A stretch of 64,000 nt of DNA from Sphaerodactylus townsendi (Eukaryota), in contig NC_059440.1 of the NCBI RefSeq assembly GCF_021028975.2, forward strand, positions 15,624,001 to 15,688,000, written 5' to 3'. The notes beneath the pieces were generated by a model. It did no database searches. It was not told where the DNA came from and worked only from the letters and a program-made list of their open reading frames with translations. A program made the position numbers and the translations under genes. Positions 1 through 64,000 of this stretch are shown piece after piece. Numbering within the stretch: position 1 is the first letter of the stretch; every line of letters starts with the position of its first letter.

Positions 1-197
1 TGTTTCCACAGTCCTACATTCCTGCCGGGTGACCTTGGCCCAATCACAGTTCCCTCAGGACTCTCTCAGCCCCACCTACCTCACAAGGTGTCTGTTGTGG
101 GGAGAGGAAGGGAAAGGAGTTTGGAAGCCACCTTGAGTCTCCTTATAGGAGAGAAAGGTGGGGTATAAATTCAAACTCCTCCTCCTCCTCCTCCTTC
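1..197 (+). mobile_element. tRNA-derived SINE (Squam3-like), 3' part
   Basis: Body and tail shared with many other copies in the window; (CTC)n tail. Confidence 0.8.
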
Positions 198-528
198 TAG
201 CAGAGACAAAGTTCTACCTATGGTAAAAAGGAGGGATTCATTGGGTGGGGTGTATTATGGGATTTTATTTTAAATACCAACCAGCAGTGGTCCTATCACT
301 GAGAATTTGGGGTTTGCCATGTGCATAACTTTTGCTGCTTAGGAGCCATTGTGAAACGATCCCCCACAGACTGAAACTGATTTTAAATGAAAGTGATATT
401 TAAAAATTTTGATCACTGGAGGGAACGGGCGATGATATGTATCACTGGCATCATTTAGAGCAGTGGCTTCTCAAACTTTTTTGGGCTACTGCCCCCTTGG
501 CTCCCAGGCCCCATCCCTGGTGCCTCCT

Positions 529-530
<2 letters not shown>

Positions 531-601
<71 letters not shown>
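531..601. repeat. (CA)n microsatellite, about 35 units
   Basis: Seen directly; ends 70 bp upstream of an SH2B2 acceptor. Confidence 0.98.
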
Positions 602-603
<2 letters not shown>

Positions 604-670
604 ACACACGAACACACAACTCCATTCTAGGTACTATAAAGTGGAGTCTTAATAGTGGAATTCTTTCTAG

Positions 671-853
671 ACGTGCCCCGATTTCAGGAGACATGTGCCG
701 GGTCCGCAGCTCCAGATGCCCTGCCCAATGCTGCCACCGTTGTCACAGCACCACACAGTCGGATCAGAGACTCCTTGGGTGAACACCGAGCCCACGTGCC
801 ATTGGAGAATTTTCTGCAGTCCTTGGAGTCAGCTCCTGGCAGTCACGCAGCAG
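671..853 (+). CDS. SH2B2: SH2B adaptor protein 2 (APS), internal coding exon (upstream exons lie outside the window)
   Basis: ttctttctAG acceptor and G|GTATTG donor. Translates VVTAPHSR..HVPLENFLQSLES, matching the SH2B2 linker before the SH2 domain. Phase 1 joins the exon at 3337. Confidence 0.92.
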
Positions 854-1334
854 GTATTGCAACGCCCAGCTGCTTGGGGGATCTGGGGAAGCAGTGAGAG
901 AATTGAATTAGGAGGAGCTGAGGCTGATTGAGCGATTGAAACATTTATTAGCTGCCTTTCTACCTTACAGGAACCCAAGGCGGTTCACAATGGAAACACG
1001 ATCAAATGCATAAAAACCACAAATGAAAACTGATAAGTTTAAAAACTGCTAGGAGACAGAAAGAGCTAGAAGTTAAATCTTTCAAGCTGGTGTGTCTCTA
1101 CCCTGTCCTTTCCCAGTTGGTCACTTCTCAGTTGGTCACTTCGCTTTGTCTTTCAACAGCAAATTTTGATCAGGACATAATAATTGGCTTGTTCACAGGT
1201 TTTTCTTTTTAATTTTTAAAAAAAGTTATTTATAACAACACACACAGAAGTAAAAAATGGTAAGAAACCATAGAAAAACAACACACCTAACTAATATATA
1301 TAAACAAACTAGTCACAAAATGAATCTTAATATT

Positions 1335-1935
1335 GTTCAAAGTCATTGAGAACAAAATCAGAACCATAGGATTTGATTTGGACAATGTTGGGACTGATAG
1401 TGAACTGCATATTTTCAATCAGATCCGTGAAAGACTGAGGGATCTGGAACATCATCGTTTCTATCCAACAAAGGCGGCTGTATGCTCTCCCCGCTCCCTC
1501 GGAATACAACCAAGTTTCAGAGCAAGAGCTAAATATCTCTCATCTCTGTTATCCATTAACCAACGCCGTGCATTCATGCTAGCACGCCTCAATATTTTCC
1601 CATCAGCGGAAACCTCAGGGAGATACCTCCAGATCCCTAAACATCAGAGACTATGCCGTTGCGGATGTGGATCTATAGAAAACATAACTCATATTCTTCT
1701 GGAATGCTGTCTTCACAGTAACCTGGGCATGATTTTAATTCACCCTCTGCTGCTTCCAAGACTTGAGCACTCCAAGTTCCAGGCCACTCGCTTTCTGCTA
1801 AGTGACTGTAATCCATCGATCACCTTGGCAGTGGCTAAATTCTTGGAAAGCATTTTAAACACCCGTATTTAAATGTTTTAAAAGTTTTCTCTTTTAAATG
1901 GAAATAATTTATATGCCTTTAAAGGTTAAAAAAAA
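1335..1935 (+). mobile_element. 5'-truncated non-LTR retrotransposon (RT C-terminal CCHC zinc knuckle; possibly RTE-X-like)
   Basis: ORF 1333-1872 RRAFMLARLN..GRY..RLCRCGCGSIENITHILLEC; A-rich tail; 12 bp TSD AATCTTAATATT at 1323-1334 and 1936-1947. Confidence 0.85.
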
Positions 1936-2296
1936 AATCTTAATATTCCGTGAAGACATGATACAGGTTTGAGAGAGAACCTTTCTTATTACTTGTTTTG
2001 CCTAACATTTTGCTATGCAGATAACACCCACTGATACATGTCAAGTGAACAGTTACTTGTAACTTTACATATTGACCTGTTCAATTAATTCTCCTCCTCC
2101 TAATTGTAATTACCTTTTGTATAAATAATAATAAATTGTTATTAATAATAACACATTGTCATTAACTAATATTGTATTATGATTGAATTCAGTGATTCGG
2201 CAACATACATGAAATACAATTCCCACTTCTCGCAAAAAATATTTTGATTGTCATTTGCAAGGTTTGTTAATTTAGCCGTTGTAGCGTACTCTCTTA

Positions 2297-2447
2297 GGCC
2301 CCTTCCATACATGCTGAATAATACACTTTCAATCCACTTTCACAATGGTTTGCAAGTGGATTTTGCTATTCCGCACAGTAAAATCCATCTGCAAAATGCA
2401 TTGAACGTGGATTGGAAGTGCATTATTCTGCAGGTGCGGAAGGGGCC
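2297..2447. mobile_element. PIF/Harbinger-type MITE
   Basis: TIR GGCCCCTTCC..GGAAGGGGCC; TSD TTA. Confidence 0.85.
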
Positions 2448-2877
2448 TTACTTTTTCCTCCCAGAGTGGTCCCTGAGAAAGCAGAACTTGAGTCTCTGCC
2501 CTCAACATCCGAATTTCTGGCCATCAGTATGGCCCTCTATTACTTCCCAGAAACCTCTGCGGTGGATCCAACCATCATCCAGGAAGTCTTCCTCCAATAC
2601 AGGGAGCTTTCCTCCAACTTAAATTTCCTCCAACTCTTGTTGGAGGAAATTTCAGACGAGTGATGGAATTTAGAGGCAGGATTCATCCTTCCCCAATCTC
2701 AGGATTGTATTCTGAATAAACATTTTCAAAGTGATGTTTGCAGTCATCAGCATTAATCATAGAAATCCTATGCTATCTGTGTAATCACAAGCTGATCTGT
2801 GCGTTTGCGTTTGAGAGATCACATTCACAAGTCTTGTTGCTTAGATGCACAACATGCATACGGACACATTTGCCAGA

Positions 2878-3018
2878 GGCTCCTTCCGCACATGCAGAAT
2901 AATGCACTTTCAAACTGCTTTCAGTGCTCTTTGAAGCTGTGCAGAATAGCAAAATCCACTTGCAAACAGTTGTGAAAGTGGTTTGAAAACGCATTATTTT
3001 GTGTGTGCGGAAGGGGCC
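2878..3018. mobile_element. PIF/Harbinger-type MITE (141 bp)
   Basis: Same family; TSD AGA. Confidence 0.85.
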
Positions 3019-3336
3019 AGAGCTACAGTTGGTTGCAGTCCCTTCCTGAGTGTACACCCAGTTGCAAGCCTGCGTTTGTCACCTTGTAATTTGTAAAATG
3101 ACTCACAGGAACAGGGGTTGTGCTTCAGCAGCAAAGCACTTATTTTTGCATGAAGGTCCCAGGGTTAACCTCGGCCACCTCAGGATAACCAGTGCTGACC
3201 CAAAAGAACAAATGTTCCAGCTCTGTGTTGGGCAACTTCCTCTGTTCTGATGCATGTAACAGCCACTGTCCTTCTGATTTTTCTACATGTGCAGAATTTT
3301 AGAATGTCTGCATCTTGACTTTTTCTTTCCCGACAG

Positions 3337-3530
3337 GGGAGGAAAGTGAGACGGAAGCAGAGATCAACCTGTCGGACTTTCCTTGGTTCCATGGAACTCT
3401 ATCACGTGTCAAAGCTGCCCAATTGGTGCTGTTCGGCGGGGCCAGAAGTCACGGGCTGTTTGTCATTCGGCAGAGCGAAACGCGACCAGGCGAATATGTG
3501 CTGACGTTTAACTTCCAGGGGAAAGCAAAG
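3337..3530 (+). CDS. SH2B2: SH2B2 exon, N-terminal half of the SH2 domain
   Basis: [47 protein letters not shown]. Acceptor cccgacAG; donor is non-canonical AAG|GCAAGC. Confidence 0.96.
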
Positions 3531-6084
3531 GCAAGCATTCCTCAGCGATAAGACTAGCATGGTGTAGCAGTTCATGCTTTTAAACCACAAGCTGGGAGAT
3601 CTGGGCTCGAACCTTCGGTTTGTGAGGAAGCTCTATGGTTAATCATGATCCAGTCACACACTCCCAAGCTAACCTACCTCACAGGGCAGTTTTTGTGAGG
3701 ATAACATGGGGGGAAAGAAAGAAGTCATCGTGTTCACTTATAGTTTCTTGGAGGAAGAGCAAAATGAAAATATAATAGATTAATTTCTTTTAGCAGCAGT
3801 CACAGGAATGGAATGAGTGAGGTTTCTTTCAAGGTTCTGACGTACACCAAACTATGGTTTATCAGCACAGTGGTTTGTCAGCATGTCAACAAGACAGGTC
3901 AGTCCTTGAGCTTGTGTGTGGCCAGTTAATTATTTCTGCTTTCATAGCAAACCATAGTTTGCTGAACCGGCAGCCTAGGCTGCATTTTCCCCTCCAGACT
4001 GAAAGCCGATGGAGGATTCAGTTTGTTGTTGGCATCCTGGTTTGCAAGGGGGAGGGGGAGAACCTTGCTTTGTTGTCCAGCTACAGTTTGCTGCAAACAT
4101 AAAAGAAATAACTGTTCGTGAGGAGGAGGACTTCAGTGAGCGATCCTCACCTGTTCAAATAGCAGCAAACCATGGTTTTTCTGCTTTCTCTGAGTTGTGC
4201 CTTATTCCGCCGCAAGAATTGAAGCTAGTAATCTCAGATAGCTGCGTTCTGGGGGCTTTCTGATACACTGATCAAGTATCTCTTAACTATTGTCACCTGC
4301 CTTGGATCCTGAAATTCTGAGGAGAAAGGTGGGCATAGAAACACTGTGAATAAATAAACGCTGTGTTAACTATTGCCTCTCCTCTGCATGCCTTAGGTTC
4401 TGTGTTTAGTCTGCGTTGCCTGTGGTAGCTTTGGGGTGCCTGGTGGATCATTTGAGATGGAGGAGGACTGAAGCTGTTGGTCAGCAGGACCCGCGGAAAC
4501 CTGGCAGTGGGCCTTGAGTGGGGGCACCATTGCAAACAATTGAAAGCTTAGAAGCCACCCTCTAAAACCACGATCACCACTTAGACTTGATAATTGCCTG
4601 TTGCCTGGCGCAGAAACCCTCTCGCTTGCCAGCCAGAGGAAAACAGCCAAAATTCACTGGCTGTCCTCCTCCATCCACAGTGCCAGCAGAAGGGAAACAT
4701 GGGAAATGCGGTAACCAGTCTTGGCCGTGTAGCAGTGCTTGATTCTCTGCCACACCTTTCGGGTAGTTAGAAGGGTGAGCTCTGAGGAACACAGACAATG
4801 CTGGCATCTGTATGCCAGGAACATGACATTGACAAAGGCTTTATTTATTTCATCCTTTCCCATTGGAGCCATCTGAAATTCTGTCTTTTAGACAGTATTG
4901 CTACTGTTTTTCATATAAAACAGCAGCTTTGAAGAGTTATGCTGAATAGGTGCCATTTCTCATTTCGAGCCAAGGAAGGGAAAACAGCTCTGGGGAGAGA
5001 ACCCAACGCCTTCATTTTTGGCTAAATTTATTTATACATAACTTGTGATAACTCTGAGGAGGAAACATATATTTCAAAAACGTTGTGCAAAGTACCGAAT
5101 GTTTAGAAGAGACTCTATATTCCATTTGAGAACTACACGGAGGGATCGCCCAGATGCTCTGAAGTCAAGGACACGGGCTCCCTCCATTCTCATACCACGT
5201 AGACATGTGATTGTTGGATTTGCTCACCTGGAACAATTACAGTTGATGTTTGAATGCATTTATATAATTATGAATGAACATGAAAAGACTATTCATGCAG
5301 CTGGTTTATGAATGAACTGAGAACGAAGGCAATTGATGCTATTACTTTATGAATGAAATTTTTGGATTTATGAATGAATTATATATAACTTTTGGATTTT
5401 TGGACTTCTGAATGAACTGCATATAAGTGTAAAATTCTTGATTTACCAGTGACGTCGGATTGCTTTAAAAACAACAACACATAATAGCGTTAGGCAAACC
5501 AGTATTCACTCTGACACTTAATCAAGCTTGTGGTAGCTTCCCCAATGACATATTCAGGGCTTCTGGAATTGGCTGAATAGCTTTATCATGCAGAGTTTCC
5601 TTTTTTTTCCCCCATCCGCCTAAGAATAACAGGTAACTTTGCAAAAAAAAATCAATACAGGCATCAGGCTAGAAAGTATTCAATTCCCAGGGCAACATTC
5701 CAAGTGGATACTTAGGCTGGGAACCAATTATTCAGTGACAGGGATTTGAGATTGTGAATTTAGGGTTGTTGGGAAATAAATGTGAATTAACAACAGCTGC
5801 CCTAATGAAGGTGTTAAAAAGGATATAGGAGGCAGTATATCGTTACTGCAGCTACACCTGAAGTTATTGATCTACAAGGAAACGGCCTATCGATTTGATC
5901 CCTAGAGTAGGATGGGGGGAAGAGGACGTGACGTGAATCTTCCTCTTCTCTCTGCTTCCCATTACCTGGTCTTTGCTTCTTCATCTGTGAGGTGCCTGAT
6001 GTACATCAAATGCGCATATATTCTTTCTGCCATAAGAAATCTGTTAATCCGACCCCCCCCCCCCCCCCGTTTCTTCCTTTGCAG

Positions 6085-6256
6085 CATCTGCGACTGTCCT
6101 TGAACGAGAACGGCCAGTGCCACGTCCAACACCTCTGGTTCCAGACCATCTTCGACATGCTGAGGCATTTCCACATGCACCCCATCCCCCTGGAGTCAGG
6201 AGGCTCTGCTGACATCACGCTCCACAGCTATGTGGTAGCCTCGACTTCCTTGCCTG
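6085..6256 (+). CDS. SH2B2: SH2B2 exon, C-terminal half of the SH2 domain
   Basis: [46 protein letters not shown]. Strong polypyrimidine tract plus tgcAG; donor G|GTAGGT. Confidence 0.96.
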
Positions 6257-6329
6257 GTAGGTTATACGTTCATAGAATCATAGAGTTGGAAGAGACCCCA
6301 AGGGCCATCAAGTCCAACCCCCTGCAGTG

Positions 6330-6785
6330 GGGGACCCATTGGTGATCCCTGGTCCTAAACCAATCAGGCTGGCCTCTACAAAGGCCAGGGCTTTTAGGGA
6401 CTGGGGACAGCAGGTGACAACCGGGAAATGGGGGGGATGTCCAAGGGAGATTAGGGGGCTTCCGAGGGAGATCAGGGCCCTGCGGGACCTGTAGAGTTTC
6501 CGCAGGGCCTGTAAGACGGACCTGTTCCGCCAGGCATTTGGCCAGCCTGGCTAAGTACATCGCTGCTGTTCCATCTGGCCTCCCGTGGGCATAAGGGGGG
6601 GAGGGGGAGGGAAATGACGCCATCTGATGCTATATGGTTCCTGGTTTTGTTAATGTTATTTAGTTGGTTTATGTTGGGTTTTTAAACTGTTTTATATCAT
6701 TGTTGTTCACCGCTCAGAGCCCTTCGGGGATTGGGCGGTATAGAAAAACTAATAAATAAATAAATAAATAAAATAATAAAATAAT
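6330..6785 (+). mobile_element. L2-type LINE 3' end
   Basis: tgttcaccgctcagagcccttcggggattgggcggtatagaaa followed by a (AATA)n tail. Confidence 0.55.
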
Positions 6786-6824
6786 GCAGGAACACATTGT
6801 TCCTCCTTTCTGCTTTGCCTACAG

Positions 6825-6963
6825 CAGGGGTCTGCAACCTGCGGCTCTCCAGATGTTCATGGACTACAAATCCCATCAGCCCCTGCCAGCAAGGCCAATT
6901 GGTGGTACATTCATGGAATTGTAGTCCATGAACATCTGGAGAGCCGCAGGTTGCAGACCCCTG
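6825..6963. mobile_element. Palindromic hAT MITE
   Basis: TIR CAGGGGTCTGCAACCTGCGGCTCTCCAGATGTTCA; decayed 8 bp TSD (5/8). Confidence 0.8.
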
Positions 6964-7544
6964 GTTTACGGGCACAAAGCGAGAGCTGTTAGGAAGATTT
7001 TTCGAGTTGTGAGTATAATTCCACTCACTTGTTTTGGCACAAGATGACTGTTACTTCAACCTTTTCTGGGAAGTCATTCCAGAGCAGAAAGTTGCAGGTG
7101 ATAAAACTAGGGTCTGATCCAGTGGTAGAACCCACCCAGATAAGACACAGAACAGCCGAAAGGCCCTGTGAGACCTAGCACAGTTGCTGGATGGGTATGC
7201 ACTACGAAAGGGTTAATGTTAGCAATACAGTGGTTTGCGCAAGTATCTAGAGAGGTGATATATGCATGTTCTAAATAAAATAAGCCGGATGATCCAGAGG
7301 AGGCACACATTTATTTATTATTATTATTTAAAAATTCTACCTTGTCCATCCCCAAAGGGCTCGGAGCGGCAATTCAGCAGTACAAAACAATACACAATTA
7401 AAACAGTAATAAATAATCTAAAATACTATAAAATTCAACATTTACAAATATGATGGTGACTTAAAACCCTAATATCCCACGGGAGGCCAGTGATAGTAAA
7501 TGTCAACCCGACTGGCCCCTAGGAAATGCCATAAAATGCCCTTT

Positions 7545-7790
7545 AAAAAGGGCTTGGACAGATTTATGGAGGAGAAGTTGATCTATGGCTACCAATCTTG
7601 ATCCTCCTTGATTGGAGATTGCAAGTGCCTTAGCAGACCAGGTGCTCAGGAGCAGCAGCAGCAGAAGGCCATTGCTTTCACATCCTGCCTGTGAGCTCCC
7701 AAAGGCACCTGGTGGGCCACTGCGAGTAGCAGAGTGCTGGACTAGATGGACTCTGGTCTGATCCAGCAGGCTCATTCTTATGTTCTTATA
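7545..7790 (+). mobile_element. CR1 LINE 3' fragment
   Basis: ctggactagatggactctggtctgatccagc..ttcttatgttctt tail. Confidence 0.75.
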
Positions 7791-8172
7791 ATGTTTCACT
7801 GACCACAAGGAATAATTAACAGCCAAGCGTTTATTCTTGAGGTGAATATTGGCATTCCCTCCATGTCAGGGTTCACACAGTATTAAAGTAACCTCTTAGA
7901 AACCACAGATACTTAGCTCTGAGACAGCTGTACTCTTTTCCTAAAGCATTCATTCTGCTAAGCTTTATCACTACAGGCTGACTTTGAAACATCCAAAGTC
8001 TTCTGAGAAAGAGCTCATACAGGGGTGCGTATAGAGGGGTAGGTTGAAAAATCCTTTCTCCAAATGAAAGTAGGATCTTGTGCTGCCTTCAAGCCTAGCA
8101 CATTAGTTAAAGCCATAATTGACATAACAGTTGTAATTGACATAATCGATGTAATTGACATAAGTTGTAATA

Positions 8173-8587
8173 CCGTATATACTCATGTATGAGCCGACCT
8201 GTGTATAAGCCGAGGCACCTAATTTTACTGCCCAAACCTGGGAAAACTTATTGACTCAGGTATAAGCCGAGGGTGGGAAGCCGGGAGGCAGAGGGAGCTC
8301 CTTATTTGGGCAGTGACTCCCCCTGATGTCACTGCCCAAATAAGGAGTTCCCTCTGCCTGCCGGCTGGGTTTGACAAGCCCAGCCAGCCAGGGTGACTCG
8401 GGGTTCCTCCTTCACCCTCCATGAGGGCAGCAACAAGTGGCTTCCCGGGGGGTAGGGAGGTTGTCCCGGCCCCGCCCCCAGCCTCCTTGTGATTAATAGA
8501 AAATGGTGACTGGCGTATAAACCGAGGGGGCTTTTCTCAGCCTTTAAACGGGGCTGAAAAACTCAGCTTATACGCGAGTATATACGG
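8173..8587. mobile_element. Tc1/mariner (Tc2/pogo-type) MITE
   Basis: TA TSD; TIR CCGTATATACTC; repeated TATAAGCCGAG subterminal motifs; internal hairpin at 8291-8354. Confidence 0.85.
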
Positions 8588-8864
8588 TACTTTACTATAA
8601 TTGCAGAGCGAGCAGGTCGCTTTCCCTGCAGAGTTTATAATCTTCATTAAGGTTGGGTTTTTTTAAAAAAAAATCCCCATTTCTGTGCTGCTTCTTAAGG
8701 ATGCTGGTCTTCAAAGGCGATTTACCAAAAAAATAAATAGTGCCATTGAAACCAAAGAAAACAATAGTTGAAAAACAGCTGATATTCAAGGCTGATACTC
8801 TTTGCAACTCTGCCCTTCTGCCCGTTCCAAGAGCGTTTCTTTCTTTTCTGTCCCTCCCTTCCAG

Positions 8865-9181
8865 AGACCAGCCCTTCTCCAGTTGTTGCTTCCCAGCAGC
8901 CCAGTTGCCGAAACGACCTCCAGTCTCAACACTACTTTTCCAGCTTCGTCCCAGGCACTTTCCAGCCAGCCTCCCCTTCCGAGGGCACGACTTCGTCCTC
9001 TTCCTCCTCCGCCAGCCATTCGCTCTACCATCGAGTGGAAGGGACCCTCAGCGTCCGCAGCCGCAGTAACAGCACGGAGCGCCTGTTCGATTCCTCCGCT
9101 GTCGCCGCGGAGGACTACCACGAAAGCGAGGGCTCGCGCAACAGAACCAGAGCAGTGGAGAACCAATATTCATTTTACTGA
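8865..9181 (+). CDS. SH2B2: SH2B2 last coding exon
   Basis: cccttccAG acceptor, phase 1. Reads ..RSRSNSTERL..RTRAVENQYSFY*, the APS C-terminal Cbl-binding tyrosine motif, with TGA at 9179-9181. This frame is not in the ORF track. Confidence 0.93.
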
Positions 9182-9510
9182 TGGCGCCGACGGAGTCGTT
9201 TCCGGGGTCCTGCTTTTTCTTTCTTTTTGGGACGGTTGCTTGCGAGCGAGGAGAGCCGACTTTTTGCTTCCTTGAGACTCTTCGCTTCCTGGTGGCTCTC
9301 TGCATATCTCAGCAGATCTTCAGCCTCTGAACGTGCGCGCTGTCGTCTCTAAAGGCCGCCTGGTGCTCTTGTCATTTCCTTCAAGTGCTTTCAAGATGGC
9401 CTTTGTTAACCCCAGACTCGGAGTGAAGAAAACGATCGAAGTGATACAACAGCCCAATTTGAGTGTTGTGGGTTTTCCGGGTTGGATGGCCGTGTTCCGG
9501 TAGCATTTTC

Positions 9511-9553
9511 TCCCGACGTTTCGCCTGCATCTGTGGCTGGCATCTTCAGAGGA
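9511..9553 (-). ncRNA. Minimal hammerhead ribozyme motif, antisense copy
   Basis: The - strand reads TCCT-CTGAAGA-TGCCAGCCACAGATGCAGGC-GAAA-C-GTC-GGGA. Confidence 0.65.
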
Positions 9554-9642
9554 TCTGATGGTAGGAAAGCAACCATTGGTCCTTTCTCCCACCTTGGACA
9601 TTCCACAGGTATATATACTCCACTTACTTTACCACCATCAGA

Positions 9643-9685
9643 TCCTCTGAAGATGCCAGCCACAGATGCAGGTGAAACGTCAGGA
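9643..9685 (+). ncRNA. Minimal type-I hammerhead ribozyme motif (PLE-associated)
   Basis: TCCT-CTGAAGA-T-GCCAGC cacagat GCAGGT-GAAA-C-GTC-AGGA: core CUGANGA/GAAA, helix I TCCT/AGGA, GUC cleavage triplet. Confidence 0.65.
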
Positions 9686-11603
9686 GAAAATGCTACCGGA
9701 ACACGGCCACACAGCCCGGAAAAACCACAACACCCTAGTGTTTCTGGCCATGAAAGCCTTCAACAACACACTGAACAGCCCATTTCTTGGTTTCCAAGTG
9801 AAATCCACTGTCTCAGGGGCAGAATCATGATGCAAATAGAGGGAGATGCTCTATATTTATGTATCTTGCCTCGCATTGGTTTTCACCCAGTTGGCTACAT
9901 TCAACTAAAAGCAGAATGTGCCAGTTAATATTTAACTGCGTTGGGGCTGGCTCCCCTTTTAAGTAATTATTACCACGAATGGCCCTTTTGGCTTCTAGAG
10001 AGCCAAAATGGGTTGCAGGATTGTAACTTGTCTGCCTGTTATGGGTTCCGTGATCCTCTTTTTAAAGATGTAGGGCTCTGGGTACCCTCAACACACACGC
10101 GCGCACACCCCAGGTATTCTTTCTCAGCCCTTTCCAAACTCTGCCCTCATAATGCAAAGCTTTGCAAGCACAAGAATGCAATTAAAGGAAATACAAAGCT
10201 GCTATCAGAGACGTGGTCTACCTAGCTCAGCTCTGCCTACCTTGATAAACGATGCTCGTCTCCACTGAACCAGCCCTGGTGGTTGTTAATGCAACAACAG
10301 TCCCAGCTCTCTAAATGTTATCAGTTTATGTCTAGACAACAGATCAATGATGGGACGCTGATGCAAAAAAAGATGTATGCGGGTGGAAGTCAGTTTATAG
10401 GCTCCAACTTGCTGCTAGCAGTTACTGCGTTACATTTTGTTTTGCACTGACGAGTCTTTTCTGCAGCAGCGTTGAGCAGACAGCTCTTCAGTTGTGGAAA
10501 GGGGCTTTTCGTTAGCTAACGGTCGATGGTCGGAGAGCTCTCGTGCCTAAATCTCAGCAGTCTTTAGCAGTTGGGGTTCTTACTTGCCCATCATTTTCCC
10601 GGAAGCGAAAGGCAATTTAAGTTAGGAAGTGTTTAATGTTGCCTTTTGTTTCCGCCCTGGCAGCTTTGCGTGTAGAAAGGTAGCCATATTCTTGACGGAG
10701 TACCACATTCTGAACTGAGATCGGGCACAAAGCCCCATGTCTTTGCAGACCACAATTCCTAAAAGACATAATTGAATCGAGCCACAAGATCCCACTGGCC
10801 GTGGAAGTAGAATATCTGTCAGGGTTCTGATCTGATGTATGGTGGTAGTTAATCTAAGGGAGGTGAAAGTTGCCCTCGGGAGACATGGGCAGAGTTCACA
10901 GCGAACTCTAATTTATAAACGGTGGTATGGCCAATCCTCTGGTTAGCTGTGAACCACATTCGGACAGCGCCAGCAGTCCAGGATTTTTGGGAGCTGGTAC
11001 CAAATCAGGATTCCAAACTACGGTTTACAGTTATTTGCTAACCGCAACATGTAGTTAATGGTTGTTCGTTGACATGTCTGAATTTGTAAACCAGTTTGTT
11101 GAGTAGGGCAACAGAGACAGCAGTGATGGGAGGAGGTCTCCCACGCTGGGGATGGAATCGAAGCCAGAAGCTGACAAAACCACCACTCAGAAATGACCAC
11201 CACTCAATAAGCTAAAGTAAAGGTTCCTTTGAGTCACTGTTAGTTTTAACTTGGAACAAGGAAGGTGCGAGACAAAACGAGAGGATGAGTTTAACCCTTG
11301 AAATATTATTAATTGTTTTAAACTTCAATTAACAATTCCCCACTTAAATGTTCCAGTTATTATGTCAGCAAGCAGCAAAGAGCAAGAGGTCACATCAAAA
11401 TGGGTTTCTAGTGGAAGGAGAAACGGCACGAAGATTCCGAAGAAAGCGGCCAACGTTATTCGTCGTTTCCAGGTTACAGTGGTTTAGTTTCCCTCCGTGT
11501 TGATCGCTCTTATCCAGTTTCAAAAGCCGCTGCTTCAGTCCATGCCTGATTGGCCAAAGCCAGAAATAGAAAGTTTAGGATTTAAGGTGCAATATCACTC
11601 CAA

Positions 11604-11734
11604 GGCCTCTTCCGCACATGCACTTTAAATCCACTTTCAGTGCATTTTGCAGCTGGATTTTATAGCAAAATCCACTTTCAAACAATTGTGAAAGTGGATT
11701 GAAAGTGCATTATTCTGCATGTGCGGAAGGGGCC
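11604..11734. mobile_element. PIF/Harbinger-type MITE
   Basis: Same TIRs; TSD CAA/CAG. Confidence 0.8.
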
Positions 11735-12751
11735 CAGGTGCTCACAATGAACCATGTTTTCTGAGGACCATTTCCATAACTCTTCTTTCCTGCCACGATT
11801 GTCTATCAGGCTGGGCATAGTGTAGTTTGGAAGAAAGTAATAGCTCTCCCGGTCTTGCCAGGATACAACCCTGCTCACCAAGGATAATACAACTGATGGC
11901 TAGTTACACTTCTTTGTAAGAACTCTGACAAGTAGCAGATGGGCAAATTAAAGCATTGAATTGTTGTAATAAGCTGACTGCCTGTTAATGAGAAGAGACG
12001 TTTTCCATAAATGCCACAATAAGGCCTCACAGTAGGAGGAATGGCTTGCACGGGAAAACCTTGCTGATACGGACATTTTGTACTATGTAGGGATGGAAAA
12101 TGAGATATTGTAGATGAGTTCTGTGAAGAGAGGCTGATTTTTGTACTGCCCTCTGAAGAAACAGATGCCCAGGACATGGGGGAGCTGCAACCACTGACAT
12201 CATTAGCCTCCTCTTCAACCATGGGAAATCTTCTGGCTGCTGGTCATGTGACAAAAGGGGATGGGGGCAGCCTTTCGATCCATTTTCACAGTGGTTTCTT
12301 CTGTGCCAATTGGACCTAAGGGGAAAAAGAGGGGCCCTGGGAGCTGCAAACTGCAATGTTAAATTTGTAAATACAATTTTTAAGAAAAAAAATGTGAAAA
12401 AAGTTTTAACATGCTGTAGAATAAATTAATTTTATTTACAAAACCAACCAGTAAAAGACATGGAAAGAAAATGACATTCTGGGTTTGTTTGGGTTTTCAT
12501 TTTTTCCCTTCTCTCTCTCTCTCTGAAATAAAAAAACCCAAGCTTTGAACAGGGGGGTGCTGGAGGAATTAATGCTGGGTTGGCCGAGAGGTTCTTTCCC
12601 AGTCTCATCAACTGATATGTAGTTTAGCATTTATTTTATTCTCCCATTATTGCTTTGTACTTCTATGTTGGCGCTAGCAATCTCAAATAACAAAATCTCA
12701 ATGTCCTCAGCAAATGTCAGTTTACGTGATTCTAAGCTAGTGTAAAACCAG

Positions 12752-12892
12752 GGCCCCTTCCGCACATGCAGAATAATGCACTTTCAATCCACTTTCATTG
12801 CACTTTGCAACTGTGCGGAATAGCAAAATCCACTTGCAAACAATTCTGAAAGTGGATTGAAAGTGCATTATTCTGCATGTGCGGAAGGGGCC
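12752..12892. mobile_element. PIF/Harbinger-type MITE
   Basis: TIR GGCCCCTTCCGCACATGCAGAATAATGCACTTTCAATCCACTTTCA; TSD CAG. Confidence 0.85.
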
Positions 12893-12898
12893 CAGGAG

Positions 12899-13310
12899 AA
12901 GCCAGGGTGTGGTAATTAAGAGCGGTGGACTCTAATCTGGAGAACCGGGTTTGAATCCCCACTTTTCCACATGAGCAGCAGATTCTTGTCTGGTGAACTG
13001 GAATTGTTTCCCCACTCCTACACATAATGCCTGCTGGGTGATCTTGGGCTAGTCACAGTTCCCGCTCTACCCACCTCACAAGGGCCCCTTCCACACACAC
13101 AAAATAATGCGTTTTCAAACCACTTTCACAACTGTTTACAAGTAGATTTTGCTATTCCGCACAGCTTCAAAGAGCACTGAAAGCAGTTTGAAAGTGCATT
13201 ATTTTGCATGTGCAGAATGAGCCAAGATATCTGTTGTAGGGAGAGGAAGGGAAGGAGTGTATAACCCACTTCAAGAATTCTTACAGTTGATAAAAGCAAA
13301 GTATAAATCC
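12899..13310 (+). mobile_element. tRNA-derived SINE (Squam3-like) split by a MITE
   Basis: Box A/B-like head tggtaattaag..ggtttgaatccc; tail gtataaatcc. Confidence 0.8.
13083..13223. mobile_element. PIF/Harbinger-type MITE nested in a SINE
   Basis: TSD AAG; interrupts the SINE at 12899-13310. Confidence 0.85.
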
Positions 13311-15574
13311 TAACTTTTCTGAATGTAAGCACGGACATTACTCTTGCCAGCTATGTACATTTACATGAAGTGTGAGGCAATGGTATCTCTATGATATGGC
13401 ACCTCTGGTTATGATATAGTCCTTTTAGTAATTACTGAAGAAGATCCCAATATTTGAAGTGTTCGGTGTAATGCGGCATTGCACACATTTCTGCCATCTG
13501 TTCTACTGTTGGGCATCTCTGTTTGATACATCACATAGTTAAAATCAGTGAGCCAGAATATATGATATTAAGCTGCAATATTTATATGAAATGTGTGTAT
13601 TTTTCACTTCCCATGACATTCTGCTGGCCAGCACTATTCTGCTACAAAGGCACTCAAGGACGACCTCAGAGACGAATGAAAATAACCCATTTAAACCCAA
13701 ATTCAAATAAAAGCATCAGCAACAAACAAACAGAAAGCTCCAATCGCATCACAAAACAATCGATGTAAAGGCAAAAAATGTCTGACAGTAAAAACCCAGT
13801 TAAAAAATGGAAGAAAAAATCCAGAACCTGCTAACCAACCCCCACGGTACCTGCAATGCTTAGACATTCATTTCTATCAATACTGTGTAGCACGGTTTGC
13901 CATTTATCAGTTGGATTCTTTTCTATTTTTATGGGCAGATTCTAAGCAAAAAGAAAGGGAAGTCTGAGGGTGTACCTGCATTTTGATTAATTATATTCTG
14001 CCGAGCCTTTTTTATAGTCTGGCACAGAAAAGAGTCAAAATTATCCTTTATTATACTCTCTAGCTGGATATTGTTTCCCCAAAGCATCGAGCTGATTTAT
14101 TAACCACAGGTCCATGAAACATCCATAAGGTCTCTTTTTATTGTTATTGCATCGTTCATCAACGTGCATGATTGTGCTCAGAAGTAATGCTTGCAGAATC
14201 CTGTTACACACTGGAATGGCAAAGGGCGGATTCATTCCTACATCCCGCTTGTGTTCACGAAGGAGCCCAGAAATACAACTGACGAAACTCGTTCATCCTG
14301 GAGTCTTTTGGCCCTCCTGGGTAGAAAAAGGCCTTGCTGTCTGAGTTGGGGATCGCCTCTCCTTCTGAGAGGACTGGGAAGCTATTTTTTACACCAAAAA
14401 GGTATGAGATCTTGCAGAAAATATCTACTAACAGTCCATGTTGGGTGGAAGTAGTGTAATATTGACAAAAAAAAGATTAAATGGATGTTCATCTGATGCA
14501 AAGAATGAACATTCTAAAAGACTCGCGGTTGTACATTTCAACCTCCCTGGTCATTCCAACAGAGTCTGCCTACTAGCCTTCCTCAGCTTGTAGCCATTCA
14601 GGTGGGTGTCTGGCCCACAGACTGGGAGACCAGAAAAAATACTGAAAGTTGGTGGGCAATGAGAGAGAAATGTGGGAAGGGACAGGATTTCCCTTCTCTT
14701 TCGCACATGGTTCATTTTCATTTGTAAAATATAGATCTCAATTCAGATATAAGGACCCTCGGTTCAGATATAAGCACGTGGACACATTTATCTGCATTCC
14801 CTCATAATATCTAGTAAGCCCCTAATAGTTATTTTCATTACCCTTGAAAAGAATGAACACCATTCTGCAAAACTCGCTGATCAAGGCAAGGGACTTACTA
14901 GCATTTAAAGATGGTCAAATGCCCCCCTGCCCTACTTCAGATGCAAATATACAGGTGTACATAAGTCCCCCCCCTCCCCATTGCATCTACTTCAACCCCA
15001 CAGTTTTAGGAACTGGTTAAACATTCAGAACTTTGACATTTACAGATCCTGTTGAATTTTTTTTAAAGGGCTGTTCGGTTCCCGCTCTGTTTTTAACATG
15101 GAAAATGAAAGAAGGACTTGGGTCAAAAAAGAAACCCCAGTAAAAATCTTGGAGTTATAGGATCCACAATGACTGTGTAGTGTTGATTATGAACGCTATT
15201 TAAAAATACATAGTTAAATTAATATTTGCTATAAAGCTACCAAGAGACAAGAGAAATACAAGGCAGGCTGGCCCTTAAATACAAATGGAAATCCATCTGT
15301 GAACAGGAAATTAATTTGGCCACTGTGCTTTTCTTATGCCCAGGGCGCAATGTTCAAGGGCGAGCAGATCATGCATTTCTACAAACCGCTTAGTGCTTTT
15401 TCGGTATATTGCCAGACCGGCACGATCCAGTCAAAGCTAAAGCAACTTTGACTCATGGGATATTTCAAGGGGCAGAAGGAAGCCTGCGTGTTTAAAAAAA
15501 TATCCCACTAAAAAACAAGGGCTGAATGAATAGGTCCATTGCGCTCTCAGGTGTGGTTAACTGACCACGTATTA

Positions 15575-17757
15575 CAGGGGCGTAAGGAAGCAAACTGGAG
15601 CCCTGGGCAAAACCTGAGTTGGATGCACCCCCACGGCGGCCACCCCACCACGACCCAAAAAAACTTTTTTTGCACCAGGTCATTGGTGCCTTTAGCGCCC
15701 CCTCCCCCTTGGCCTGGCTCCCCCGGGGCCCCCCTACCGCCCCACCCCCGCCCGTCCTGATCGGGTGCCGCAGCTGAGGAAAATCTGCCCCACAGTGCTC
15801 TGGAGAGCCCCCCCAGTCCCTCCCCTGGACCACGCCATGCTGACGGCCGCCTTCGCACGAGACCGCACGTGGATGTTGGGGGGGGGGGGGGTCCGCTATC
15901 TTCCCGAGCCTCTTGGAGCTTGGCAGCCCGTTTGGACAATGGCGCCGACGAGGCCCCACGTCGAGGTTGTGGCGTGTTCGAGCCTCTTTGGGCAGGGGAG
16001 CTGCTGAGGGTTCTGCTGCTGCTGCCCTCCAGTGGCCAAAGATGTGAATTACAAGCGCACCCCCCTCGACCACGCGGCATTTCTCAGGTTATAGTTGCTA
16101 TAATGTGGCGTGTCCGAGCCTCTTTGGGCAGCGGAGCCGCTGGGGATGCTGTTGCTGCTCTCCAGTGGCCAAAGGTGTGAATTACAAGCGCACCCCCGCA
16201 CCCCCACCACGCGGCATTTCTCAGGTTATAGTTGCTATAATGTGCTTCTTGGGCAGGATCGCGCTAACGCTGCCGGAGAGCGTTGTAACTCCGCTCGAAA
16301 TCGTGGTAACGCTGCCAGAGAGCGTTGTAACTCCGCCCGAAATAGTGGTAACGCTCTCCGAGAGAGTGCTAACTCTGTGGCTAGCACGCTTCATGCGTTA
16401 TTACGATCTTGCGGAGGCGTTACAACGTTTCTTGCGGAGTTACAACGCTTTCCGGCAGCGTTAGGGTGATCTCGGGGAGCCCTCCCCAGCAGCTCCTCTG
16501 CCCAAGAAGCACATTATAGCAACTATAGCCTGAGAAATGCCGCGTGGTGGGGGTCCCGGGGTGCGCTTGTAATTCACACCTTTGGCCACTGGAGAGCAGC
16601 AGCAGCATCATCCCCAGCGGCTCCCCTGCCCAAAGAGGCTCGGACACGCCACAACCTCGACGTGGGGCCTCGTGCGAAGGTGGCGCCCCCTTAGGAGAGG
16701 CTCTGGGCTCCATTGTCCAAACGGGCTGCCAAGCTCCAAGAGGCTTGGGAAGATAGCGGAATCCCGCCATAACATCCACGTGCGGTCTCGTGCGAAGGCG
16801 GCGGGCAGCGTGGCGTGGTCCAGGGGAGGGACGGGGCGGGGTGGGGGGGCTCTCCCGAGCACTGTGGGGCAGATTCTCCTCAGCTGCGGCACCCGATCAG
16901 GGCGGGGGGGGAGGGGGGTCCCGGGGGAGCCAGGCCAAGGGGGGGGGGCGTTTGAAGCCAATGACGGGAACCCCTCCCTCCCCGTCGGCTCCTGGGTGAT
17001 GAGTCCCGAGAGAGAGCGCCGATTGGGCCGCCGACTTTCCTCTTTCCGCTTGATTGGCCGGCGGGGCAGTAAAGGCGGAAGCGTCCAGGGGGTCCCGGCG
17101 GGGAGAAGGGGGCCCTCCTGCAGGGTCGTCGTCGTTGGGTGGACTCTGGCTGCCCTCCCTCTCTCCCTCGCTGGCCCTGATGGACGGGGAGGGGCTGTCA
17201 GCGGCGGGGGCCTAACGAGGCAAACTGGAGCCCTGGGCAAAACCTGAGTTGGGTCTCCCCCCCCCCCCCCCCCAGGGCGGCCACCCCACCGGGACCAAAA
17301 CACATTTTTTTGCACCAGGTCATTGGGGCCTGCAGGGGGTGCATTTTAAACCGTATTGGCACCAAAATTTCAGCGTATCATCAGGAGACTGTCCTGACGC
17401 TACCCCTCAAGTTTGGTGCAGTTTGGTTCAGAGGGGCCAAAGTTATGGACCATCAAGAGGGTAGCCCCCATCTCCTTAGCTCCCATTGGAAAGCATGGGG
17501 GATGGGTCACCCCCTTTGAGGGTCCATAACTTTGGCCCCCCTGACCCAAACTGCACCAAACCTGGGAGGAATCATCAGGACAATCTCTTGATGATACTCT
17601 GAAATTTTGGTGCCGATATGTCCAAAAATGCACCCCTGCAGGCCAAAATGAAAAAACAACAAAAAATAAAAACAGATTGCTCACATGCCCCCACGGGACT
17701 CAAAATTCCGATGCCCTGGGGAATGGCCCAAACTGCCAAATGGATGTTACGCCCCTG
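15575..17757. mobile_element. 2.18 kb GC-rich non-autonomous hAT-type element with nested palindromes
   Basis: 11 bp TIR CAGGGGCGTAA/TTACGCCCCTG; perfect 8 bp TSD ACGTATTA at 15567-15574 and 17758-17765. Confidence 0.9.
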
Positions 17758-18088
17758 ACGTATTATTTGACCACAGTGGAAGATTCCGCAAAGGCCAAAG
17801 CGCCTCTGTGGGGGCAACTGAAAGACTGAGGTAATTTGTTTGTTTTCCAGCTTTGCAGCTGCTTAACACTTCTGCTATTCGCCCACTTCTATAATTGCAA
17901 GCATCTCTAAACAAGAAGTCGATTCAAAAGTACCGCCTCGACACATGGAGGTTCAATTCTGTTGATCATTCTTCATGACTTTGTTCAATCAGTCCTCCTT
18001 TTAAAACTATTCTAAGGTAGCAGCATCTTGGGCTATCTGTGATTTGTTTGAAGCAGTACTACCTGTTCTACTTCAACAGGTACCACAG

Positions 18089-18390
18089 AGCCAGCGTGGT
18101 GTAGTGGTTAAGAGCAGGTGCACTCTAAACTAGGTTTGATTCTCTGCTCTGCCACTTGAGCTATGGAGGCTTATCTGGGGAACCAGATTAGCTTGTGTAC
18201 TCCAACACATGCCAGCTGAGTGACCTTGGGCTAGTCACCGTTCTTCAGCACTCTCTCAGACCCATCCACCCCTCAGGGTGTTTGTTGTGGGGGGGGGCAG
18301 GGGCAGAAAAGGAAAGGAGATTGTAAGCCCCTTTGAATCTCCCTACAGGGGAGAAAGGGGGGATATAAATCCAAACTCCTACTCTTCTTC
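18089..18390 (+). mobile_element. tRNA-derived SINE (Squam3-like)
   Basis: agccagcgtggtgtagtggttaagagc head; (CTT)n tail. Confidence 0.85.
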
Positions 18391-18424
18391 TATCAATTTT
18401 CTGTCACTTTGGCTGGATTTCTCT

Positions 18425-18641
18425 AGGGCTGCTAACTCTGAGTTGGAAAATTCCTAGAGATTTGGGAATTGGAGTCCATGGCAGTTGGAATTTGAGAAAA
18501 GGAAAGACCCCAGCAGGGCATAATGTCATAGATTCCACCCTCCAAAACAGCCCTTTCCTGCAGAGGAACTCTCTCTGTCGCTTGGAGATTAGTTGTTATT
18601 CCAGGCGATCTCTATGTCTCATCTGGAAGCTGACAATCCTA
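18425..18641. mobile_element. Degenerate hAT-Blackjack-like MITE (TAGGGTTGCCA-type ends)
   Basis: tagggctgctaac..gctgacaatccta; related fragments near 20113, 22163 and 55030-55185. Confidence 0.5.
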
Positions 18642-18995
18642 TGGAGAGCAAGTTCTCTCTAGCCAGTGACTTTCACTAATTGGAACATTCTCAGAGGGTC
18701 TCTCGTAAGGCTGAGAGCAGGGAAGAAAAATGTTCTTATGTTACCAAAGATAGAAATTGATTTTAAGTGTGCTTGAACCCTTGCTCCTTGTTTTAGTATT
18801 TTAGTGGGTTCTCATGAACGTATCACCTTGGAATAAGAAACTCCGTCTAATTGTTTCCTGCCCAGGAATGTGGCAGTTTGACACTGATAGGGTCTGAAAA
18901 TGCAGGCCAGCTGTAATATGCAGGCCCCTCTTTTTAAAAGAGAAATGATAAACCCAATTCAATATTCAGAAAACATTGTGGAAATGTATGCTACA

Positions 18996-19013
18996 AGCGC
19001 CCTCTGATGGACA
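18996..19013 (-). promoter_or_regulatory. Candidate CTCF site
   Basis: The - strand reads TGTCCATCAGAGGGCGCT, close to the CTCF core consensus, with TGCAAT about 9 bp upstream. Confidence 0.6.
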
Positions 19014-19263
19014 AATATAAAATTGCAAAGCTTGCACACAAGAAAAAATAACCCAAAACCTTTCCAGATGTTCATCAGAACTCTACGGCAGAATGGCTTC
19101 AATTTAAAAACAAGATCATTCTTGGATTACAAAGTAGCTTAATTAGGTTCACCCACTGATTCTTTTTTAAAAATATGTAATGCCTTTTGCTCAAACCAAC
19201 CAAAATATCATAAAATTGTTCAGCTCCAATGTTAAAGTTTGGCCTTAAAAGACTCTTCTAGAG

Positions 19264-19675
19264 CAGGGGTAGGGAACCTTTAACACTCAAAGAACCATTT
19301 GGACCCGTTTTCCATGGGAAAAGAAAACACTTGGAGCCGCAAATAATTTTTGACATTTAAAATAAAAATAATACTATATATATAGGGGGTTTTTTTACCT
19401 TTTACTCCGCTCATTCTGAGAAGCGCATGGATGCGCCCACCCTGCTGCCTGCAGGGCAGGCAAGGATGAAGCCAGCGACTCGGCCTCGCTGGCCGCTGAG
19501 AAAATGCCTGCCCCGCTCCAATGGGGCGGGTGAGAGGGGAAGCCCGCGGCGCAGCCCAGCCGACTGTGGGCAGTTGGTGCGGGCAAGGATGGGGCTGGTA
19601 GCTCAGCTCGTGGAGCCACAGTGCAAGGGCAGAAGAGCCGCATGCGGCTCTCGAGCCGCAGGTTCCCTACCCCTG
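19264..19675. mobile_element. Non-autonomous hAT (Charlie-like), 412 bp
   Basis: TIR CAGGGGTAGGGAACCT; perfect TSD TTCTAGAG. Confidence 0.9.
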
Positions 19676-19889
19676 TTCTAGAGTTTACCATACTAGGCTA
19701 AAAGCAGCAGGATTTGGGGGGTTTTGTGGGTGGATAATGTCAGGGTTCAATTAAAACACAACTCCGGCTCCCCCTTTTTTGAGAGCTGCCGTTTTGGTGA
19801 ACATCTGAATATGCACACATGCAAGTGCTTCTTTTAGAATCAAGCTATATGTCTGAAGTCCTAATAATGGAACTTCAACATCACACGTA

Positions 19890-20084
19890 GTGCAGAATAA
19901 TGCACCTTTAATCCATTTTCGATGCACTTTGTAGCTGGAATTTACTGCGTGGAATAGCAAAATCCACTTGCAAACAACTGTGAAAGTGGATTGAAAGTGG
20001 ATTACAGAGCCCTTCGAGGATTGGGTGGGATATAAATCCAATAAATAAAATAAAGTGCATTATTCTGCATGCGAGGAAAGGGCC
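19890..20084. mobile_element. Degenerate Harbinger-type MITE interrupted by an L2-type 3' tail
   Basis: Family sequence split by gagcccttcgaggattgggtgggatataaatccaataaataaa. Confidence 0.65.
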
Positions 20085-20166
20085 TCTGTAAAGCATCATG
20101 TGCATCAATTACAGTTGCCAAATAGGGGCTGAGAAATTCCCGGAGATTTGGAGGGGGAGCCTGGTG

Positions 20167-20169
<3 letters not shown>

Positions 20170-20249
<80 letters not shown>
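20170..20249. repeat. (TAT)n microsatellite
   Basis: Seen directly. Confidence 0.98.
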
Positions 20250-20251
<2 letters not shown>

Positions 20252-20906
20252 TGTATTTATAAACTGCCCTCCCCCGAAGGGCTCAGGGCGGCGAACAGAA
20301 CAAACAAATAGAGCACAAATAAAATCAAAGTTAAATATAGCTCTATATGCTAAAATTAACCCCATTAAAATGCAGCATCCTAATATCAAAATTAACGATG
20401 GCGACCTACTAGCAATCCCCTAAAAAGAAAAAGGGGAGGAGAAGGGAGGGGGGGAACGGCAGGGTTCACAGATGTTATAAGAGAGGAGAGAGGAGGGGGT
20501 GGGGTTGAGGATGGGAGGAAGCTCAACAAAGTATGACGCCATGGAGCTCAAGGAAGCCAAACTCTGCAGGGGAACTCTGTGTAGTCTGAAGATCCCGAGT
20601 AATTTCATGGGATCTCCTGGCTCCATCAAGAGGACGGCCACCAGAACACGAGTCTGACCTATTTTATCTCAATAGTTGTATTTTGCTTGTCTCAGAGAAT
20701 GCCCTTAGTCACTGTTAGCTGCACAGGTGCCTGTGTAACCTATTTATCCTTGGCCACATCAATCTCCATTGGAGACCTAGGAAATAATATATGACAGCAC
20801 CCTGTGGCTTAACAAACAAATATGAAATTGCTTGAACAAATCAACAAACCTTTAATCTTTAACACAACTTTCTATCATTTAAGGATAAATAATAGTGAAC
20901 ATATAG

Positions 20907-21318
20907 CAGCGATGGCGAACCTTTTCGAGACCAAGTGCCCAAATTGCAACCCAAAACCCAATTATTTATCGCAAAGTGCCAACACGGCAATTTAACCTGG
21001 ATGCTGAGGTTTTAGTTTAGAAAAAATGGTTGGCTCCGAGGCACGCGTCACTCAGGAGAAAGCTTGGTGAAGCAATCGTGCAACGCTTCAAATGGGTGAA
21101 TCACAATCCTAAAAGAGTTTACTGAGAAGCAAGCCGCATTGCCAGTAACTGTGCTTACTCCCAGGTAAAGGATCATGCCCAGGCCAGCCTAGATGTGTGT
21201 GTGTGTGGGGGGGTGATTTTCCACTCCCCTCCCACATGATGAACTCTGTGCGTGAGTGCCCACAGAGAGGACTCTGAGTGCCACCTCTGGCACCCATGCC
21301 ATAGGTTCGCCACCACTG
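20907..21318. mobile_element. Non-autonomous hAT (Charlie-like), 412 bp
   Basis: TIR CAGYGRTGGCGAACCT; perfect TSD ACATATAG. Confidence 0.9.
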
Positions 21319-22325
21319 ACATATAGTGAACTCAACTGAACAAAATCTTCAGTGCTTTTAAAGAAAAAACACTCAGAACAGTTGCCACCACTAACAGTGT
21401 CCAATAATGAAAGAATAGCAAGGAAGTCCAAACTATTAATCAAGCAGGGCTTCTTTCTCTCATCTCGCCTTCTGCATCTGATGTAGCAGCTGCAGATCTT
21501 TCTTCAGTTTGGTCCTGTAAAAAAATAAGTAATTCCCTCAATTGAGCTGTAGGCCTTCCTTCTACTGCAGGCCAGATCAACTGAGGAGGGTTACATAATT
21601 AACAACCAACCTAATACACCCTTCCATTACATTGGGAACATTCTAATATATTTTTCTTTCTTATTGGGCCCAACACATACCTGTAAAAAAAATAAGTAAT
21701 TCCCTCAATTGAGCTGTAGGCCTTCCCTCTACTGCAGGCCAGATCAACTGAGGAAGGTGGAGCTCTTGCAGTTAGTAATAAGTAAGCAAGCTTACCAACT
21801 GCACATGCTCAGTGAGTTCTTATCCCCTGGGCCCTAAGATCCAAACAAAACAAAAAGACTAAAATGGCATGGGTCACACCTGCAAGATATTGCAGGGAGG
21901 AGTTCTTCCTAAACCTCAAGTGATAGAAACAGGTAGGTGGACAGTCAACACAGAGATGAAATAGGAAGTTTCATATCACTTTCTTTGTCACTAAGGTGGG
22001 GGAGACATCTGGCAGGAGTGACAGAATTCTGTGGTCTGGATTCCATCTGAAAACCAGCGGGTGCCACCCAGGGAAAGAAACAGCTTTGCACCCAGCAGTG
22101 TGGTCCGTTTTGCAAACAGCTGAGGCTGCACAACCTGTGTATGTGTGTGTGTGTGTTGCAGGTAGAGTTGCCAAACTCTAAGTACAGCCTGAAGACTTCC
22201 CATATTTTCAAATGATCTGCACACGACAGAGACCAGTTGACCTGGAATAATCTTTTAAAATATTTTTATATTTTACATGGTTTATATTTTATGTTTACAT
22301 TTTTAAAGTATTATATGCTGCTGCC

Positions 22326-22625
22326 AACATAAGAACATAAGAACATAAGAACAAGCCAGCTGGATCAGACCAAAGTCCATCTAGTCCAGCTCTCTGCTAT
22401 TCGCAGTGGCCCACCAGGTGCCTTTGGGAGCTCACATGTAGGATGTGAACACAATGGCCTTCTGCGGCTGTTGCTCCCGATCACCTGGTCTGTTAAGGCA
22501 TTTGCAATCTCAGATCAAGGAGGATCAAGATTGGTAGCCATAAATCGACTTCTCCTCCATAAATCTGTCCAAGCCCCTTTTAAAGCTATCCAGGTTAGTG
22601 GCCATCACCACCTCCTGTGGCAGCA
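22326..22625 (-). mobile_element. CR1 LINE 3' fragment
   Basis: (aagaacat)n tail followed by gctggatcagaccaaagtccatctagtccagc; same family as 7545. Confidence 0.75.
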
Positions 22626-23429
22626 TATTAATGCTCTTGCTGACATGGATAGGGATAATTTTAATTGTTATTTATTTATTTATTAGCACTTGTTATACAG
22701 ATTCGATGCTTGAGATATATTGGGATTTTGCAACTGTCTGTCACAATTATAAAAGGGCTAACTGTTTGTATGTAAACGAGTTGCTGAAGTCACTGTTTAT
22801 GACCTGATTTATTGATTAGCCATTGCTTACGTGTTAGCGAGCACGTAACTCTGAAGTTGTAAAGTTAACTGTTTCTTTCTTTGCGCAGACACCACACTAC
22901 CACCACGACCATGAGCACGAGACAGCAGATAGGTACGGTATCAAGATGTAACCAAACATAGTACATGTGTAGTGTAGATAGTGTTGATCTGTAACAGGAA
23001 AGAAAGGATTTCTTATTTTATCTCCATGTAACCCTCCCTTCATAGTTTACATATATAAAAACCAACTGAGAATCTGTCTCTTCTGTTCTACTCTGCTAAT
23101 ATATATACACCCAATAAGATAACGAAGAAAGCCAATAGTGAGGAGGGAATTATGGGAAACGTACAATATATCAGAATATATCTTGGGCAATGTGATTATT
23201 GCTACTATTCCCAATGGCTTAAAACAGAAACATATACACAGAGAAGAAGGCTGCAAGTGCTCTATTAATGTGTAATAAAGTTTGTATGCATAAAACACAC
23301 AAACATTTACATATATACTAATTCCTATATTGCACTACTTATTTTATATTTTTGGTGATTTGGTATTTCCCGCCCTTATTAATATTACACAGCCCTCATG
23401 AATATTTATATCGCCACAGAAGGGTGGGG

Positions 23430-23760
23430 AGCAGAGGGGGCGGGCCTATGTAGATACCGGCGTTCTATTCCCTTCCGCCCTCGGATGCCTGACCGGCCGT
23501 CGCCCTCGGTGACGTCATCGGTCGGGGCCGCGGCCTTTGCTAGGGAAAAAGAGCAGCCGGGGTAAGGAGGAAGGATGGCAGCCGGTCCGACGCGGCCTCC
23601 CCGGCCTCGGAAGGAGCCGCAGCCGCTGGTCATTCCCCGGAGCGCGGCGGAAGAGCAACGCCTCAAACTGGAGAGGCTGATGAGGAACCCGGTGAGGGGG
23701 CGGGGCGTGTGGTTGGGGGCGGGGCTACCCCATGTGTTCCCCCCAGCCGACTGGGGTGGG
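23430..23760 (+). promoter_or_regulatory. PRKRIP1 CpG-island promoter
   Basis: CpG-rich; GC box near 23436, ETS-like CTTCCG near 23472, perfect CRE TGACGTCA at 23510-23517. Confidence 0.8.
23575..23691 (+). CDS. PRKRIP1: PRKR-interacting protein 1, exon 1
   Basis: [39 protein letters not shown], donor CCG|GTGAGG, inside a CpG island. Confidence 0.96.
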
Positions 23761-25453
23761 GGAGTATCACACTTATTAAGGAATATGCACTTCTCAACAC
23801 ACCAGTGAGCCTTTACTCAGTGGGTCTCTGGAGTGGAAGCATAGTGCTTCTCCCTCCTTAGTCTCTTGCCCCATGCAGTCCATCAGCTCTTGATTCCAGT
23901 CTTTCTTTTTATTGGCAAGAATTGCTACCCCCCTCCCCCCCCCCCGGAGAATCTCCAAAGAGTTCGCAGTGCAATCCTCAAAGGAGTTGTGCCGTCAAAG
24001 CCCAGGTTTAGAAGAAAGAGAGTAACTCTTGTTTAGAACTGCACTGGGAACTGTCCGCAGTGGATGCACCTTGCGAGTTAGTCCGGGGGATTCTGCCGCC
24101 TGTTGTTGTAGCTGCAAACTGAGCTGTTGCTGTATTTGAGCACTGGGGAGGGGAGGCCATAAGTTTCTCTTAAATGCTGTTATGACTTTTAAGTTGGTAA
24201 AAGACTGTTTGTTATAGAGTATGTGACTGCTGGTGGAGCTTTCATCAACATGGGGACAGTAGGAGAGGACTTGGACGTTGATTCCATGGGGCCAAGGGTT
24301 ATTTCATCTGTGATATCCGACCTTACTAAACCTTTATTCTAGGCACCCTTATTTTCCCATTCCCAGTTTAAGTCCCTTCCCTTGCAGGCATTCTACTTGG
24401 GAGTAGTCTTGACCCTATTGATTTACGTAAAAAGAGTAGATAGGAATTCCTATAGCAAGAAAAAGAAGCAACTGGGAACAAAGTTTATTCTCTAAATTCC
24501 CACGGTGTGTTTCCAGAAATAACACCCACTTCAGTCACTGGGGTTATTCCTACGTTGATGTACATAGAATTACAGCTGTGGTTTTAAAAACTAAAACTTA
24601 TACATTCATTCCTGTTCTTCTGTTAGTGAACAGTCCACAAACATGACATTGCCATATTTATATAAATTGGTAATAATATTTGGCCTTTTGTATCATTTTC
24701 AAGTGTCCCAAATGCTTTGCATTATTTGTAATCTTTGTAGCAGTGCTATAAAGTAAACTAGTATGATAATACCCCACGCTCGGGAGCTGAGAAAGAGTGA
24801 CTTATCTAAGGCCACTGAGTGAGTTCACATCAGAAATGACATTTGAACTGAGTATCTCCTTAATCAGAACTCGTTTTTTGTTAGCTTCTATGTTACATCA
24901 GCTCATGACATAATAAAGTAAATAAATCCCAGCCCATTCAATCTTCTCAAGGATCGTTTGTGAAGGGAGGGCTGCAGGACAACCCAGCAGTGTGCCTCCA
25001 GAGTACCCATGTATCATTCAGGTCTAACACTTATACTAATGGGTTAATTTTGATTGTGTAATTTCATCTTAAAATATTTGAGGGAAGCTCCCATCCCTGT
25101 GTGTGTGGCTATCCCACTGTACTCTCCTAAATACAGTCTGAATAAATCTGATGGGTGGGGGTCCTGATTCTCTCCTTCTCCCCTGGAGTCATTGTGTGTG
25201 GGGACAGCAACAATTCAACTAGATCCTATACTTCAGAAGAAAGAACTTGCTGTGTATGTAGAAGTGCATTATAGTGACTTTCCTGATTGTCTACATGCAA
25301 CCAAGTGTCTAATTAATACATGAAATGGGGTCAAGAACTGTTTTGTATCTTTAACGTTTCTGTTGTTGTTTAGACTCTGTTTTGATTGGCTCTGTAAAAT
25401 TCCTCTCTCCTTTTAGACTACAGTGTCAAGATATTGCTCATTTCTTTTTGCAG

Positions 25454-25532
25454 GATAAGACTGTTCCAATCCCTGAAAAACTCAATGAATGGGCTCCACG
25501 TCCACCTCCAGAATTTGTCAGAGATGTCATGG
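25454..25532 (+). CDS. PRKRIP1: PRKRIP1 exon 2
   Basis: [26 protein letters not shown](G); ttttgcAG acceptor, GTAAGC donor. Confidence 0.96.
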
Positions 25533-26256
25533 GTAAGCTGCTATTTTTAGTTGTTTTCTGTTCTAATGTGTGATGGAACAAATATGTGAATTTGATAGTG
25601 GGAGGAAATATGGGGCTCTGGTTTCTTTTTCAGTGGTAGATGAGAGATGGGGTTTGAAACCTCTTTTTTCTCCTCCGAAGGTGATTTGAGGGAGGTGGGA
25701 GTTCTTTGCACCTTTTAGTACTTTATTCTTAACTTATGCATCTGAACCCCCCTGGTTGTCATGGAATTATTGCTATGAATCATTTGCGGTTCTGACTTTT
25801 CACATTGAAATCACATGTGAAATTATGACTGTAAGTGCTCAGATTCAGCAAAACAAATGATTCATGCTTCTAAAGCTTCACACTTCATGGAATAGCCAAA
25901 CTGGCAAGAAGAGGAAATGAAGCTGGCCTGGGAGCTTGCCAAGTAAACAAGGATTTGAAGCTGAGTGGCCTGGGACTTGTCTAGTACTGTCTGTCTGCAC
26001 AAGCATACGGGACATGCACATCTGCTGTGACTTTGCTGTAGTTTATCTTCCCAAGAATCTCAGTTTTTATTACATCAAGTTTCTAACCCTCATGGCTGCA
26101 AAAATATGGTTGAAAATGACCAGGTTATATTTTCTGAGATCTCATCAATCAGGGCAAGGGTTTTATCCCTACCTCTCTTAGGTTCATATTTACCATCCCT
26201 CCTTGCAATATATGATAAAGCAAAACAAAAACGATGCCCCTTTTCATCCCTGGCAG

Positions 26257-26357
26257 GTTCTAGTGCTGGAGCTGGCAGTGGGGAATTCCATGTGTACCGG
26301 CACCTTCGACGCAGAGAGTACCAGAGGCAAGATTTTATGGACGCCATGGCCGAGAAG
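26257..26357 (+). CDS. PRKRIP1: PRKRIP1 exon 3
   Basis: (G)[33 protein letters not shown], the conserved core; ggcAG acceptor, GTCAGA donor. Confidence 0.96.
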
Positions 26358-26764
26358 GTCAGATGAATTTCCCTCAAATCTTTTGGCTGAGGTGGTGGTT
26401 AGGAGGGATCGTTCGTTCTTTGTTTTCCTGTTCTTCCTCCAAAAGAACAACACTTCTTAAATGGGGAGTGATGTTCCTTAGATTGGAGGAAGATTTCAAA
26501 TTTGAGTCAAAAGGAAAGGTGGGGCATAAATATTGTAATGAATATACTCCGCTCACTGGAGGGATAGGCCCACCCCACTCTTGCTTAAGCAAATACTATT
26601 CTCATTGTAATAGCTGCCTCTCAAATATCTATCTGTATCCTGTCCCACTGAAAGTTCCAAGTTGTTTGGTGGAAGTTAAAGTAACGTTCTGCAATTCCAG
26701 TTGAAAACACTCCCAAATGTCTATGCCTTCTGCATGATATTTCTCTTCTTCAGCCACTCTCAGT

Positions 26765-27045
26765 CAAGAAGAAGAGTTGGATTTTTATCCCCACCCCCCC
26801 TCCTGAAAGGAGACTCAAAGGAGCTTACAGACTCCTTTCCCTTCCCCACTCACACCTGTGAGGTAGGTGGGGCTGAGAGAGCTCCGAAGAACTGTGACTA
26901 ACCCAAGGTCACCAAGCTGGCGGAGTGTACAGGCTAATCTGAATTCCCCACATAAGCCTCCACAGCTCAGGCGGCAGAGCGGGAATCAAACCCGGTTCCT
27001 CCAGATTAGAGTACACCTGCTCTCAACCACTCTGCTATTGCTGCT
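26765..27045 (-). mobile_element. tRNA-derived SINE (Squam3-like)
   Basis: Reverse-complement copy of the family. Confidence 0.8.
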
Positions 27046-27607
27046 CCACTCTCTTCCTTGTCTTGTTGAGAGGGGAGCGATGCTCCCTTCAACAGAGCCC
27101 TCTGCTCCTACATATTAAGTTCACTTTGCATTTAGTGTTTGTGCTTTATATTTGAATTTCAAGCAGCTGGGATACAGTGTTGTGTGTTATTGTTTGCTTT
27201 GCTTGGGTTACATTATACCCATTTGTTTTTATATTTGCGTTTGTCTGTACCCAGACATGCAGCAGTTCTGCTATTCACTGTATGTCTACTTCTGTTTGGC
27301 TCAAAGAGAAGTTGTTGTCAGTTTACATGGCTCAGTTCTTTGCATTCCTTTGAAATTTTAAGCATACATTAAAGCATACATGCTCAACTGTTTTGCTCAA
27401 GTTTGTGTTTTTAACAGGGCCTTCTGTCATGTTAACTAGGAATTAATCCCCCCAAGGCCCACATCATTTAAGTTATAATACTGATTGTGTATTAAAAGTT
27501 CTGGACGATGGTGGAAAAATCAGTCTTAAGAACCAAGAAGATTCAAAGCAAATGCAACAGCGCGTTGTTCAGTTTGTAATGAAAATGTCCCTTGTTCTTC
27601 GTCCCAG

Positions 27608-27693
27608 CAAAAACTGGATGACGAATACCAGAAGAAACTTGAAAAGAACAAAACAGTCGCAGAGGAACAGACGGCGAAACGTCGAAAGAAACG
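27608..27693 (+). CDS. PRKRIP1: PRKRIP1 exon 4
   Basis: QKLDDEYQKKLEKNKTVAEEQTAKRRKK(R); cccAG acceptor, GTGAGG donor. Confidence 0.94.
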
Positions 27694-28577
27694 GTGAGGG
27701 CAGATGCCTGACTTGACTCTGTGGTGGTGTCACCCCTCCCCCCTCAAACAAAAGAGGAACAATTCTTTACATATTTACTTATTCTTTACATCTTTACTTA
27801 TTTTCTAAAAAATACAGTCCTGTGGTGCTGGGCATTATGTAAAGAAACATAAAATAATTTAAAAAATGACTAACACTCAAACAGGTTGTTGTCGGATGTT
27901 GTCTGTAGCATGGTGGCTTTCAATCTTGAAACTACTGGCAACTATCATGTATGGAGCATTAGCCTTGAATGCCCCCCCCGCCCCCCCCCAGCCATGAAGG
28001 GGGAAAATAGGACATAAAAGCAGCATTCAAGATCAGGCAGCTATATATCTATGACAGAAAGCAATTCTAAGAACAATTCCACTTTTAATTTGAGTGCAGT
28101 CAAGCCTGGGGAAGGAATCTGGGATTTTATCATTATGGCAAGTTGACCACCATAATTTATCTCCAGGCAGTCATCAGCTCTTGCAGATGGAGAGAAGGGG
28201 CTTCCTAAAATTCCACAGGCCTGCCATTATCCTGTAACCCTAAAAAAGTTCAGGCTGTCCCCCAAGATTTGTAGTCTGCTTCCATTAGGTCCCAGTTTAA
28301 CATGGGAACAGGGCAGCTGTCTTCTGATAAATAAGGGGAAATTTAAAAACTTGAACCTACTAGCAGCAACTTATGAAAGGCATTTGTCTGCCAAAGACCC
28401 CATTAAACATAGAACTAGGATGAGTTCAGAGCTTAAACAATTAACTCTGGGAAACTGCACAGATTAGTGCCCTTATAAATCAAGAATATTGTTAAAACAC
28501 ATAGCAAGGTATAGTTCACGTTTGTGTGTGTGTATATATATATATATATATAAAAACATTCCTTGCTTTCTTTACAG

Positions 28578-28645
28578 CCAAAAATTGAAAGAAAAGAAAT
28601 TGCAGGCAAAGAAGAGTAAACTTGAACAAAAGAAAGAGCAAGAAG
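28578..28645 (+). CDS. PRKRIP1: PRKRIP1 exon 5
   Basis: QKLKEKKLQAKKSKLEQKKEQE; tttacAG acceptor, GTAAGA donor; phases consistent. Confidence 0.93.
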
Positions 28646-29050
28646 GTAAGATGGACACTTGCGGGTGTGAGTGGATGTGGTGCCATCCACAGAGAGATTC
28701 CAGTGATTCAGAAGAAATTCAGCATCTGCAGGATGTGCCTAGGATAAGAGCGTATGAAGCCAGGTTATGGCTTTCTAGCTCCACTGATTGCCCTGTTCAA
28801 GAGGGTATCTTGCACAGCGGGTCTTGGGGAGTGTCAGGGCAGTTATAAAGAAAAGGCAATATGCAGTGGTATACTGGTTAAGAGCAGGGGAGGGAAAGGA
28901 GATTGTAAGCTCCTTTGAGTCTCCTTACAGGAGAGAAAGGGGTGGATATAAATCCAAACTCTTCTCTTAGAGAGAAGCAGGTGTTAAGTAGGTGTGAGGA
29001 CTCTGGGCAGGGGATGCAGTGAAGTAGCCCTCACCTTCCTGAGGAACAGT

Positions 29051-29191
29051 GGCCCCTTCCGCACACACAAAATAATGCGTTTTCAGACCACTTTCACAAC
29101 TGTTTGCAAGTGAATTTTGCTATTCCACACAGCTTCAAAGAGCACTGAAAGCAGTTTGAAAGTGCATTATTTTGCATGTGCGGAATGAGCC
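29051..29191. mobile_element. PIF/Harbinger-type MITE (141 bp)
   Basis: TSD AGT. Confidence 0.85.
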
Positions 29192-29837
29192 AGTCATTCT
29201 CAGATAAGCTCAAAACAGATAGAACTTCTAGCTGCTTAAAGAACACACTCCCAGTTTTGGGTGCTGGACTGTCGGACGAATGAAGGACTGTTGGTTCAGG
29301 CTCTGGACTAAGCTGGACAGGGTACGAAGGGCATAGAGCAAGGGTGACTAACATGATGTCTGGGGACCGCTTGAGAGGGCTTATCAGGCCCGCAAGCTCG
29401 CTGAAGCAACTCCCCCGCCTTCCAATCTGGCCTGCCAAACCCTCCACTCCATACACACACACTCCCAATCTGATCTGGCAAGCCACCCTCCCCATGCCAA
29501 TCTGGGCTGGTGAGTCTGCTGCGGGTTCAGTAGTTGAGGGACACCCCCCCTCCCCCCCACACACACCCGGCCGAGCCTGACGGTCATATTTACATCATAC
29601 CCAGCCATACATCATAACAAAGGAGCTCAACATCACTGGCATAGAGGCTGTAAATACTGTAGCCTGTCATGAGGAAAGAGCTTTGCTTTTGTTCTGGAAA
29701 TAATTCTCCCAACACTAATTCCAGTCTGGGTGCAGAGAAGAGTGGAGAAGAGGACTCTGGGATTACAATTCTGGAGAAAGGGCTGCCTATTTGAAGCTAA
29801 CAAGTTATCTCCACATCTGTTCCTTTGCCTTTTACAG

Positions 29838-29953
29838 CTGCCGATTCTGACAGTTCTGAGAAGCAGCAGACCAGCGAAGAGGAAGACAAAGATGTTTCTG
29901 AGGAGGAGAAAGAGGATGATGCGGAAGAAGCCAGTTTTGTGACGAGGAGATAA
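29838..29953 (+). CDS. PRKRIP1: PRKRIP1 exon 6 (acidic C-terminus and stop)
   Basis: ..EEEDKDVSEEEKEDDAEEASFVTRR*, TAA at 29951-29953. Total CDS 567 nt = 188 aa. Confidence 0.92.
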
Positions 29954-30440
29954 TGGTGCCAGCTCTGCAGTAGCCTTTCAGTCGCTGTTGAGTTCGGACG
30001 GAGCCTGGAATCTGAGCTCAGCAGACTTCATGGTGCTCTTTTGCATCTTCAGCACGGCAGAGGTGGGGCCGAAAGAATCCCCCCTGGAGCCGAGCCAGGC
30101 TACAATTTCTTCCACACTTGCTTGTGTAACTGCTGTGCAGTCCGTTGCAGGGATCCTGGGGAAACATTGCCCGTCTGACTTCTGGCGTCGCTCCGAAGGG
30201 GTGTCTGTCTGAAAGCGAACGCTTTACCCATCTGTATGTCAGGCAACCCCCCCTGAGAGGCCTAAGAAGCACAATGAGTTGATGTGACAGAGCACAGAAT
30301 ATGACTCCAAAGCAGAGGAAGTGTCCGGACTTCTCCGTTGCAGAAGAGCAGAATGATTTGAGAATCTGTATTGGACTTGAAAAGATTGTTCTTTTCATTT
30401 GAGAAACGTGCTGTATACTTTGGTCCCAGAGAGTTCTGTG

Positions 30441-30446
30441 AATAAA
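30441..30446 (+). terminator. Probable PRKRIP1 polyadenylation signal
   Basis: AATAAA about 490 nt after the stop, followed by a GT-rich tract (gtgcgtgtctttgt). Confidence 0.7.
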
Positions 30447-30939
30447 AGGGGGGTCCTTTGAGCACGTGCGTGTCTTTGTACTTATGTCAAGAAGAAATCA
30501 AGGGAAGACAAGGCAACGAATATCGGTTAGGTGTGAGAGCTGAATGGATCGATCACACTGTGCTTCAGAATACCAGCTGTAGCCATTGCCCACTGCTTGT
30601 ATGCCCTTTCTTGGGGGTATCTGGCTAGCCAGAGCTAGGAACAGAGTACTGGCTTAGGTGGACCAAGGTCCAGTCTAGCTCAGCAGTCCTGAAATTACTA
30701 AACTGTGTTTGTTGGTCTCCTAATATGTCAAACTAAGCCAGAGAATGATTTTGCAAGATTCGTAGAGGCATTTGGGTGGTTATGTAAAAGCAAGCAGCTT
30801 CATCCGTCGGGGCTCACGGAACAAGTTTTCTAGAGAAAAAAAGATGCTTCACGTTCTTCAACATGTAGCAAAATGGAAATCCCACATGGTAGCCTCTGTA
30901 ATGGAAAACGATTCTATCATTTTAACTATGAATGAAAAA

Positions 30940-31130
30940 AACTGCTGACAAGTCATAGCTGACTTATGACAACCCCAGTTTGAAGGCAAGAGACTTTCAG
31001 AAGTAATTTAGCATTGCTTGCCTGTGTGTCATGACCCTGGTAAACCCTGGTGGTCTCTCATCCAAAGACAGACCAGAACTGATCCGGCTTAGCTTGTGAG
31101 ATCCGACAAGATTGGACTAACCTGGGTTAG
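30940..31130 (-). mobile_element. 5S rRNA-derived SINE
   Basis: ggtggtctctcatccaaag..gcttagcttgtgagatccgacaagattgg resembles the reverse complement of 5S rRNA, joined to a Sauria-like tail. Confidence 0.65.
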
Positions 31131-33099
31131 AAAATAAACCTGCATTATCTGGTTTTATTATATTGTATCCAGCTTTTCAGCCAACTGTTGTCCCCTACAG
31201 TAAATCAAAGGAATGGGAGTATGTATGATAGCGCAATAAAAACATTCTCGGTGGAGAAGATGGTCAGATTCTTTTGTATCTTAATAGCAGCTGAGGAAGG
31301 GAGGGGACTCGCAGGTGGAATTCTCGATTTTAACAGGCAATTTCATGTACATTCTCATAATTTTTACTATGGCTCTGTAAGGCAGGTCAGTCTTCATTTT
31401 GTTGCAGGAGGTGTGAAAAGAGGGTGAGAGATTTGTGGCTTGCTAATGGACACTTATTGAATTCAAGGCTTGAGGTGATTTTTCCCCAGATCACACTTTA
31501 ATATTTGCATTCTGAACGTACAAAGGACTTAACGGACCACAATCTTTCATGATTGTTGCTATAACCCTTCAAAGCAGGTCAGTTAGTAAGATTTGCATTT
31601 GGCCAATGGCAGGCAGACTGAGAGAAAGGCTTGCCTTACGCTGCCTAGAAAGTTTCAAATGGAGAGTAGAATCATAGAGTTGGAAGAGACCCCAAGGGCC
31701 ATCAAGTCCGACCCCCTGCAATGCAGGAACACATAAGTCTCAAGGCTTCTGGCAACTGGACTACAATACCTCGTCTGTAAATTACCCTAGACTTGAATGT
31801 GCTGTTGACATTTCTGGATGAATGTTGCCCTCATGCTGTACTGGCTTCCTAGGGCAAATTTGGGAACAATTCGAAGTTTCCTCTCTATATTTCTAAGAGG
31901 TTTCCTGCGTCTGCTTTATTGCACTCATTTGGAAGCAGGTAAAGCTGTTTCTGGAAAGTTTGCTGAGTGAGGAAGCAGCAGTGGCTCATCTGCTTCGACA
32001 GTTCAAAACTCATTTTTTAAGAGGTTACAGAGTCCCTTTTTTAGCAGAACAAAATGACCTAATTCGGCTGTCCAGTAACTATGTCAGAGCAAGTACTTCT
32101 GTCCTGTTCTCATAGCTTTTGTGTCATATTTTAAAGAATAAGCAGGACAAAATTTGTTCCCAGTAGAACCTTAAAGGCGAACAAAAATGTTGCTGGGTGT
32201 AAGCCACCTCAAGTGTGAGCCGTCCTGAACCCGGCCTCTGGGTAGGGTAGGGCAGGATATATAAGCCCAAAATAAAGTAAAAGTAAATAGCTTTTGCGAA
32301 TCACTGCTGTCTTACATATTGAGTGAATCGCTGCTGTCCTATTGAGCTTTGACTCACAAAAGCTTACACCCTAAACATGTTTCTGTTCATTTTTAAGGGG
32401 CTACTGGACTTGAATTGTATTCTACCGCAACGAACACAGCTATCCACGTGAAATTAAAGAATATGCAGTAACAGGAAGGGGTGAACTTTGAACGTTCTCC
32501 TGTGGAGTCTCCATATTTTCCCACTGTTCAGAGCTATTGTTCCTTTTCTTTTGATGGATGGGAGTTCTTTTATTTATTAAAAAATATTTATCTGGGTTTC
32601 CTAAATACTGTAGGGCAGCTTGCTTTGAAACTAAAGCATACTATTAGTCTTGGCCAGGGTTTCTTCATAGCAAAGGCAGTTCATCAGTAGAGCATATGTT
32701 CAGCATATTAATACAAATTGGCTCATGTTTGATCCTCAAAATGCTACCAGCAATGACTCTCTGGGGACTGGAGTTTTTATTTTTTTTTACAGCACAGCAT
32801 GGGAACAGAACTCATTTGTCCAGTCCTGTGCCAGTTTTAGAACTGGCTGTTCTAGCTAGAAGAGAGTGATTTAGAACAGGGACAAGTCACTTAATGATAT
32901 AGTATGATTTATGGGAAAGTGGGAAAGTTAACATATTTATCCTCACCAACACAAGCTCCCCAAATGGCTGAAACTTGTAATATAAACTATAAAATTCATA
33001 TTTAAAAATTAGAATACAGGTAGTTTTCTTTCAGCTACCAGTCAGCTAAAACTCAGTACAACAAACATTATTTCAAGGAATCCCATTTTGTTGGTATTA

Positions 33100-33460
33100 A
33101 GTTCCATTCCAAAACTGCCTCCAGGCACTTGTTGACAGGGATCCTCCTGTTCCCTGGGATTTGCTAGAAGTGTGAGGTAGATCTGAGGGCCATATGTGGA
33201 CAACTAAGGCCAAATCTCCAGATGACCTCATCCAGCAGCTTTGAAAAGCATGGGGGACACAATGGAACTCTGCATAGTCACAAAGGACAAGGGGTGGAGC
33301 TCCTGTTCCCCCACCCCACCCCCGCCACACATATCCCACTGAAACATACCTTCAAAGTAGGACTGAACCCACTGTAGGACCATGCCTCCCAGCCCCATCC
33401 CTGAAAGGTGGTTCAGAAGGATACAATGACTGATGGTATCAAAACTCACCTAAAGGTCTA
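33100..33460 (-). mobile_element. L2/CR1-clade reverse transcriptase fragment
   Basis: Translates SFDTISHCILLNHLSGMGLGGMVLQWVQSYF, the AFDT..H..LL..L..G..G..L.W..SYL RT motif. Confidence 0.7.
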
Positions 33461-33464
33461 GGAG

Positions 33465-33750
33465 AAGATGAGTTTGGTTTTAAACCTCACTTTTCTCTCC
33501 TGTAAGGAGTCTAAAACTGCTTACAAACTCCTTCCCTTCCTCTCCCCACAACAGACACCTTGTAAGGTTAAGTGGGGCTGAGAGAGTTCAGACAGAAATG
33601 TGACTAACTTAGGTCATCCAGCCGGCTTCATGTGCAGGAGTAGGGAAACAAATCCAGTTTACCAGTAAAGGGTATGCTGCTCAGGTTGAGGAGTGGGGAA
33701 CCAACTCTGGTTCTTCAGATAAGAGTCCACTGCTCTTAACCACTACACCA
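33465..33750 (-). mobile_element. tRNA-derived SINE (Squam3-like)
   Basis: Reverse-complement copy ending gctcttaaccactacaccac. Confidence 0.8.
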
Positions 33751-34629
33751 CACATGTCCATCTATGTTGCATGGATGACATGTCAACCACCAGAGCAACC
33801 AAGGTTGTTTCATTGGCCTGAAACCGAACTGGAACAGATCTAATCAAATCCACTTTGTTCAGGAATCCCTAAAGTTGTCCAGACCCTATACATTCAATCT
33901 CTTTGCTCACAAATTATACATTTGAGACTGTATGGCAGTTATTCGACTCTCCTGAATCCAGACTGGATTCCTTTAGAAGTCGACCCATGTAAAGGTGCTA
34001 AGTTCAAAATTTCAAATACTATCACCTGCAGTTTGAAGTTTTCTAGGAATAGGGTTGGTAAAGCTCTCAACCTGAAACTACAAAAACCACCTGCCATTTG
34101 GAATGGAAAATATTCAGCTTAAATGGATTGATGATCTGAGTTTACATAATGAATTTTTTTAAAGCTTGGAAAGAAACACATTACAGGTTGGAGTAACATG
34201 GTAATATTTTTGAAAACATTACATACTGTCTTAGAAAAACCAGAGAGGTTTCTCCCTCCCGAAGTACTATAACTCTGCACCCTTCACTGAAGTTGACAGG
34301 CATTGGATTCAGGGCAATAGAAAAGGAAATTATCTTTCTTGCAGTGTGTAATTATCTTGTGGCAGATACCTTGAATGACTTTAAAAGGAGATTAAAGAAA
34401 TCTATGGATGTCTTCCTATGGCAATTAGCTATGATGGAAAGGAGGCAACAAAGCAGGCTTGAGAAGGCACAGAGGACAAAGCTCCCCCAGTGAAATCAGG
34501 TCACTTTTTTGACTCAGCCCTCCATCCTTCTGAGGCCAAGAAAATGAGTATCCAGCTTGCTGGGGGTAAAGTGCAAATGACCAGGGAAGGCAATAGCAAA
34601 CCACCCCATTGTCATGATCGGTCCAGTTC

Positions 34630-35045
34630 GGTATAAGCATCTCTGGCTTATAATATCTTTTATATATACTTAAACACATTTAATATATTTTAACTGATGT
34701 ATTAATTGTATTACATTTTATGACATTATTATAATCCTGCCATTATATTACGTATAATATGATCTAGGTACAAGCAAGTTTTAATATCGGTTACATATAT
34801 TTAACATACTCAATATATATTTAACAGACTATTATAATTGTATTACATTTTATATTATTATAACCCTACCATTTGATTGATTATAACATGACTCAGGTAT
34901 AAGCATCTCTGAGTTTTAATATCTTTTTTAGATATTTTAACTGACGTATTAATTGTATTATATTATTATAACCCTGCCAATTTTATTGATTATAATGTAA
35001 CAGGTATGAGCATCTCTGAGTTTTAATATATTTTATATATGTTTA
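34630..35045. repeat. Degenerate AT-rich minisatellite (about 110-135 bp units, about 3.3 copies)
   Basis: ggtataagcatctctg, ttaattgtattacattttat and ttataaccctgcca recur in units starting near 34631, 34767, 34896 and 35003. Confidence 0.75.
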
Positions 35046-35239
35046 AAGCTCTCTATACTGTATTTAGTTGCAAATTTTGGCCTTGGACCATAATAATAAA
35101 GTATTCTAATTCTAAATTCCAGATAGGAACGGCAACGAAATTATATAAATATATGGAATAAATAAGGCTGAGGTAAAATGTCAAACGACCCCTCCCTTCC
35201 CCAAACCCTCCCTCCATCGGCCTCCCTGAAGCTCCCACA

Positions 35240-35489
35240 AGTACTCAGCTCGAGGGGTGTGAAGAGGGAGGACAGACCGGCTGGGACTGTGAGTCACGTG
35301 ACGGGCTGCGCCCTCCGCGACGGCTAGGCGAGGCGATCACGTGACGGGGCCCCGGCGTTGCCTTGGCAGCGGCGGAGGCGGCGGTGATTGGGCGGCGGTG
35401 TCTGTGGGGCTTCTCTGGCCGCTGGCTGGAGGAGGAAGAGGAGGAGGTTGGCGGGGCAAGTGAAGAAGGCTGAGGCAGGGCAAGGCCCG
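35240..35489 (+). promoter_or_regulatory. ORAI2: ORAI2 CpG-island promoter and non-coding exon 1
   Basis: CpG island, two TCACGTGAC E-boxes (35293-35302 and 35337-35345), strong donor CCG|GTAAGG at 35490. It is the only island between PRKRIP1 and the ORAI2 CDS. Confidence 0.7.
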
Positions 35490-35724
35490 GTAAGGCGGGC
35501 AATGGCCGGGATTTTGCCCCTGGGGAGGGGTGCTGGGGTGTTTATTTATTCATAATGAGGTAAATAGGACGCGTCCTCCGCCTCCTCTCGGTGGGACCAG
35601 CTGTGAAATACCTCTGTTTTCTATAAAGGTAATAGGGCTGTGTTACAGTCAATACAGTAGTGCTATAATAAAGGGGACGGGCCTGTGGACCATGCTAGTG
35701 TATATATTATACACACATATATTA

Positions 35725-35878
35725 NNNNNNNNNNNNNNNNNNNNNNNNNNNNNNNNNNNNNNNNNNNNNNNNNNNNNNNNNNNNNNNNNNNNNNNNNNNN
35801 NNNNNNNNNNNNNNNNNNNNNNNNNNNNNNNNNNNNNNNNNNNNNNNNNNNNNNNNNNNNNNNNNNNNNNNNNNNNNN
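35725..35878. other. Assembly gap (154 N)
   Basis: N run. Confidence 1.
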
Positions 35879-36055
35879 TGCTGTTTTTTCCCCCAGCTAC
35901 ATAATTCCGTTTTTCAGCCTGGCTAACATATTATGTCTAATTCGTAAACTTTGTTTCAGAGTTCTGTAATCCTAATGCTATTACTTTGCTTATCAGATGG
36001 CTATACCGTGTTGAGTGCACTGGGTTAAGTGGTGTAATCCACCTTGGGTCTTGAG

Positions 36056-36335
36056 AGGCCAGAGAGGTGGACTTTTATCTGGAGAACTGGGTTTGAGTCC
36101 CCCACTCCTCCATATGAGCGATGGACTCTAATCTAATGAACCAGGTTTGTTCCGCCACATGAAACCAGCTGGATGACTTGGGGCAAGTCAAATTTCTGTC
36201 TGAACTCTCTCAGTCCCACCAACCTCCCAAAGTATCTGTTGTAGGGAGAGGAAGGGAAAGAAGATGGTGAGCCCCTTTGTGACTCTTTGCGGATGAGAAG
36301 AATGGGGTATAAATCCAAACTCTTCTCTTCTTCAT
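36056..36335 (+). mobile_element. tRNA-derived SINE (Squam3-like)
   Basis: Family body and tail. Confidence 0.75.
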
Positions 36336-37895
36336 CTGTTTGCTGGGGTTTTTTTCCACCTATGTAATTCCATTTTTCAGCCTGGTTAACATATCATGTG
36401 TTACTAATCCTATTACTTTGCTTATCAGATGATGTACTCCCTTGAGTGTTGTATAATTCACCTGGGTGCTTGATGACAAAGGTGAAGTAGAAAGTAATGT
36501 AAAATTAATAAATACAACATATATGATTTATGACATTATGTGTATATATATAGTGCAATCCTAACAAGAGTTACTCCAGTCTAAACCCATTCAGTTATGT
36601 GCACTTAGACTGGCGTACTCTGCACAGGATTTTGCTGATTGCTGATTTTAAATGCATTTTATATAATATAGAATAATATATATAAAATGTGTAACATATG
36701 TAATGCACATATACATATTCTTTAGAAGATGTGGATCTTGCTTTTCTCATAAAGACTCAAAGGCCTACTATAACTGTGTGTATATATGTAAATCAATGCA
36801 TCTATTTATCTAATGTGTGTTATATTCAGAAGTCACTAGAAGTGGAAGAGTGCATTGTCGTTAAGATGACAAAAGGTTGAATATAGCCTTCAAATTTGTT
36901 GGTCCCTTGTGTGATGCACGATATCTGTTTAGCAATGAAAAGTCCATCTGCTGCATTTTTAAAACAAAAGGCCAGTGGCACCTTAAAGACAAACAGCATT
37001 TATTTCAATATGTTACCCAGACTTTCTTTCAATTAGCTCAGGACATTCTGTTTTATTCTCACAGCAACCTGTGCAATAGGTTAGAAGAATGACCAGCCCA
37101 AGATCACTTCTTGGTTGAGTCAGGATTTGTAGCTGCCTGACTTGCTGCACTGGCTCTTTCTTTCTGGATGTATAGTAATATAATTTAACGTGAACTAGGC
37201 GTGTGCGAATAAGTGTCAATTAGAGGGTTGTTAAAGAACAGCATTGCTTTTAGTGTGGCGTTAGATCTTTCACAGCATATGAATCAAAACATACGAATTT
37301 GAGTCCGCAGGTAAATAAGTTAGTGACAGAAGGCAGCATTTGGGGGTTCTGTTTATATATTTATGACCTTTTGGCCCACTTTTCAGAAAATACAGGTCCA
37401 CAGGCACCAAAATTTGATACAGAATGTTCGGTGCGAAATAGACAGCTGAACATATTGACTTCTGAGGCTTTGCTAACAGGAGTTGTAATGTTGAGCTGAT
37501 ATTTTAAGTTTGTTGCTGTTTTGTCAGCAATGTGTTTATTCACCCTCTTGCATTTAATAGAATTGTATTATTCATATTATAAAACTGTATTAAATACTTG
37601 TAGGTATTTTTAAACAAGCCCAGCATTTGATCTATGGTTGAAAGGTGTGACTGGTTCAAGGTCAACCAGCGGGATTCATGTTTCAGTTGCAATCCTGAGG
37701 AAGGAGCAGTTGTACCACAGCGGGTGTGTGTATGTGCGTGTGTGTGCAGCCATGGCACTGCCACCTCCTAAAAGGCTCACTGCACCATGGCTAGGAACCT
37801 GACTCAACGCTGCCTCTCCCCTAGTGAAAGTGGCATATGAAGCTCAACAGGCTGCACGGCCAATTTTGCTGGCATAAGTCCATGCTAGCAAATGG

Positions 37896-38038
37896 NNNNN
37901 NNNNNNNNNNNNNNNNNNNNNNNNNNNNNNNNNNNNNNNNNNNNNNNNNNNNNNNNNNNNNNNNNNNNNNNNNNNNNNNNNNNNNNNNNNNNNNNNNNNN
38001 NNNNNNNNNNNNNNNNNNNNNNNNNNNNNNNNNNNNNN
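37896..38038. other. Assembly gap (143 N)
   Basis: N run. Confidence 1.
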
Positions 38039-38039
38039 T

Positions 38040-38245
38040 TTCCCTTCCCACAACAAACACCCTGTGAAATAGGTGGGGCTGAGAGAGCTCCAAAGAACTG
38101 TGACTAGCCCAACTGGCATGTGTGGGAGTGCACAAGCTAATCTGGATCCCCAGATAAGCCTGCACAGCGCAAGTGGCAGAGAGGGGAATCAAACCTGGTT
38201 CTCCAGATTAGAGTGCATCTGCTCTTAACCACTGCACCACGCTGG
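38040..38245 (-). mobile_element. tRNA-derived SINE, cut by an assembly gap
   Basis: Family head and body on the - strand. Confidence 0.75.
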
Positions 38246-38934
38246 CAGAGTTCAGGAAGCCGACTAAAGGTGCCCCTGGAACATCCCTTTGGTGTCACAG
38301 TGGGCTCCTGTGCCGGAGAAGCACTGCCATCATAGTTGCCCTGGTAATCAGGTGTTGTGGTACTGCACAGATCCCCAGCACTGGCATATGTACCCCTGCA
38401 CTGGCGCAAATGCCCCTTACAACAGCACGTGCAACATTTACATCAGTGCCGGGTCATGATGCCTCCTACGTGGTTTCAACCCCCCCCCCCCTGGATTGCA
38501 ATGATATTGTGTTGATTTGAGCCTGCATCTCTTTGTACTGTCACTCTGACAGCCGTACAGGATCCTGAATAACGATCCTGAGCTAAAGAGGGTGGTCAGA
38601 AAAAGAGTGAGCACCAAAGGAGGGTGTATGAGACAGAGAGGGCCACTGTGGTGTGATGGTAAAAATGTCAGACTAGCATCTGGGAAACCAGATTCACATC
38701 CCCCACGCTGCCATGGAAATTTGCTGAATGACCTTGGGCCCACCCCACAGATTCAGTCTAACATACTTCACAGGGTTGTTGTGGGATACAATAAAAGAGA
38801 GGCAGATGATACTTCGGGTCCCCATTGGGGAGAAAGTTGGGCTATAAATAAGACAAATGCAGTAAAATAATTTATTTTTAGTTATTTATCATCCATCTTG
38901 TTCATTGAAACCTAAGGTGGATTATTTTTTGCAT

Positions 38935-39125
38935 CCAGTCAACTTGTGGGACCCCCAAAGGGGTTTCAGGGCAATGGAGGTTCAGATATGATTAGCTATT
39001 GCTTACCTCTGTGTAGAAATTCTAGACTCCCTTGGTACTTTCCATCTATGTAGTAACCAAGGCTGACTATACTTAGCTTCTGAGGTCTGGTGAGATTGGG
39101 CTGGCCCAAGCTTGATCCAGGTCAG
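38935..39125 (-). mobile_element. 5S rRNA-derived SINE (decayed)
   Basis: gtagtaaccaaggctgactatacttagcttctgaggtctggtgagattggg is a decayed 5S reverse complement. Confidence 0.55.
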
Positions 39126-40019
39126 GTTACAGAATTATAAAACAGTCTAATAAAGAACAATAAATTCGCAAAGTCAACGATACAATAAAACTGGGCTGCA
39201 CGGAGCAATTTTTAACAAGCGCAGCGCAACTGGATCACGCAAAATTAGAAAACGTCCAGCAAACGATGCACTAAGTTGTTGAACTAGCACGGCATGCTTC
39301 CTTCAGGGGCACAGCCACCCTGGAAATGAGCCAGCTGGGTGCAAATATTTGAAAAACTATCCCAAACAAATAATTTTAGGAGGAGACAGGAGAGAGCCGG
39401 TGTGTGGGCTAGAATATTTTCTTCCATCCCTATATTGCTTGAGGCCTCTTGTCTGTGCCTGACCAGCAACTGAGATCTAAGGCTCTCCCGCTGGGTCCGA
39501 AGCCGAGATGACAAACAAGATCAAAGCCAGCATCTCCTGGTGCTTTCAAAGCACTTCCCCTCTCCAGAGCTCTTTGCTGGCATGAGCTGTAGCCAGAAAG
39601 CGTTTGCCAACGCAACGCCCACCGAAGAAGCCACGTAGAACTATTGAACTTAACTGAGGCTACATTGTCAAGATCGGAGCAGGTTTGGTTTCCTGGGGTA
39701 ATAATTTGCAATGAAGCCATTCTGTGGCTTTTCTTCTCGCCATTGACCGGTTGGCGCCAGGTAAAATTGCCTTTTCATGTTAAGGGGGGGAGGGCATAAG
39801 GGTACTGTTGTTGACTATCACCATGATTGAAGAATGGACTTTTAAATACTCTTTCTAGGGCCAATATAAGTGTTTCGCTTTGAAAAATAATTTCTGTGGA
39901 CAGCCATTGTGGTGTAGCGATTCAGGTGGCTGACTAGGGCCTGGGAAATGCAGGTTTGAATCCCCACTTGGACCAAGGAAGCTTGCTGGGTGATCTTGGG
40001 CCAGTCTCAGCCCTGACCC

Positions 40020-40160
40020 TGGCAAGGATTTGGATGGGAGACCTCTCAGGAATATCAGGGTTGTGATATGGAGCCAGGCAATGCCAAGTCACCTCTGAAC
40101 ATCTTTTGCCTGGAAAACCCTATCGGGTTGCCCCAGATCAGCTATAACTTGACGGCAAAC
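40020..40160 (+). mobile_element. 5S rRNA-derived SINE fragment
   Basis: ttggatgggagacc (5S box C region) plus tail gaaaaccct..aacttgacggca. Confidence 0.6.
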
Positions 40161-40974
40161 AAACAAACCCTGAAACTTTCTCTGGAGACCATCACTTACG
40201 ATGGTGACCCAAATATGATTTCAGTGTATTTTTGTTTCGTGTGATTATGCTGCAGAAGCTACGGTCAACTGTGACTTCTCTGTATATCTGTTTGCACAAA
40301 CTCTCCTTATTTTGGTTACTACTATCCCTTATTCCAAAGATTTGGGACAGTTTGCAAAGAAAAAGAAAATGGCTCTAAGACTGTAGCAAAGTAAAATTAA
40401 ATGGTATCCAATCCACTGACATTTCTCCAGACTTTAAACCTGGTTTCCAAAGGCTAGCCCACACAATTCCTTATTGCATTGCTCACCAAAGGTGCTCAGG
40501 TTCAGACTTGGCAGAGCCTCTAGCAGGAAGGATTTTTGGGGCTGGTGGAGGTTCTAAGAGCCGTTCCTTTTTTCACTTTTGGTGGATATCCAAGATGGTA
40601 AGGGCACAAGGTTCGAAGCAGTCTCTAGCGATGTTGGCTGGGAGCTATTTAGTGCTTTATAGGATATCCTAGAAGTTTCACAGTCTGTTCCCCAAAGACA
40701 CCAGTGGGCTGTTCATGGGGTTATCGAGGTGTGTTCTTTGAAAATAGTAGGTGTGGTCTGATAAGTGGCACGCTCATCTTCTGTTAATGGAGCCCCACTA
40801 ACACCATGGAGTGACTTGCATGGGTGCAGTTCCAGCATTAGCCCATAATAGGCAACCAGAAAAAGATCCCTGTCTACTAAGCTTCTCTCAGGTGCGAGCC
40901 ATTCAGAGACAAGCCATTTAGCCATCAGTCTGTGTGTGGGTAGCCACTCCTGTATTCAGGGCCACTTACCAGAG

Positions 40975-41425
40975 AGCCAGTGTGGTGTAGTGGTTAAGAG
41001 CAGGTGGATTCTAATCTGGAGAACTGGGTTTGATTCTCCACCCCTCCAGCTGAGTGGCAGAAGCTGATCTGGTGAACCAGATGTGTTTCCACACTCCTAG
41101 ATTCCTGCTGGGTGACCTTGGGCTAATCCAGGGGTAGGGAACCTGCGGCTCTCCAGATGTTCAGAAACTACAATTCCCATCAGCCTCTGTCAGCATGGCC
41201 AATTGGCCATGCTGGTAGGGGCTGATGGGAATTGTAGTTCCTGAACATCTGGAGAGCCGCAGGTTCCCTACCCCTGGGCTAATCACAGTTCTCTCAGGAC
41301 TCTCTCAGCCCCACCTACCTCACCAGGTGTATGTTGTGGGGAGCGGAAGGGAAAGGAGCTTGTAAGCCACCTGGAGTCTCCTTACAGGAAAGGTGAGATA
41401 TAATTCCAAACTTTTCTTCTTCTCC
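40975..41425 (+). mobile_element. tRNA-derived SINE split by a hAT MITE
   Basis: Complete head and tail. Confidence 0.85.
41129..41276. mobile_element. Palindromic hAT MITE nested in a SINE
   Basis: 148 bp near-perfect palindrome centred on CCAATTGG; perfect 8 bp TSD GGCTAATC. Confidence 0.92.
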
Positions 41426-42109
41426 TTACGATGTTGTCACGAAGGTGGTTTGATCCACACGCAGACAGTAAAATAAACACTCATGCCTCTTTGTAACATC
41501 ACATATGCAGCACCCCTAGTATAAATATGTGCTAGTAACTGGGAGAGCCTGGTAATATATTTTGGACTTGACTGTGTGGTTGTTTTGGAATTCTGCTTGG
41601 TTGAACCACTCATATTCCTGTCCTGACAAAGTTCTGCCCAACAAGGAATGATACATGGCATGAAAGAGAGAACTTTTTGCTTCTCCTTGCATAATCGTAA
41701 GAGCACCCAATTAAATTGTTTGGCAGTAGATTGTAGGATTGTCACAATGAAGCCCTCTGTTACACAGCGCATGCAAATTGTGGAAGTCGCTATCACAAGA
41801 CACTGTGATGGATGCTCATTTAGAGGGCTTTAAAAAGGAACTAGATGCATCCACAGATTGTATGTCAACATTTCAGAGGCAGTTTACTCTTGAACGCTGG
41901 CTGCTGCAAGAAGCGGTAAAATGGAGATGCTGCTAACGTCCATGTTCTTCTTGTGGACTTCCAAAGGGCATCTGGTTGGTCACTGTGGGAATCAGGACAC
42001 TGATCAAGCAGGATACTTCTTATTTTCTTAATCTGGGGCCCGAGAACAGTTTTGAATGAAACTATTGTGCATGGCTGCCCGTGACAAGGGCAGTAGCACC
42101 CACCTAAGT

Positions 42110-42191
42110 TAACAGTGCAACGCTTGCAACCGGTATTGTGGGTTTTCTGCTAACAGTGCAACGCTTGCCACCAATATTGTGGGTTTTCTGC
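42110..42191. repeat. 41 bp tandem duplication
   Basis: taacagtgcaacgcttgc(a/c)acc..tattgtgggttttctgc, two copies. Confidence 0.9.
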
Positions 42192-42347
42192 ATGAACCAC
42201 GTTTCATAAATGCTTCCCCTGCTTCCTTCCCCAGGTTTGCCTTCAGACTTTGTCACTGTTGAGAAAGAGAGATATTATTGCACGGATAGGGTACTTTTCA
42301 TGCAAAACTGTGAGGCTGATGAGTGAAATTTTGTCTACTTCCTCTAC

Positions 42348-42350
<3 letters not shown>

Positions 42351-42383
<33 letters not shown>
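42351..42383. repeat. (TG)n microsatellite
   Basis: Seen directly. Confidence 0.95.
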
Positions 42384-42387
<4 letters not shown>

Positions 42388-42450
42388 ATAAATTTTACAG
42401 TAATAACTATGTTGTTCTGTCCTAGCAAAAATAAACAGGACTCTTGTGGT

Positions 42451-42720
42451 ACAGTCACCCCTTGGGTTTCGTCGCCTTCGGTTTTTGCTGGTTTCGGGTT
42501 TTGCCGGTCGCTCCTGGCTGTTTTTTTTTTACCTTGGGTTTCGCTGGTCGTCTCGGGCTTTATTTACACAAACGGCGTAAATTTAGGACTCTTGTGGTAG
42601 CCGTTTGCGTAAATTTGCTACATTGTTTGCATAGCGCGTGTGCATACGGAGTAGCCTCGGGTTTCGCCGGTTTCGGGTTTTGCTGAGCGTCGCTGGACGG
42701 ATTACCGGCGAAACCCGAGT
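42451..42720. mobile_element. Probable Tigger/pogo-like MITE, right end decayed
   Basis: TA|CAGTCACCCCT start; repeated GGGTTTCGC motifs with inverted GGCGAAACCCGAG at about 42707. Confidence 0.45.
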
Positions 42721-43144
42721 TATTTTAGAGGCCAACAACAATTATTCCATCATTAGCTTTCATGAACTTCTACAGATGCAACAGGTGGATTTTCGCTATG
42801 CAGTCAGCTTATGTTGGGGTACTGACTCCATAGTGAGAATCCACTCGTTCCATATAAAAAAGGTGGGTTTTAGTTGATGAAATTAGTACGGTATTTATTT
42901 GCTTTTAGTCCACTTATCAGTGAAGTGTTCCCAAGGAGCCAGCCTGGTGTTGTGCTTAGAGTGTCAGATTAGGATCTGGGAGACCCAGGTTCGAATCTCC
43001 ATTCTGCCCTGGAAGTTTGCAGGGCGACCTTGGGCCCTTCATACACTCTCAGCCAAGCGTAGCTCACTGGACTGTTTTGAGGCTAAAACGGAGGAGAAGA
43101 GGATAATGTCAGCTGCTAGAAGAAGAAGAGGAAGAGTAGTAGTA

Positions 43145-43570
43145 GTAGTAGTATGGATTTATGCCCCACCTTTCTCTCCTGTAAGGAGACTCGAGGTGGC
43201 CTACAAGCTCCTTTCCCTTCCTCTCCCCACAACAGACACCTTGTGAGGTCGACGGGGCTTAGAGAGTTCAGAGAGAACTGTGACTGGCCCAAGGCCACCC
43301 AGCAGGAATGTAGGGCTCATTCCACACATGCAGAATAATGCGCTTTCAAACTGCTTTCAGTGCTCTTTGAAGCTGTGCGGAATAGTAAAATCCACTTGCA
43401 GACAGTTGTTAAAGCGGTTTGAAAACACATTTTTTTCATGTGCGGAAGGGGCCTAGGAGTGTGGAAACACATCTGGTTCACCAGATAAGCCTCCGCCACT
43501 CAGGTGGAGGAGTGAGGAATCAAACCAGGTTCTCCAGATTAGAAACCACCTGCTCTTAACCATTATACCA
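43145..43570 (-). mobile_element. tRNA-derived SINE split by a Harbinger MITE
   Basis: Complete; tail-to-tail with an older SINE at about 42937-43110. Confidence 0.8.
43314..43453. mobile_element. PIF/Harbinger-type MITE nested in a SINE
   Basis: TSD TAG; interrupts the SINE at 43145-43570. Confidence 0.85.
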
Positions 43571-44712
43571 CATGGCTAAATAAATAAAATAAAGAGCAAT
43601 AGGAAAGAACGATGAAAGAACAGTCCTAAAACCAGTACAACAATATGGAATAAATAAAAAGCAAGGGATAACCACCATGAACTGCAGCTGCAAACAATAA
43701 CTGTAGATGTAACTGGTGGATTGGCATGGGCTGCCTGAGGTGGCCAGGAAGCACCTGCACATCTATCATTCTGCAAACCACATGAAACAGTTGTTCAGGG
43801 TGGCATTTTTTTAGTCCTATTCCCCAGTCATTTCAGCCTCAGATCGGGCAGGTAACATGTGTCAAATTCCTTCATGACAGCATGGAATGGCAAGGAGAAT
43901 GAATTCTGCAATCACAACCCTAGGTGTTTTACAAGTGTGTGCTCTCTTTCTCTCTCATTCTGGGAGTTCTCCTGAACACTGTGCCCTCAAAACTAAGGTG
44001 TGTAAATAGTGCTTTTTCATGTTCAGCCACGTTTGCATATCTCCTAGGTGTAGCTCTGGCAGAAACAGAGTGTTTTTGGCATGGATGAATGGTTGAGGAA
44101 CAATAAAAAGAAGAGAAGGTACTGGGTGAGGTGGTGGCTCAGTGGCAGAGCCCTTTCTTTGCCTTCTGCAGGTCTCAGATTCAGGCCCCGGCATTTGTAT
44201 AAGGATCTGAGCAGAGCGCTAAGACTTGGAGGATGGTTTTCGGGTCTCTCCTAGGTTAGAGAGAGAGAGAGCTTGAAGGCATTCGTTGCAGCAGGATCGG
44301 CCATGTTACTTCTGTCCTTCAGCATTCTGAAAAAAATATTGCCCGTTTACTGTCCTGGTTTCTAGTTCTTTGGCTGGTTTGGATTAACAGTATGTAGTTT
44401 TGTTTAGAATGGCTCTTCTCAGCAGGTCTGGGGTAAGATATTTGGGGAGCTGGAGTGCAAAATCCAAATGGCCCACTCTCAGGAACATGAGGCATAATCC
44501 GTTAGGAAGTTCTCCTGGGCAAGCTTAATGGAAATGAAGGGGAGCTGGCATCTTTTTCAATGCCGCTCACTCGGTAGGACTTCCTGATGGAATCTGTCAT
44601 GGGCCAGATCTGTCCACCATTCTGCTCCTAATTGCAGTTAAAATGTGAACGTACCAAAGTACCTTGTATGAAGGGTCTTCTACATGGTCTTAGACAGAGG
44701 GTGGTTTTTACT

Positions 44713-45012
44713 TGAAGAAGAAGAAGAAGAGTTGGATTTATATCGCCCCTTTCTCTCCTATAGGAGACTCAAAGGGGCTTACAGACTCCTTTCCCTTCCT
44801 CCCTCACAACAAACACCTTGTGGGGTAGGTGGGGCTGAGAGAGCTCAGAAGAACTGTGACCAGCCCAAGGTCACCCAGCTGGCGTGTGTTGGAGTGCACA
44901 GGCTAATCTGAATTCCCCACCCAAGCCTCCACAGCTCAGGCGGCAGAGCGGGGAATCAAACCCGGTTCCTCCAGATTAGAGTACATCTGCTCTTAACCAC
45001 TATGCCACTGCT
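44713..45012 (-). mobile_element. tRNA-derived SINE (Squam3-like)
   Basis: Complete copy with (CTT)n tail. Confidence 0.85.
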
Positions 45013-45508
45013 GCTCCCCACCTGCCTGTATTCCTTCAAGTGGAAACCCTAAGAGTTCCCAAAGATCTCTTTCCTGATCCAGCTGTCTCCACTTTCCCTC
45101 CAGGAAGGCCCATCTCTGCTCCACAAATACAAAATGTTAGTTTTGGGCAAACAAATCCTTTTTTAATTTTTTGCATCTCATAACGCAAGCTACGCTGTAA
45201 GCAAGATGCAACGCTAAGAAATCCACAAAGTATGTAATATTGCCATAATTAAAGACAGGGCCCCATTTTATTCTGCACTTGCTCATCCAGTCTGCTGTTA
45301 TTCCGACAAAGAGAGGATTGCCAGTTAGTGATAAATAACATTCTGAGAATCTGACTTCCCTTCCCATAGATGTTTATATAGTGTTAATTTTGGCAGACAG
45401 ATTCTGTGCTGCAGGACACAAATATTGATGGGTGGGATAAAGCTGGGCTGGATTGTTTCTCCTAAAAGCTGGCTTTTCTTAAAACATCCCTGCAGCTTGT
45501 CATTCATC

Positions 45509-45736
45509 ATGAGCACCGAGTTGAATGTCCCCCCGGACCCGCCCGCCTCTGCCTGCTGTACGGAGCCTGCTGCCAAAGGCATGGACTACCGGGATTGGGT
45601 CCGTCGCAGCTACCTGGAGCTGGTTACTTCCAATCACCATTCCGTCCAGGCTCTCTCCTGGCGGAAACTGTACCTGAGTCGAGCCAAACTGAAAGCTTCC
45701 AGCAGGACCTCTGCGTTGCTCTCTGGATTTGCCATG
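45509..45736 (+). CDS. ORAI2: ORAI2 CRAC channel subunit, first coding exon (exon starts at 45496)
   Basis: [64 protein letters not shown]; donor ATG|GTAGGT. Confidence 0.97.
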
Positions 45737-48207
45737 GTAGGTTCTTCAGTTGCTTGCTTTCGAAGCTGACGTGGCTTTGTGGCCTGTTTCTCTTAATGGG
45801 GGCGTTTATCATTCTACGGAGCAGGAAGTTGCACAAGATCCCAGATCCCATTTAATGGGTGCTGGTTGGGAGCTAGATTCTTAGACATCTGAGTTGACCC
45901 AGGTTTGGAGGCATTCTGAAACAGCAGCATAAAGCACCAAATTTGCAGGCAGCATGCCAGACCCTCCTATGCATAAGGACAGGGGCAGAATTTAGATCTT
46001 GTTTTGAGTCGAGTTAACACCTGAAAGACCAAAAAGGTTTATGGGGTCTAAGCTTTCAAGAGTCAAAAGCTCCCTTCATCAGATCTGAGCTGCTACTGGA
46101 ATCTCCTTCTGAAGACCAGCATGGCCACTGTCTGAAACAGAACGTTAAGGGGACTGTGCATCTTTCCAGCGCTGCTGGGCACATCACCCCAAAATGTAAA
46201 CCATTTACCTGTGATCCCCTGCAGCTTTCCCAGCCTATCTCTGGAAGAGCTTCAGAAGTTTTAGCAGCCACAGTTTATTAGCATGTGACTGCCAGAACAC
46301 TGCCAGGAAAGGGACCATCTGCGAGACATTCCAAGAAACCACAGAACATGAATTTCCCCAATTTGTTTGGACAAGAAGCAAGAGTCTGCCTCAATCTTAC
46401 ACCCGTATCAGATTGGAAATAGGTAGCCAGAAGACCTGTTTGTGGCAGGAGGGAGTCTTTGAGATGTGCTGAGATAAGGATGAGGAACTGTGTCTGTTCA
46501 AGGAGTCACTGGGGCAGTGTGTTCCAGGCTACTGCTGCCAACTGGCATATTTTACTAACCCGATTAGCGAGAACGGCAAACCTTTTGATGGTGGAGGGCA
46601 GACCCAGATAGTTTCCTGCACTTCAGCATGGTGATCCTTTCCAAAATAATCTCCACCAGGAACGTATTTCCATGTTGATTTGTCTACTGAGGCTGCCTTG
46701 CGTTCTGCAGGAAATGTCGGTAAGCAGTCTAGGTAGCTCACGCAGGGTAATGGCCTGGCTGGCTTGAAGCCTAGCCATAACCGTGCATGCATCCTTGAGC
46801 TCACTTCATCACAGGCCTACCGCATCACGTTGCAAGGAAAAATATGAAGCGGCAGTAGACACACTCCTTCCAAGGGAGAGAAGGTCTCAGGCCCAATGCC
46901 TGCCATTTGCTGTAGTTAGAAACTCTGCAGTCTCATGTCTTCACTCAACTAGGTGCTCAGTCAATTAACAAATGGGGGAGGGAGCCTATGTATGTGGGGT
47001 CTCAGGAAACTGCAAGGGTTTTGTTCGTTTTGTTTTTGTTTTAAGGCTGAAATTCTGCTTCATGAACAGAAAGAAATTTGTCCGAGGCAGGCAAACCCTT
47101 GGGCAGCCGCAAGTCTCCCATTCCTTATATCCTGATTGTTCATCTTGGCTGAAATCTCAAACGCCGCTTCAGAGTGTTTTCAAAGCAGTGGGTGTGATTC
47201 TCACTCCCTCCATCACACGCACACAAACACACATTTTTTTTAACTGAAGGCTTTTGAACTGGGATTTATTGATACCTGTATGTTTTCGCGAACTATTGTC
47301 CAAACAACTTTTGGGGGAGAATTTTGTGCGGGAAAACTGCACGGAAAGAAAGAACTAGAAAGCCTTCTCCCTCTACATTGGTCTTCTCAGCCACTCCTAA
47401 ATCACAGGCCGTGTATGCATTCATCTGTCTAACCAAAAAAAAAAAAGATCTGGAAAAGAATGTCAGAACTTAATGTGATGTTCTGCCTGATAGCGTGGGT
47501 TGAAGCTTTGTTTCTCACCCATTTTATTTATTTTAATTTTATTATATTTATACCCCACCCAATTCCTGGCTGGAGCTGGGGTCAGGGTGGCTTTCAAGAA
47601 CAGGCTAAAACCAATACAAGCGTAGGTTAAACAAATAGGCACTACAATGTAAGTACAAAACTAAAACAATTATATTCCTGCTTCTTAAAATCAAATACAG
47701 ATGGCCCCATTAGTAACCCCCAAGCCTACTACTTCTCTGCTATTCATTAGTTATTTATTAAGGGAAGAGGGAGAGACAGTGGGGGAGACAGAATGGTCTA
47801 ACAAAAATTAAGATGATGCCGATGGTAACAATTTAACACCTGTTGTCAGTACTGGTGTGGGTAGCCAGCTACTACAGATGGAATACTCACTCATGGAATG
47901 GCCTCAACCAAAAGCCCGGTAGGAACATCTCTGTCTTATGGGCCCTGTGGAACTGGTCATGGCCCCACAGGCCCCTGGTGTCAGCTGACAGAGTTCCACC
48001 AGGCTGGAGCCAGGGCCAAAAAAGCCCTGGCTCTGGTTGAGGCCAACCAGATGTCCTTAGGGTCAGGGACCACCAGCAGATTTCCGTCAGTTGACCAAAG
48101 TATCCCCCACGGGTGATCTGGAGCATGGTCCTGCATTAGCAGTTCTAGCAAATGTGTGTTTCAGGGAGCTGAGCAAATATTCAGCAGGTGGTGTCGATGC
48201 TTTTCAG

Positions 48208-48750
48208 GTGGCCATGGTTGAAGTCCAGTTGGAGATGCAGTACCAATACCCTCAGATGCTGCTGATCGCCTTCAGCGCCTGCACCACCGTTTTGGTTGCC
48301 GTCCACCTCTTCGCCCTCCTGATCAGCACCTGCATCCTGCCCAACGTGGAAGCCGTAAGTAACATCCACAACCTGAACTCCATCAGCGAGTCCCCCCACG
48401 AGCGCATGCATCCTTACATCGAGTTGGCGTGGGGCTTCTCTACCGTCTTGGGGATCCTCCTCTTCCTCGCCGAGGTTGTCCTTCTCTGCTGGATCAAATT
48501 CCTGCCGGTGGACTCCGTTTTGAAAAACGACACTGCCGTCCAAAAGCCGAGCAGCCACACGGGCTGGCAGGCGGCCCTCATCTCCACCATGATCATGGTC
48601 CCTGTGGGGATTATCTTTGTCATCTTCACCATCCATTTCTACCGGTCGCTCGTCCGTCACAAGACTGAACGTCACAACCGGGAGATTGAAGAACTTCACA
48701 AACTGAAAGTGCAGCTGGATGGGCACGACAGGGGACTGCAGGTCGTGTGA
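48208..48750 (+). CDS. ORAI2: ORAI2 last coding exon (end of TM1 to C-terminus)
   Basis: VAMVEVQL (selectivity-filter Glu)..[62 protein letters not shown]. Total 256 aa. Confidence 0.97.
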
Positions 48751-51055
48751 CGGACGGGCCGTCTGCCTGTTTGGCTGGCTGCTCTGCAGAGGTTTTTCTT
48801 AACAAGAATGAATGAAAACAGATGCTGAGGGCCCCTCAGGGCCTATAACTCTCGGTCAACTATCACCTCTGATGGCTTTTCATAGGGCTGAACGGTCCAC
48901 CTTCTCGGGGCTTTTATGTCTGCGAACAACACTGCCAAATTACTAAAGCTGAAGAGGTCATCTGCAGACGGGCTTGGCCTTTTGATTTCCAAATTGTTAA
49001 AACTGATTAGGCTGTCCTTTGCAACTGATTTTATTTGTCAAGTAGAGTGGGTGGGTTGGTGGAAGAGAGAGAACTGGGGAGGGACCTGATGCTATCCAGA
49101 GCTGACACACTGGCAGCGAGTTCACACATGTTTTTAGAGATAAATTGTCCAACAGGAGTAAGTGAATTCGTCCTGTGGAAATCTGCCAAAACCTCATGAA
49201 ATGTAGTCTCTCGACATCTTTTATAAAGGGGTTCACTGGAATAACGATGGGGAAGAGCATTATAGCAGTTTGTGCAAGCTCGTCCTTCTTGGGTTCGTTT
49301 TGTTTCTGTGCTTGTTCCATGCAGCTTCTATAAGAGCAGCCCTTCCTGGCCTATTGAGCTTTTCATCAAGAAGGGAAAGAACATCTTGGCGTCAAGAAGC
49401 TCTCGTGTCATTGGCTATTCAGAGCTTCAGCGTATCCTTGGAAAGGCTGGAGACAGCCTAGTTAGAAAAAGAGGAAAGGATTTCAAGGAAGGATGTGTAG
49501 AATTTTACTAGAAAAAGACTTGCTTTCAGGCCTGACAATCAAAGCCTTATGGACTAGCAAGGAAAGCATCTAGAATGGGCATGCCCTGATTACGTGGGCA
49601 GCCCTGTAGCATGGTGCACAGCATTGTAGAAGATTTGACCAAGGAACTCCTCATTGGATGAGCTGGTATCATTCAGCTGAAAACAGCTACTGCTGCCTGT
49701 TCCTGTTTTCTCCCCCACCCCCCAAATTATTACTGACCACGAAAAAGGAAGGAAAAGTGATGGGGTGTGGAAAGGGTTTTGGGAGGTCCTTTCTCTCAGC
49801 ATTCTGACAGGTTTGACACAGGATTACATTATTATCATTGTCTGCATAGTGCTTGTGTGCTCTCAGAAGGCAATTAAGCTCGCTGAAATAAGGATGACGC
49901 GGATTCATCCATAGACAAAGAAGTTACTTCTGTTGTCACATGATCAATGAACCTATGGTGTTAAGATGGCAAAACTGAACCTGGAGAAATTAGATTCCAA
50001 GGCAGCAATCCTGTGTAAACTTGCTTGGAAGGAAGCCCCTTTGAATGCAACGCAACGAATTTCCAAGTAAGCCCATGCTGGGTTGGGCATCATGGCAGAT
50101 TCCTGCCTTGCCAAATGTTATGCCATCTTATCCTGCATCTCAGATCTTTGCATGTCCTCAGAATGCTGTTTAGTACAGAGGTGAGGATAACTGTATGGTA
50201 CATTAAAAGTTTATGGTCTACATGGTCACTGTCCTTCCTAAAAAAAATCCTTTAGTGTCTGCAGAACAGGGTTATTGAAAAAGATATTCAGTGCTTACCT
50301 TTTTCACTGGACACTGTTGCCAAATTTTTTTTAACCAGATTGTTAACTTCATGATGACAATATATACCTAGTGGTTCTCCCTCATACCTGCATTCCCATG
50401 CCTGCAGGAGACTGCTAGTTCTAGTATAACGCGTAAGTATATAGTATTTACGATGCATATGAGTTGTGAAATCCTCCTAAACTGCCAATTATTAAATACC
50501 TCTAAGCTATTATTGTGGTGCTTTTTCCCCCCAAGGAAAACATTACTTTCTTTAAACAGCATTCAAATCAGCCGCTTAAGGAAAAAGGAGGTAAGTCTAG
50601 GGCTGTTTGTGCACCGCCCTCAATCACAGATCCAGTACGGATTAGTGAGATCTTTTGAAAGCTCCAGTAATGCAGTTGGCGGGTGCGGCGCATATGTGAC
50701 AATGCAAGAACACAACGTTCTGCAGTCACGAGCTGGAGCCGCAGCAAATTGTCTCCGGGAACTCGAGTGGCACAGCTAGTGCTTGACACACCCGTGGCAA
50801 GAGCGACGGATACCTTCCCAGTGCCTCTTTCAATTCCTCCAGAGTTCCTCCAGAGTCTATAGGGAAGGGCCAAAACCCACTGCCAGTCAAGAGCAGAAAT
50901 GTATTCAGTTGTCTGACCCAGTTGCTTTTTATGTTTGTAGCTTCTCCCACCCCAGTCTGCATCTAACAGAACTGGAGGTGGTATCTGCACAGCTGGGAGT
51001 GGTACTGACACAGGGTCCTTGGGGCGGGGGGGATCAAACCAGTTTTTAGAGGTAA

Positions 51056-51061
51056 TTTATT
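51056..51061 (-). terminator. Candidate ALKBH4 polyadenylation signal
   Basis: AATAAA on the - strand about 1.04 kb after the stop. Confidence 0.45.
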
Positions 51062-51284
51062 GAAGGGAAAGGGCATGTAGACAGAACTGGGAAGGCACAA
51101 GGTCTGTAAACAAACATTTTGGTAGGTTGAACAGTTTAAATTCATAATATACATGGGAGTTCTAACTCTGAGGAGGAGGACATCTTGAATCTTGGGTGTT
51201 TCCCATCAGCTGTTCAAGGAGGCAGGACTAAACTAATCCCTTCCTATCTTCCTCCTTGCCCATGGCCTACGTTGTGCATGTGCA

Positions 51285-51610
51285 TAAAGTGCCATCAAGT
51301 TGCAGCCGACTTACGGCAAGCCCAGCAAGGGGCTTCTGAGACGCAGAGGTGGTTTGCCAGTGCCTTCCTCTGCATGGTATTTCTTGGTGGTCTCCCTTCC
51401 AAGAACTGATCCTGCTTAACTTTTGAGAACTGACAAGATTGGGTTACATCAGGGGTAGGGAACCTGCGGCTCTCCAGATGTTCAGGAACTACAATTCCCA
51501 TCAGCCCCTACCAGCATGGCCAATTGGCCATGCTGACAGAGGCTGATGGGAATTATAGTTCCTGAACATCTGGAGAGCCGCAGGTTCCCTACCTCTGGGT
51601 TACACCATAC
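51285..51610 (-). mobile_element. 5S rRNA-derived SINE carrying a nested hAT MITE
   Basis: ggtatttcttggtggtctcccttccaag..cctgcttaac..gacaagattggg resembles the 5S reverse complement. Confidence 0.65.
51450..51597. mobile_element. Palindromic hAT MITE (same family) in a 5S-SINE, downstream of the ALKBH4 stop
   Basis: 148 bp palindrome; TSD GGTTACAT/GGTTACAC. Confidence 0.9.
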
Positions 51611-52101
51611 CACCTTCCCTACCACAGCTTATGTTAATCCCCCTTTTCCTCCAGTAGAGAGGTGACAGTAGCATTTTCACAGTCACAGCAGTAAAAATGT
51701 AAATAAATAGAAACAGAAAATTTGATGTTGGCCTCCATCTAGTTCAGCATTCCATTTTCTACAGTGGCTAAACAGATGTTTTGAGAAACCAACAAAGATC
51801 ACACAAAGGGTGCAGCTGCCCCCACGATGAACCCCGAGCAAGTGGTATTCTGACACACACAGCCATTCATATGGATGTTATATCCCAGACTTTGACGGCC
51901 TTCTCCTTCTCCTCTGCTCCCTCTAATTCCCCTAAGAGTCTAAGAAACTCACTCGAGTAATCATCAGGATATGTTTTACTTGATCAATGTGTACATTAAG
52001 TGAAGAAAAAATGCCAGCTAATGTATGAGTTCATTAAAGTTTAACACTCTAATTTCCAGTTAATCAAACAAATAAGGGTCGTAATTCTTTCTCTCACATG
52101 C

Positions 52102-52779
52102 CTACACGGGTGTTCCCTGGAACGTTAGAGCAATTTCCAGCAGTTTTCTACCCAGTTCTTCCTGCTCTCCTCCATGACTGAATTCCTCAGACAGCTCTCT
52201 GAAGGTGATGCAGATCCGGCGGCTTGTGATATGGTTTCGATAAATGGCGTGGTTCCACATGTAGCGAGCGGGTCCATATAGAACCACCAGTGATCTCCGA
52301 GGCAAGTGAACACCAACGGTAATGTCTTTGGATGGAACCACCTTTGTGGAAGAACAGCAGTCCGCTTCCCATTGGATAGTGTTCCTGAGTCCTTCTGCAG
52401 AAGCAAAACTGATTGGTTGATGATGGTTCTGAGAGACAGAGAGTGATGCAGAGCCATGCATCTGCTCCTCTGTGCTAGGGAAGGCAGGGAATAACTGGAT
52501 GCCGTCCTCAGAATCACAAGACATGGAAAGCACGGTGCTTGACAGCAAGTTCAAACTCACTAGGCGCTCACCCCAAAGCCAACAGTCATCCAAGTGAGGG
52601 TCAATGGCAGATCCTCTCGCGGGGTCATAATCCAAGTTGCACTGCTCCACAGGAAGGAAGCCTGCCAGGGAGGGATGGTTTCTCATGCGTGTCACAAGCT
52701 CCTGGCTGAACTGGGGCAAGCCGGAAAAATCAGTCACTTTCAACTTCTGCTTCTTGAAGTTGACTTTGGGACCATAATC
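52102..52779 (-). CDS. ALKBH4: ALKBH4 exon 3, 2OG-Fe(II) dioxygenase core
   Basis: DYGPKVNFKKQKLK..VEQCNLDY..GSAIDPHLDD (HxD)..WNHAI..RRICITFREL..FQGTPV*. Total 342 aa. Confidence 0.97.
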   Translation of the reverse strand, partial: DYGPKVNFKKQKLKVTDFSGLPQFSQELVTRMRNHPSLAGFLPVEQCNLDYDPARGSAIDPHLDDCWLWGERLVSLNLLSSTVLSMSCDSEDGIQLFPAFPSTEEQMHGSASLSVSQNHHQPISFASAEGLRNTIQWEADCCSSTKVVPSKDITVGVHLPRRSLVVLYGPARYMWNHAIYRNHITSRRICITFRELSEEFSHGGEQEELGRKLLEIALTFQGTPV

Positions 52780-53554
52780 CTATTGAAATGGGGGGAAGGA
52801 GAGAGAAATGATAGTTGAGATTTTGTGGAATCGTGGCTAAGAATATGAGCCGTTGATTGGAGCTGTGAAGCCCTCGCTCATATCTTTCTCCGGAGAGCTT
52901 TAGACAACATCTCTTTTTCCAGTTCACCATCCGCAACTCGGAGATAATAATCTCCTTTACAAGACTACTGTTAAGAATTGCTGTCGTAATTGTTCCGAAA
53001 CATTCTGAAATATGTAGAAATCAATATAAGTGCTATGTGTTATATAAGCAGGGAGGTATTCTCACTACCTGCAAGTCTGGAACCCTGAGATTTTTCTGAA
53101 ACTGACTTCCATCGAGATCGAAGTCAGGTCGTGAGCAGAGCTTTGACTGCAGTACTTAACCCTCTGTGCCATGGGGCTCCTAGCTTAGATGGCTTTAAAA
53201 GGGCATTAGTGAAATTTATGGGAAATAGCAATCATGGATAACAGCCACTGGTAGACTGAGTGGAACTTTTGCCTCTGAATAGCTGTTGCTGGCAGGCAAT
53301 ATCAAAACAAATGCCTCTATGTCCCTAAAGAATCTCGCTGACCATTCTGGAAAACAGCTTTCTAGATTAGATGGAGCTTTCGTCTAATCTAGAAGGGCTC
53401 TTCTTACATTGTTAAATCGTCTTTCAATTTGTTCTTTAATGACGGAGAAAGGCATAAATAAAACATTCACAACATCAGGGGGCTGCGTTGCAGGGAAAGA
53501 CCGGGAAAGTTGAAGACTTATGAGCTAGGAGAGTTTTCAGCGCAAGGACAATAC

Positions 53555-53752
53555 CTGCTTTCTTCGGCCAGATTGCGACGGCTTCCAAGCGTTTTGATCC
53601 GTCAGCTCCACTATCTTGCTTTCCTCCTCTAGGCTTATGAAGTCATCAAGCAAAAAAACCCCTGGAAATGGAAAGGCCCAGCCTGCAAATCCCGATGGCC
53701 TTTCTCCTACAGCCAAGCCAGTTAGTGGGCAGTAAACAAAGTTCTCTTTTTT
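53555..53752 (-). CDS. ALKBH4: ALKBH4 exon 2
   Basis: KKENFVYCPLTGLAVG..FAGWAFPFPGVFLLDDFIS..WKPSQSGRRKQ; cctcAG acceptor, GTATTG donor. Confidence 0.96.
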
Positions 53753-55230
53753 CTGAGGAAAGAAGGGAGGCAGGAAAAAGGGAAACATTTTTCATTCGGA
53801 TACTATTGCACCAAAAAGAAGAAGTCATCTTTGAAAGAAATGTTCCTAGCTGCCTCGGTAGAATCAAGTCCTTACGTTGTCTAGAATCTTTTTGGGTTAT
53901 TCTATTATGTTTCATTGCTATGTTTATTGCTATTGTTATATTTGCATGTTGTGATATATGTTTTATGATATGTGTGACACCGATGGTGGCTGCTCTGAGC
54001 CTATCACGAGAAGGAGAACGCAAAAAAAAATTCAAATTAAAAAGGGAAATTAATTTTGATTATTCTTCGTTACACTTTTTAATCAGCTGTCATAACTGTT
54101 ATTTTATTCTCATAGTTTAAAAGTACTACTTATTGTCACAGTATTTCAATTAATGAAATATGGGGATCCTGCAAATGAGAGAAAATACTAGCTATGGGAT
54201 GCCATTAAGATAAATGAAATTTCTGCAACATACCATCTGTGTTGAAGTATTTTTACTGATAAAAATGTTAAAATTAAATAGGAGAGGATCTTCTAGGGGT
54301 GAATCACTTGCAGGGTTGAAAGAAGCTATGAATGTCTTGCTGTGAATAACTTTGTCAGCACCTGAGTGCTACCAAGCTATTCAATCCACTTGCAAAGACA
54401 GAAAATGTATGGAGACAAGGAGAGAATTCCAGAGAACTAGACAATCTGTTCTCTGGAAGGAGCTGTGAAAAGAAAGTAAGCCATCAAGGCCTTCTGTTGT
54501 TAAATATTTCACCAGAGTTTGTTTGACTTTAAAACTGCCTTAATAGAAACACTGTCAGAATAATGGTCTGAGATAATTTACTCATGCCTTAAAAGCTTCC
54601 CATTTCTGACTTCTTGTTATAAAAGGAGTGGTGATAGTTTTGAAACTAGGAAAATGTTATTTTAACAGGAATAGCTTTTGTAAATAAATTTGATACTTAA
54701 CTATGCTTTGCATATAAAAGATTTCAATCATTGTTGAAGGCTCTGCTCCATTTGCTATATCCGTTATCCCACGACAGACTCTCCTCTGCCCATTAAAAAG
54801 CAAAGAACATTGTTCTTTAGGTTGATTCGGTTGGAGGTATACTAGAAAACCATAACTGTCTAGCAATCTGTGATCAATAGTTCAGATGCAATATGGCAGG
54901 TGGAGGACTGCAAAGCACCTTAGTGTTCTTGGGCGCTCGATTACTTGCATGCACATGAAAAATAAGGCAGCCGGGCTCTCTCGACCCTGCCCGTGTCGAT
55001 GACAACATCCTGCTGCCTCGCCGTCTTCCTGGTCACGTGGGGGGCCAATTTTGCGCCCCCCACGTGACCAGCTTAGTGGCGCCTGGAGACAGAGGGTACC
55101 CCTCGTCCCTGGGTAAATACCCCACTGCTCTCCAGGCTCCATCCCCAAATCTCTAGGTGTTCCCCAACCTGGATCTGGCAACCCTGCACCCCAGCCCCTA
55201 GTGGGGAGGAGCCCTTATCGTCCAGTTAAG

Positions 55231-55518
55231 CGTAGTGTAGTGGTTAAGAGCAGGTGGATTCTAATTTGGAGAACCGGGTTTGATTCCCCACTCCTCCACC
55301 CGAGTGCCTGAGGCTTATCTGGTGAACCAGATGTGTTTCTGCACTCCTATATTCCTGCTGGGTGACCTTGGGATGGTCACAGTTCTTTGGAACTCTCCCA
55401 GCCCCACCTACCTCACCAGGTGTCTGTTGTGGGGAGAGGAAGGGAAAGGAGCCTGTAAGCCACCTTGAGTCTCCTTACAGGAGAGAAAGGTGGGGTATAA
55501 ATCCAAACTCTTCTTCTT
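55231..55518 (+). mobile_element. tRNA-derived SINE (Squam3-like) in ALKBH4 intron 1
   Basis: Complete copy. Confidence 0.85.
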
Positions 55519-57099
55519 AAGTGGTTAGATTGACTGGTTTAAGAGATGCCTGAAAACCATGATTTAAAAAAGCATTGGTAGCATGTGCAATCTTAGAAGG
55601 GACATTACCAATCTTAGAAGGGACATTACCCCTTCTTTCTCCCAAGATAAAACAGCTCTTCTGAGATGGGACGGGCCATAACACGTCCCTGTCTCATGTA
55701 AAACCAGCAGCCTCAGTACATAAGGCTCAACAGGGCTCTTAGCTGTAAATAATACATCAAATAGGCAACCCTGAAAACCTGCTGCAACCAGAATTTATTT
55801 GGAGCAACTCCAGAACAACAAAAATTGTTGTGGTGGAACCTTTTGTGCCCCTCCTGCCCACTTCATCAGATGCACAACATGCTGTCATCAGCTGATCATT
55901 ATATATAATCTCACACTGAACACATCACTTAACTATAATAACGACAGGTACCATAAATATGCTGTCAACTAAAGACAGCAGGTTGTATCCAATGATTCCA
56001 TCTGGCTGGCGTTTTCTTCCATCAGAAGTTCCTACGGTAGTACCAGCAGAAGAGTTGTTGGCTACAACCCATTATCTAGGAAATAATGTATATTATATAA
56101 TGATGTATGTACATATTATCTGTCTAAATCTGTCCACTGAGACAGACTGTGTTATATGTATCCTTTTTACAACTGAGGACATAACATATAAAATGTATAT
56201 TGTGTATGAACGTTTGTAATAAACTTTGGCCATAGTGGACATAAGTATGTTGCATATAAAATCTCTGGTCAACTGAGAAAGTGTTTTCCCCCGCATGTCT
56301 ACATCTGTAATATATACAGGTGGGGGTAAAATGGAACACCTCTACAAAGAAAGAACCCCCAACTGCCAAGAAGTCCTGTCAATGATATTCCTTCTTCTGT
56401 ATTATTTTATACAATTCCAAGTAGTCCTGCAAACTGGAGAGGGGTGAGGAGATCCCACAGGCCATTGTTACTGTCAAATGTAATAATAGTAACAGATTTA
56501 ATATGGTCCAAGACCAGCACATGGTTACAGAACTCCATGAAAACCAAAAAATACATAAAGGTACGAAACAAAACAGAAAAGACATCTACCCAAAACAATG
56601 TTAATAACATCATTGCAAAAATGGATCCCAATGGGACATTCGAAGAGCAGAAACCATCCCCAAACTTTTAACTCACTGTCTGTTATCCACCAACCTCTAA
56701 AACACCTTTACCGGTTGATCTTTTAAACCTTAATCAACCCCTGGACTTTTTGTTTTGCTACCACCGACCAGCACAGCTTCCCCATTGTAAATATACAATT
56801 CAATGTAAGAATCGACGGCTTCCCCATTGTAACCATACTGTCAAATGTAACAGATTTAATATGGTCCAGGCCCAGCACATAGTTCCAGAATTACATTAAA
56901 ACATAAAATATATACCTATGTAATTGTAAAAATCTATATTTGTCCAGTGTTAAAAGGATCCTATACAATTTTTAAAGTACAACTGATCATCCCTGCCACT
57001 GGTGAGACGCAAGGGCGCTTTGCACATGCTCAGAGGCACGCTCGAAGTCCCTTTTTCAAAAGGGGGGGGAAGGCTTTTTTTGACGGTGGGTTGGCGAGC

Positions 57100-57830
57100 C
57101 TGCCCCACCCCTTCCCGTCTCCCTGGCCGCCCACCCCCTTTCCCTTCACTCCGCCCGGCCCCTCCTCCGTGATGCCGCTCTGGGTACCTGCGGGGGCGGG
57201 GCGGCCTCCTCGCAAAGCAGGCAGGAGCGGCGTCCCTGGCACCCGCAGGCTCCGGGCCCGGCTGAGGAGGCGCCAGCGGCGGCGGGGGAGGTCCCGGCGA
57301 CTCTTCTTCCTCCTCCTCCTCCTCCCCTCACAGCCGCCATCCCGACCTCCTTCCCCCACCCCTCGCGCCCGGCTCGGGGAGTCCTTCCGCTTCCCCGCGC
57401 GAGGCGGCCGCGACGAAAGGAAGGCCTTCCCGCCTCAGAGGTGAGAGGAGGAGTCGCCGCTGAAGTCCGTCTCGGGCCGGGGAGGGAGGAAAGCGCGGGA
57501 AGAGACGGACGGCAAGTGGCCGCCTCGGCCAGCCCGGGCTCGCTGGGCCGCCTTTCATAGGCCCGACCGCTTGACTGACTCGATCGCGCCGGTGGGGGGG
57601 GACAGAGAATCGGTTGTGAGTTGACGGACTCGCTTTCCCAGCAGCGCCCGCGCTGGCTCGCCCGTAGGAGAAGCGTTCTCGGGGCCGCGCGGGGCATGGT
57701 GGGAATTGTAGTGGCGGCGTGGGCCGCGGGTTTAAAGATGCCGTTACTTGAAATATACATCCTCCACCCTGGTTTCTCCTTCGCTCCTTCAGCGAGCGCG
57801 GGTCGCCGCTTTCTGTCTTTCTTTCGGGGG
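57100..57830. promoter_or_regulatory. ALKBH4 CpG-island promoter with ZNF143/THAP11-type motif
   Basis: Very CpG-rich. ACTACAATTCCCA-CCATGC on the - strand with core at 57700-57712; a second TTCCCAGCAG SBS-like site near 57635. Confidence 0.8.
57188..57340 (-). CDS. ALKBH4: ALKBH4 exon 1
   Basis: MAAVRGGGGGG..ACGCQGRRSCLLCEEAAPPPQ carries the N-terminal CGCxGxRxCLxCE motif; donor CAG|GTACCC; 51 codons. Confidence 0.9.
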
Positions 57831-59511
57831 TAAAAATGCTCGGGGGTGCTTATTTTTTATTACATCGGGCGAAAATAGATGGGGGGAGGAGCAACCCTCC
57901 AGTCAGGCAACCCCCTCCCCAAAACCCCACCGTCGCACGTCCATCTTCGTTTGAAACAACAGAATTCCCACAATAAAGAGGGGAAAGGGGGGGGGGGATC
58001 AGGCAGTCCCATGGCTGACCCCGTGAGCCCCCTGCTCCCAATTCTGTTTCCCGCCCATTTTCTCAATTCAAAGCTTCAATCGCCCCCTCCCCCATTGCCA
58101 GGCAAAATACAATTCCTGGCTTTATATGATCTCCCTTTCCTTCCAAAAAGCACCCCCCCCCCCCGCCGCATCCTTAAATCGTGTGGTTGCAAAGGAGTAA
58201 ATGGATAGTGTAAATAAACAACTGGACATGTGTGTGTTGGCGGGAAGTTAAAAGGGGAATAATAAGACAATCAGCCCCCTGCCCTGTTATCCTTTCGGCT
58301 AGAAAGGTCTTTGGTCAAGATCTCAATTCAGAGCATGGAGGAAAAGCCATTTTCTTCTTCCCCACCCCATAAGGCGGGCTGAACGGTTTCTTTTCTCTCT
58401 CCCCTTCCCCACCAGCTCAAAAACGCAATGTCTATTTAAGGGGAATAACTAGATACTCCTGACCCCTAAAAGCTAGACAAGCATCCCATTCCTCAAAGAA
58501 GATTTTTTTTCTGACTTGACCTTTTTTGTTGTTTTGTTTTGCTTGGGGGGCGGGGGGAGTAAAATCTCACACACTGAAAGATTTGCATTATGTTTTCAAA
58601 AGTAAATATTTTTAACTGTAAATATTTACAGTAAATGTCCTGTAAATATTTTTCGACATTCATATGTTATGATTAGAGTAGGAAGGTAACTAACTGCCCA
58701 TCCCCAATAAGTGAGATGGGTGTCCCCCCACCTGAACCCTCCCCCATTTTGGGGTTAGATTAAAATTCAAAACACTAAAGAATCCTTTCTTGTTCCTTAT
58801 GAATGCGCTGTCTTTGGTTTAGTGGAGGATTCTTAACAGCAAGGTTCAGCTTTGATGCCATGATAAAGAAAAGAGCGCCTCCATGCCTGTGCAAAGTGTG
58901 GCAGGTGACTGAAGTGTTCTGTATGGAATATCTCTGGAGGAGAGAACATTTGTCTAGTTGTTGGGCAGAAAAAGGCACACCGTTTCAGGCAAACCCCAGA
59001 ATGCCCCCTACCAGGAGTGGGTAAAGTGTGAAATCAAAAGGATAGAGTCACAGGTGGCACAGTTTATATAGAAGTTGATACAGGCAAGGACACCTTCAGA
59101 TATAAGTCCCAGGTCACAAAGGGCTATATAGTTGTTGAGCAAAAAGCTAAATTGTGGACCATCAGAAGTATTATTGTTTGCCTGCAAGAGAACGGGGCTC
59201 ATGCCCACTAGGTGTTTCTCTGTAAAACTCTGCCCAAAGCAAGTTGTTTATATGCTGAAACAAATAAGAATCAGGCTATTCCAAATAAGGTTACATATTG
59301 CCGTATCCTAAATTCATTAGTTTGTACACATTCCAGTTATACTGGACATCTCTGGTTTTTCTTGCAAGTTTTGCAATCTTCTGCTACACTTGTTTGCAGA
59401 CATCACTGTCCTGTTTAGCCCGTATGGATTCCTTAGCAAGCAAAAGTTACAGAAGCTAAAACCTTCATATATTCATTAAATATGATCCACATACTGAACA
59501 TCTTGAAATTA

Positions 59512-59879
59512 CTGAAGGCTTTCATGGCTAGATTTAACTGGTTGTGGTGGGTTTCCTGGGCTGTGTGGCCATGGTCTGGTGGATCTTGTTCCTGTCGTTT
59601 TACTTGCATCTGTGGCTGGCATCTTCCCTGGACTGAAAAATTCCACCTGCAATACTGTACCTTTGTATAACAAGTTCCACCCAAACGCTTACTGATTGGC
59701 TCCCCACCTGGGGGCATGACAATTTATACCCCACTAACATTCCCTTCTTGCTGGACACAGTGTGTAACAGACTTCCCTCTATGATACACCTCTGAAGATG
59801 CCAGCCACAGTTGCAGGCGAAACATCAGGAACAAGCTCCACCAGACCACTGCCACATAGCCCAGGAAACCCACTACAAC
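59512..59879. mobile_element. Penelope-like inverted terminal fragment with a decayed hammerhead (59789-59830)
   Basis: Inverted arms; cctCTGAAGAtgccagccacagttgcaggcGAAAcatcagga; 13 bp flanking direct repeat CATCTTGAAATTA. Confidence 0.75.
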
Positions 59880-61134
59880 CATCTTGAAATTAACTTGGAA
59901 ATAAATAGGTTATGTTCAAGGGCCACCCCGTGTACAGAATGTTGCAGTAATCTAGTCTGCAGATTGTAGAAACATGGACCAGTGTGACTAGAGCAGCAGA
60001 TTTTAGAAGGAAGAGTTTTCCAATCTGGTGTATATGAAAGAAAGTCCTAGTTCTTATGTACGTATCTTTTGGATGTGAACTATGTTCAGTGATCTGGGAC
60101 TAAACAGCATTTCGGAAATGAGTCCACAATGAATCTATACACAGCATCCTTGAAATGCGGGTTAAAGCCATTTGCACTTAACCATTTGTGCAAGATGATG
60201 TTTTACAGCAACTGGACTAGGTACAAATAACCAGTTGTTTTCAAACTTTCTTCCTTCAAGGACTCGTTTTCAAGTTGACTTTCTTGTTGAGGAGCCAAAT
60301 TATGTTATAGAACATTCTGAAGATCATTCTAAGGTACTCAATTCATGCGGGGTGCTGACCTGTCCTGTTGGCCTCACTGTTGTTCGCATGAGCTGACTCA
60401 AGAATCCAGCTCAGGCCACCGTTTCTCTGTGACTTGGAATTACAAGGTGACATTGGTGGTGGTTAAACAGGTTTTTAAGCAAGTATAAAAAAATGTTATC
60501 CATTAATACTCTTTTTTTCAGTGAGATTTGCTATTTCAAGGAGATTTGCTATTCCCTAAAAACATTTCCTTAAATAAGGGATAACTGATTTAAATAACTC
60601 AAGCCCCTAACTGATGGTTGCTTTGCTTGCCTACTTTGGAGTGAACTCGTGAGCTGATTAACATATATGTTTGAGCAAACGTGTATAAGATTGGGTTATG
60701 AAATGAAGTCGCTTACAATAGATTAAAACAATGCACATGTTACAACAAATTAAAAACAATACAAATATTATTGATAAATAATAAAGGAACAAATTGGCAT
60801 ATAGTTCTGGTACCCCAACAGGGCCTAAATGGCTAATATAGAAGATCTTCAAGTGACTTGTAGGTAAGCAAGGTTATGCAAAGATATGGAAGTCCTTAAA
60901 AAAAATAAACCTGAAATAAAGACAAGATAATAAATCCCGGTGGGAGCAGATAAATCCATTAATAGCCATTACCTGGGCTGTAATCTCTTCAACTGACACA
61001 AAACAGTAACTAACCCTTTGGTTCAATACAATTTAAGCAATGGTACTTCTATTCCAGAGACAGAAGCAATAAAATAAATTCACACTATACACAGTCAGAA
61101 TCAATCAGGACTTTGCAAGATTCCATGTTCATAA

Positions 61135-62263
61135 TGTGGTGCCCAATATTTCTCCGTTTGCTTGTATTGTGTTTTTTGTACATAAAGGTCCCTGCGGCAA
61201 TTCAGCTAATGTACCCTAACCCTATCTCTGTATCAACCATAAAAGTCCATTGCTCTTCCCCTACCCATAAGACTAACAAGGGTTTCTGGGTAAGGTTGGG
61301 ATAAAATGAATGGAATCCCCGGCCCCCTAATCCTCTAACTCCAAATTCATCAGATCCATTACCTCCCTCTGAGGGTCCCTGGAACACAACAGGATATTCA
61401 CAGTATCCCAGAACACAACACGATACTCACAATACTGTCCTGGAGTCAACTCTGTGTCCCCTTGTTTTAGTTCTCAGTTGTGGCAGATAAAATAACTATG
61501 TCCTTTCACCCATACAATCCCTCATCCTTATGGCAGGTTGAATTGATTATCAGCAAATCACTGAGGGTGCACCCAAGTCAATCAGTCGCAGGGGAAAGAG
61601 AGAGAGAGAAGGAGTTCCCGGACGAGCCCCCAATTGTGGTGCCCAATATTTCTTTATCAAACATCAAGCCAACAGAAGAGAGTTTTAAGTAGCTTTATTT
61701 GCAAAGAAAGGAGAGCCATCCTTACATGGACAGACTCCATCGAAACAGTATATCCACAGCATATTTATTCACTTCTCCCAATCTTGCCACACCCTCTCCG
61801 TTCCCCCAATGGCTAAGTGTACTTGGTGTTACAGCTTTCCGATCCGCCTATTTACATGTTGCTCCTTGATATGTTTCCCCCCTTCCAAATTTTTCCTGTA
61901 TGTCCATTATCAACACCCCTTATTCAAGCTGTGGTGTAAAAGTTAATATGCATTAGCTAATTACGCATGCCTCTTTTACGTGACCTCCTGCCGTCTGCTT
62001 GCAGTTTATGTCTAAGCAGCTGTGTGAGTTTCGTTATCACTCACACGCGTATTTTTAGCCTATACACTTCCTTTGTGTATTTTGTTTTTATCTTGTGGTT
62101 GGAACTTCCCACCCCATAAGCTCTGCACAAACATCTTTATATCATCTGTTTTCATCTTGTGGTTGATGAACTCTTGAACAAATATTAGTCTGTTAAAAAC
62201 CTTTAACCCTTTTACTTCCCACTCCTCTTATTCTTGTAGAAAACACATTTCTCCTTTTTCACA
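61135..62263 (-). mobile_element. Internally deleted ERV1/gamma-like provirus: 5' LTR (62263-61635), PBS-Pro, leader, 19 bp 3' LTR remnant
   Basis: TG..CA ends; 4 bp TSD ATAA at 61131-61134 and 62264-62267; PBS TGGGGGCTCGTCCGGGA at 61632-61616; AATAAA near 61694 on the - strand. Confidence 0.85.
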
Positions 62264-62918
62264 ATAATACTAAACTTTACTTTATATTTTTTACTTAGAT
62301 GCTCTCATAGAGAATTTAGTTAAGCCCCAAATCTTCGCTTTTGGCTCAAGCTGCTAAGTTCTGTTTCCTGTCTAAAAATACAATTTAATCCTTGTAAAAA
62401 TTAAATGGGTACTTTTCATTAGTGATCTTTCTCTTGTTCTTTTGGATTTTGAGAGGAGACAAATTCCACTGTAATAGCCATCCTAGTCTGTTGCAGCAGA
62501 AGCAAGAGAAGAGCGTTGTAGCACCTTGAAGGTTATTGGATATAGTGTAGCATAAACCTTTGTGGGTTTGAGCCCACTGCCTCACATGCAGTGAAGTGAA
62601 TCCTCATTCAGCAGGATTTTTGTACACATAAGGAATATTTGCAAACAGTGGTTTAAAAGACTGCTTTGTGAAATCGCTACAAAAATGAAAAGTATACAAA
62701 TAAACACAGCGATTTTTCATAGCCACTGCAACACAGAGTTGCCAGATCCCCCCAAACTAAAATAAACTCCATGTAGAGAACTGGGGTTTATTCATGATCT
62801 GGAGGAAAGCTCGGAAAACCAAGACTGGCTTTTCCCACGCAGTTAAAAGTAATATGTTTCCACATTCCTCCTCCCCCCCCCACATGACAACAGTACTGAG
62901 AAACTATGCAGACAGTAA

Positions 62919-63059
62919 GGCCCCTTCTGCACACGCAAAATAATGCGTTTTCAAACCACTTTCACAACTGTCTGCAAGTGGATTTTGCCATTCCGCACAG
63001 CTTCAAAGAGCACTGAAAGCAGTTTCAAAGTGCAGTATTTTGCATGTGCGGAATGAGCC
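62919..63059. mobile_element. PIF/Harbinger-type MITE (141 bp)
   Basis: TSD TAA. Confidence 0.85.
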
Positions 63060-63095
63060 TAAGATAGCACTAACTGAATCCACTGTGCATGGCCT

Positions 63096-63805
63096 TGACC
63101 AGCACCTGGCAATTCAAAGCAAAGAAAGACAACCAATCCCCCGCCCATGGAAGGCATCAAACAGCCCCAGAAGTGTAGTCGTGCACGCGGAGTCACCGTA
63201 AGAACAAGACGAGACGCGGAGATATCATCTGGTGGAGAGAGCCAGCAGCGGGAGCGCGGGGGTCCGTGATCCTGGCAACTCTGCCGCGTGCTAGTTCCTG
63301 GCACCTTTTATTAGGGATTCTCTGGGGGCGGGCAAAGGAGTGGATCGGCGGGAGGCCGGGAGACCGGGAGACCGGGAGATCATCAGGTGATGCATGATCT
63401 CATCGGGCTGGTACGTGCGGGAAGAAGCGTCCGTGTCTGGGCCTAATCCACACCTGGGGGCAAGGGCCCCATTATCCCTTTGTCACCAGGACACCTGGTG
63501 GCGAGTTCATGACCTGTGACTCACCCGAGTGGGTGGGGATGGGGAGGGCAGGTGCGCTTGAAGGCGTGGATTGGGCTTTCAGCATGCCAAGCTCTGCCTC
63601 ACGGTGCTGCTGGGTCCAGTGACCTCATCCCTACATCTCCTCCTTTTCTACGCTTTTTAGGAAGGAAGCCGAATTGGTTAGGGATAACTCAGGGGACGCT
63701 TCGCCATCCCACAGCACTCTGCCCGAGCTGATGCGGGCTAAGCTTGTGTAACATGAGAACTTGGTTCGCGGCACGTAAGGGGAAGTCAAAGAGGTTTCTT
63801 ACACA
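63096..63805 (-). mobile_element. Solo LTR, 710 bp (ERV2-like by TSD length)
   Basis: TG..CA ends; 6 bp TSD TGGCCT at 63090-63095 and 63806-63811; CpG-rich; GC box and AATAAAAG TATA-like motif on the - strand near 63305-63331. Confidence 0.7.
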
Positions 63806-64000
63806 TGGCCTGGCAATATTAGAAATACATTGAACAAGGCAGGATCCGGCGATAAGGCACACAATCAAACCAATGCAGGACTGTACAATGAGTACTTATA
63901 CCATCCCCTGGCAGCAAACTCCAAAGGGCTGATGACCACTCAGTGAGAGCAATACATCATATTTCAGATTAAGATACAACGTCTTGCAACTCATGCGTAA

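Follow-up and report, generated by a model that had tools for sequence, protein, structure and literature searches.

What does a hammerhead ribozyme do when a retroelement carries it into the 3' untranslated region (UTR) of a cellular gene, and in the same event lays its own complement beside it? The question is raised by a 64,000-nucleotide stretch of the Sphaerodactylus townsendi genome, the window, in which positions are counted from its first letter and where a Penelope-like insertion follows the stop codon of SH2B2. A preliminary description had seen here either a switch, in which the masked ribozyme would be freed to cut the UTR, or an inert insertion. Our preferred reading, to which we give a probability of about 0.74, supports the second: the insertion would be a tolerated passenger, a fold-back in the SH2B2 3' UTR whose 110-bp hairpin buries the only sense hammerhead and leaves the message likely uncut.

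The host gene is SH2B2 (APS), as had been proposed. The SH2 exon matches APS best (E 3e-30, as against 7e-25 for SH2B1), and translation of the SH2B2 frame gives the C-terminus RAVENQYSFY followed by TGA at 9179-9181, so that the hairpin starts 282 nt past the stop where about 280 nt had been given.

3339-3530, SH2 exon, identified by its best match, APS
8864..9181, + strand, last coding exon of SH2B2 (APS), from translation and a spliced contig
9182..12463, + strand, SH2B2 3' UTR of about 3.3 kb, from the contigs of one run (X22) and the AATAAA at 12420

In a scan for poly(A) signals this AATAAA was the nearest 3' of the stop, in agreement with the earlier remark that none lies between stop and element; weaker signals occur after the stop at 9426, 9835 and 10181. 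The transcript evidence comes from run X22, which was taken as RNA from its spliced contig, no same-species run being recorded as RNA. Five of the 22 listed runs were aligned, the three same-species runs all coming from one study, and X19 and X20 were treated as DNA because they continue through the intron or match it unspliced. A 795-nt X22 contig splices the exon at 6083-6255 onto 8864-9485, entering the left arm of the hairpin for only 23 bases; others cover 9703-11661, bridging the right junction of the element, and 11710-12463, and the contig that follows has a depth of 3.4. No X22 contig runs across the hairpin, a point against the preferred reading; contig depth is 61 before and 85 after the potential cut site, figures that are no measure of level. 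On this one RNA-type run, the Penelope insertion lies inside the SH2B2 3' UTR, as the preliminary description had thought probable. Joints skipping the insertion, as expected of an empty site, were not seen among the 15 of 208 joints listed, with same-species runs from a single study. Runs of two other species align to the coding exons, one contig ending at 9185, and at 80% likeness no contig from these species was listed over the unique UTR flanks. In the distal UTR, single-base differences between the window and X19 or X22 (10352, 10903, 11027, 11199, 11424 and 11448) provide usable allele markers.

Other structured features lie nearby. The same 3' UTR holds an unrelated, MITE-like palindromic element at 11603-11736 (-70.2 kcal/mol, z -8.9), where the RNA contigs break, and look-alikes were recognized by eye at about 2298-2447, 2876-3017, 12753-12892 and 13083-13220. 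A 27-bp near-perfect hairpin at 8291-8354, in the last SH2B2 intron, falls within a repeat and has sub-threshold microRNA matches only, and at about 15560-17330 a compound element rich in GC was seen by eye, whose ends are repeated and whose interior has inverted segments.

The insertion itself is made up of the following parts.

9448..9459, + strand, left target-site duplication of 12 nt, 11/12 identical to the right copy
9463..9572, - strand, inverted 5'-truncated Penelope copy, tailless, ending 81 nt past the element ATG; antisense in the mRNA
9515..9549, - strand, minimal hammerhead core with G10.1-C11.1 intact; no ribozyme in SH2B2 mRNA
9577..9773, + strand, sense 5'-truncated Penelope copy with pLTR end, hammerhead, ORF start and tail
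9647..9681, + strand, minimal type I hammerhead core, potential cut after C9681
9653..9772, + strand, first 40 codons of a Penelope RT-endonuclease ORF, by similarity to an Anolis RT and to L120, an intact copy in the same genome
9734..9773, + strand, one-sided Penelope tail of 40 nt, between the two copy end points
9774..9785, + strand, right target-site duplication

The Penelope-like origin recognized in the preliminary description is borne out at both the protein and the DNA level. The codons at 9653-9772 share 28/40 identical residues with the N-terminus of an Anolis RT protein of 836 aa (E 1e-17), a relative that carries RVT_1, and the insertion shares 87% DNA identity over 135 nt with the start of the intact ORF in L120 (G000:C3:107798-113245). 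That ORF, at 1403-3960 of L120, is stop-free over 819 aa, 85% identical to the Anolis protein and, by eye, ends in a C-terminal GVY-YIG motif with Cys/His residues; six hand-picked regions gave no intact ORF. The ATG at 9653 overlaps A9 and helix II, within a core common to L120. Longer family copies extend upstream into an endonuclease resembling what we take to be the GIY-YIG type, which Pfam and NCBIfam did not name from a 63-aa piece. By its sequence, then, the insertion is identified as a Penelope/Poseidon end from a family with one ORF, an RT plus a C-terminal GIY-YIG; the Poseidon placement is putative and is drawn from a layout resembling that of the Anolis element of PMC11167929.

Terminal inverted arms together with a target duplication would look the same in a MITE, an inverted-repeat DNA transposon whose hammerhead-like letters arose by chance. 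We give that reading next to no credence: it is refuted by the match of the arms to a Penelope RT-endonuclease N-terminus, which extends into the GIY-YIG-like endonuclease in longer copies, and by the match to the intact L120 ORF, while loop and arm lengths vary by locus and the ends are asymmetric through the Penelope tail. Two further observations concern L120. The right duplication begins with four bases (9774-9777) that also match the continuation of the element there, a possible priming microhomology; and L120, although full-length and intact, also has an inverted arm, of 89 nt and directly upstream of the ORF. On transcription from the flank, this arm would pair with the hammerhead and the start codon of L120.

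The inverted arms at 9463-9572 and 9624-9733 are 110 nt long and 92% complementary, with 101/110 Watson-Crick and two G-U pairs and a longest unbroken Watson-Crick run of 39 bp; they enclose a 51-nt loop in which segment 9577-9623 of the sense copy lies. The predicted fold has an energy of -214.6 kcal/mol (z -24), and none of 100 shuffles was equally stable. The opposed arms described earlier are real, their reported 100 nt being an inner-trimmed form of the 110. A scan of the whole window found exactly two hammerhead cores, a + strand one at 9647-9681 and a - strand one at 9549-9515, one complete minimal core per arm as had been stated, and the cut position given after 9681 was correct. The CUGANGA, GAAA and NUH core and helices I and II are present on both strands; an Rfam scan returned no hammerhead family in 31 matches at E up to 10. 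In the sense core, helix I has 4 bp, an extra U follows A9, helix III is absent, and helix II has 5 bp with an A-A mismatch found family-wide. The pair at 10.1-11.1 is G-U (G9655/U9673), the conserved G10.1-C11.1 pair having been lost by a CpG-type C-to-U change at 11.1 that is seen in 18/57 family matches. The idea of two opposed ribozymes holds for the two DNA strands but not for the transcript: SH2B2 mRNA carries a single ribozyme, in the right arm, and the left arm is its complement. Both arms carry the variant 9697/9499, which occurs in 9% of the family, as expected if they derive from one template. Divergence from the sample majority is low (13/197 sense and 5/110 antisense positions), which points to a fairly young insertion.

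Such fold-backs are frequent. The 35-nt core has 12,878 exact genome copies, and the exact head-to-head arm pattern, with arms 30-130 nt apart, was found at 2,295 loci and at none in the control. Fifty blind-picked 10-kb stretches (500 kb) contained 29 insertions; both orientations were present in 14 of them, and 8 had the two cores placed head to head, from which we extrapolate about 105,000 insertions and 29,000 head-to-head pairs genome-wide; when pooled with 800 kb of two gene regions, 12/71 were head to head, or about 16,700 genome-wide (95% range 8,600-29,200). At the blind-picked density, the chance that a stretch of 3.28 kb holds one head-to-head pair is about 5%. We conclude that the SH2B2 insertion is an ordinary instance of a known Penelope insertion type. 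As a single locus, one among roughly ten to thirty thousand fold-backs, it matters little. The window contains a second head-to-head Penelope insertion at 59513-59880, from another subfamily and with both cores decayed, which is flanked by a duplication of 13 nt whose two copies, 59499-59511 and 59880-59892, match perfectly. At 705-920 of another locus (L116, G000:C1:6511000-6512600), two same-strand hammerhead copies lie 63 nt apart and could dimerise in cis.

The ends of the copies bear on how the insertion was made. Among 28 head-to-head loci, the SH2B2 one included, 19 had target duplications, as compared with 3/756 swapped-flank controls; six short-armed loci of a sample of 34 were left out of this test. 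In 113/126 family matches the end falls into one of two clusters, +75-99 or +105-124 from the ATG, and the SH2B2 insertion has its left end at +81 and its right end at +121. In the 34-locus sample, which was partly picked by likeness to the SH2B2 copy or by the exact pattern, both ends extend to at least +74 at 27 loci, and every one of these 27 combines a short end (74-95) with a long end (108-121; p 4e-9 under independence). The same pairing was found in the 8 two-ended loci from blind-picked and upstream stretches. The Anolis protein is described, in the extracts available, as cutting and extending both strands, starting at two sites (PMC11167929). The strict pairing of short and long ends suggests priming from both cut strands as the simplest inference: the element protein would cut both target strands, and each cut strand would prime reverse transcription, one of them at the near start site and the other at the far one; the short cDNAs so made would then be joined head to head. 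This is a point of general interest for the mechanism of Penelope integration.

Whether the sense ribozyme would act depends on its release from this duplex. To pair helices I and II while the core stays open is predicted to cost 82 kcal/mol in the whole insertion, where the probabilities of both helices are 0.0, and the hammerhead shape is predicted to cost 77 kcal/mol in a nascent chain ending at 9690. With all 16 A of the left arm read as G, the cost is still 69 kcal/mol, in a model that overrates inosine pairs. The predicted distance from the hammerhead shape is 2.8 kcal/mol for an isolated 57-nt core and 9.0 for the whole sense unit. The antisense arm is transcribed first, and the sense ribozyme would pair with it while emerging; so buried, it would leave the SH2B2 message likely uncut. 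Masking of the sense ribozyme by its antisense arm, which the preliminary description had inferred, is upheld by the predicted 82 kcal/mol, and no cleavage at 9681 is predicted.

A partner for the ribozyme would have to come from elsewhere. Dimeric cleavage was reportedly described by Lunse and colleagues in 2017. From the first coding exon (C16:15,608,429) to the poly(A) site there is no second complete sense core, and the nearest upstream sense cores (L050 and L051) themselves lie within inverted pairs. When two sense copies were cofolded, a dimer with paired ACGU was not the lowest-energy form, in a model that ignores tertiary contacts. In the extracts available, published minimal hammerheads were uncleaved as monomers and weakly cleaved as dimers (PMC4209133), and the Anolis hammerhead cleaved only with the element's protein, no RNA-seq reads ending at its site (PMC11167929). 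The literature searched gave no report on how a G-U at 10.1-11.1 affects the cleavage rate.

These results weigh heavily on the proposed switch, according to which editing, a helicase or a Penelope protein would free the hammerhead, and a cut after 9681 would take away the distal part of the UTR together with the poly(A) tail and destabilize the mRNA. We regard this as very improbable, and place at the same low level a kill switch gated by protein, in which the antisense arm would silence the hammerhead until the Penelope RT-endonuclease or a host helicase opened the duplex, and SH2B2 mRNA would then be cut after 9681. The core lacks none of its residues, helix I is 4 pairs long, an intact Penelope ORF exists in the same genome, an Anolis relative cleaves once the element's protein is added (PMC11167929, in extract), and there is a precedent for a 3' UTR hammerhead in Clec2 (PMC6155905, likewise). 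Nevertheless, 69-82 kcal/mol stand against the active shape, a predicted gap that is too large and survives simulated editing; the core includes 11 A, conserved ones among them, and editing would likely damage it before freeing it. Even if unmasked, the monomer would have no helix III, no cis partner and a G-U at 10.1-11.1, the mark of CpG decay in the core, and related motifs are described as inactive alone (extracts of PMC4209133 and PMC11167929). Furthermore, the head-to-head arrangement is the default of the family; the masking is a by-product of how it inserts, and this counts against a switch.

Unmasked sense copies in introns argue in the same direction. We looked at two gene regions on C16, one covering the 600 kb upstream of a match to an Auts2 domain and the other the 200 kb that surround matches to CUT domains, with gene limits that we presume from human gene sizes. 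Solo copies there were 11 sense and 14 antisense, and in these 800 kb of inferred gene body the unmasked intact cores were 6 sense and 2 antisense, a small sample from introns. Unmasked sense ribozymes in pre-mRNA are tolerated in this small sample with inferred gene limits. The idea that masking lets ribozymes survive in genes was not supported: head-to-head insertions made up 4/42 in the gene regions as against 8/29 in the blind-picked stretches (p 0.06), the opposite of the direction it would require.

To be silent as a ribozyme is not to be free of effect, since long 3' UTR duplexes can lower translation in human cells (PMC3458544, in extract) and, by analogy, this one may. The ribozyme could be silent while ADAR, Staufen or similar proteins acting on the 110-bp duplex lower the translation, export or stability of SH2B2 mRNA, an alternative that we consider unlikely but worth keeping in view. 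The duplex is strong (z -24, with a 39-bp perfect run) and lies in the UTR 282 nt from the stop; in human reporters, as extracted from PMC3458544, output fell when the duplex lay 472 or 1842 nt past the stop, at the latter distance about twofold, and did not fall at 15 or 65 nt. On the other side, the one RNA-type run, X22, has no A-to-G differences listed over 9390-9860, in contigs that drop rare variants; its two locus-specific contigs have none in the 23 and 31 arm bases that they cover, and no sign of selection was found. The SH2B2 duplex is also only about a third as long as an Alu pair, which counts against this alternative. The left X22 contig stops at 9485, directly before A9486, which faces C9710, while the DNA runs X19 and X20 reach 9495; editing, a variant or loss of cover could account for this stop, which in one run is not evidence.

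The same duplex could also be a source of endo-siRNA or piRNA-like RNA that helps to silence the Penelope family, as one of thousands. A 39-bp perfect duplex is long enough for Dicer, and the arms match about 100,000 copies; Rfam microRNA matches were far under gathering (for example 38.6 against 85 bits), as is usual for long hairpins. We hold such a role to be highly doubtful.

Certain observations also stand against the tolerated passenger. Both cores are intact by the strict pattern here, as compared with 4/33 other head-to-head loci; without the left arm, a predicted gap of only about 3 kcal/mol separates the core from the hammerhead shape; and with an intact ORF in the genome, a helper protein may be present. 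The intactness of both cores may reflect youth plus the way in which this locus was picked out for the preliminary description, which can explain it, or possibly evolutionary selection.

The wider interest lies in the class of insertion. This genome makes duplexes like those of inverted Alus in single insertion events, and hundreds are likely to lie in the UTRs of its transcripts: per 30 Mb, about 480 fold-backs are expected at the blind-picked density, and 38 by the strict pattern. They would amount to a load of self dsRNA that is unexplored in reptiles. The literature searched held no account of an mRNA switch made from a Penelope fold-back; measured against it, SH2B2 would, if cleaved in vivo, be the first host mRNA under the control of a Penelope hammerhead. 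A kill switch, if true, would link retroelement activity to the dose of an adaptor protein, and hundreds of other UTRs in this lineage could share the latent device.

The closest known arrangement is the unit of EN+ Penelope-like elements (Craig et al., 2021; PMC8557442), described in the extracts available as an inverted 5'-truncated copy with a one-sided 30-40-bp tail. The SH2B2 insertion shares with it the inverted truncated copy at the 5' end, the tail at one end and the pLTR hammerhead, and differs in that both copies are under 200 nt and form a compact hairpin in a host 3' UTR; in those extracts the tail is said only to be often at one end, whereas a strict short-plus-long pairing was seen here. 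With PAc, the Poseidon element of Anolis carolinensis (Frangieh et al., 2024; PMC11167929, in extract), it shares an ORF start at helix II, a cut site less than 30 nt past the start codon, a target ATT motif and a pair of start sites at which copies end, one some 111-118 nt into the ORF and the other a tail length earlier, the tail between the start points being described there too. The 836-aa Anolis protein may or may not be PAc itself; unlike PAc, the present family is of a gecko type with an A-A mismatch in helix II.

The sense core resembles the minimal hammerheads of metazoan Penelope-like elements (Cervera and De la Pena, 2014; PMC4209133, in extract) in its lack of helix III, its palindromic 15.2-16.2, the extra base between 9 and 10.1 and the short helix I. 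Opposite-strand pairs of such hammerheads 100-700 bp apart had already been published there, and G10.1-C11.1 is highly conserved among them, whereas the SH2B2 sense copy has U at 11.1. The discontinuous hammerhead of rodent Clec2 (PMC6155905, in extract) shares the vertebrate 3' UTR site, but it is of type III, is present in several mammals and is built by long-range pairing, while in SH2B2 pairing destroys the ribozyme; in a Clec2-type test, the active fold was predicted not to be favoured in the mRNA context, with a penalty of 82 kcal/mol. With inverted Alu pairs (Capshew et al., 2012; PMC3458544, in extract), finally, the insertion has in common a retroelement-derived intramolecular 3' UTR duplex that is a potential ADAR substrate; unlike them, the SH2B2 duplex comes from a single insertion event, is shorter and closes on a tight 51-nt loop.
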